Source: Omnitrophica bacterium RIFCSPHIGHO2_02_FULL_46_20 | GTDB taxonomy: Bacteria > Omnitrophota > Gorgyraeia > 2-01-FULL-45-10 | Direction: 5' to 3' | DNA: 38,928 nt | Assembly (NCBI GenBank): GCA_001804065.1 | Contig: MHFG01000040.1 | Location: forward strand, 1 to 38,928 | In this document: positions 1 to 38,928 of the stretch, piece by piece | Position numbering within the stretch: position 1 is the stretch's first letter | Layout of the letters: every line of letters begins with the position of its first letter | Made by a program: the position numbers and the translations under genes | Notes under the pieces: generated by a model | What the model was told of the DNA's origin: nothing | The model's input: only the letters and a program-made list of their open reading frames with translations | The model's database searches: none

Positions 1-65
1 GAGATTATCTTAAAGGTTGTTGATTTTATATTCATAGAAACTCTTCCCGTATTATCTATAGAAAG

Positions 66-94
66 AGTGTATCACACGTTTTCATATTTGTCAA
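66..94 (-). promoter_or_regulatory. sigma70-type promoter firing leftward out of the window
   Basis: Minus strand TTGACA (94-89), 17-nt spacer, TGa-TACACT (-10 at 71-66). Confidence 0.6.
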
Positions 95-127
95 GAAAAA
101 TTTGATTTTTCATCAAATAAGACGGGC

Positions 128-196
128 GTGCATAATTCATAACACGTCATTGCGAGGACTGCGAGCGAAGCGAAGCAGGACGAAGGAATTATGCAC
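128..196. repeat. Small MITE/REP-like element with 11-bp terminal inverted repeats
   Basis: GTGCATAATTC (128-138) and GAATTATGCAC (186-196) enclose GTCATTGCGAG...GAGCGAAGCGAA; the same terminal motif recurs at 2393-2405. Confidence 0.7.
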
Positions 197-236
197 ACTG
201 CTCAAATAACTAACGCGGGAGTTTTTTGCGGGGAGG

Positions 237-1304
237 TTAAACGTTGAATCTAATACTTAATATATCTCCGTCTTCTACTATATATTCTTTGCCTTTAAGA
301 TAAAATTTGCCCTGGGCCTTGACCGCGTCTTCGCCTCCTAACTTCTTGATGTCATCGAACTTAATAAGTTCGGCCCTTATAAACCCCTTCTGCAAGTCCG
401 AATGTATTGCGCCGGCGGCCTCGACAGCCGTAGAGCCGGCCCTGACGTTCCACTGCCGCACTTCATCCGGCCCGACTGTAAAAAAAGATACGAGTTTAAG
501 CGCGCCGAGACACAGGCGTGTTAATATGTTTATGGCCGGTTCATCAATACCGAGCGCGGCCAGAAATTCCTTCCTCTCCCGCTCGGACTCCAGCCCTGCT
601 ACTTCAGCCTCAACCTTTGCTGAAACCCGCATTGTGTTCGCCGTCGCGGCTTCATCCATCGATCCCTTTACCAGCTGCCTTTCCTTTAGCTGGCCTTCCG
701 ACACATTTAATACCCTTATCATCTCCTTACGTGTCAGAAACGGATAACCGGCAATCGCCTTCTTCTCGTCCGCGTTAAGCTCCAATAACCTTAAAGGCAG
801 TTCCTTGTCAAGGTGCGCTTTTAATTTGGCAAGCAGGCCCTTTTCCTTTATGGACGCCTCTTCCTTTGTCTGCTTGACCTTCTTATCCAACCTTTCAGAC
901 CTTTTTTCGATAAATATGAGGTCATGCAGTATAAGTTCAGAGTTTATCGCGTCTATGTCGCGACTCGGATCGACTGAACCGCTTACATGGTATATTGACT
1001 CGTCTTTAAACGCCCTTACCACATGGCACAGCGCGTCTAGCTGCGCGATGTCTTCGAATATCTCGCCTTTAGAGATCGCGTCTTTCTCTATTTTAGGCAA
1101 TAGCTCGATCTCTATCCTCGCCCTGACCTCTTTCTTCGGCTTATACATTCCTACAAGGTAATCGAACCGGCTATCGCGTATTTCAGCGATGCCGTGTATA
1201 GGTTTGCCGGAGGCGACTTCATTCTCTGAAGGCTTGTGCCCCGTGAGAAGCTCGAATAATGCCTTCTTCCCTGTTTGCGGTAATCCGATAATTCCAATCT
1301 TCAT
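237..1304 (-). CDS. ychF: YchF/OLA1-family protein (Obg-like, C-terminal TGS/DUF933 domain) with degenerate G motifs
   Basis: GIIGLPQTGK, HVVRAF, NVSE, FFTVGPDEVRQW, AAGAIHSDLQKGFIRAE, GKEYIVEDGDIL. Confidence 0.85.
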   Translation of the reverse strand: MKIGIIGLPQTGKKALFELLTGHKPSENEVASGKPIHGIAEIRDSRFDYLVGMYKPKKEVRARIEIELLPKIEKDAISKGEIFEDIAQLDALCHVVRAFKDESIYHVSGSVDPSRDIDAINSELILHDLIFIEKRSERLDKKVKQTKEEASIKEKGLLAKLKAHLDKELPLRLLELNADEKKAIAGYPFLTRKEMIRVLNVSEGQLKERQLVKGSMDEAATANTMRVSAKVEAEVAGLESERERKEFLAALGIDEPAINILTRLCLGALKLVSFFTVGPDEVRQWNVRAGSTAVEAAGAIHSDLQKGFIRAELIKFDDIKKLGGEDAVKAQGKFYLKGKEYIVEDGDILSIRFNV

Positions 1305-1312
1305 ATGTAAAG

Positions 1313-1363
1313 ATTATAACTTAAAAACTATCATTTGCGCAATGTTTAATAGTCGATTATAAT
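1313..1363. promoter_or_regulatory. Back-to-back divergent promoters for ychF and dusB sharing a palindromic -35
   Basis: TTGCGCAA at 1335-1342; TATAAT on + at 1358-1363 (17-nt spacer) and on - at 1318-1313 (18-nt spacer). Confidence 0.6.
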
Positions 1364-1366
1364 AAT

Positions 1367-1412
1367 GGGGTTGCTTCGTCCCGCCACCTTCGGTGGCGAG
1401 ACTCGCAATGAC
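1367..1412. repeat. REP-like half element in the dusB leader
   Basis: GGTTGCTTCG...CTCGCAATGAC with internal hairpin CGCCACC-TTC-GGTGGCG; the end is the reverse complement of GTCATTGCGAG at 146-156. Confidence 0.65.
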
Positions 1413-1433
1413 AGTTTTTCAGCAATCTCTTTT

Positions 1434-2402
1434 ATGATTAAGATAGGCAGCGTTAATATAGACACAAATATGCTTCTGGCGCCGCTTGCCGGCTGTTCGG
1501 ACTTGCCTTTCAGGCTCATCTCCCGCGAGCACGGCGCGAGATTCTGTTTCTACGAAATGGTCGATTCTAATTCTTTGATCTACAAGCGCCGAGAAAGCTT
1601 TGGCATACTCAAAACAGATAGAAAAGACTCGCCTATAGCCGCCCAGCTTTTGGGAGCAGACCCGTCAGCCATGCTCGATGCCGCGCAAAAACTTTTTCAA
1701 CTCGTAGACGTGCCGTTCCTTGATATAAACTGCGCCTGCCCCGCTAAAAAAGTCATAAAGAAAAAAGCCGGCGCTCACCTATTGCGTGATACGCCGCGAT
1801 TATACAAAATATTAAAAACGCTTATCTCTTCTCTCCCCCTGCCTATTACGATAAAGATACGAACCGGTTATGACACAAAGGACTTAAACCATATCATAAC
1901 AATGGCCAAGCACTGCGAATCTTTAGGCGCGGCCGCGATATTTGTCCACGGCCGGCTCATGACACAGGGCTACGCGGGCGAGATCGATTACGATTCCATA
2001 AAGAGGATAAAAGATTCTGTCAATATCCCGGTCTTCGGCTCAGGTAATATTTTCTCGCCTGAGATGGCGAAAAAGATGTTCGACGAAACAGGTTGTGACG
2101 GCATACTGGTCGCCCGGGGCGCTCTCGGCAACCCTTGGATATTTAAAAAAATAGAAGAGTATCTGAAAAACGGCGGGGGATCAGATGAGGTATCTCTCGA
2201 GGAGAAAAAGAAAGTCTTAAAAAAGCATCTATGCTATGTAGATAAATATAAAGCCATAAGCCCATCCGGCAAGATAGGCATCATGCGCAAAATAGCCATC
2301 TGGTATCTAAAAAATATTCCACACGCCGCCCGAGTCCGTTCGCAGATTACCTCCGCCAAATCCTACACCGACCTGTTGGAAGTAATTGAGCAGTGTGCAT
2401 AA
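1434..2402 (+). CDS. dusB: tRNA-dihydrouridine synthase DusB
   Basis: LLAPLAG, DINCACP, TIKIRTG, VHGR, GSGNIFS, GILVARGALGNPWIF; start moved from 1365 to ATG 1434 because 1365 abuts the -10 box and the extra codons are repeat DNA. Confidence 0.92.
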   Translation: MIKIGSVNIDTNMLLAPLAGCSDLPFRLISREHGARFCFYEMVDSNSLIYKRRESFGILKTDRKDSPIAAQLLGADPSAMLDAAQKLFQLVDVPFLDINCACPAKKVIKKKAGAHLLRDTPRLYKILKTLISSLPLPITIKIRTGYDTKDLNHIITMAKHCESLGAAAIFVHGRLMTQGYAGEIDYDSIKRIKDSVNIPVFGSGNIFSPEMAKKMFDETGCDGILVARGALGNPWIFKKIEEYLKNGGGSDEVSLEEKKKVLKKHLCYVDKYKAISPSGKIGIMRKIAIWYLKNIPHAARVRSQITSAKSYTDLLEVIEQCA

Positions 2403-2509
2403 TTCTATCGTCATTCTCAAGGAGCGATAGCGACGAAGAATCTAAACAATTGAGATTCTTCGCCCCGGAGTTTACACTGAGCGAAGCGAACGTGGGGCTC
2501 AGAATGACG
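2393..2509. repeat. Composite REP-like palindromic element between convergent genes
   Basis: CGTCATTCT (2409-2417)/AGAATGACG (2501-2509); CGAAGAATCT (2434-2443)/AGATTCTTCG (2453-2462); inner GCCCC...GGGGC; preceded by GTGTGCATAATTC. Confidence 0.8.
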
Positions 2510-2519
2510 GTGGAAGGTT

Positions 2520-3119
2520 TTACAGCTTATACTTTTCCATGCCCTTATTCACTTCTCTCAGCTCCTCGGACAACTTATCCACGATATCCTTCAGTTGAGA
2601 GCGGCTTATCGCGCCCGACTCCGCGATGCCTTTAAGTTCTTCTAAGAAAAAAGCCGCTTTTTCGAGATGCGTCTTTTCTCCCTTAAGCGTCTCTTTAAGG
2701 CTGCCCAAAACGCGGTTTATGCCGTTAACCAGCGATACAAGCTCGTCGTTTCTTCTCAATGTCAGTATCGATGAATAATCGCCTTTTGCCATATTATTCA
2801 GAAATTTTTCTATCCTATATATGGGGCCCGCTATCTTGTGTGAGGCGAATATTCCGATAGTGACTACAAGCGGCGCGATCAGGATCAAACTCAAAAACAT
2901 TCTAAAATTTACCATCCTGACTATAGAGATGAGCCGCCCCTGAGGATAGACATTCGCCAGTTTATCTCCCAGGTTAAGCATCATTGTATAATAGACAACG
3001 TAGGAACAAAGCGCGCCTACCAAGAATACGAGGAGCAATATTAAACCGATGTATTTTAACTGAAACCTTGCCGCTATTAAATACCGCGTCCTTCGGTATT
3101 TAGCTGTCTCCGCCATCAT
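2520..3119 (-). CDS. Two-TM HAMP-domain membrane protein without output domain
   Basis: RRTRYLI..RFQLKY, two hydrophobic helices, SHKIAGPIYRI...GDYS..LTLRRNDEL HAMP, short coiled-coil tail; start ATG near 3119/3116 overlaps the upstream stop. Confidence 0.75.
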   Translation of the reverse strand: MMAETAKYRRTRYLIAARFQLKYIGLILLLVFLVGALCSYVVYYTMMLNLGDKLANVYPQGRLISIVRMVNFRMFLSLILIAPLVVTIGIFASHKIAGPIYRIEKFLNNMAKGDYSSILTLRRNDELVSLVNGINRVLGSLKETLKGEKTHLEKAAFFLEELKGIAESGAISRSQLKDIVDKLSEELREVNKGMEKYKL

Positions 3120-4111
3120 TATCCCCCTTGTTTTCCCCACATGACAACTTCTCTTTGTAATACCAAACTAACCGTATTACCTTTTGATTTTTTGATCAGC
3201 TCGATTGCTCTTTTAAGAGCCATATAACGGGTAGAGTTCCCGCTTATTTCTACTATAAGATCATCCTGCTTCACGCCCTCTCCGGCCGCGGGGCTATCCT
3301 CTTTAACCGCGGATACCGTAAGGCCGTCGAATCGCATGTTTAAGGTTATCCCTACAAGGTCGTTAGTATTCGATAATAAATTTCTATTCTCATTTATCCT
3401 GATGTCAACCTTGCGGCTTATCGTGCATTTGGTCTCCAAGGATGTCTTTTCCAGGATGGTTTCCGCAACCTCGCTTAATGTAAGATACCCGACGAGCCTG
3501 CCCCAGACCGCTATCAATACATCGCCCGGCCTGATCCCGGCCTCATGCGCCGGAGAACCTGTCCCGACGCTGTCGATCTCCGTGACGCCGTCTTTTAACT
3601 TAAGCGCGAGGCCTGCCGTGTCCCGCAATTTCGCTATATCGCTTTTGAGCTTTTCCTCTTCGTTTCTGACGGCTGTTTCCGGTTTCGCGCCGAATTGCTC
3701 AAATTCGTTGTGGCGCTTTACAGCCTCTTCTTTTTGCGCCATGTCTTTTTTAAACATGTAGCCCTGCAGGAATACAATGCCGTCCTTCGCCTGTTTTGAA
3801 TTCGGGTTCAATTTAAACGCCTTGTCGTAATAGATGAACGCCTTTGTAAGATCATCCCTGTCTCTGGCTTGTTCGGCAAGCTTGACAAGGTTCTGTTCTT
3901 CGGTATCATAATATAATTCCTTTACGTCTGTTTTCATTATCGTCTGCTCGCCGTCTACCGTAGAAAATATCACCCTATCCTTGTAATCCTCGACCACGAT
4001 ACCCTTCAATTCTTTATTATCCCTGGTATAAATGGTATCGGCTATAGAGCCGCGGGACACAAGCTGCAAGCCATAAGCTGTAAAAAAAATAATAAGTATT
4101 GTTCGCTTCAT
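3119..4111 (-). CDS. Exported protein with a TPR-like segment and two PDZ domains
   Basis: Signal peptide MKRTILIIFF; AFIYYDKAFKLNPN; GSPAHEAGIRPGDVLIAV and DSPAAGEGVKQDDLIVEISG. Confidence 0.75.
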   Translation of the reverse strand: MKRTILIIFFTAYGLQLVSRGSIADTIYTRDNKELKGIVVEDYKDRVIFSTVDGEQTIMKTDVKELYYDTEEQNLVKLAEQARDRDDLTKAFIYYDKAFKLNPNSKQAKDGIVFLQGYMFKKDMAQKEEAVKRHNEFEQFGAKPETAVRNEEEKLKSDIAKLRDTAGLALKLKDGVTEIDSVGTGSPAHEAGIRPGDVLIAVWGRLVGYLTLSEVAETILEKTSLETKCTISRKVDIRINENRNLLSNTNDLVGITLNMRFDGLTVSAVKEDSPAAGEGVKQDDLIVEISGNSTRYMALKRAIELIKKSKGNTVSLVLQREVVMWGKQGG

Positions 4112-4112
4112 C

Positions 4113-5402
4113 TTATACCTCAACAGCTTTTTTTGCCTCTTCATAAACTCTTTTAAGCGGCACTTTTTTTGCCCTGGCTATACGAGCGCATTCTTCGTAT
4201 TCAGGCGCTACGGTCAGGATATTATCCGGCCCAGTGCTTAATTTTACCTTGATAGCGCCATATTGTGTATTAACTTTTACTATTTTTCTATCGAGCTTGA
4301 ACCTGTTAGATTCATGGTACCTTATTCCTATGGATGTCGTTTCGCTAAATATTATCGAGCACATCTCCTCCAATTTTGCCTCGTCGCATAGCACCGTTAG
4401 TTTAAAGGCCGGCCTTGCTTTCTTCATCTGGATAGACTCTGTGTAGGCGTCTAACGCGCCTTCTTTGAATAATTTTTCTAAAGTGTATTCGAAATTCTGC
4501 GGATTCATGTCGTCAATATTCGTTTCTATGATAAGTATTCTGTCTTCCTTAAAAGCGCGTTTCCGCTCGCCTATTATAACTCTCAGCATGTTCGGTATTT
4601 CGTTAAGTTCTTTCGCGCCTGCGCCGTAGCCTATATCTGATACCTTCATTTGCGGCATTTCACCGAAACCTTTTGACAGGGCATTCAATATGCCGGCGCC
4701 TGTCGGAGTGACTAACTCTGCCTCGATATCCGATATCCTTATTGGCGCGCCTTTGAGCAGCTCGAGACTTGCCGGACTGGGCGTTGGCAATGCCCCGCCC
4801 CTTGTATTGATAATGGTTCTGCCAAAATTAATAGGAGACGAATAAATCTTGTCTATGCCGAGTTCATCAACCGCTATCGCCATGCCGACTATATCGATTA
4901 TAGAATCAATGTCGCCAAGCTCATCAAGAAAAATCTGCCCTGCGGGCATAGGCTTTTGGTAGATTTTTCTTGATCCTGACCCCGCTTTGGCGGGGGAAGG
5001 ATCTAATATAGGCAACCGAATATAATTTCCCTTGCCATCGAGATGGAGGTCTTTCTTGTCTTGCGCGCCGTGAATCTTGCCCTCTACCCTGCCTATCGCG
5101 TTGAATATATTTTTAGCCGTTTCTTTCACCCTATTATTTAATGAACTTTCATCTATGAGTTTTAATATTTCATTAAGCGATCTATGCGCGTGTTTATCTT
5201 GGCATCCCTTTACCAGGCAGTCGAATTTTGTCCCTACAAGCTCCCCGCGTCTGACCTTGCTTCTCTTGAGTTCGTATCCTTTTAGATTTAATTTTTTCAG
5301 TTCTTTGGACAATACTGCCATATCAAGGCCGGCATCGAGCAATGCGCCCAGGGCCATGTCGCCCGCTATGCCGCTGAAACAATCAAAATAGGCTATTCTC
5401 AC
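4113..5402 (-). CDS. larC: Nickel-pincer cofactor nickel insertase LarC, with a 38-aa in-frame insertion
   Basis: YFDCFSGIAGDMALGALLDAG, ELVTPTGA, ETNIDDMNPQ, MKKARP, ETTSIGIR, PEYEEC. Confidence 0.92.
   Translation of the reverse strand: MRIAYFDCFSGIAGDMALGALLDAGLDMAVLSKELKKLNLKGYELKRSKVRRGELVGTKFDCLVKGCQDKHAHRSLNEILKLIDESSLNNRVKETAKNIFNAIGRVEGKIHGAQDKKDLHLDGKGNYIRLPILDPSPAKAGSGSRKIYQKPMPAGQIFLDELGDIDSIIDIVGMAIAVDELGIDKIYSSPINFGRTIINTRGGALPTPSPASLELLKGAPIRISDIEAELVTPTGAGILNALSKGFGEMPQMKVSDIGYGAGAKELNEIPNMLRVIIGERKRAFKEDRILIIETNIDDMNPQNFEYTLEKLFKEGALDAYTESIQMKKARPAFKLTVLCDEAKLEEMCSIIFSETTSIGIRYHESNRFKLDRKIVKVNTQYGAIKVKLSTGPDNILTVAPEYEECARIARAKKVPLKRVYEEAKKAVEV
4926..5039. repeat. 114-bp hairpin-rich in-frame insertion in larC
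   Basis: CATC direct repeats at 4922-4925 and 5036-5039; stems 4923-4939/4958-4974, 4972-5003 and 5011-5036. Confidence 0.75.
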
Positions 5403-5426
5403 AAGTTACCTCGTCGCCCTTATCTA

Positions 5427-5543
5427 TGGCGTAACTTGCGGGGGCGTTGCTGAAGCAACTACCCCGCAAGTTACGCCAATAGTTGAGACCTGTCCCCTTG
5501 GGACCTGACCCCAATCAAAAAGAGAAACTCCCCCGAGGGGTCA
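5427..5543. repeat. Intergenic palindrome followed by tandem ACCTG(T/A)CCCC motifs
   Basis: Perfect 17-bp IR TGGCGTAACTTGCGGGG (5427-5443)/CCCCGCAAGTTACGCCA (5462-5478); ACCTGTCCCC 5488-5497; ACCTGACCCC 5503-5512. Confidence 0.8.
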
Positions 5544-6281
5544 ATTATTTATCATCGACGCGAAATACGCCGCGCCGAAACCATTGTCGATATTTACAAC
5601 CGCCACGCCAGGCGAACAGGAATTCATCATAGTGAGCAGCGGCGCTATTCCTGAGAAAGAAGCGCCGTAACCAACGCTTGTCGGCACTGCTATGACGGGC
5701 TTCGATACAAGGCCGCTGACTACGCTCGCTAACGCGCCATCCATACCGGCTATCACTATGATAACGCTCGCCTTCTCTAAACTATCTTTCTTGTCCAAAA
5801 CCCTATGCAGGCCCGCGACGCCTACGTCGTAAAGAGCCTCTACTTTATTGCCCATCAATTCCAGCGTAACTCTCGCTTCTTCCGCAACCGGCATATCCGC
5901 TGTCCCCGCCGTCACTATCAGAACTATTCCTTTTTTAGGGACAGCCAGTTTTTTTCTAAGATATATTATATTTGCCTTTTCTTCGAATACAGCCTTCGGA
6001 TAGATTTTTTTTAATTTTGAGCAGACTTTCTTATCGGTTCGCGTAATCAGCAATGTTCCGTCATGCGAGACTATTTTTTTGGCGATACTTATTATCTGCT
6101 CGGCAGTCTTGCCCTTGCCGAATATGACCTCCGGGAAACCCCGCCTCAAGGTTCTATGATGATCGACTTTCGCGAATCCAAGGTCCCTATAAGGTAATTC
6201 TTTTAATAGCTTAAGCGCCCTATTCAAAGAGATCCGCCCTGCCTTCACGCCCTTTAACATCCCCTGTATTCTTTCAGACAT
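5541..6281 (-). CDS. larB: Nickel-pincer cofactor biosynthesis protein LarB (PurE-like carboxylase/hydrolase)
   Basis: DHHRTLRRGFPEVIFGKGKT, AGTADMPVAEEA, DVGVAGLHR, VPTSVGYG, VVNIDNGFGAA. Confidence 0.95.
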   Translation of the reverse strand: MSERIQGMLKGVKAGRISLNRALKLLKELPYRDLGFAKVDHHRTLRRGFPEVIFGKGKTAEQIISIAKKIVSHDGTLLITRTDKKVCSKLKKIYPKAVFEEKANIIYLRKKLAVPKKGIVLIVTAGTADMPVAEEARVTLELMGNKVEALYDVGVAGLHRVLDKKDSLEKASVIIVIAGMDGALASVVSGLVSKPVIAVPTSVGYGASFSGIAPLLTMMNSCSPGVAVVNIDNGFGAAYFASMINN

Positions 6282-6285
6282 GGCG

Positions 6286-6684
6286 TTAGGATCTCAAGAT
6301 TATGAGAAGAAGCGCCGCTATGATTATTGCGGAAAGTATGTAGAAATCGTTATAGTAAAGAAAATCTTGTATCTTCTCCGCAAGATTATAATCATACTGC
6401 CGCGCCGCGGGTATTTTACGTTTGGCGTATTTCTCGCTTTCCGTGTAAACGTGAGTCTGTCGGCCTTTAGCGTCCAACTTCACTTCAACGCGGTTGGGGT
6501 CCTTCTCCTCTACGTCGGAGATCTCTTGCTTAACGGCATCGATCTGCTCTTTACGGAATCTTAAGAATGAATCGCCTATCTTGTAAGCCGGTATCTCGCC
6601 TATATCGACTAGGCGCTTCACTTCCTCTTCTGAGACACCAAGATACTCCGCCACTTCTTTAATATTCAACAGATGTTCCGGCAT
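6286..6684 (-). CDS. Excisionase/MerR-like (HTH_17) domain protein with C-terminal transmembrane anchor
   Basis: LLNIKEVAEYLGVS...GEIPAYKIG..LRFRKEQID at the N-terminus; FYILSAIIIAALLLIILRS at the extreme C-terminus. Confidence 0.85.
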   Translation of the reverse strand: MPEHLLNIKEVAEYLGVSEEEVKRLVDIGEIPAYKIGDSFLRFRKEQIDAVKQEISDVEEKDPNRVEVKLDAKGRQTHVYTESEKYAKRKIPAARQYDYNLAEKIQDFLYYNDFYILSAIIIAALLLIILRS

Positions 6685-6695
6685 TCTTTACCTAT

Positions 6696-7232
6696 TCACT
6701 TTATCTTTCCCGATGCTACCCACTCCTCAATTCTCGAACGTTCGAATTTCCAGGAATTCCCATCTCGAATCCCGGGAATCTTTCCGGAGTTCGCCCATTC
6801 ATGGACGAGACTCATGTCCACCTCGAGATATTTCGCGAGTTCCTCCGGCGTCATCGCAGCCTGGCCCTGATCGGTTCCTTTAGAATCCGCCAGCATCCTG
6901 CAGCTGCCGTCGAATGTGGCGCCCTCGGCTATGCTCAATAGGGGGGCCCGTATGTCCCCAACCACGCGGGCGGGCGATATTAGTTTAAGCTCCTTAAGAG
7001 CGTTGACATTTCCCGTCACCTTACCCGCGATGATGATAGATTCCCCGATAATGTCGGCATTCACTACGGCTTCCTCGCCGATCATCAGGTTCCCTTTTGT
7101 GTTCAATACGCCTTCGAAACTGCCATTAATCTTCAAATTAACCGAATCCTTAAAGATGAGAGTGCCCTGCATCGAAGCGTCAACATCTAAAACTTTTTCA
7201 CCTTCATGCTTTTTATCCCTTCTCGTCATCAT
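6696..7232 (-). CDS. Bactofilin (polymer-forming cytoskeletal domain) fused to a C-terminal HTH_17 domain
   Basis: Beta-helix repeats LKINGSFEG, LMIGEEAVVNADI, IIIAGKVTGNV, ARVVGDI, LSIAEGATFDGSCRM; then MTPEELAKYLEV...SGKIPG..GNSWKFER; SD AAGGAGGTGA (7247-7238) supports a start at 7232. Confidence 0.88.
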   Translation of the reverse strand: MMTRRDKKHEGEKVLDVDASMQGTLIFKDSVNLKINGSFEGVLNTKGNLMIGEEAVVNADIIGESIIIAGKVTGNVNALKELKLISPARVVGDIRAPLLSIAEGATFDGSCRMLADSKGTDQGQAAMTPEELAKYLEVDMSLVHEWANSGKIPGIRDGNSWKFERSRIEEWVASGKIK

Positions 7233-7273
7233 ACAAATCACCTCCTTAAAGAACGCGAAGCAAATTAGCTCCC

Positions 7274-7945
7274 CTATTCCGCTTCCCACTTAACGCTCTT
7301 GATACCTTCTAAATGAGCCATCTCCTGTATCAACTGAGCGTTATGTCGGGCTGTGGAAAGTTTTATCCCCACTTTCAAAACCATATTAGCGCCGTCCTTT
7401 GAGCGCTCGACTTCAAAATCGGTTATTTCACTGTCGTATTCTGACAAGACATCTCTTATACCTTTTAATTGTTCCATACCGTCTTTCATCTCTACCACGA
7501 CCGTCTTGTACCAGTCCTTTCTTATCATCACATGCTCTAATCTGCCAAAGAACATGAGCGCTATGACGGCTATGCCCGTAGTAACGATAGCGCCGAAATA
7601 CAATCCTGTCCCGACTGCAAGGCCTATGCCTGTGACAACCCAAAGACTTGCCGCCGTAGTTAACCCTCTCACCGAAGCCTTGTAGCGCATAATAGTGCCC
7701 GCGCCTAAGAAGCCTATGCCTGTGACAACGCCGGCCGCAAGCCTGGCGGGGTCGAACGTCGCCCGGCCTGAATATGCGTCAAATATATGCATTGATGCAA
7801 GCATGATCAATGTTGAACCGACGCACAGAAGGATGTGCGTCCTGAAGCCGGCTGCCCGGCCATGAAATTCCCTTTCAAAACCGACTACTCCGCTTAAGAC
7901 CGCGGCCAATACAAGACGAAATAACACAATCCATTCGTTAAGCAT
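7274..7945 (-). CDS. MgtC/SapB family membrane protein with C-terminal ACT-like domain
   Basis: GFERE...AAGFRTHIL, DPARLAAGVVTGIGFLGAGTI, GLTTAASLW. Confidence 0.93.
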   Translation of the reverse strand: MLNEWIVLFRLVLAAVLSGVVGFEREFHGRAAGFRTHILLCVGSTLIMLASMHIFDAYSGRATFDPARLAAGVVTGIGFLGAGTIMRYKASVRGLTTAASLWVVTGIGLAVGTGLYFGAIVTTGIAVIALMFFGRLEHVMIRKDWYKTVVVEMKDGMEQLKGIRDVLSEYDSEITDFEVERSKDGANMVLKVGIKLSTARHNAQLIQEMAHLEGIKSVKWEAE

Positions 7946-9002
7946 TCGCCACCTCCAAATTCGGCTCGGCGCTCAAATAAAGGTCAGATCTATATCCTCG
8001 CTTATACAATTCTTCTCCCAGAACGCCGATCATGGCCGCATTATCCATGCAATATTCTTTTTTCGGGAAATACGCTTTTATCCCGCCGGAAAATTTCGCG
8101 GCATTCTCAAATTTTTCTCTCAGCCTGGAATTGGCGGCAACGCCCCCGCCCACAACTATCCTTCTAACCTTATAAAGTTCGGCCGCCAAAAATGCCTTAT
8201 CCACCAATGAATCTAATACTGTTTCCTGAAACGAGTAACAAATATCATTAATCTCTTGGCGCCTGGCCCTGCCTGTTCCTCTAATCCCGAATGGCGAGAG
8301 GGGAGCCCCTGGCGCCAAAGCCGGCATGCCTCTCACGTAATATAATACCGCAGTTTTAATCCCGCTGAAACTAAAATCCAGCGAATCTTTCCCAAGATAA
8401 GCCTTCGGAAATTTTATCTTATTTCGATTTTTTGAAAGTTGAGCGCTTTTTTCAATAACAGGCCCCCCCGGATAACCTAGTTTCAATATCTTAGCGACCT
8501 TATCGTAAGCCTCTCCTGCGGCATCATCCTGTGTCTGGCCTAATAGTTTCTGTTTATAACCATCGCTGCAATAGAATAATGCCGTGTGCCCCCCGGATAC
8601 TACAAGCCCCACAAATGGATATTTCGGCGCTTTTTCCTCGCTTAAGAAAGCGCTGTACAAATGAGCGAGGACATGATTTACGCCTATAAGCGGCACGGAT
8701 AAGCTGTAGCTTAAAGACTTCGCTAATGATATTCCCGTAAGCAGCGCGCCGACCAGTCCGGGGCCATTCGTCGCGGCTATCAATCTTATATCTTTTATCT
8801 CTTTTCGCGCGGACTTTAATGCCTTTGTCAACGCTCCTAAAATATACTCAACATGAAATCTCGAAGCTATCTCAGGCACTACCCCTCCGTACTTTTTATG
8901 AAGATGGACGCTTGACGAAACTATGTTTGAATAAATAAGCCTGCCTGACGTAACCGAGACGCCTGTCTCATCGCAGGAAGTCTCTATGCCTAAAGTGAGC
9001 AT
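7938..9002 (-). CDS. tsaD: tRNA N6-threonylcarbamoyltransferase TsaD
   Basis: LGIETSCDET, GGVVPEIASR, GPGLVGAL, VSGGHT, DDAAGEAYDK, FSFSGIKT, GGVAAN, DNAAMI. Confidence 0.96.
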   Translation of the reverse strand: MLTLGIETSCDETGVSVTSGRLIYSNIVSSSVHLHKKYGGVVPEIASRFHVEYILGALTKALKSARKEIKDIRLIAATNGPGLVGALLTGISLAKSLSYSLSVPLIGVNHVLAHLYSAFLSEEKAPKYPFVGLVVSGGHTALFYCSDGYKQKLLGQTQDDAAGEAYDKVAKILKLGYPGGPVIEKSAQLSKNRNKIKFPKAYLGKDSLDFSFSGIKTAVLYYVRGMPALAPGAPLSPFGIRGTGRARRQEINDICYSFQETVLDSLVDKAFLAAELYKVRRIVVGGGVAANSRLREKFENAAKFSGGIKAYFPKKEYCMDNAAMIGVLGEELYKRGYRSDLYLSAEPNLEVANA

Positions 9003-9003
9003 T

Positions 9004-9846
9004 TTATTTAACCATATCTGATAAGCGCACGAACACGATCCCGTCAGCCGCCAGTTCCGGCATCATTTTGCTTAAAACGGCTATGGTATTTTTTCTATCA
9101 TGACAAATCGCTATAGCGCGTCCATTTTTAAAAGCAAATTTTCGTAATGCCAGGGCTTGCCTCTCTATGTAATCCGCGGAATTTGTGTTATCCAGGAACA
9201 TATCCCTCTTGGCGTAAGGTACGCCTAGGGCGGCGGCAACATCACGGCATATTGATTTTTGGGTTACTAAGCTGTCGAAAAAGAATAAGTTTCTTTTCTT
9301 TAGATCTTTTAGGATGATCGTCATCAAGGCCTTGTTCTCTGTGGCCTTTGAGCCCTGATGATTCGAAGTTCCTCTCAAGCCTGTAATATTTTCTATATTC
9401 TTTTCCAGAATAGCGATAACTTCTTTCTCATCCATGCCGGTCTTTATTGTGCCTGCTTCCAGAGGAGCCGATTTATCATTTGCCTCCAAAGGCAAGTGTA
9501 ATATCACTTCGTAGCCTTTCGAGCTGGCGAGTTCAGCCAAACGGCGGGAATAAGGCAAGTTCGGCAATATTGAAAAGGTTATCGGGCTCTTCGCGGCAAA
9601 TAACTCTTCGAGGTCATTCATATTGTAGCCAAAATCGTCCATTACGATAACGACTTTTGGGTGAGGGTGTTTTTTTTGTATGGACGGCAGGACGCTTTTC
9701 TTTATGGTTTCTTTGATAACAGCGCGCTTTGGGATTACAACTTTTTTTCCCGGAACATGCGCCCAGCGCCAATAGATAAGTCCTATCGCGGTAGTTAGAA
9801 TTAAAATTACTGCGGCAGTGATTATTATTATTATTTTAGTTTTCAT
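9004..9846 (-). CDS. Divergent polysaccharide deacetylase (YibQ family)
   Basis: IVMDDFGY, ILHLPLE, NHQGS, FFDS, RDMFLDN, AIAICH; N-terminal TM; follows ctpA as is typical. Confidence 0.9.
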   Translation of the reverse strand: MKTKIIIIITAAVILILTTAIGLIYWRWAHVPGKKVVIPKRAVIKETIKKSVLPSIQKKHPHPKVVIVMDDFGYNMNDLEELFAAKSPITFSILPNLPYSRRLAELASSKGYEVILHLPLEANDKSAPLEAGTIKTGMDEKEVIAILEKNIENITGLRGTSNHQGSKATENKALMTIILKDLKKRNLFFFDSLVTQKSICRDVAAALGVPYAKRDMFLDNTNSADYIERQALALRKFAFKNGRAIAICHDRKNTIAVLSKMMPELAADGIVFVRLSDMVK

Positions 9847-9866
9847 ATCTTATCACTTATCTCTTT

Positions 9867-11150
9867 TTACTGATTACTTTTTCTATAGATCTTTAGCGCT
9901 TTCATTAAATCGACGGCCCTCTCCAGCTGGCTGTCGCGCTCAATCTCCTCTTTTGCTTTAGGCCGCTTTTCTTCTAATTTAGCCGCGTTTTCTCCCCCTA
10001 TCTTCTCAAAAATATCCGATGGCGATTTTTTCTTATCTTTTAACTCGTAACGCTCAACTATAAGATCAGGCATAACGCCCTGGTTCATTATACTCTTCCC
10101 GCTGGGTGTAAAATATGCCGCCGTTGTGAGCTTTAATGCTGAGGAGTCCTTTAGCGGAATAACGGTCTGGACGGATCCTTTTCCGAAAGTTTTTGCGCCG
10201 AGGATCACAGCGCGCTTGTTATCCTGCAATGCGCCTGCCACTATCTCGGAAGCGCTTGCAGAACCTTCGTTCACGAGTACGACGATAGGATAATTTGGAT
10301 GTTGGGAATTTACCTTAGATTTATAAAGCATGTCTTGTGATGCTTTTCTGCTTTTTGTGGAGACAACCGCAGTATCTTTGGGCAGGAATTTCTCGCAAAC
10401 CTCGATGGCGGAATCGAGCAGGCCCCCGGGATTATTCCTTAGATCAAGGATTAGCGAATCCATCCCTTGCGCCTCAAGTTTTTTCAAAGCCCCTTCCAGT
10501 TCTTGCGCGGCTTTTTCCTGAAATTCGATAAGTTTTACATAGCCTATTTTTTCGTCTATAAGATATGCGTCTTTGACGCTGTTTATTTTAATGATGGCGC
10601 GTTTTACCGGAATATCGAAAACCCTCTCCTCTTTTTCTCTCCATACAGTAAGCGTCAACTGCGTCCCAGGGTCGCCGCGCATCATCTTCACAGCGTCATT
10701 CAAAGTCATATCTTTTGTAGTCTTGCCATTTATTTTAACTATCCTATCGCCGGATTTTATGCCGGCCGCGTCTGCCGGTGTGCCGGCCATTGGAGCGATT
10801 ATGGTAATGATGCCGTCTTTCGATGTTATCTCAATGCCTATACCACCGAACTCTCCCTTCGCTCCGACCGTTATCTCTTTATATTCATCCGGGTCCATGA
10901 ATTGACTGAAGTCATCGAGCGATGACAGCATACCCCTGAGGGCTCCATATATCATCTTCTTCGAGTCAACCTCACCGACATAATCATTTCGTATAGCGCT
11001 TATGGCGTCTGAGAATAATTCGACCTGATTATAGAGGTCCTCCTTGGATTTGGCCTTGCTATCCTTCTGGGCCTCATAACCGCCCATCGTCAAAGAAGAG
11101 ATTAGTATGGCCGCTGTGACAAGAAAAGCTATTCTCAGCCTTTTTGACAT
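9867..11150 (-). CDS. ctpA: Carboxyl-terminal processing protease (S41A, PDZ)
   Basis: GEFGGIGI, LILDLRNNPGGLL, SASASEIVAGALQD, TFGKGSVQ. Confidence 0.93.
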   Translation of the reverse strand: MSKRLRIAFLVTAAILISSLTMGGYEAQKDSKAKSKEDLYNQVELFSDAISAIRNDYVGEVDSKKMIYGALRGMLSSLDDFSQFMDPDEYKEITVGAKGEFGGIGIEITSKDGIITIIAPMAGTPADAAGIKSGDRIVKINGKTTKDMTLNDAVKMMRGDPGTQLTLTVWREKEERVFDIPVKRAIIKINSVKDAYLIDEKIGYVKLIEFQEKAAQELEGALKKLEAQGMDSLILDLRNNPGGLLDSAIEVCEKFLPKDTAVVSTKSRKASQDMLYKSKVNSQHPNYPIVVLVNEGSASASEIVAGALQDNKRAVILGAKTFGKGSVQTVIPLKDSSALKLTTAAYFTPSGKSIMNQGVMPDLIVERYELKDKKKSPSDIFEKIGGENAAKLEEKRPKAKEEIERDSQLERAVDLMKALKIYRKSNQ

Positions 11151-11154
11151 AAGG

Positions 11155-12591
11155 TCATTCCGCTAAATGTTTTTTGAGTATCTCATTGACAATGGACGGA
11201 TTGGCCTTGCCTTGAGTCTGGCGCATTACCTGCCCCACTAAAAACGTCATTGCATTCTTCTTTCCATTTTTATAATCATTGACCGATTTTCCATTTTTGG
11301 ATAAAACATTTTTTATTATCTGATCTATTCTTTCTCTATCGCTGATCTGCAACAATCCTTTTGACTCCACTATCTCATAAGCGTTTTTTTTAGTTTCAAT
11401 CATCTCGATTAATACGTCTTTTGCCGTCTTACCGCTTATCTCTTGACTATCGATCATCTCTAACAGCCCGATAAGGTTTTTAGACAGTACGCCGAGTTCT
11501 ATTATGCCTGAATTTTTAATATTCATCTGCGCCATGATGTCGCATGTGATCCAGTTTGCGATCGTCTTTTTATTTTCATATTGTTTAGCGCACTCTTCGA
11601 AATAATCGGCCAGATCGATCTGGCTCGTAAGTATCTTCGCGTCATATTCAGAGAGGCTGTAATCCTTTACGAATCTATTCGTCCTGGCCTCCGGAAGTTC
11701 GGGCAAAGCCTTCCTTATCTCTTCTATAATAGTCTTTTCTACCATAAAAGGGACCAGGTCCGGCTCCGGGAAATATCGATAATCCTGGGCCTCTTCTTTC
11801 GACCTCATGGAAATAGTCGCCATTTTTCCGGCGTCCCAAAGCCTCGTTTCCTGAATTATATTTTCTTTCGCTTCAAGCAGAGAAACCTGCCTGTCGGCCT
11901 CATACTGCAATGCCTCCCTTACCCATCTGAAAGAATTCATGTTCTTTACTTCGACCTTGACGCCGAGCTTCTTCTCGCCGGACTTTCTTATAGACGCATT
12001 TGCGTCGCACCGCAAACTGCCCTTCTCCATATCGCAGTCCGATATCCTAAGATATTGCAGTATGGCCTTTAAGGCTGTGAGGTAATCGTAGGCCTCTTGA
12101 GGAGAGCTTATATCAGGCTCCGTAACGATTTCGAGCAGCGGCATGCCCGCTCTATTAAAATCTACGAGGCTGTAACTAGCTTTGGCGGGATGCGTTAGTT
12201 TGCCGGCATCCTCTTCCAGATGGATGCGCTTTATCCTCACTCTTTTTCTATCGCCGCCGGAAGTTATCTCGAGCGATCCGTTATACGAAAGCGGCATATC
12301 ATATTGAGATATCTGGAAGTTCTTGGGCAGGTCAGGATAATAATAATTCTTCCTGTCGAATTTTACCAAACTCTGTATGGCGCAATTCAACGCAAGAGCG
12401 GCTTTAATAGAATAAAGAAAAGCTTTCTCATTCAGGACCGGTAATGAGCCCGGGAACCCCAGACACACCGGGCAGGTCTGGCTGTTAGGCCTTGAACCGA
12501 ATTTTGTAGAACAGCCGCAGAACACTTTTGTTTCAGTCCGAAGTTGAAGGTGAACCTCTAATCCTATTACTGTTTCATAAGTTGTGTTCAT
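11155..12591 (-). CDS. gatB: Asp/Glu-tRNA amidotransferase subunit B
   Basis: [41 protein letters not shown]. Confidence 0.97.
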
Positions 12592-14024
12592 AGTTTCGGA
12601 TTTTCCCTGTGAAAGCCCGTGCTTTGCTCAAAAGTGTAAGCGGCCCTGAACAGCGTCTCTTCATCGAACGGTTTAGCTAATATCTGCAGTCCTATCGGCA
12701 GATTGCCTTTCGTAAATCCGCATGGTATAGAGATAGCCGGAATTCCCGCAAGATTCGCGGATATCGTGAATATATCCGATAAATACATGCTTAACGGATC
12801 ATCCATCTTTTCGCCTATCTTAAAAGCCGCTGTCGGAGAAGTAGGGGTGATTATACAGTCGCAATTTTTGAATGCGTTGTCGAAATCCTCTTTTATCTTC
12901 GTCCTTACCTTCTGCGCCTTGAGATAATAGGCGTCATAGTAGCCGGTAGACAGGCAATATGTCCCTAAAAGGATCCTCCTCTTAGCTTCGTTACCGAATC
13001 CTTTTGAACGTGTTTTTATATACATGTCGATGAGGTCGCTCGCATTTTCAAATCTAAATCCGTATTGCACACCGTCGAACCGCGCCAGGTTCGAGCTTGC
13101 CTCCGCAGGCGCCACTATGTAATATGTGCTTACCGCGTATTGAGTATGAGGCAATGATATCTCTACGATCGTAGCGCCGAGATCCTTTAAGAGAAAGACC
13201 GCCTTTTTGACGCTCGACTCAACTTCTTTATCTATTCCCTCTATGAAATATTCCTTCGGGACGCCGATGCGTAAACCCTTGATATCTTTGGTTAGCGATC
13301 TTGTGTAATCCGGAACAGCTATGTCGACGGACGTCGAGTCCATCTCATCGTAACCGGCTATTGTATTCATCATAAGAGCGGCGTCTTGGACATCTTTTGT
13401 GATAGGGCCTATCTGGTCCAGGCTGGATGCAAAAGCTATCAAGCCGTATCGCGAAACTCTGCCATAAGTTGGCTTCAATCCTACGACCCCGCAGAGGCTC
13501 GCTGGTTGTCTTATCGATCCGCCTGTATCCGACCCGAGCGCTAAGATAGTTTCGTCGCTAGCGATAGCCGCGGCAGAGCCTCCGCTTGAACCGCCGGGTA
13601 TCCTTTCCAGATCCCACGGATTTTTAGTCGGGCCGTAGCAAGAGGTTTCACATGAGGAACCGAAGGCGAACTCGTCCATGTTAGCCTTGCCGATGGGTAT
13701 AGCGCCCTCATCTTTAAGCCTCTTTATGACAGTGGCATCGTAGGGAGGTTTAAAACCTTTCAGTATCTTCGATCCACAGGTAGTTTCTTCATCCTTGACG
13801 CAGATATTATCTTTTACTAGAACAGGAATGCCGTATAATTTACCTTTTTTATTTTCCGGAATCTTCAAAATACATTCTTCATTCAATCTTACAAAAGCTT
13901 TTATCCTTTTATCTAAATCTCCTATCCTTTTGAAAAGACTTTCCAGAATTTTAGAAGGGCTGATTTCGTCCTTACCTATCTTGGCCTGCAGTTCGTGAGC
14001 CGTTAATAAATACGGTTCTTGCAT
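12588..14024 (-). CDS. gatA: Asp/Glu-tRNA amidotransferase subunit A
   Basis: Amidase signature [32 protein letters not shown]. Confidence 0.97.
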
Positions 14025-14320
14025 TATTTACACTCTATGATCTGCGGAACCTTGAAGGAGTCCCCTTCCTTAGAAGGAGCATTCTTCAACACATCATCAA
14101 GCTCAAGAGATTTTTTCAATATATCTTTTCTGAAAACATTTTTAAGCGCGGCCATAGGATGGCTTGTCGGCGGGACGGTCTTGGTGTCTATTTCCTTTAA
14201 TTTGTTTATATATGATACTATAGACGCTAATTGCCTGGAATAAATCTCTAATTCCTTCTCATCCAATTCTATCCGCGAGAGAAAGGCGACGCTCTTAACT
14301 ATCTTTTTATCAATGCCCAC
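14024..14320 (-). CDS. gatC: Asp/Glu-tRNA amidotransferase subunit C
   Basis: [18 protein letters not shown]...FKVPQII; GTG start at 14320 after GGGAG; the ORF-track start 14374 lies inside the promoter. Confidence 0.92.
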
Positions 14321-14331
14321 GCGCGTAACTC

Positions 14332-14351
14332 CCTGCCTGCCGGCAGACAGG
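14332..14351. repeat. 20-bp palindrome in the gatC leader
   Basis: CCTGCCTGCCGGCAGACAGG, self-complementary with one mismatch, overlapping the SD. Confidence 0.75.
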
Positions 14352-14364
14352 CTTATTTTAATAT

Positions 14365-14393
14365 AACTTACCACACGTCATCAACTTTGTCAA
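14365..14393 (-). promoter_or_regulatory. sigma70-type promoter of the gatCAB operon
   Basis: TTGACA-17 nt-TAAGTT with extended TG. Confidence 0.6.
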
Positions 14394-14565
14394 ATCATCG
14401 CTTAGCCCCCGCAGCATTTCTACGATCAGGCGTTTACTTTTGTGGCTGGCCACAAAAGTTCCGCCAAATCAATATACAAAAGACTCACTCGCGTCACCCG
14501 TAAAATCTTGCACCAGGTACAGAATTACGATGCAACCTGTCCCTAAATTAAGCTTCAACCTGTCC

Positions 14566-14757
14566 CCATGGAAAATTCGAGGGGTGACACTGCTATAGCC
14601 TTTTGGTGAATGGGCGAGAGGGGACTATCGGCTAAAAGACTTGCTACCTATGATCTATGGACAAGCTACTAAAGCTAAAATTGGATGAACACTGCCACCC
14701 TCGAGCCCTAAAAACAAAAGGCTGTAGCAGTGGCAGGACCCCTCGAATTTTCAATGG
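14566..14757. repeat. About 190-bp long-stem element (MITE or structured RNA)
   Basis: Imperfect IR of about 40 bp, 14566-14605/14715-14757; inner GGGCGAGAGGG/CCCTCGAGCCC. Confidence 0.7.
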
Positions 14758-14836
14758 CCCTTCGGCACCTATGCTTTGCTCGGTGCCGATGGTGAGCATA
14801 GTCGAACCATCGGCAGGCTTGAGAGCCCGTGAAATC

Positions 14837-15676
14837 TTAACTCAATTCGTTTGAAATTTTTGCGAAGGATTGGAGCGGCATATCCTCGGGGCGGGAGTGA
14901 GGATCGACGCCTGCCTTACTAAAAATATCGGCCAATTCCTTCTTCGTAACGGCTAAAACTTCTTTACGCGACAAAGAATTGATGATGGATTTGCGCTTCT
15001 GATTAAAAGAGCCCCTTATTATTTTAAAAAACAACTCTTCGTTCTTAACGCTGACCGAAGGCTTGTCGAGAATGACGAGTCTCACCAAGCTCGAATCGAC
15101 TTCCGGCGCGGGATAAAATGAGCCGCGTTTTATCGTATAGATATAGCGCGGCTTCGTATAATACTGGACAAAACAACTGATAGAGCCGCGATCTTTCAAA
15201 CCCGGCTGCGCAAGGAGCCGATCCGCGACCTCTCTTTGCATCACGATTAGAATCGAATCTATTAAATGCCCATTCTTGATTAAATATTCTATTATCGGCG
15301 TTGTAATATAATAAGGAAGGAGGCCTATGACCTTTATCCTTTTCTTTCCCGATATTATTTTTAGATCGAATTCCAGGATATCATCGTTAAAAAGTTTTAG
15401 GTTTGGATAATCATCCCTAATCAGCTCTTTAAGGATCGAGAAGGCCTTTTTGTCTTTCTCTACGGCAAAAACCTTCGCGCCGGACGAAGCAAGGTCTATT
15501 GTAAGCGCGCCGAAACCCGGGCCGATCTCCAGAACCGTATCGCCTTTTCCTATATAGGCCTCGCTGATAATCTTATCCTTGATATTCCCGTCTATGAGAT
15601 AATTTTCGCCGAGCCTCTTCAGGGGTGAGAAGTTATAAATTGAGAACAGCTCTTTTAGCTGGTTTTGTGTAAGCAT
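14837..15676 (-). CDS. rsmA: 16S rRNA m6,2A1518/1519 dimethyltransferase RsmA/KsgA
   Basis: KRLGENYL, VLEIGPGFGALT, AVEKD, MQREVADRL, FYPAPEVDS; conserved surA-pdxA-rsmA order. Confidence 0.94.
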   Translation of the reverse strand: MLTQNQLKELFSIYNFSPLKRLGENYLIDGNIKDKIISEAYIGKGDTVLEIGPGFGALTIDLASSGAKVFAVEKDKKAFSILKELIRDDYPNLKLFNDDILEFDLKIISGKKRIKVIGLLPYYITTPIIEYLIKNGHLIDSILIVMQREVADRLLAQPGLKDRGSISCFVQYYTKPRYIYTIKRGSFYPAPEVDSSLVRLVILDKPSVSVKNEELFFKIIRGSFNQKRKSIINSLSRKEVLAVTKKELADIFSKAGVDPHSRPEDMPLQSFAKISNELS

Positions 15677-15677
15677 A

Positions 15678-16631
15678 TTAATTTTCAGAAAGCCGGCATG
15701 CTAATAGGATGGCCTCTTTCATTGAGGCGGGATCGGCGATACCCTTTCCCGCAATATCGAAGGCTGTGCCGTGGTCAGGAGAAGTCCTTATGAATGGCAG
15801 GCCCAAAGTCAGATTCACTCCGTCTCTAAAATACAGCGTCTTGAACGGCGCAAGCCCCTGGTCATGATACATCGCGATAACAGCGTCAAACTTACCTCTA
15901 ATCGCCTCGTAGAATATCGCATCCGGCGAAATCGGGCCGTAAATGTTCTTTATATCCCCGAGAGACAATTTTATCCCCGGTATTATTACCTTTGCCTCTT
16001 CATCACCGAACAATCCGTTGTCTCCCGCATGAGGATTTAAGCCTGCTACGCCTATCTTGGGATCCTTGATCTTGAAATATTTTCTTAAATAGCCCGCGGC
16101 AAGCATTATCGTTTTGTGGACGGAGTCTGTCGAGATAGAACGCGAAACATCCTTTAGCGCGACGTGGCGTGTAACAAGCGCGACCTTCAGCCTCTTTCCG
16201 ACGAACATCATGGCAAATTCCTTCGTATCCGTCTTAGCCGCAAGATATTCTGTGTGGCCCTTAAAATCATTGAACCCTGCGCTGCGGACAGAGGTTTTAT
16301 TGATAGGGGCCGTGACAAGCGCGTCCGCTTCTCCCTTCTTTAGCATTGTAACGGCTCTATCGATATATTCTACCGCTGCTCTTCCGAAAGAAGGTTGATG
16401 TTGGCCATAAGAAAAATTATTTTGCGGAACGTTGGACAAATCTAAAAGAGACAGCTCCGGCTTTGTCCCTAAATCTTTTTTGCTCTTTTCTATTATGAAA
16501 CGGTCTCCTATAACCGTAATATTGGCGAGGCGCGAAAATATTTTATCGGAAAGCGCTTTAACTATAACCTCCGGACCAATGCCGGAGGGGTCTCCCATGG
16601 TAATTATGACGCGAGGCTTATTTGAATTCAA
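15678..16631 (-). CDS. pdxA: 4-hydroxythreonine-4-phosphate dehydrogenase
   Basis: ITMGDPSGIGPEV, VTAPINK, GHTEYLA, GLNPHAG, MYHDQGL, IRTSPDHGTAFDIAG. Confidence 0.96.
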   Translation of the reverse strand: MNSNKPRVIITMGDPSGIGPEVIVKALSDKIFSRLANITVIGDRFIIEKSKKDLGTKPELSLLDLSNVPQNNFSYGQHQPSFGRAAVEYIDRAVTMLKKGEADALVTAPINKTSVRSAGFNDFKGHTEYLAAKTDTKEFAMMFVGKRLKVALVTRHVALKDVSRSISTDSVHKTIMLAAGYLRKYFKIKDPKIGVAGLNPHAGDNGLFGDEEAKVIIPGIKLSLGDIKNIYGPISPDAIFYEAIRGKFDAVIAMYHDQGLAPFKTLYFRDGVNLTLGLPFIRTSPDHGTAFDIAGKGIADPASMKEAILLACRLSEN

Positions 16632-17592
16632 TGTAGGCGCTTTTGGCGAGAGAAGATATCCAGCCCTTTAATTTCTCGTTTGCCTTTTCTCTATACAGAT
16701 ATTCTTCTATTTCCTGGCGCACTTCGGAAAATTCTTTACTCCTCGGCGCCCTCTTTTCTTCCACTTTGAATATATGGTACCCGAGCTGTGATTGTATAAT
16801 ACCGCTTGTCTGTCCTTCTTTCAGATTATATACTATGCCCTCTATCTGCGGGAGAAGGTCGCCTTTTTTTACATAGCCCATTAATCCGCCTTCGCCGGCC
16901 CAGGGGCCGTCAGAGTATTCTTTCGCAAGGCCTTCAAAGTCACAGCCCTCTTTAAGCCTCTTTAATATATCTCGCGTAAGTTCGAGCGATTTCACGCTCC
17001 CGCCTTCTTGTTCATTCTTTGGTTTTATCAATATAGCCCTTAATTTAATCTCTTCCGGCTGCAAGAATTCGTCCTTATGCGCATTATAAAAATTCTTTAC
17101 TTCTAACGGGGTGATGATGATCTTGGCGCCTACCTTCTGGTCTATGAGCTTACGAATGATTATCTTTTCTTTGTAGCGCTCGGACAGCTCCTTCAGCGTG
17201 AGGTTCTGCTCATTAAGCATATTCTCAAGATCTCCTTCGGAGCCCATCTTCTTTTTTAATTCATTTATTTTAGCGTCGACCTCTTTTTGCTCGACGGCTA
17301 TATTTTGTTTCTTCGCCTCGCTTAAGATGAGCCTGTCCTCTATAAGCTGCTTCAATATCAGCTCCCGCGCCTCTTCAAGCCTTCGTATGAGCTCCTCGCC
17401 TTTGTACGTTGTCCTGTACTGCCCGTAGATTGGCGACAGTATAACGTCTATTTCGCGCTGCGTTATAATTTCATTGTTGACGACGACTACAATCTTGTCT
17501 ACGACCTCGGCATCAGTTGCCTTCGCTATACACGCAAAAAGCGCGCAAAATAAAATTATTAAAAATAAAAACTTCTTCATAAATCCATTCAT
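16618..17592 (-). CDS. surA: SurA-like periplasmic chaperone/parvulin PPIase
   Basis: Signal peptide, VDKIVVVVNNEIIT, FEGLAKEYS..GGLMG, GYHIFKV. Confidence 0.8.
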   Translation of the reverse strand: MNGFMKKFLFLIILFCALFACIAKATDAEVVDKIVVVVNNEIITQREIDVILSPIYGQYRTTYKGEELIRRLEEARELILKQLIEDRLILSEAKKQNIAVEQKEVDAKINELKKKMGSEGDLENMLNEQNLTLKELSERYKEKIIIRKLIDQKVGAKIIITPLEVKNFYNAHKDEFLQPEEIKLRAILIKPKNEQEGGSVKSLELTRDILKRLKEGCDFEGLAKEYSDGPWAGEGGLMGYVKKGDLLPQIEGIVYNLKEGQTSGIIQSQLGYHIFKVEEKRAPRSKEFSEVRQEIEEYLYREKANEKLKGWISSLAKSAYIEFK

Positions 17593-18461
17593 TCCTTGAA
17601 TTTCTTTTTTGCGTCTATCGCCCCAAGGGTCTTCATGGCATCATCCTCCACCCTGACGCGATATTTATGCTTGAGGTCTAAAACCAGCTTTTCGAAAAGT
17701 TCATTTCTTTTCTTTAGTTTTAGCTCATTTTCCATCATAGGCCTTGCCTCTTCAAACGATTCCACTGCCTCGCTCTTCTTGTCAGTCAATCTTATTATAT
17801 GATATCCGAATTGTGTGTGGACGATCGAGCTGGTCTCGCCTATTTTCAAATTGAAACATGTATTTTCAAATTCCGGTATGACCTGCCCTTTTCTAAAATA
17901 TCCGACATCGCCGCCCCGGCTGGCAGTGGCATCAATCGATTTCTCTTTAGCGAGCTCTCCGAAATCATTACCCTTGGAAAGCTCAATTAAAATATTCTCG
18001 GCCTCGCCCTCGCTTGCAACCAATATATGGGAAGCGCGCCACATCTCGGGCTTCTTAAAATTATCCTTATGCTCCTCATAAAGCTTTTTTATGCTCTCTT
18101 CGGAGATCTTGACCTTGTCGTCGACCTCCGTCTTTACATATTTCGCTATTATTATTTTCTTCCTCGCCTCTTCCAGTATCTCCCGTATTTCTTTGTCCCG
18201 GTCTATACTCTTTCTAATGGCGTCTTCAAGAAACAGCGACTCCACTATCATGTCGTCGAGGAGTATTTTCTTGTTATTGTCCGCCATCCCCTGATAATAG
18301 GAGGGCAGCCGTGAGAGCTTATGCTTGAATTCGTTGAGTGTTATGAATTTATTGGCTACGGCGGCAAGTATCTTATCCTGCGAAAAGGGCTTGGCACCGC
18401 AACCCTGTAAACTTAGCGAAGAAACCGCCATGAGTAATATAATATATCTTAATCTATGCAT
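17589..18461 (-). CDS. PrsA/PpiC-type peptidyl-prolyl isomerase, probable lipoprotein
   Basis: Lipobox LQGC; RASHILV, FGELAKEKS, GGDVGYF, FGYHII. Confidence 0.88.
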   Translation of the reverse strand: MHRLRYIILLMAVSSLSLQGCGAKPFSQDKILAAVANKFITLNEFKHKLSRLPSYYQGMADNNKKILLDDMIVESLFLEDAIRKSIDRDKEIREILEEARKKIIIAKYVKTEVDDKVKISEESIKKLYEEHKDNFKKPEMWRASHILVASEGEAENILIELSKGNDFGELAKEKSIDATASRGGDVGYFRKGQVIPEFENTCFNLKIGETSSIVHTQFGYHIIRLTDKKSEAVESFEEARPMMENELKLKKRNELFEKLVLDLKHKYRVRVEDDAMKTLGAIDAKKKFKE

Positions 18462-18472
18462 AAATTCATATT

Positions 18473-18501
18473 ATTATAACATAAGGCGCGTATCTCTTCA
18501 A
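18473..18501 (-). promoter_or_regulatory. Promoter of the PPIase-surA-pdxA-rsmA operon (very short leader)
   Basis: TTGAAG-17 nt-TATAAT with extended TG, 11 nt before ATG 18461; no SD. Confidence 0.55.
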
Positions 18502-18668
18502 TCAAGTATCTCTCTCTCAACACGGAGCGCTATCGCGAAGCGCATAGCCGGGACTTTTGCGGCTCACCGTAAATTTTTACGGGTGACGCTGGATAAAGCC
18601 TTTTTCTTATGGGGGCACTATGGCGCGGTGGTAACGTATGCCGCCAACTAATATCGCTGTGCATTTTG

Positions 18669-18873
18669 CCGCGCTTATCGATGGTGGAGCTTGCGGGGCG
18701 AGTTGCTGAAGCGGCGTTGAAAATTTTGACACATTATGGCGATTTAGAAAAGAATTTTAAATTCCTGAAAGAAGTTAAAATTCTGTCAAAATTTTTCCGA
18801 ATAAATTGGCATGCCCAATGCCAATTTATGTCCGCGGAGGCAACTCGCCCCGCAAGTTTCACCTATCTCGCGG
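18669..18873. repeat. Nested palindromic element
   Basis: 24-bp IR 18683-18706/18840-18863 enclosing three further stems; arms match the element at 5427-5478. Confidence 0.8.
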
Positions 18874-18924
18874 ATTGCGCTATGCCTCGGCTCATTGATG
18901 CTTCGGCAGGCTCAGCATCAACCC

Positions 18925-20820
18925 TCAAGCTTTTGCCTTATAAGTTTCAATGGCGCTTTTCAATAATCTGCAATATAAGTCGAACCCGACTGAATATATG
19001 TATCCATGCTGTTCAACGCCTAAAATGTTGCCTGCGCCGCGCAATTCCAGATCCTCCATTGCGAGCTTGAAACCCGAGCCCAGCTCCTGAAACTTCTTTA
19101 TCGCATGCAATCTTCTTTGCGACTCCGCGCTCAATACGAATTGTTTCGGTATCAATAGATACGCGTAGGCTGCTCTCGTAAATCGGCCCACCCGGCCGCG
19201 CAGTTGGTATAGATCCGCAAGGCCGAACATGTCAGCCCTGTTTATTATAAGCGTATTCGCATTCGGTATATCTATGCCGGATTCGATTATCGTAGTCGAA
19301 ATAAGGCAATCTACCTCGCCTTTTATGAATTTCATCATGGTATCTTCGAGGATCTTCTCGGGCATTCTCCCATGTCCTACGGCGATTTTTACCTCCGGCA
19401 CTAATTCAGAAATTTTTTTCGCTATTTTTTCTATGCCTTTTATCCTGTTGTGGACGAAGAAAATTTGCCCGCGCCTTCCCTTCTCTTTTAGTATCGCATC
19501 CCGTATAAGCGAATCACTGTAATAGGCAACGCGCGTCTCTACGGGGAGCCTGTCTGATGGAGGAGTATTTATTATCGATATATCCCGCCCGCCCATAAGC
19601 GCTAAATACAAGGTTCTTGGTATTGGCGTTGCGGTTAAAGTCAGGACGTCGACACTAAGATGGATTTTTTTAAGATACTCCTTGTGGCGTACTCCGAAAC
19701 GCTGTTCCTCATCTATTATTACAAGGCCGAGATCTTTAAATTTTATATCTCCCGACACAAGACGGTGCGTCCCGATGACCACATCTACATTACCTTCCGC
19801 TATCCCTTTAACTATATTGATCTGTTCGGGCTTACTCCTGAAACGAGAGAGCATCTCTACCCTTATCGGATAAGCCTTCATCCTGTTAGAAAAAGTATTG
19901 TAATGCTGTTCGGCCAAGATCGTCGTAGGAACTAATATGGCCGCTTGTTTATTATCCATTACAGCTTTGAATGCCGCCCGCAGCGCCACCTCGGTCTTAC
20001 CATATCCGACATCGCCGCACAAGAGCCTATCCATAGGCTTGGTAGATTCCATATCTTTTTTGACTTCTATGGTAGAGCGCGCCTGGTCAGGCGTCTCCTT
20101 ATAGGGAAACTCTCTTTCAAACCTTTCCTGCCACTCGGTATCGGAGGAAAATTTAAAACCTTGAGCCGCGGAGCGCTTCGCCTGTAATTCAAGAAGTTCA
20201 ACCGCCATTCTTTTTACGCCTGACCTTACGCGCTCCTTGGCATTCTTCCATAGCTTCGTCCCGAGTTTATAAAGCTTGGGCGGCTTTCTTTCAAAGCTCA
20301 CATATTTCTGGACCTTATTCAGGTCCGCGAATGGGACATAAAGTTTGTCGCCGGCGGCATATTCTACTACATAGTGCTCGATATATTGCTTCTCAATCTT
20401 AATCTTTTCGATGCCCAGGTATTTGCCTATGCCATGATCCACGTGTACGACATAATCTCCCGGCTCGATATCGACAAAGTTGCCTATGGGCGGCTCCCCG
20501 CCTGCCTCCAAAATCCTTTTATTCAATTTTCTCTTCGCGATCCCTCTTAGGGGAAGGATTATAGCCGCGTTGTGTTCCTCTATGGGATCGTATGTGACAG
20601 GGTCGAGGCTCCGTATCCTCGCGACTTTGGTATCTTCCAGCTCGAGCCTTAATGGGTACGCGAAAGTGAGGGGATATATCGTTATCGTATCGCCGAGCCT
20701 CGCAAAATCGCCTTCCTCGGAAACGCGAGAACAGGCGCGGTAACCGTACTCGACGAGGCCGGCCAGCAATCTTTCGATATCGATTTCTTCGTTGAGATAA
20801 ATTTTTATAGTTTCAAACAT
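18925..20820 (-). CDS. mfd: Transcription-repair coupling factor Mfd, compact form
   Basis: RID (GDYVVHVDHGIGKY), ETPDQ, MDRLLCGDVGYGKTEVA, DEEQRFGV, TATPIPRTL, QLRGRVGR, TRG (DLELRGAGNILG). Confidence 0.93.
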   Translation of the reverse strand: MFETIKIYLNEEIDIERLLAGLVEYGYRACSRVSEEGDFARLGDTITIYPLTFAYPLRLELEDTKVARIRSLDPVTYDPIEEHNAAIILPLRGIAKRKLNKRILEAGGEPPIGNFVDIEPGDYVVHVDHGIGKYLGIEKIKIEKQYIEHYVVEYAAGDKLYVPFADLNKVQKYVSFERKPPKLYKLGTKLWKNAKERVRSGVKRMAVELLELQAKRSAAQGFKFSSDTEWQERFEREFPYKETPDQARSTIEVKKDMESTKPMDRLLCGDVGYGKTEVALRAAFKAVMDNKQAAILVPTTILAEQHYNTFSNRMKAYPIRVEMLSRFRSKPEQINIVKGIAEGNVDVVIGTHRLVSGDIKFKDLGLVIIDEEQRFGVRHKEYLKKIHLSVDVLTLTATPIPRTLYLALMGGRDISIINTPPSDRLPVETRVAYYSDSLIRDAILKEKGRRGQIFFVHNRIKGIEKIAKKISELVPEVKIAVGHGRMPEKILEDTMMKFIKGEVDCLISTTIIESGIDIPNANTLIINRADMFGLADLYQLRGRVGRFTRAAYAYLLIPKQFVLSAESQRRLHAIKKFQELGSGFKLAMEDLELRGAGNILGVEQHGYIYSVGFDLYCRLLKSAIETYKAKA

Positions 20821-20847
20821 CTTTTCGGTAAGAGTTGATACTTAAGA

Positions 20848-22530
20848 CTACATCTTCTTAGGGAGGGAAACTCCGAGAAGTTTAAGACCGTTCGCCAAGA
20901 CTATCCTGACACAATCCACTAAGATCAACCTTGCCTTCGCAAGGCCAGGCTCGCCGCACACAACCCTATGTTTCGCATAGAACGAATGAAATGCCCTCGC
21001 GAGGTCCTCCATGTACTGAAGGACAGTGTAAGGTTCCAGTGAATTCGCGCTCAAGACGACTATCAACGGGAATTGGCGCAATATCCTGAGCATATCCAGC
21101 TCTTCCTTTTCTTTAAGAAGATCGGACTTGAATCCTGAAGAAAGACTGGCTTTCTTACTATATTCAAGTATAGACCATATCCTGGCGTGAGCGTACTGTA
21201 TGTAATATACAGGATTTTCCATGGATTGCTCTTTAACCTTGTAGAGGTCGAATTCAAGATGGCTAGACACTCTTCTCATGAGAAAACAGAACCGCGCGAC
21301 ATCTTTGCCGACTTCATCGATGACTTCGCGAAGCGTGACAAATTCACCGGCTCTCGTCGACATTGAAACTAGTTTGCCTCCTTGATAAAGGGTAACAAGC
21401 TGCGCTATCAAGACCGACAGCGAAGACTTCTCATATCCCAGCGCCTGCACTGCCGCCTTTATCCGCGGTATATAACCGTGGTGGTCGGGCCCCCATATGT
21501 CTATGATCGTTTTAAATCCGCGCCTATATTTATCGAGATGGTATGCTATGTCTGGAGCCAAGTATGTATAAGAACCGTCTGATTTTATTATGACCCTATC
21601 CTTATCATCTCCGAAATCGGTAGAGCGGAACCACGCCGCGCCTTCTTTCTCATATATATAGCCCTTGTCCTTGACTATCTGGAGGGCCTTATCTATCTTG
21701 CCTGATTTTCTGAGGGCTTTCTGGCTATACCAAACATCGAAATTCACGCCGAAATCTTTTAAATCCTTTCTTATGTCATTAAGTATCCATTTAAGCCCGA
21801 ATTCCCGGAAAATCTTTATATCCTTCTCTCCGACATATTTTTTACCTAACTTTTCCTTGAAATCCTTTGCTATGTCGATAATATACGCGCCCTTGTATCT
21901 ATCGGCGGGAAATTCCTCTTTTATTCCACAAAGTTCACGATAGCGCGCCCTTATGGAATTTCCCAGAATATTCATCTGGGTGCCCTCGTCATTTATATAA
22001 TATTCGCGTTTAACCGCACAGCTTAAGAAAGATAATATCCTGGCAAGTGAGTCTCCTATGGCTGCCTGCCTGCCATGCGCGATGGTCAGCGGGCCCGTAG
22101 GATTCGCGCTCACAAACTCTATCTGCATAGTCTTGCCCCGGTATATACTGCTCCTGCCATAATTATGTTTTTCCCGCTGTATCGCTAATAAAACCTTATA
22201 TAGATGAGAACTGCTTAAAAAGAAATTTATGAAACCTGGATTTTTTACCTCGATCTTCTCTATGTCATTTTTTATTGGTGACGAGGGGAGCGCGGCATTC
22301 ATCTTATCCCAGATCGATATAGCAAACCGCATCGGAGGCATTGAAACCAATCTAGACGCTTTCATGGCGATATTCGTGGAGATGTCGCCGTGGGTTCTCT
22401 CTTTGGGAATTTCTAATTCTGGTATTATTTCGCGGGATCTGGCGGCGGGTTTTTTAAGGTCAAAAAGTACTCCCTTTACGGATTTTTCAATAAACGAAAC
22501 GAGCTCTTTTTCAATTCCGCCATGATGCAT
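20848..22530 (-). CDS. argS: Arginine--tRNA ligase
   Basis: EFVSANPTGPLTIAHGR, FGDDKDRV, WGPDHHGY, MSTRAG, YYIQYAHAR. Confidence 0.96.
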   Translation of the reverse strand: MHHGGIEKELVSFIEKSVKGVLFDLKKPAARSREIIPELEIPKERTHGDISTNIAMKASRLVSMPPMRFAISIWDKMNAALPSSPIKNDIEKIEVKNPGFINFFLSSSHLYKVLLAIQREKHNYGRSSIYRGKTMQIEFVSANPTGPLTIAHGRQAAIGDSLARILSFLSCAVKREYYINDEGTQMNILGNSIRARYRELCGIKEEFPADRYKGAYIIDIAKDFKEKLGKKYVGEKDIKIFREFGLKWILNDIRKDLKDFGVNFDVWYSQKALRKSGKIDKALQIVKDKGYIYEKEGAAWFRSTDFGDDKDRVIIKSDGSYTYLAPDIAYHLDKYRRGFKTIIDIWGPDHHGYIPRIKAAVQALGYEKSSLSVLIAQLVTLYQGGKLVSMSTRAGEFVTLREVIDEVGKDVARFCFLMRRVSSHLEFDLYKVKEQSMENPVYYIQYAHARIWSILEYSKKASLSSGFKSDLLKEKEELDMLRILRQFPLIVVLSANSLEPYTVLQYMEDLARAFHSFYAKHRVVCGEPGLAKARLILVDCVRIVLANGLKLLGVSLPKKM

Positions 22531-22547
22531 TTTGCCTCTATATCCTT

Positions 22548-22586
22548 AAAAGACGAGACTACCTTAAACTAAGGCAATCTCGTCTT
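22548..22586 (-). terminator. Stem-loop/probable terminator after rsfS
   Basis: 17-bp stem that is fully paired (two G-U) only on the minus strand and ends in a short U run. Confidence 0.55.
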
Positions 22587-22599
22587 ATAAGTAAAGTGA

Positions 22600-23007
22600 T
22601 TATTTATACCGTTTCCTTTTCGTGGCGCGGGGACTCTTGACCGCTTTTAAACGTTTCTTTCTCGGCTCCACGAACTTCTCCTGCGGAACATCGCCCCAGA
22701 GTCGCTCTAATTCGTAAAATTTACGCGTTTCATCAATAAATACGTGGGCTATAACATCTCCGTAATCAAGTAGTATCCAAAGAGCTTCGCGCTCGCCCTC
22801 CGCGTGCCGGAGCTTCTCACCCTTTATTTTCAGCTTTTCTACTATATTATCGGCTATAGCCTTGGCCTGCGTAGTAGATGTGCCGCTTACAATAACAAAA
22901 TAATCGGAGACACTCGGGATCTTCCGCATATCTAAAATCACTGCATCGAGCGCCTTTTTGTCTGAAGCGGCCTTAGCTATGACCAAGGCCTTCGACTTAG
23001 CTTCTAT
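22600..23007 (-). CDS. rsfS: Ribosome silencing factor RsfS
   Basis: DKKA, DYFVIVSG, WILLDYGDVIAHVF, FYELERLW; start uncertain (ATA 23007 behind a strong SD versus TTG 22986). Confidence 0.92.
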   Translation of the reverse strand: MEAKSKALVIAKAASDKKALDAVILDMRKIPSVSDYFVIVSGTSTTQAKAIADNIVEKLKIKGEKLRHAEGEREALWILLDYGDVIAHVFIDETRKFYELERLWGDVPQEKFVEPRKKRLKAVKSPRATKRKRYK

Positions 23008-23037
23008 AAACCTTCACCTCTTTCCAAAAAGAGAATG

Positions 23038-23181
23038 CTACTTTATTATCTTATACATCCCTGTGTTGCAAGTGGTGCATTTCCCCTTCATAGCCTGTCT
23101 CTTGTTCTTCATCGTAACATTCTGTGTATCTTTCATCTCTTTCTTGGATTTACACTTTACGCAATAGCCTACTTCTGCCAT
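23038..23181 (-). CDS. 47-aa basic zinc-ribbon protein (DUF5679-like), absent from the ORF track
   Basis: MAEVGYCVKCKSKKEMKDTQNVTMKNKRQAMKGKCTTCNTGMYKIIK; two CxxC pairs; SD AAGGAGGTGA; own promoter. Confidence 0.88.
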   Translation of the reverse strand: MAEVGYCVKCKSKKEMKDTQNVTMKNKRQAMKGKCTTCNTGMYKIIK

Positions 23182-23255
23182 TTATTTCACCTCCTTTTAT
23201 CCACGCGCCTGACGCGTATGGTATTATTCCGCGCACAGAAGTGCGGGTTTGACAA

Positions 23256-23284
23256 ATTATACACTACAAAACGCGCTTGGTCAA
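23256..23284 (-). promoter_or_regulatory. Near-consensus sigma70 promoter for the zinc-ribbon gene and rsfS
   Basis: TTGACC-17 nt-TATAAT. Confidence 0.7.
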
Positions 23285-23329
23285 GGTTACCACTATAGAT
23301 AGAGTCAGCTAAGCTTCGGCAACATTTAT

Positions 23330-23914
23330 TTATGAGGCATTAGGTAGACGATATAGATTGTGCTCCAATATATATTTACGCACCTTCTCAGAAACTAGAT
23401 ACCGTATCGACCTGCCTTCTTTGAGGCGTTTTCTTATATCTTCTGAAGATACTTCTATGGGGGTTATCACTACGGTATCGGCCTCTTTTGGGATATCCTT
23501 TAAGGGATAACCCGGCCTATTCGCGACTATGAATTTGGAAATCTTGAAGATATCATTTATATTTTTCCAAGAGAATAAGTCTTTAAGCGAGTCCGAGCCC
23601 GTTATAAAACAAAGCTGCGCGTCATCTCCATAGATCTTCCGAAATTCTTTCAAGGTGTCTATCGAATATGATTTCTTCTTAGAATCTACCTCATATGTCG
23701 ATATCTCAAAAGCGGGATTATCTTCTATAGCAAGGCGTACCATCTCGAGCCTGTCTTTAGCATCTATTACATCTGATGTGTTCTTGTGGGGGGGCATGAA
23801 CGCCGGCACTAATATCAGTTTATCCAGCCTCAGCTTGAAGCGAGCCTCTTCTGCCAGTATAAGATGTCCGATGTGGATCGGATTAAAAGTACCGCCGAGT
23901 ATTCCTATACGCAT
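23330..23914 (-). CDS. nadD: Nicotinate-nucleotide adenylyltransferase
   Basis: GGTFNPIHIGH, PPHK, FITGSDS, VSSEDIR. Confidence 0.95.
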   Translation of the reverse strand: MRIGILGGTFNPIHIGHLILAEEARFKLRLDKLILVPAFMPPHKNTSDVIDAKDRLEMVRLAIEDNPAFEISTYEVDSKKKSYSIDTLKEFRKIYGDDAQLCFITGSDSLKDLFSWKNINDIFKISKFIVANRPGYPLKDIPKEADTVVITPIEVSSEDIRKRLKEGRSIRYLVSEKVRKYILEHNLYRLPNAS

Positions 23915-23939
23915 AGTGCTCCGTTAACTTAATTCTTAT

Positions 23940-25190
23940 CTATTTTCTTATTTGCCCTTTTCCGTATATAACGTACTTATATGACGTGAGTTCCTCAACG
24001 CCCATCGGGCCGCGAGCGTGTATCTTATCAGTCGATATCCCTATCTCCGCGCCTTTCCCGAATTCGCCTCCGTCGGTAAACCGCGTCGAGGCGTTTACAT
24101 ATACGCATGCTGAATCCACTTCATTCAAAAACTTTTCGGCCATTTTTTTATTTCTAGTAACTATGGCGTCGGAGTGGCGAGAACCGTATTTCATGATATG
24201 TCCTATCGCCTCATCAATATTGTTTACTATTTTCACCGACAGTATCAGATCCAGATACTCTTTATACCAGTCATCCTCGCACGCTCTTTTTATATCTGTT
24301 ATTATCTTCATTGTTTCGCCGCAGCCGCGAATCTCGACGCCTGCGGCCTTGAATCGCTGTATCATGGGAACTAAGAATTTTTTCGCTATCATCCTATTTA
24401 CGAGCATAGTTTCCATGGCGTTACAAACACCCGGCCTCTGAACCTTTGCGTTGAAACATATATCTTGCGCTATTTTCAGGTCCGCCGATTCGTCAACATA
24501 GGTATGGCATACGCCCTTATAATGCTTTATAACTGGGATTCTGGAATTTTTCGACACCTCCCTTATCAAGGACTCGCCGCCTCTAGGCATTACAAGGTCT
24601 ATCAAGCCTTCTTGCATGAGAAGCTCGCTCACGACGTTCCGATCCGTGCCCTTGATAATCGTTATAACACCGTTGGGGAGCTTATGTTTTAAAACCTCTC
24701 TTTCCAAAGTTTCGAATATAGCGATGTTGGAATGTATAGCTTCGCTGCCGCCTCTCAATATTACACAATTACCGGCCTTTAAACAAAGGGCTATGCAATC
24801 GCTTGTCACATTGGGCCGCGATTCATAAATTATCAAGATTACGCCGATGGGCACCCTGACCTTTTTTATCACCAGGCCGTTAGGCCTAACCCTGGTTTCT
24901 AATATTTCTCCTACGGGATCCTTCAATTTTGAGATTTCAAGAATCGAATCCGCCATTCCCTTTATCCGCTTTCTATTTAATAATAACCGATCGATAAGCG
25001 CTGCCGACAGCTTATCCCTTCGGCCATATTCAATGTCTTTTTTATTTTCTTCTATTAGGTGCGTTGAATTAGCCATGAGGGCCTTTGCCATATCTTTAAG
25101 CGCTCTTTCCTTCGCCTTCGAATCGACGATCGCCATTTCGCGTGAAGCCTGATTAGCCTTCCGGCATAAACTTTTTATATAGGCGCTCAT
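23940..25190 (-). CDS. proA: Gamma-glutamyl phosphate reductase
   Basis: IIYESRPNVT, ILRGGSEA, GVCNAMET, NASTRFTDG, GISTDKIHARGPMG. Confidence 0.96.
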   Translation of the reverse strand: MSAYIKSLCRKANQASREMAIVDSKAKERALKDMAKALMANSTHLIEENKKDIEYGRRDKLSAALIDRLLLNRKRIKGMADSILEISKLKDPVGEILETRVRPNGLVIKKVRVPIGVILIIYESRPNVTSDCIALCLKAGNCVILRGGSEAIHSNIAIFETLEREVLKHKLPNGVITIIKGTDRNVVSELLMQEGLIDLVMPRGGESLIREVSKNSRIPVIKHYKGVCHTYVDESADLKIAQDICFNAKVQRPGVCNAMETMLVNRMIAKKFLVPMIQRFKAAGVEIRGCGETMKIITDIKRACEDDWYKEYLDLILSVKIVNNIDEAIGHIMKYGSRHSDAIVTRNKKMAEKFLNEVDSACVYVNASTRFTDGGEFGKGAEIGISTDKIHARGPMGVEELTSYKYVIYGKGQIRK

Positions 25191-26338
25191 AGTATCACCA
25201 AATTATTTTTATGGACGACCTCATCTTCGCGCTTTTCGCCTAACGCGCCTTTTACCTGGCCCGTCTTAAGGCCCTTTATTTTTAAGAGTTCGAACGACGA
25301 GTAATTGGCTAAGCCCCTTGCAAACTCCTTAAGGTTTTTGTCGGTAATTTTAATGACGTCGCCTATTACAAAGTCTCCGTCTACTTCAACGATGCCGGAT
25401 GCAAGCAGGCTCTTATTCTTATTTGAGAGCGCGTCTTTCGCGCCATTATCTACAATTATAGTCCCTTTAGGATTTGATGAAAAGGCTATCCATCTCTTCC
25501 TGGCAATAAGTTTTGCGCCTGAACTTCCGAACCTTGTCCCGACCTTTCCCCCGTTCACGATATCGATGATCACATCCTTGGCCTTGCCATTTGCTACAAC
25601 GCACTCGATGCCTGAGGCCGTTGCCCTTTTAATAGCCTCCAATTTTGAGCACATGCCGCCTGTCCCAAACTCACACTCACTAGACTTGGCTAATCTTAGA
25701 ACCTTTGAATTAATATCGTCGACAAAATCTATTACATCGCCCTTTTCGTTTAGAAGTCCGTCCACATCAGTTAAAATTATCAAAAGATCAGCGTGACACA
25801 GGTCGCTTACGAGAGTTGAGAGCCTGTCATTATCTCCGCATTTTATCTCTTCAGTGGATACCGTATCGTTCTCGTTTATTATGGGGACTGCCTTGTGATG
25901 AAACAATGTCTGAGTAGTATATTTTATATTTAGGTATCGCATTCTGTCGTTAAAATCTTCCTGTGTAAGCAGGAACTGCCCGACGAGATATCCGCGCTTC
26001 TTAAAATAATGACTATACAACTGCATCAGGGCGCTCTGGCCTATGGAAGCTGCCGCCTGAAGTTCCCGTAATTTAATAGGCCTCTTCTTTAGGCCTAACA
26101 GCCCCATACCCGCGCCGATAGCGCCTGATGTGACTATGACGACCTTCATGCCCCTGTCGAGCACATCGGCAATATTATTGACTATGCTCTTCAACCTGTC
26201 CTTGTCAATCCCTCGACGCGCTTCGTCCCTCGACTTCGCTCGGGATTGATCCTGATCTCTTGCCGAAGGAACGAGCGTCTTGCCAGACGAGGCCATAACC
26301 TTCGTTCCGATCTTTATAACTATTGTCCTATTTTTCAT
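25187..26338 (-). CDS. proB: Glutamate 5-kinase with PUA domain and an N-terminal in-frame insertion
   Basis: IVIKIGT, VTSGAI, INENDTV, GDNDRLS, GTGGMCSKL, SLLASGI. Confidence 0.96.
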   Translation of the reverse strand: MKNRTIVIKIGTKVMASSGKTLVPSARDQDQSRAKSRDEARRGIDKDRLKSIVNNIADVLDRGMKVVIVTSGAIGAGMGLLGLKKRPIKLRELQAAASIGQSALMQLYSHYFKKRGYLVGQFLLTQEDFNDRMRYLNIKYTTQTLFHHKAVPIINENDTVSTEEIKCGDNDRLSTLVSDLCHADLLIILTDVDGLLNEKGDVIDFVDDINSKVLRLAKSSECEFGTGGMCSKLEAIKRATASGIECVVANGKAKDVIIDIVNGGKVGTRFGSSGAKLIARKRWIAFSSNPKGTIIVDNGAKDALSNKNKSLLASGIVEVDGDFVIGDVIKITDKNLKEFARGLANYSSFELLKIKGLKTGQVKGALGEKREDEVVHKNNLVIL

Positions 26339-27302
26339 ATTGCACTATTTTTTTATACACAGCGCTTAATAATTCCTTTACGCCTTCCCCTGTAACCGCT
26401 GATATAGGATATACCTTCTTGCCGCGTAAATGTTTTTTGAACTTCTTTATATTCTCTTTTGCCTGCTCTAAATCGCTCTTATTTAAGGCTATGAATTGGC
26501 CTTTTCTTATCAGCGCTTTGCTATAAAGCCCTAATTCTTTATTTAAACCTACGTAATCCTTATACGGGTCGCGGCCTTGGCATACAGCGATATCTACAAG
26601 ATGTATCAGGACCTTGGTTCTCTCTACATGCCTTAAAAATCTGTCGCCTAAGCCCTTGCCGAGGTGGGCGCCTTCTATCAGGCCCGGTATCTCTGCCACA
26701 ACAAAAGCTGCTCCGCTGTAAATCTTAACTACGCCCAATACGGGCGCCTTTGTCGTAAACGGATAATCGGCTATCTTAGGCCTTGCGCTGGATATCTTCG
26801 ATATAAGCGTCGATTTTCCCGCGTTCGGGTAACCGACTATCCCGACATCGGCTATCAGCTTTAATTCTAAAAGAACTATTTTTTCTTCACCGGGCGAGCC
26901 GGGTTCTGCCGAGCGGCCTCTTGAATTGCCTTTACCGCCTGCGCCGCCTTTAGCGACAATAACATGGTCTCCGGGCTTTATCAACTCTCTAAGAACAAGG
27001 CCGCTTTGGGCGTCCTTTATCACTGTCCCTTGAGGCACTTTTATATGAAGATCCTCGCCATGCCCGCCCTTTTTATGATTGGAGCTGCCGTGGATTCCCC
27101 GTTCGGCCACAAAATGTTGACGGTATTGAAAATCCAACAGAGTATGGATATTTGGGTCGGCTTCGAAGATCGCATCCCCTCCCTTACCGCCGCCGCCGCC
27201 GTCCGGCCGGCCGTACCTATGATACCTGTCGCGGTACATGCTATTACAACCGTCGCCGCCGCCGCCGGCCTTGACATTGATTTTGGATTGATCTACGAAC
27301 AC
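26328..27302 (-). CDS. obgE: GTPase Obg/CgtA (no C-terminal extension)
   Basis: Gly-rich Obg fold, GYPNAGKST, ADYPFTT, FLRHVER, NKSD. Confidence 0.95.
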   Translation of the reverse strand: MFVDQSKINVKAGGGGDGCNSMYRDRYHRYGRPDGGGGGKGGDAIFEADPNIHTLLDFQYRQHFVAERGIHGSSNHKKGGHGEDLHIKVPQGTVIKDAQSGLVLRELIKPGDHVIVAKGGAGGKGNSRGRSAEPGSPGEEKIVLLELKLIADVGIVGYPNAGKSTLISKISSARPKIADYPFTTKAPVLGVVKIYSGAAFVVAEIPGLIEGAHLGKGLGDRFLRHVERTKVLIHLVDIAVCQGRDPYKDYVGLNKELGLYSKALIRKGQFIALNKSDLEQAKENIKKFKKHLRGKKVYPISAVTGEGVKELLSAVYKKIVQYEK

Positions 27303-27326
27303 TCTATTTTATCCGATCGGGATCAC

Positions 27327-27554
27327 TTACTCTGAAGATATGACGCTCACGATCCTTCGCGGATCAAATTCTATCTTTCCATCGACGAGAGCGTATAGTG
27401 TGTGGTCTTTTGAGACGCCGACGTTTGAGCCCGGCTTGAAATGCAATCCCCGTTGTTTTAAAATTATATTTCCAGCCCTGACCGTTTGGCCTTCAAACTT
27501 CTTAACGCCGAGTGTTTTTGGCTGGCCGTCGCGGCCATTCACTACGTGTGCCAT
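27327..27554 (-). CDS. rpmA: 50S ribosomal protein bL27
   Basis: [26 protein letters not shown]; lies between rplU and obg. Confidence 0.93.
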
Positions 27555-27597
27555 GATATCTACCCCTTTTTAAGACTATCGAAAAAACAACACATTT

Positions 27598-27912
27598 TCA
27601 ATTTATTTCTATTGATTTTATTTTAAGCTTCAATAGATTCTGACGATGCCCGATCTTCTTCTTCTCGCTCTTGCGCTTTTTGTACTTATAGGCTATTATC
27701 TTATCATCGCGCACAATACCTAACACTTCGCAATTGACATGCGAGCCTTTTAGATACGGCGTTCCTACATGAACTGAATTGCCTTCTTTCACGAGAAGAA
27801 CCTTGTCTAGTTTCACGGCGCCGCTTTCTTTGGCCTCCAGCTTCTCTATGAAGATTATGTCGTCTTTGGCCACCTTATATTGTTTACTGCCTGTTTCGAT
27901 TACAGCGTACAT
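27598..27912 (-). CDS. rplU: 50S ribosomal protein bL21
   Basis: MYAVIETGSKQYKV, GTPY, GHRQ. Confidence 0.96.
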   Translation of the reverse strand: MYAVIETGSKQYKVAKDDIIFIEKLEAKESGAVKLDKVLLVKEGNSVHVGTPYLKGSHVNCEVLGIVRDDKIIAYKYKKRKSEKKKIGHRQNLLKLKIKSIEIN

Positions 27913-27943
27913 CTAGAACCTCCGTATAGTTAATAGGCGGTAT

Positions 27944-27972
27944 AATATATCACACCGCTCCGATTCCGTCAA
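27944..27972 (-). promoter_or_regulatory. Promoter of the rplU-rpmA-obg operon
   Basis: TTGACG-17 nt-TATATT with extended TG. Confidence 0.65.
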
Positions 27973-28002
27973 GCCTCCCAACAAATCCATCCTTCCAACA
28001 AA

Positions 28003-29508
28003 TCACCGCTTCTCATCGATCTTTATCTCTTCTATGTGTTGGTTGGGATCTTCGATGATGCGCACATACTTCCTGAATCGCTTTTCAAGCGGTTTTATCA
28101 TATTTTTATCAGGCGCGAGCACATAAGTCGCTACGTCCGGATGGAGCGATACGAATATTTCTCTGCCCTTCGTCTCCGATAAAATATGCGCTAACTGCCG
28201 CGCAAGGTCAGTTGCTATCGTAGAGGGCGATTTTATAGTGCCCCTGCCGCTGCAATAAGGACATTTCTGATAACTTTTAGCTTCAATGCTGCGCCTGGCC
28301 CGTTGTCTCGTCATCTCAACAAGGCCTATGCTCGATATATTAAGGATCTTCGTCTTGGCTTTGTCGTTCTCAAGGGCTTTCTCAAGCGCATTGAACACAG
28401 CCTTCCTGTGTCCGTGCGATTCCATATCTATAAAATCTATGATTATGATGCCCCCGATATCGCGAAGCCTAAGCTGCCTTGGTATCTCCTCCGCGGCCTC
28501 CATGTTTGTCCGAAAGGCAGTCTCTTCCAGATTCCTATGCCCTACGGATTTACCCGAATTCACATCGATAGCGACTAAAGACTCGGTCTCATCGAACACC
28601 AGATATCCTCCGCTCTTTAGCTGTATGATCCTATTATATACCTTATCTATCTGGCGCTCTATGTCATATCTTTCGAATATCGGCGTTATTTCTCTATATA
28701 GCTTTAGCCTGTTTCGTAAGTGGGGCGAGGTCATTTTTAGAAATCTCGATATCCTTTTAAAGTCGTTCTTCGAATCTATTTCCAATTTATTAACATCGTT
28801 GGTGAACATGTCACGGCCTGCCCTCAATATAATATCGTATTCCTGATGAATGATCTGCGGCGGCTTGGCCTTCCTTGCCTTATATCTTATGTGCTGCCAC
28901 AATCTGATGAGATAGCGCGTCTCGCAAAAAAAGTCCTTTTGGCTTGCGCCGATAGCAGCGGTCCTTATTATAAAACCCATGTCCTTGGGCAGTTTTAATT
29001 CCTCTATTATCTTGCGGATCCTGTCGCGCTCTTTCGAATCTTCTATCCTTTTCGATAAACCTATACGGTTGTCGAAAGGCATCAACACAAGAAATCTGCC
29101 TGGGATAGATATATGCGTAGTCAGCCTGGCGCCTTTAGAGCCGATAGGTTCTTTTACTATCTGGACTAAAACCTCATCTGCCTTTTTCAAAACTGTGCTT
29201 ATCGATCGTTTTTTCTCATCTCGCGTTTTTTCGGCATATTCACCCGCTTCCTCGGCCAATAATCTGTCGAAGTCCGACGCGTTCTTCTCTACGTCTGAGA
29301 CATAAAGAAAGCCGTTTTTTTCTATCCCTATATTTACAAAAGCCGCGTCTATGCCTGGCAGAACGGACTCGATTTTTCCTTTATAAATATTTCCTACCAG
29401 ATTAAAGGAATCTGCCCTCTCTACGTAGAACTCCTCTATCTTCTTATTATCGAGCACTACGACTCTTTTCTCATGAATATCAACATTTATATATATATCT
29501 TTTGACAT
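28003..29508 (-). CDS. rng: Ribonuclease E/G family protein (RNase G length)
   Basis: GNIYKG, AAFVNIG, KGARLT, IDVNSG, RLRDIGGIIIIDFIDM, CPYCSGRG. Confidence 0.93.
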   Translation of the reverse strand: MSKDIYINVDIHEKRVVVLDNKKIEEFYVERADSFNLVGNIYKGKIESVLPGIDAAFVNIGIEKNGFLYVSDVEKNASDFDRLLAEEAGEYAEKTRDEKKRSISTVLKKADEVLVQIVKEPIGSKGARLTTHISIPGRFLVLMPFDNRIGLSKRIEDSKERDRIRKIIEELKLPKDMGFIIRTAAIGASQKDFFCETRYLIRLWQHIRYKARKAKPPQIIHQEYDIILRAGRDMFTNDVNKLEIDSKNDFKRISRFLKMTSPHLRNRLKLYREITPIFERYDIERQIDKVYNRIIQLKSGGYLVFDETESLVAIDVNSGKSVGHRNLEETAFRTNMEAAEEIPRQLRLRDIGGIIIIDFIDMESHGHRKAVFNALEKALENDKAKTKILNISSIGLVEMTRQRARRSIEAKSYQKCPYCSGRGTIKSPSTIATDLARQLAHILSETKGREIFVSLHPDVATYVLAPDKNMIKPLEKRFRKYVRIIEDPNQHIEEIKIDEKR

Positions 29509-29515
29509 ATTTTAT

Positions 29516-29821
29516 TTAAAACTCCTCTACCCTTTTGATCCTTATGCCGTTAGGCAAATTTTTATTTAACGACTCTATAAAGAAGTTTTGTTCGATTCTT
29601 TCCGCCATGCAAACATCCAATTCCTCGTTCTCGCTTTCGATCCCAAGCCTTAGCGCCCTTTTAACGCTGACTTTAAGGCGCGGGCTGAAGCCCTTTGTTA
29701 TCCTTACAGGCAGAACGGCCCTGCGCAAAGCTCTCGAAAAAAGCCGCATGAGGTCTAAGTGCGAAATGAAACGCATGTCGCCTGATTTTGAAAATGTCGC
29801 TCTTATCTTCATAAAAATCAT
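29516..29821 (-). CDS. Radical-SAM-linked protein (TIGR03936/DUF2344), N-terminal half only
   Basis: FSKSGDMRFISHLDLMRLFSRALRRA..P...GFSP, GIESE, LPNGI. Confidence 0.8.
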   Translation of the reverse strand: MIFMKIRATFSKSGDMRFISHLDLMRLFSRALRRAVLPVRITKGFSPRLKVSVKRALRLGIESENEELDVCMAERIEQNFFIESLNKNLPNGIRIKRVEEF

Positions 29822-29871
29822 CGCCGGTACCTTATGATACCGGCATAAGAAGACATAAGCCCCAAACTCTA

Positions 29872-31542
29872 TTATTTAATCTTCCTCTTCTTAACCGTCT
29901 TCGGCCATTCTTCCTGAGTCAGGTCATAGTTAGGGACATATGATTTACTTGCAAGCGGAACGTCTGATAATTCCGTTCCCTTCCTCATAAGTCTTACGGT
30001 AACGAAGAATATGAGCTCGGTCTTCCGTTTTGTTTTTTCTTTCTTGCTAAATAATAATCCTACGCCCGGCACATCTCCGAGCAAGTCTCCTATAAAAGGC
30101 ATGGGCTTTTTAACATCGATAATATTTTCCTTTATGAGCCCGCCGATAAATATCGTGTCGCCGTCTTTTATCATGACCTTCGTATTGGCCTGCCTTGAAG
30201 AAAAGACAGGCGCTACAATGCCGTTTGCCGGATCGATCATGTCGTATCTGACAAGATCGCTTATTTCCGGGGCAAGCTCTATGACTATCTCTTCTTTCTC
30301 GTTTATGTGGGGCGTTACCTTTAATTTTATTCCAAGGTTCTTCGCCTCATAGCCGGTTATCTCAATCTTTCCTGTCGCAGAGTTCCTTTCGTATTTAGGC
30401 ATATTAAATGTTTGCCCTACGAGCATATTAGCCTCCGTATTATTCAGCGTGGCTATGCGCGGATTTGAAACGATGTTCGTATCAGACCTCTGTTTTAACA
30501 TTTCCAAAATAGCGCTGAATTGCGAAAAATCGAGCGTTCCGAATTTAAATGTATCTTTAAACATATCCTGGGCAAAGTCAACGAAAGGAAAGCCTTTGGC
30601 GTAATTAGTAGCGGCAGGAGATGTGGGATAACCCGCTGGCGTCGTTGTTGTTGTAGTATCAGTGCCGGCCACAGGAGTAGTCGCTACACTGCCTGTCTGA
30701 ACCAGGGGCGTATACTGGTCTAGAAACCTCATTCCTGTCCCACCAAAATAGTTGAACGGGAAAGTAATCGGCCTTTTCGCGCCGCTTATCTCAAACTTTA
30801 GGTTCCAGTCTATGCCGAGTTTTTCATCATCGCCTAAGGTGGTTTCCAAGATGCGCGCTTCTATTAAAACCTGACTGGTCTCCTTATCGAGTTTTTCTAT
30901 GATCTGCCCTATCTTGTATACGCTCGTAGGGATATCCGTGACGATGACCATGTTGGTCCTGTCGTCGTATTTGATCTTACCTCTGCCGCTTACAATCTTC
31001 TTTATGGAAGCGACGACATCTTTTGCTTTTCCATAATTTAGGCTGAACGTCTGAGTAACGACCTCTTCCTGTTGTAGCTTATCCAATGTGACTACGCGGA
31101 TTATATCGCCTTCTCTCTCGTATGCAAAGCCATGGTTTCTGACTATTATGTCGAGCGCCGCTTTCCACGGCTTATCCGTTAGCTTCAGATCAATAGCCCC
31201 TTTAACGTCGGGAGCGGCTACTATATCTACGCCCGCCACTTCTGAAATATAAGCCAGCACTACCCTAATGTCCGCGCCTCTAAAATTCATTGTAACATTA
31301 CCCGGCGTGAGATCAGCTGTCTCTTCCGCTTCTTTCTGCTGCTCCGGAGAAGCAGCGCCCGTTTCTTCGGGTTTTTGCGCCGGAGCGGATTGCCCTACTT
31401 GCTGTATCTCGGTTTTAGCAGATTGCTCTTGGACATTTTCAGATGGAGCAACGGACGCCCCTTTTTCCTCCTCCGAAAAAGTGTTTAGAGATAATGCTGT
31501 CAATGCTATAACTATGGACAATATTTTATATTCAAGTCTCAT
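29872..31542 (-). CDS. pilQ: Type IV pilus/T2SS secretin, copy 2
   Basis: N0 (FRGADIRVVL), N3 (DDRTNMVIVTD), QVLIEARI, SNPRIATLNN, GIKLKVTPHI, GGLI, TELIFFVT. Confidence 0.87.
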   Translation of the reverse strand: MRLEYKILSIVIALTALSLNTFSEEEKGASVAPSENVQEQSAKTEIQQVGQSAPAQKPEETGAASPEQQKEAEETADLTPGNVTMNFRGADIRVVLAYISEVAGVDIVAAPDVKGAIDLKLTDKPWKAALDIIVRNHGFAYEREGDIIRVVTLDKLQQEEVVTQTFSLNYGKAKDVVASIKKIVSGRGKIKYDDRTNMVIVTDIPTSVYKIGQIIEKLDKETSQVLIEARILETTLGDDEKLGIDWNLKFEISGAKRPITFPFNYFGGTGMRFLDQYTPLVQTGSVATTPVAGTDTTTTTTPAGYPTSPAATNYAKGFPFVDFAQDMFKDTFKFGTLDFSQFSAILEMLKQRSDTNIVSNPRIATLNNTEANMLVGQTFNMPKYERNSATGKIEITGYEAKNLGIKLKVTPHINEKEEIVIELAPEISDLVRYDMIDPANGIVAPVFSSRQANTKVMIKDGDTIFIGGLIKENIIDVKKPMPFIGDLLGDVPGVGLLFSKKEKTKRKTELIFFVTVRLMRKGTELSDVPLASKSYVPNYDLTQEEWPKTVKKRKIK

Positions 31543-31578
31543 ATTTTTATATCCGATGATGCGAAACCCTGCCGCTTA

Positions 31579-33234
31579 CTATTTAATCTTCCGCTTCTTA
31601 ACGGTATCCTTCCATAATTCCTGACTTAACTTATAGTTAGGTTTATATGCCTTACTTGCGACAGGGATATCTTTCAACTCTCTATCTCTCTTCATAAGTT
31701 TAACGGTTATGAAGAATATCAACTCTGTCTTCTCTCTCGTCTTCTCTTTTTTTGTAACCAATAACCCGACATACGGTAGATCGCCGAGCAAATCTCCGAC
31801 AAATGGAAGCTTTTTCCTGCTCTCAACTATATCCTCTCTTATTAATCCGCCTATAAATATGGTATCGCCGTCTTTTATCATGATCTTTGTATTGGCTTGA
31901 CGAGATGAAAATATGGGCGCTACTACTCCGCTGGCAGCGTCAAGCGTATCGTATCTTAAGAAATCGCTTATCTCAGGCGCCAATTCAACCACTATTTCAT
32001 CTTTCTCGTTTATATGCGGCGTCACTTTCAATTTTATACCAAGATCCTTTGCCTCATAGCCGGATATCGACATCTTCCCCGTGGTAGAGTTTCTTTCGTA
32101 CTTAGGGAGGTTTATAGTCTGCCCAACCATGATATTCGCCGGATTATTATTTAGCGTGGCTATGCGCGGATTAGAAACGACGCTGGTATCGGATCTCGAC
32201 TTTATCATCTCTAAGACTGCTTTAAACTGCGAAAAGTCAAGCGTTCCAAATGTAAAAGTGGACTTAAATATATCTTGAGCAAAATCGACATAGGGGAAGG
32301 CCTTGCTTCCGTCAGCGCCCGCAGGATATCCTCCGGCAGTTGTAGAGCCTGTAGCGCCGCCAGATGTTGTAGTAGTAGTGTTTGCCCCTGTTTGCACTAA
32401 GGGATAATAGTTTTTAAGAGTCTGACTATCTGCCTTGAAATAATTAAACGGCGCCGTTATAGGCCTCTTCGCCCCGCTCGCCGCAATCTTTACGTTCCAG
32501 TCTATCCCGATCTTTTCTTTGTCACCCAAAACAGTCTCCAAAATCCTTGCCTCGATAAGGACCTGGTCAGTCTCCCTGTCCAGCCTTTCTATGATCTGCC
32601 CTACCTTATACGCGTTTGTCGGGATATCAGTTACTATAACCGTATTTGTCCTGTCGTCGAACATCACGCTGCCTCTTTCTCCGACATTGTCTTCTATCAC
32701 ACTTGCTATCTCTTTCGCTTTTCCATAGTTAATGGGGAAAGTCTGCGTTATGACCTCTTCCTGTTTCAGCTTATCCAATGTGACTACGCGGATTATATCG
32801 CCTTCTCTCTCATATGCAAAACCATAGTTTCTGACTATTATGTCGAGCGCCACTTTCCATGGCTTATCCGTTAGCTTCAGATCGATCGCGCCTTTAACGT
32901 CGGGAGAGGCTACAACGTCGATACCGGCTACTTCGGAGATATAGGCTAGGACGGTCCTGATATCCGCGTCTTTAAAGTTTACGGTTACATTGCCGGGTTT
33001 AGCCGCTTCTTCTGGAATGGCTTCAGGCTCTTTATCAGCTTCCGTTGCCTCCAATAGGCTTGCCGGAGCGTTCTCTTCCGTTTCTTTAGCCGGCGCTGGT
33101 GTCGGAACCTGTGTTTGGGCCTCGATAGGCTCAGGCGCAGCCTTTTCTTCCGCAGATAAAGCATTTACAGGCACCATTACGAAAAAAAGAAATAAAATCA
33201 ATAGTCTATAGAGAAGGGCTTTTTTATTCACCAA
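31579..33234 (-). CDS. pilQ: Type IV pilus/T2SS secretin, copy 1
   Basis: Same secretin motifs; directly follows pilMNOP. Confidence 0.88.
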   Translation of the reverse strand: MVNKKALLYRLLILFLFFVMVPVNALSAEEKAAPEPIEAQTQVPTPAPAKETEENAPASLLEATEADKEPEAIPEEAAKPGNVTVNFKDADIRTVLAYISEVAGIDVVASPDVKGAIDLKLTDKPWKVALDIIVRNYGFAYEREGDIIRVVTLDKLKQEEVITQTFPINYGKAKEIASVIEDNVGERGSVMFDDRTNTVIVTDIPTNAYKVGQIIERLDRETDQVLIEARILETVLGDKEKIGIDWNVKIAASGAKRPITAPFNYFKADSQTLKNYYPLVQTGANTTTTTSGGATGSTTAGGYPAGADGSKAFPYVDFAQDIFKSTFTFGTLDFSQFKAVLEMIKSRSDTSVVSNPRIATLNNNPANIMVGQTINLPKYERNSTTGKMSISGYEAKDLGIKLKVTPHINEKDEIVVELAPEISDFLRYDTLDAASGVVAPIFSSRQANTKIMIKDGDTIFIGGLIREDIVESRKKLPFVGDLLGDLPYVGLLVTKKEKTREKTELIFFITVKLMKRDRELKDIPVASKAYKPNYKLSQELWKDTVKKRKIK

Positions 33235-33628
33235 TCCTATTTTCCTCTTCGGGTTTAGGGAGTTCCAATGTATAATCTTTCCCCTCTATTGAAAGCTGAA
33301 CTGTACTTTGTGAGATATTCTTTATGCGAAGCACGCCGAACAAATCATTATCCTTCACCATTCGGCCGTTCAGTATGGCGGCTTTCTTTCCGCCGGCGCC
33401 CATCGCTATACCCTCAAGCCTTATGTCTTCGATAGAAGTAATATCTTCTAATCCGGAAATTTTTTTTGCCTTTTCCTGCCATATTAAAGAAATGAATGGG
33501 TCGCGTTTTCCGCTAGATTCGTATTCAAACGCGACACCAGCCGGCTTCTCGCCATATGCATAAGGCGCGCTCAAGCCCTTGGCAATTAAATAGAGCGCGA
33601 TAATAATGGGTATTATTATTTTACGCAT
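33224..33628 (-). CDS. PilP-like pilus assembly protein
   Basis: Signal sequence, Y...GKRDPF motif, LEGI...AAILNG beta domain; lies between pilO and the secretin. Confidence 0.72.
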   Translation of the reverse strand: MRKIIIPIIIALYLIAKGLSAPYAYGEKPAGVAFEYESSGKRDPFISLIWQEKAKKISGLEDITSIEDIRLEGIAMGAGGKKAAILNGRMVKDNDLFGVLRIKNISQSTVQLSIEGKDYTLELPKPEEENRIGE

Positions 33629-33635
33629 ATATTTT

Positions 33636-34253
33636 TTATTTCTCCTTAAACAATATATAGGTGCATACTGTCAACTCAATGTCGTGTTGTTTCGGAGAAG
33701 TTTTATTTGACTTTATCCCTATATTAGTAACCTTCATAAACCTGTTTGAATTTTCGAGATTGCTCAAAAAACGTCCCAACTCGTGGTAGCCGGATCTTGC
33801 GGTTATGCGTATGGGTATCTCCTGATACATTTTACTTTGCCGCTGGGCGTTATTTTCCCGCGCCGCCGGCGCCGGCATTATACTAGTAATCTTTATATTC
33901 GAGGATTTAGCCATATCCGAGAGATTTTCCAGCAGATTCGGTATCTCCTGTTCTACCGGAAGCTTCTTCTCATACCATTCTACTTTTTCATTATACTCCA
34001 CGAGTTTCTTCTTCAGCCCTTCCATTTCCGCGCTCGTAGATTTTGCTGACTTTAGCTCAGCCGTTATCTTGCCTACCTTTCCTAAGAGCGTTGAAACCCT
34101 CGCGATCTGCGGCACAAATACAAAATATAAATAGAGCACAAAGGCTATTAAAAAAATAAGCCATATAGCTAATGTCTGTTTCGTCTGGATATTCTTAAAA
34201 TCTATGCTTTTAAAGTCGAGCGGGATTTTTATCATTTTATTTTGAATAAGCAA
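33636..34253 (-). CDS. pilO: Type IV pilus assembly protein PilO
   Basis: N-terminal TM, coiled coil, LP...EIPNLLE, YHELGRFL. Confidence 0.88.
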   Translation of the reverse strand: MLIQNKMIKIPLDFKSIDFKNIQTKQTLAIWLIFLIAFVLYLYFVFVPQIARVSTLLGKVGKITAELKSAKSTSAEMEGLKKKLVEYNEKVEWYEKKLPVEQEIPNLLENLSDMAKSSNIKITSIMPAPAARENNAQRQSKMYQEIPIRITARSGYHELGRFLSNLENSNRFMKVTNIGIKSNKTSPKQHDIELTVCTYILFKEK

Positions 34254-34927
34254 GTTATAGTGAATTTCATAACCTCTTGCTCGTCTACCTTCTCCCTTGT
34301 TATAGTCCCAAGCTCTATATCGCTAAAGTCCGAGTAGAACTCGCTATTTGATTTTAAACTCTTCATAAAGCGGCCTATCAATGCGGTCCCCTCCTCGCCC
34401 ATGCTTGATGCCATACCTGATATTGTAAGATATCTTAAGGCAACCTTCTCGACAAGCGGCGCAACCTCAACGCCGGGCTTTTGCTTCAATAGATTTATTT
34501 TTACAGGTCTTGATATTTCACCGAGTTTTTCGTAATAACCCAATTCGGTGAGCCAAGTGCCGGGCGTCATCGATTCGCTTAAGTCGCTAAGTTTCTTCAT
34601 CCAGCTGAGCCGCTTCACCATGAGTTCGTCTATGGCGATCACCTTTTTACTCATGTTATCAGCCTGCAATCTTAATTTTTCTGTTTCCTGCTTTCTCGGC
34701 AGGATCTCTTTGTAGTTTTTTTCTAACATACTATAATTTGTGCCGTATATAACGCCTGCTATGAATACCATTAGTTGTATCGCGAGAAGCCCGATAACGG
34801 CTATGGCGGCTATCTTAAGAAACGGAAGATTCTTCAAGCTTATCTGAGATATGGCCGTTGACGCTGCTTGGCGCTTCTTCTTTCCAAGTTCTTCCGGTAA
34901 AAGATTTATCTCTATCATAAAACCCAT
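34232..34927 (-). CDS. pilN: Type IV pilus assembly protein PilN
   Basis: IEINLLP motif, TM, coiled coil, WLTEL. Confidence 0.85.
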   Translation of the reverse strand: MGFMIEINLLPEELGKKKRQAASTAISQISLKNLPFLKIAAIAVIGLLAIQLMVFIAGVIYGTNYSMLEKNYKEILPRKQETEKLRLQADNMSKKVIAIDELMVKRLSWMKKLSDLSESMTPGTWLTELGYYEKLGEISRPVKINLLKQKPGVEVAPLVEKVALRYLTISGMASSMGEEGTALIGRFMKSLKSNSEFYSDFSDIELGTITREKVDEQEVMKFTITCLFKIK

Positions 34928-34954
34928 ACCTTTATAGGCACGATACCTTTATTT

Positions 34955-35001
34955 ATCCGCCGTAGTCTTCTTGCTATCGCATGTTGAAGACGTAGGCGGA
35001 T
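34955..35001. repeat. Palindromic element between pilM and pilN
   Basis: ATCCGCCGTAGTCTTC...GAAGACGTAGGCGGAT. Confidence 0.6.
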
Positions 35002-36033
35002 TTATCTCAAAGCCAATCCTGCCGCTATGGCGAAAGAGCCCTTGATCTTCTCTGATATATCAGCATCTGTGTTCGGCGCGCTTTTATCCAAAAATTGTAA
35101 TGGGTCCCAAAAACACGGACTCGAATCGAAAGCATCCTTAAATAATGCCTCTAAGCCGACAAGGCCCGCGCTGCCGCCTGAGATATAAATCTTGTCGACA
35201 CTGCAGCCAGACTGGTTCTCATAGTAGCTGAATGACAGCCTCATCTCGTCTAATAGATTATTGACGACGCCCTTTGAGCAGTTTACAATATCCTGCTCTC
35301 TTTCCTTCGGACAGATTTTTATGCCCTCTGCCGATCTTGCATCGATATTTAATGCCTTTGAGATGACGCCATCAAAATCGTCGCCGCCTATTGTTATATC
35401 TCTCAAAAAGCAGAGCGTGCTATCTTTAATAATGCTTACATTGGTAAGAGTGGCGCCTATATTGATAAGCGCCGCTGCCTTATCAGTATTGGCGGAAGGA
35501 AGATTTTTCAAGAATGCGTTTGCCGCCGCGAAACCATCGACATCGATGAGGCTTACCAAAAACCCTGCCTCTTCGACGATCCGAACCCTCTCTAGCACAA
35601 AAGCCTTTCTTACCGCAACAAGAAGTATGTCCAACTTGCCTTCTTTCTCATTTTTCTTCAACACCTGATGATCAACTATGCAATCGTTAATGGGAAAAGG
35701 CACGTATTTTTCCGCTTCGAAACGCATAGCGCTCTTTAGCTCATCGTCCTTCATCTTAGGCATTGAGACGAACCTTACAATAACAGACGGCCCGGAAACG
35801 GATATGTTGACATCTTTCGTGGTAATCTTGATCTCTTCTGCCAATGACCTTATCGCTCCTATCAAAGTCTCGCGCACAGCGCTTGGCGCGTTTTTTAAAC
35901 CCATACATACTAATGATGGCTTATCGCCGAGCATAGATACCTCGAGCATCTTTATCGCGGAACTGCCGATATCGAGGCCTATTTTATTTTTCGGCTTGGC
36001 TTGAAATCTTTTCTTTATATCGAAATCTAACAT
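35002..36033 (-). CDS. pilM: Type IV pilus assembly protein PilM (actin-like)
   Basis: IGLDIGSSAIK, EAEKYVPF, INIGA, ISGGSA, AAGLALR. Confidence 0.92.
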   Translation of the reverse strand: MLDFDIKKRFQAKPKNKIGLDIGSSAIKMLEVSMLGDKPSLVCMGLKNAPSAVRETLIGAIRSLAEEIKITTKDVNISVSGPSVIVRFVSMPKMKDDELKSAMRFEAEKYVPFPINDCIVDHQVLKKNEKEGKLDILLVAVRKAFVLERVRIVEEAGFLVSLIDVDGFAAANAFLKNLPSANTDKAAALINIGATLTNVSIIKDSTLCFLRDITIGGDDFDGVISKALNIDARSAEGIKICPKEREQDIVNCSKGVVNNLLDEMRLSFSYYENQSGCSVDKIYISGGSAGLVGLEALFKDAFDSSPCFWDPLQFLDKSAPNTDADISEKIKGSFAIAAGLALR

Positions 36034-36036
36034 TTT

Positions 36037-36222
36037 TTAAAAGCGCGCTCTAAGGTAGTTTATGCCCTTCGTCCTCTCAAGATTGGTTATGCGCACCGTC
36101 TTCTGGGAGGCCTTGGCTGATTTGAGATCATTAGGGATAGCTGCGGCGAGAATAATCGCGATTATCATAACCACGATCATCGCTTCGAATAAGGTAAACG
36201 CTCTACGGAAAATTATAACCAT
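36037..36222 (-). CDS. Short or degenerate prepilin-like peptide (possible pseudogene)
   Basis: RRA/FTLFE, hydrophobic helix, AIPN; aligns with the first 52 aa of the neighbouring pilin, then ends. Confidence 0.6.
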   Translation of the reverse strand: MVIIFRRAFTLFEAMIVVMIIAIILAAAIPNDLKSAKASQKTVRITNLERTKGINYLRARF

Positions 36223-36246
36223 ACTTTAATATATATATTGCATACG

Positions 36247-36275
36247 AATTTATCATAATAATATAGCTTTGTCAA
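36247..36275 (-). promoter_or_regulatory. Promoter for mini-pilin-pilMNOPQQ
   Basis: TTGACA-17 nt-TAAATT with extended TG. Confidence 0.62.
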
Positions 36276-36289
36276 GGGCAGCATCAGAT

Positions 36290-36348
36290 TTAAAAACAAA
36301 ACCCCGCATATTCTTCAAATAAATTGAGCGTTGAAGAATGTGCGGGGT
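36290..36348 (-). terminator. Intrinsic terminator after the pilin gene
   Basis: 18-bp stem 36301-36318/36331-36348 followed on the minus strand by TTTGTTTTT. Confidence 0.7.
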
Positions 36349-36375
36349 AAACTGCTCTTTCCAAACGTCATCAAA

Positions 36376-36708
36376 TTAAAGCGTGTGGTCCGCAACGCTA
36401 TTCGGACAAACCGGGTCCGTATCAACATCCGCAGCTACCGCATAAGCCGTGCCTTTACACTTCGGCCATGACTTTACATAGTTTGGCGTCAGGTCGCTTG
36501 TGGCTGGCGTATCGGTGCCGGCCTTATTGCCGTCCAGCGCCCAGACCTGGATCGCGCCCTGAATCTGCTTCAGGTTAGCTATACAAGCCTGCTTCTCGGC
36601 TGTCTGCCTAGCTTTGATGAAATTCGGAATGGCTATCGCCGCCAATAAACCTATAATTGCTACTACTATCATTATTTCAACGAGCGTAAAACCTTTCCGT
36701 CTTAACAT
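36376..36708 (-). CDS. Type IV pilin, probable major pilin
   Basis: KG/FTLVE class III signal, AIAIPNF, Cys residues; strong SD, own promoter and terminator. Confidence 0.9.
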   Translation of the reverse strand: MLRRKGFTLVEIMIVVAIIGLLAAIAIPNFIKARQTAEKQACIANLKQIQGAIQVWALDGNKAGTDTPATSDLTPNYVKSWPKCKGTAYAVAADVDTDPVCPNSVADHTL

Positions 36709-36920
36709 GTTAACTCACCCCCCTCCTCCGCTTCTGAATATATTTTCTTTCGGGTCCAATCTTGGAGAATATATATACAAAAAATCCCCCAAAAGACCCA
36801 TTATTGCATTCTTACTTTTTCTTCTCTTGCCTTTACAGGTCTTGCTGGAGATTCACACCTACCATAAGTATTTATTATGGCAATTTAATATTATTCTCCT
36901 CTCCAAGACCACTACTATAA

Positions 36921-36949
36921 AGTGTACCCTATAAATCGGCCTTTGTCAA
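36921..36949 (-). promoter_or_regulatory. Pilin promoter
   Basis: TTGACA-17 nt-TACACT, about 210 nt upstream of the ATG. Confidence 0.62.
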
Positions 36950-36965
36950 CCCCGCGCATAGCAAA

Positions 36966-38335
36966 CGAATTGACTCACATTAAATGTTACCGAACGTAGA
37001 TCCGGAATGCTTCGTTGACTCATAATTGATGTTACCGAATAATATAGCCCTCTAAGGGGGGTTATATCATGAGTCCCGAGGCAAGAATGGAATGCGTTGA
37101 GTCTATTTATCTACGCTATAAAAGAGCGTCTCGTAAAGAGAAGTCGCTGATACTGGATGAATTCTGCGCCACTTGCGGCTATCATCGTAAACACGCTATA
37201 CGGGTATTAAAGAACTTTAAGCGATTTACCAAGCCGAAGCCAAAGAGACGCGGAGCGCCATCAATATATAATAAGCCGTCTATCACAGAGCCACTTAAGC
37301 GTATATGGCTTGCCGCGAATCTGCCCTGCTCCAAACGGCTAAAGGTTATAATAGGCTTATGGATGCCGGGCTATGTCAAAGAATACGGTGCGTTAACGCT
37401 TGATGCCATAAAAGCTCTTTACAGAATATCGCCGCCTACCATCGATAGAATACTTAAGCCGCTGAGAGCTAAATATAGATTGAGAGGCCGGTGCACGACA
37501 AAGCCCGGAACTTTACTCCGTAAACAGATACCGATCAAGACCGATCAATGGAACGAATCCAAGCCAGGATTCGTGGAAGCCGATACTGTCGCCCACTGCG
37601 GAGATAAGATTGAGGGCGACTACGCGAATACTGTAGACCTCGTCGATATAGCCACGGGGTGGACCGAGCAAGGAGCGGCTTGGGGCAAGGGCGAGACCGG
37701 CGTATTGGCCGCTCTTAAAGACATGGAGTCGCGTATTCCCTTCCCCGTTCTTGGCTTTGACGCCGATAACGGAGGCGAGTTCATCAATCATCATCTTTGG
37801 CGCCACTTCGCCGACAGGGTTAAACCTGTCCAGTTTACACGCTCTCGTCCTTACCACAAGGACGATAATGCCCATGTCGAGCAGAAGAACTGGACTCATG
37901 TCAGGCAGTGGTTCGGATACCACAGGCTCGATAAGAAAAGGATTGTCGATATGATGAATGAGCTATATCGAAGCGAGTGGAGGCTCTATCACAACTTCTT
38001 CCAGCCTTCTACGAAACTCATCGAGAAGAAAGTTATTGCCTCAAAGACAGTCAAGCGATATGATAAGCCAAAGACGCCTTACGAGAGGGTATTAGAATCG
38101 AAGCACATCGATCCATCCGTTAAGCGGTCTCTCAAAGAACAGCTTGAAACGTTAAATCCCTTCCAATTACGGAAGGCTATTGAGGCCAAGATGAAGAAAA
38201 TATTCGACTATCTGAACCGATGAATTATCCACAGTATCAAAGTTATTCACAAAGAGAAAGAGTCGTCCAAAAAGAGAAAATTACTACTACTAAGAGTCAA
38301 CTAAGCTACGGTAACATTTAGCTATGAGTCATTAG
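36966..38335 (+). mobile_element. Insertion sequence of about 1.37 kb (DDE integrase-core type; family uncertain)
   Basis: TGACTCA..ATGTTACCG twice at the left end (36970-36994, 37015-37039), inverted once at the right end (38309-38331); GCAAA direct repeats at 36961-36965 and 38336-38340. Confidence 0.85.
37069..38223 (+). CDS. DDE transposase (rve/integrase core)
   Basis: ILDEFC..CGYHRKHAIR, PGFVEADTVAHCG, DADNGGEF, FTRSRPY.KDDNAHVEQKN. Confidence 0.93.
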   Translation: MSPEARMECVESIYLRYKRASRKEKSLILDEFCATCGYHRKHAIRVLKNFKRFTKPKPKRRGAPSIYNKPSITEPLKRIWLAANLPCSKRLKVIIGLWMPGYVKEYGALTLDAIKALYRISPPTIDRILKPLRAKYRLRGRCTTKPGTLLRKQIPIKTDQWNESKPGFVEADTVAHCGDKIEGDYANTVDLVDIATGWTEQGAAWGKGETGVLAALKDMESRIPFPVLGFDADNGGEFINHHLWRHFADRVKPVQFTRSRPYHKDDNAHVEQKNWTHVRQWFGYHRLDKKRIVDMMNELYRSEWRLYHNFFQPSTKLIEKKVIASKTVKRYDKPKTPYERVLESKHIDPSVKRSLKEQLETLNPFQLRKAIEAKMKKIFDYLNR

Positions 38336-38385
38336 GCAAAAACGTTTAAGAAGGGGCCAAGCTCAAGGCAAGCGCCAATAGCCTA

Positions 38386-38928
38386 TTACCCGCCCATCAC
38401 TGAAGTTATCTTGAATATCGGAAGGAACATACATATAACTATGGAGCCTATTACAATACCGAGAAAGGCTATTATAAGCGGTTCGATAAGGCTTGTAAGA
38501 GAGCTGACTGAGACGTCTACCTGCTCATCATAAAAATCCGCTATTTTTGAAAGCATCTTCTCAAGTTCCCCGGACTGCTCCCCTACCGAAACCATCCTGA
38601 CGACCATAGGAGGAAATAATTTTGATTTAGCGAGAGGCCCGGCAACGCTTTCCCCTTCCCGAACGCTAGCCCTGACTGTCTCAACAGCCATCTCTATGGC
38701 CTTATTGCCCGCGGTCCTGCCTACTATCTCGAGCGAGGTGAGGATCGGAACGCCGCTCTTTATGAGGGTTGATAATGTCCTGGTAAATTTACTTATCGCG
38801 ACCTTTTTAAATAAAATACCGAATATGGGCAATTTTAACAGAAATGAATCATATCGAAGCCGGCCTTTTTCGGTCTTACTATAACGTATCGCGAAAAACA
38901 TGATCACTGCAAGAGCAACTATTAAATA
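38386..38928 (-). CDS. pilC: Type IV pilus platform protein PilC/GspF (5' part outside the window)
   Basis: FTRTLSTLIKSGVPI, MVSVGEQSGEL, LIEPLII, MFLPIF; frame stays open to the window edge. Confidence 0.92.
   Translation of the reverse strand, partial: YLIVALAVIMFFAIRYSKTEKGRLRYDSFLLKLPIFGILFKKVAISKFTRTLSTLIKSGVPILTSLEIVGRTAGNKAIEMAVETVRASVREGESVAGPLAKSKLFPPMVVRMVSVGEQSGELEKMLSKIADFYDEQVDVSVSSLTSLIEPLIIAFLGIVIGSIVICMFLPIFKITSVMGG

Follow-up and report, generated by a model that had tools for sequence, protein, structure and literature searches.

A bactofilin–winged-helix fusion encoded beside a tail-anchored winged-helix protein: a conserved gene pair and candidate filament–membrane system of Omnitrophota

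The window analysed here is a stretch of 38,928 nt, contig MHFG01000040.1 of assembly GCA_001804065.1, from Omnitrophica bacterium RIFCSPHIGHO2_02_FULL_46_20, a member of the ultra-small bacteria of the phylum Omnitrophota with a genome of 1.31 Mb that is 92.5% complete. On its minus strand lie two adjacent genes, both delineated from open reading frames and Pfam matches. Gene 1 (6696..7232, stop codon 6696-6698 included) encodes a bactofilin fused to a winged helix-turn-helix (wHTH), 178 residues in total, and gene 2 (6286..6684, stop codon 6286-6288 included), hereafter the partner, encodes a wHTH membrane protein of 132 residues that is predicted to be tail-anchored. By the ORF coordinates the two are separated by a spacer of 11 nt (6685..6695, minus strand), which ranges from -32 to +127 nt in relatives; the contig of one relative has a 1-nt deletion at 6695, within this intergenic spacer and outside both ORFs. 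Gene 1 starts at the ATG at 7232 and not at an upstream GTG (7289), as the N-termini of homologues align to the ATG, and a Shine-Dalgarno sequence, AGGAGG (7241..7246, minus strand), can be read 8 nt ahead of it. All scanned neighbours are housekeeping genes, namely YchF, Dus, a PDZ protein, LarC, a LarB-like protein, MgtC and TsaD, together with a polysaccharide deacetylase, an S41 protease, GatB, GatA and KsgA, and no integrase or phage gene was found among them (the window was scanned to approximately 15.7 kb). Much of what had been read from the letters beforehand is thus borne out: an adjacent pair of genes 11 bp apart, with its coordinates and domain calls, a very strong Shine-Dalgarno sequence on the bactofilin gene, and no integrase or phage genes nearby. 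A promoter and terminator scan of positions 5400-9100 stayed at the level of chance (5 found compared to 5.4 expected, and 4 compared to 3.5), and contigs from one RNA run (X20) map to 5543-5983 only, within the LarB-like gene.

The first part of gene 1 is a bactofilin beta-helix core (residues 14-111; 6900..7193, minus strand), supported by Pfam, AF2 and Foldseek. The match to Pfam Bactofilin (PF04519) spans model positions 2-97 of 98 with an E-value of 3.9e-23 and a score of 82 bits, compared to a cut-off of 27.9 (83.2 bits in a whole-genome scan), and is the sole PF04519 match in the genome. In the AF2 model, which has a mean pLDDT of 82.9, beta strands span residues 14-108 at a pLDDT of 89-95, and Foldseek superimposes the core on BacA (2n3d) with a target TM of 0.84 and an rmsd of 2.1, and on 6rib with a target TM of 0.77; the E-values of these matches are merely 1e-3, owing to the small size of the domain. 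Residue F107 aligns with F130 of BacA, a position that is hydrophobic in all 41 sequences compared (F in 24, L in 10, I in 5 and V in 2), and F130R is reported as a polymerisation-deficient variant of BacA (PMC12448750). To judge by its sequence, the fused core looks able to polymerise.

The core is preceded by a short basic tail, MMTRRDKKHEGEK (7194..7232, minus strand), of which residues 1-11 are modelled with a pLDDT below 50. It resembles the membrane-targeting sequence (MTS) of bactofilins in charge and does not have the canonical Phe2. For BacA the MTS is given as MFSKQAKS, with F2, K4 and K7 critical, and where that report names phyla for N-terminal bactofilin motifs it lists five others, Omnitrophota not among them (PMC12448750). 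The product of gene 1 starts MMTRRDKK, which is basic and without Phe, and among the fusion homologues position 2 is M or A in 34 of 41, with F at position 2 or 3 in just 4. Met2 could partly substitute for the MTS Phe. The basic N-terminus, with Met at position 2 in the family of the window, could be a weak MTS in its own right, in which case a membrane anchor would be unnecessary. After the core comes a flexible linker (residues 112-126; 6855..6899, minus strand), delimited by pLDDT and by the alignment of homologues, with residues 117-123 below a pLDDT of 50. Its length varies, and in the alignment roughly 13 of its residues are absent from some classes; where it is down to some 3 residues, it would place the HTH beside the C-terminal polymerisation face.

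The C-terminal part of gene 1 is a winged helix of the HTH_17 type (residues 127-175; 6708..6854, minus strand), recognised by Pfam (PF12728; E 1e-11, 45.3 bits compared to a cut-off of 27), by NCBIfam, by AF2 and by Foldseek. The scores to TIGR01764 are 41.3 bits for gene 1 and 43.5 bits for gene 2 (cut-off 28.8). The model shows helices at 129-136 and 140-149, wing strands at 155-163 and a last helix at 165-173, and matches BldC (6ama) with a Foldseek target TM of 0.75. Residue E145 occupies the position of BldC Arg30, which is reported to make specific base contacts and whose replacement in R30A abolishes DNA binding (PMC5859096), and is E or D in 39 of 41 sequences. The position of BldC K33 is N in 19/41 and K or R in 8/41, that of K26 is K or R in 10/41, and the net charge of the domain is 0 or below in 39/41. 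The basic recognition-helix contacts to DNA (BldC K26, R30 and K33) are therefore mostly absent, and the fused HTH, having lost its DNA-reading residues, looks ill suited to reading DNA. In the genome of the window the fused HTH has a net charge of -3 and that of the partner -2, compared to +4 to +8 for the five other HTH_17 domains. W146 and K/R162 are retained, in 38/41 and 30/41 sequences respectively, and the BldC equivalent of W146 contacts the phosphate backbone and lies in the dimer interface, making non-canonical DNA binding possible. The original prediction had pictured a filament with an array of HTHs, with the caveat that the recognition helices are acidic. The caveat is real, and the acidic Arg30 position and non-positive charge make a filament that arrays DNA-binding HTHs doubtful.

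The partner begins with a second winged helix of the same type (residues 5-53; 6526..6672, minus strand), identified by Pfam HTH_17 (E 8.9e-13, 48.7 bits compared to a cut-off of 27) and by profile and Foldseek matches. Profiles match Pukovnik Xis (4j2n, E 5.7e-6) and BldC (E 4.5e-4), and the best Foldseek match is the complex of RacA with DNA (5i44). The AF2 model of the whole protein has a mean pLDDT of 68.2. The two HTHs of the pair are homologous (hhalign probability 97%) and both show the winged-helix fold in their AF2 models, with Foldseek target TMs of 0.64-0.85 to BldC, Xis and RacA, which assemble on DNA or tether it, in line with the expectation that both proteins carry the same type of HTH. 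Partner R24 aligns with BldC R30 and is R or K in 26 of 38 sequences and acidic in 8; R42, the counterpart of BldC R48, is invariant (R in 38/38); position 44, equivalent to BldC R50, is R or K in 35/38; and the positions of BldC K26 and T27 are mostly E or D. The net charge of the domain runs from -7 to +7, with positive values in 16/38 sequences, mostly from other classes. Wing basics typical of minor-groove docking, together with R or K at the Arg30 position, suggest that the partner may bind DNA, and DNA could thus belong to the assembly.

Following the HTH is a charged linker (residues 54-100; 6385..6525, minus strand), defined by alignment, a charge table and low pLDDT, which is roughly 49 residues long in the order of the window and 10-30 elsewhere. 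It leads to an aromatic juxtamembrane motif (residues 101-115; 6340..6384, minus strand) with the consensus ERxxDFxYFNDFY and a pLDDT of 75-94, in which D107, F108, F114 and Y115 are each conserved at 90% or more, and which is retained in lineages without a bactofilin. The protein ends in a transmembrane helix (residues 113-131; 6292..6348, minus strand), placed by hydropathy, with a maximum of 3.06 for the 17-residue window starting at residue 114 of 132, and by AF2. A C-terminal hydrophobic helix is present in 30/30 partners (29 relatives and that of the window), peaking within the last 17-21 residues. As the modelled helix leaves only 1-2 residues beyond it, the product of gene 2 is predicted to be tail-anchored. 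The layout expected from the letters, with an N-terminal HTH, a charged linker and a single C-terminal transmembrane helix, is recovered by Pfam, hydropathy and AF2.

We searched for both proteins across 151 genomes of the phylum. The fusion is present in 133 (E<=1e-15) and the partner in 144 (E<=1e-10), and in 133/133 fusion-positive genomes the partner lies downstream on the same contig and strand, 0 to roughly 360 nt away, as judged by comparing the coordinates of the matches by eye. In 29/29 assessable loci of relatives, a script confirmed that the partner ORF follows immediately downstream. The flanking genes differ: in one class the pair is embedded in Ctp-deacetylase-TsaD-MgtC ... LarB, and in others it is followed by GreA-AcpS-YdjC-like, which marks the pair itself as the conserved unit. 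Conservation across the phylum, which had been proposed as a check on the original prediction, is thus strongly borne out. Every Atlas cluster of look-alikes that has both domains carries the label Omnitrophota, and the best 80 of 542 loci from species-representative genomes are labelled Omnitrophota/Omnitrophica or come from MAGs named 'uncultured Planctomycetia', at least one of which coincides with a genome placed in the window's own family. A profile of the C-terminal 42 residues of the partner gave 217 matches (E<=1e-3) among 1.84 billion representatives; of the 150 listed, all but one are at most 154 residues long and nearly all have the module at the C-terminus. Two of these proteins look like chimeric predictions, P0351 (281 aa) and P0303 (142 aa), the latter with an unrelated N-terminal part and approximately 10 residues after the module. 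No relative of 313-2000 residues fusing both genes into a single protein was found, which is weak evidence.

The dependence within the pair is one-way: the partner persists without the bactofilin, and the reverse was seen in 0/133 genomes with the fusion. In eight genomes that do not have the fusion, a full-length partner is retained and no bactofilin gene lies upstream of it. For instance, the locus of one genus reads MgtC-partner-LarB, with a 12-nt gap at the place where the bactofilin is expected. In five of five partner-only genomes tested (96-100% complete), PF04519 is absent genome-wide. Since the partner is retained after the loss of every bactofilin, the pair is not an obligate two-part machine, and filament anchoring cannot be the sole role of the partner.

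Several known assignments were tried and rejected. The MADS defence protein MAD1 (NF047737) scores 41.2 and 45.3 bits compared to the required 80, PADLOC yields only a match to the mad1 HTH, and the neighbours are housekeeping genes. A prophage or ICE excisionase (Xis, RDF) does not fit a locus that is syntenic, phylum-wide and free of integrases among the scanned neighbours. Membership of the BldC family (NF033787) fails with 24.4 bits for gene 1, compared to a cut-off of 77, and no match for gene 2; RacA (NF009648) fails with 16.2 bits for gene 2 (E 0.0078), compared to a cut-off of 170; and neither protein has a match to DUF4004, the family of BacR, at E<=0.01. The pair is no stand-in for RodZ, given that MreB and a RodZ_C-bearing ORF are both encoded in the genome, nor for ParB, which is found in 143/151 genomes of the phylum, including 7/7 of the window's family; ParB_N was not found in the genome of the window, which amid its presence throughout the family is probably an assembly gap. 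The suggestion of a minimal segregation system, in the sense of a substitute for ParABS, does not survive this distribution.

The reading we favour, tentatively and at somewhat less than an even chance, is that the tail-anchored protein is a membrane receptor on which the bactofilin docks via its HTH. The product of gene 2 would sit in the inner membrane with its MerR/Xis-type winged helix (HTH_17) facing the cytoplasm, and would be the primary component, able to function alone. The fused winged helix would have been repurposed as a protein-docking adaptor instead of a DNA reader and would attach to the cytoplasmic portion of the partner; the simplest contact would be a heterotypic, head-to-tail one between winged helices as in BldC and Xis. 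Through it the partner would draw the bactofilin polymer to the membrane and would itself be clustered and positioned by that polymer. The pairing probably ties the filament to the membrane, and DNA may be involved as well; the partner's own role may be in DNA or nucleoid tethering or in something else. We infer the physical contact and its interface, along with the polymerisation and the membrane recruitment. Comparable cases exist: the bitopic membrane client PbpC is reported to be able to replace the MTS of BacA (PMC12448750), the bactofilins of B. subtilis to contact BacR, an HTH protein, close to its HTH and to keep it membrane-localised (PMC13649987), and the HTH-containing cytoplasmic domain of RodZ to act on MreB (PMC6052060). 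A complex prediction for the two full-length proteins with separate alignments gave a score of 0.18, with the mark at 0.32, and is evidence neither way. The R22-E16' salt bridge of BldC is unconserved in either orientation between the two HTHs (E137 faces E10 in the mapping) and so lends no support to a specific HTH–HTH interface.

The pair could instead tie filament, DNA and membrane together, with both winged helices binding DNA and co-assembling head-to-tail on direct repeats like BldC, Xis and RdfS, while polymer and tail anchor fix a region of the chromosome to the membrane, much as RacA and DivIVA do. BldC is reported to oligomerise only on DNA (PMC5859096), so shared DNA could join the two proteins, and such a tether agrees with two homologous domains above the Pfam cut-off for HTH_17, with closest solved relatives that are DNA-bound (BldC, Pukovnik Xis, RdfS and RacA), with the invariant wing Arg of the partner, its frequent R or K at the Arg30 position and its positively charged HTHs in other classes, and with conservation of the pair throughout the phylum. 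We nevertheless regard it as rather unlikely, given the acidic residue at the base-reading position and the non-positive charge of the fused HTH, the negative charge of both domains in the lineage of the window next to the basic HTH_17 domains elsewhere in its genome, and the persistence of the partner without any bactofilin. The partner's own Arg30 position is acidic often enough that no single conserved DNA site would be read, and the near-universal ParB means that a conventional segregation system exists. A three-way, phylum-specific form of the tether, in which winged helices arrayed on a nucleotide-independent bactofilin polymer co-assemble head-to-tail on DNA with the tail-anchored one and pin a chromosome region or the nucleoid, is in our view unlikely; it would provide a polarity or segregation landmark alongside ParABS, and the acidic HTH of the filament would be a non-DNA-reading 'cap' or spacer of a mixed BldC-like oligomer.

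A switch of the BacR type, in which the tail-anchored HTH is a membrane-held regulator and the bactofilin, through a decoy HTH or its core, sets the amount that is free, for instance in operon autoregulation or in reporting the state of the envelope, we consider distinctly unlikely. BacR is reported to be encoded with two B. subtilis bactofilins that lower its DNA binding and keep it membrane-bound (PMC13649987), a bactofilin-borne, acidic imitation of an HTH could be a competitor, and a partner that functions without a bactofilin is what one would expect of a regulator. However, a tail anchor with 1-2 extracytoplasmic residues provides no sensor domain, no cleavage module was seen, neither protein matches DUF4004 at the threshold given above, and the promoter and terminator scan was at chance level; the operon context also varies by class, so that a conserved local target is unlikely. 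That the two are simply independent housekeeping proteins, whose adjacency was kept by chance in streamlined genomes, we hold to be very improbable. Unrelated housekeeping genes are packed densely and in one direction throughout the region, and the partner does exist alone, but the adjacency holds wherever both genes are present and outlasts complete turnover of the flanks between classes, both proteins carry the same otherwise unrelated type of domain, and the fusion never occurs without the partner. Overall, the earlier interpretation stands in part: the pair is conserved across the phylum and apparently undescribed, whereas the arrayed DNA-binding filament and the minimal segregation system find no such support.

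Bactofilins are widespread scaffolds for which few clients are known, and both their anchoring and what they organise are understood in no more than a handful of model species. Against this background, the sole bactofilin of a genome from an uncultivated phylum would bear a folded adaptor domain of its own, with the putative receptor encoded next door. The core and the HTH_17 domains are of known types; what appears to be new is their pairing with a tail-anchored partner, for which we found no publication in the literature. At 178 and 132 residues, such a filament-adaptor-membrane system is genetically defined and small enough to reconstitute. It may also present a naturally occurring switch of a MerR/Xis-type winged helix from binding DNA to binding protein, and the one-way pattern of loss offers a testable hierarchy of partner over bactofilin. 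The DNA-tether reading, if true, would be a new way of attaching the chromosome to the envelope.

The closest comparison is with canonical bactofilins. Like BacA of C. crescentus (2n3d) and the bactofilin of T. thermophilus (6ria, 6rib), the fusion has a DUF583/Bactofilin beta-helix, and it shares with them a hydrophobic residue of the F130 type and a short, basic, disordered N-terminal tail, although Phe2 of the canonical MTS is missing from 37/41 fusions. The C-terminal tail, usually disordered in canonical bactofilins, is replaced by a folded HTH_17 winged helix, and unlike their genes the fusion gene always has the gene of a tail-anchored HTH partner downstream of it. Two described systems couple bactofilins to a second protein in a similar arrangement. 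In BacR (YhbD)-BacE/BacF, as here, there is genetic coupling between bactofilins and an HTH protein; BacR is described as a soluble protein of the DUF4004 family encoded upstream, and BacE and BacF as having no HTH (PMC13649987), whereas the Omnitrophota pair has one HTH on the bactofilin itself and another on a tail-anchored protein. In the BacNOP-PadC system of M. xanthus, the gene for PadC lies immediately 3' of the bactofilin gene(s), as does that of the partner here, and its product is reported to bind the C-terminal extension of a bactofilin and to tie the scaffold to chromosome organisation (PMC5703909). PadC is, however, soluble and ParB-like and recruits ParA, and the extension of BacP is disordered (PMC5703909), in contrast to the folded wHTH extension and the membrane-bound partner of Omnitrophota.

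With regard to the winged helices, the pair has the fold and the HTH_17-type sequence pattern in common with BldC, Xis and RdfS (6ama, 6amk, 4j2n and 8dgl), and the fused HTH has the pattern VDxxxVxxWAxxGK, a mirror of the BldC recognition helix. It departs from BldC in the exchange of Arg30 for E or D in 39/41 sequences, in mostly non-basic residues at Lys26 and Lys33 and in a net acidic character; moreover, BldC, Xis and RdfS are free single domains, while the HTHs of Omnitrophota are borne by a filament or joined to a membrane anchor. A similar concept is found in RacA, the chromosome-anchoring protein of B. subtilis, which ties something to the cell envelope by means of a wHTH, as proposed here; RacA reaches the pole via a coiled coil and DivIVA, compared to a transmembrane helix in the partner. 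RacA has an Arg equivalent to BldC R30 (PMC5859096), whereas the corresponding Arg of the partner is unconserved phylum-wide (R/K in 26/38). Lastly, RodZ and PbpC have periplasmic domains, and the HTH of RodZ is of a different type, but in RodZ-MreB and PbpC-BacA the cytoplasmic part of a bitopic protein is reported to engage a polymer (PMC6052060, PMC12448750), as we propose for the partner and the fused bactofilin.

The two genes lie head-to-tail on the minus strand, with the bactofilin–HTH_17 fusion (gene 1, 6696-7232, an ORF of 178 aa) separated by 11 nt after its stop from gene 2 (6286-6684, an ORF of 132 aa), which encodes an HTH_17 protein with a C-terminal TM helix. When aligned, the N-termini of homologues match the ATG at 7232 and not an upstream in-frame GTG, and a Shine-Dalgarno sequence, AGGAGG (7241-7246, minus strand), stands 8 nt before this ATG. 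By Pfam the Bactofilin domain of gene 1 is complete (residues 14-111, model positions 2-97 of 98, E 3.9e-23) and is followed by HTH_17 at residues 127-175 (E 1e-11). In an AF2 model from a 41-row alignment (mean pLDDT 82.9), residues 112-126 form a low-confidence linker that joins the beta-helix (pLDDT 89-95) to a winged helix. The partner carries HTH_17 at residues 5-53 (Pfam, E 8.9e-13), then a charged linker, a hydropathy maximum from residue 114 and, in its AF2 model, a C-terminal helix at 113-131 with 1-2 residues beyond it. The original prediction had described this layout from the sequence: two adjoining genes with an 11 bp gap, a bactofilin with HTH_17 behind a strong Shine-Dalgarno, and a partner with an N-terminal HTH, charged linker and TM helix. 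The ORFs, Pfam matches, hydropathy and models agree with it.

Residues 54-100 of the partner linker (6385-6525, minus strand) hold an insertion of about 49 aa found in the order to which the window belongs; it has its own conserved motif, KGxPTHPYTDLE...REPxxRQYDYT, and is missing in other classes, where linkers are 10-30 aa. For contigs that another study obtained from a relative 90-95% similar, only two indels are listed over 5541-7945, at 6695 and 7271, both in short intergenic spacers and neither in ORFs. The 41 nt that separate MgtC from the bactofilin gene contain a weak terminator-like hairpin (7257-7272, minus strand), in a scan that was overall at chance level.

The pair is widespread in Omnitrophota. 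A search of the protein collection gives 1844 relatives of gene 1 at E<=1e-3, and among the matches listed both domains are present in 120 of 120. In an even sample of 151 genomes of the phylum, the fusion (E<=1e-15) is found in 133 (111 of the 125 high-quality genomes), with one match per genome and a single exception with two, and the partner profile (E<=1e-10) in 144, one match being HTH only and one cut by a contig end. By eye, from the match coordinates, all 133 fusion-positive genomes have the partner downstream of the fusion at a distance of 0 to about 360 nt, with contig and strand shared, so that the conservation proposed as a check is borne out. A scripted check placed it directly downstream in 29/29 assessable relatives' loci, one more locus ending too early. 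One plan is common to all 30 partners listed, that of the window included: HTH_17 at the N-terminus, a linker that varies greatly in length, the conserved aromatic motif ERxxDFxYFNDFY, and at the end a hydrophobic helix. The Atlas look-alike clusters are all labelled Omnitrophota, and the best 80 of 542 loci from species-representative genomes are titled Omnitrophota/Omnitrophica or as "uncultured Planctomycetia" MAGs. The latter titles appear to be imprecise or mistaken as taxonomy; one such locus, L038, has a contig range identical to that of L004 (G023:C44:4167-7694), from a genome of the window's own family. In one relative a second bactofilin match (G027:C43:7140-7511), besides the fusion gene, covers query residues 5-128 and has no HTH (E 2e-23).

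The scanned neighbours are housekeeping genes (YchF, Dus, a PDZ protein, LarC, LarB-like, MgtC-ACT, TsaD, a deacetylase, an S41 protease, GatB/GatA and KsgA), and no integrase is among them, as the original prediction had said. In the window's class the order is S41 protease–deacetylase–TsaD–MgtC–[pair]–LarB, and elsewhere it is [pair]–GreA–AcpS–YdjC-like followed by a fourth conserved gene. Since flanking genes are kept within classes only, the pair itself is the evolutionary unit. Directly after the pair, starting 4 nt past the gene 2 stop, is a LarB-like AIR-carboxylase-fold gene (5541-6281, minus strand) and then LarC, a nickel insertion protein (4113-5402, minus strand), which together suggest nickel-pincer cofactor synthesis.

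The dependence between the two genes appears to run one way. The fusion is missing from 18 of the 151 genomes, of which 10 retain a match to the partner; nine of these matches are near full length, and a contig end truncates the tenth. Two loci are at a contig edge; in the remaining eight, no bactofilin lies upstream. For instance, two genomes of a single genus in the window's own family, 99% complete, have MgtC–partner–LarB, with 12 nt at the bactofilin site, and another family has the order TsaD–partner–PolA, with the bactofilin missing. A genome-wide search for the Bactofilin family gave no match in any of five partner-only genomes tested (96-100% complete). The partner in bactofilin-less lineages keeps its HTH, aromatic motif and TM helix, and none of the 133 fusion-positive genomes lacks the partner. 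There have therefore been at least three losses of the bactofilin in which the partner was retained, and the partner has its own function, independent of the bactofilin; the fusion, for its part, seems to depend on the partner.

Each HTH is a true winged helix of the MerR/Xis type, and profile comparison shows the two to be homologous (hhalign probability 97%, 24% identity). Among proteins of solved structure, Pukovnik Xis, BldC, RdfS and RacA are closest to them. According to the BldC report (PMC5859096), Lys26 and Arg30 of the recognition helix touch bases, R30A abolishes DNA binding, Thr27, Thr29 and Lys33 contact phosphates, Trp31 combines a backbone contact with the head-to-tail dimer interface, and RacA uses the Arg equivalent to Arg30. 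Mapping BldC positions through alignments onto 41 fused and 38 partner HTHs, the Arg30 position is E/D in 39/41 fused domains, and in the partner R/K in 26/38 and acidic in 8/38. K/R occurs in 10/41 fused HTHs at Lys26 (partner mostly E/D) and in 8/41 at Lys33 (partner mostly acidic or neutral), and Trp31 is W in 38/41 (partner L in 34/38). The Arg48 position is K/R in 30/41 and, in the partner, R in 38/38; Arg50 is E/D in 32/41 and, in the partner, R/K in 35/38. Net charge is zero or below in 39/41 fused HTHs and ranges from -7 to +7 in the partner (positive in 16/38). The caveat of the original prediction that both recognition helices are rather acidic holds within the genome, where the domains of the pair have net charges of -3 and -2 compared with +4 to +8 for five other HTH_17 domains, which serve as an internal control. 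From these residues, the filament-borne HTH would seem to have lost canonical DNA reading.

The five other domains are at C64:7271-7417, C3:38437-38583, C27:11983-12126, C27:12923-13069 and C58:13958-14110. Three are in frames of 63-79 aa, two of these about 800 nt apart on C27; that on C64 is in a 104-aa open frame. The domain on C58 stands at the start of an open frame of 197 aa, and towards the C-terminus this frame is, by eye, response-regulator receiver-like.

Gene 1 is the sole Bactofilin match in the 1.31-Mb genome. Its F107 aligns with F130 of C. crescentus BacA, a position hydrophobic in 41/41 homologues and at which F130R is described as polymerisation-deficient (PMC12448750). Its N-terminus is short and basic, without Phe2 (F is at position 2 or 3 in 4/41). 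The same report describes Phe2 as critical in the BacA membrane-targeting sequence, which PbpC, a bitopic client, can replace if overproduced (PMC12448750).

We tentatively favour a reading in which the tail-anchored partner would be the base component at the membrane, and the bactofilin would dock onto it by its C-terminal winged helix, which would by now serve as an adaptor for protein binding; docking would bring the polymer to the membrane, and the polymer would in turn cluster the partner. The architecture, synteny, one-way dependence and loss of DNA-reading residues are observed, and we infer the contact between the proteins, its interface, polymerisation and membrane recruitment. The filament–DNA–membrane tether of the original prediction is favoured by the conserved basic wing of the partner and by the way in which this fold oligomerises on a DNA template, and set against the residue loss in the fused HTH it seems rather unlikely. 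We give a small probability to a regulatory switch like that of BacR, and a smaller one to mere synteny of the two genes.

Replacement of ParB by the pair was dropped, as ParB is in 143/151 genomes of the phylum; the window's genome, which is 92.5% complete, gave no hit to ParB_N, and the domain is present in 7/7 same-family genomes, so its absence is probably an assembly gap, not a real loss. The partner as a RodZ replacement was dropped as MreB and RodZ_C are present in the genome, and the pair as a defence gene or excisionase was also rejected. No fused bactofilin–HTH–HTH–TM protein was found among the relatives, which is weak evidence. Two proteins whose N-terminal parts are unrelated also carry the partner's C-terminal aromatic-motif/TM module close to their end: P0351 (281 aa, by eye with RCC1-like WGxxxxGQLG repeats) and P0303 (142 aa, by eye with an aconitase/LeuC-like fragment). 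Both probably stem from a chimeric contig or a chimeric gene call.

A full-text literature search returned no bactofilin work naming Omnitrophota and none naming excisionase; co-mention of bactofilin and Omnitrophica led to what is, by its title and the start of its abstract, a broad evolutionary treatise, and no title or abstract among the helix-turn-helix co-mentions listed describes a bactofilin–HTH fusion. Database annotation is generic only ("polymer-forming cytoskeletal protein", "excisionase family DNA binding protein"). Several known systems offer precedents for the favoured reading. PadC is reported to be encoded downstream of bacNOP and to bind the extension that BacP carries at its C-terminus (PMC5703909), BacR of B. 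subtilis is described as an HTH protein bound near its HTH by bactofilins and kept at the membrane (PMC13649987), and the cytoplasmic HTH-containing domain of RodZ is reported to act on MreB (PMC6052060). Scaffolding by a bactofilin that has a client or anchor of its own is known, and the pair is a variant form of it, which could be more than this if DNA is part of the assembly.
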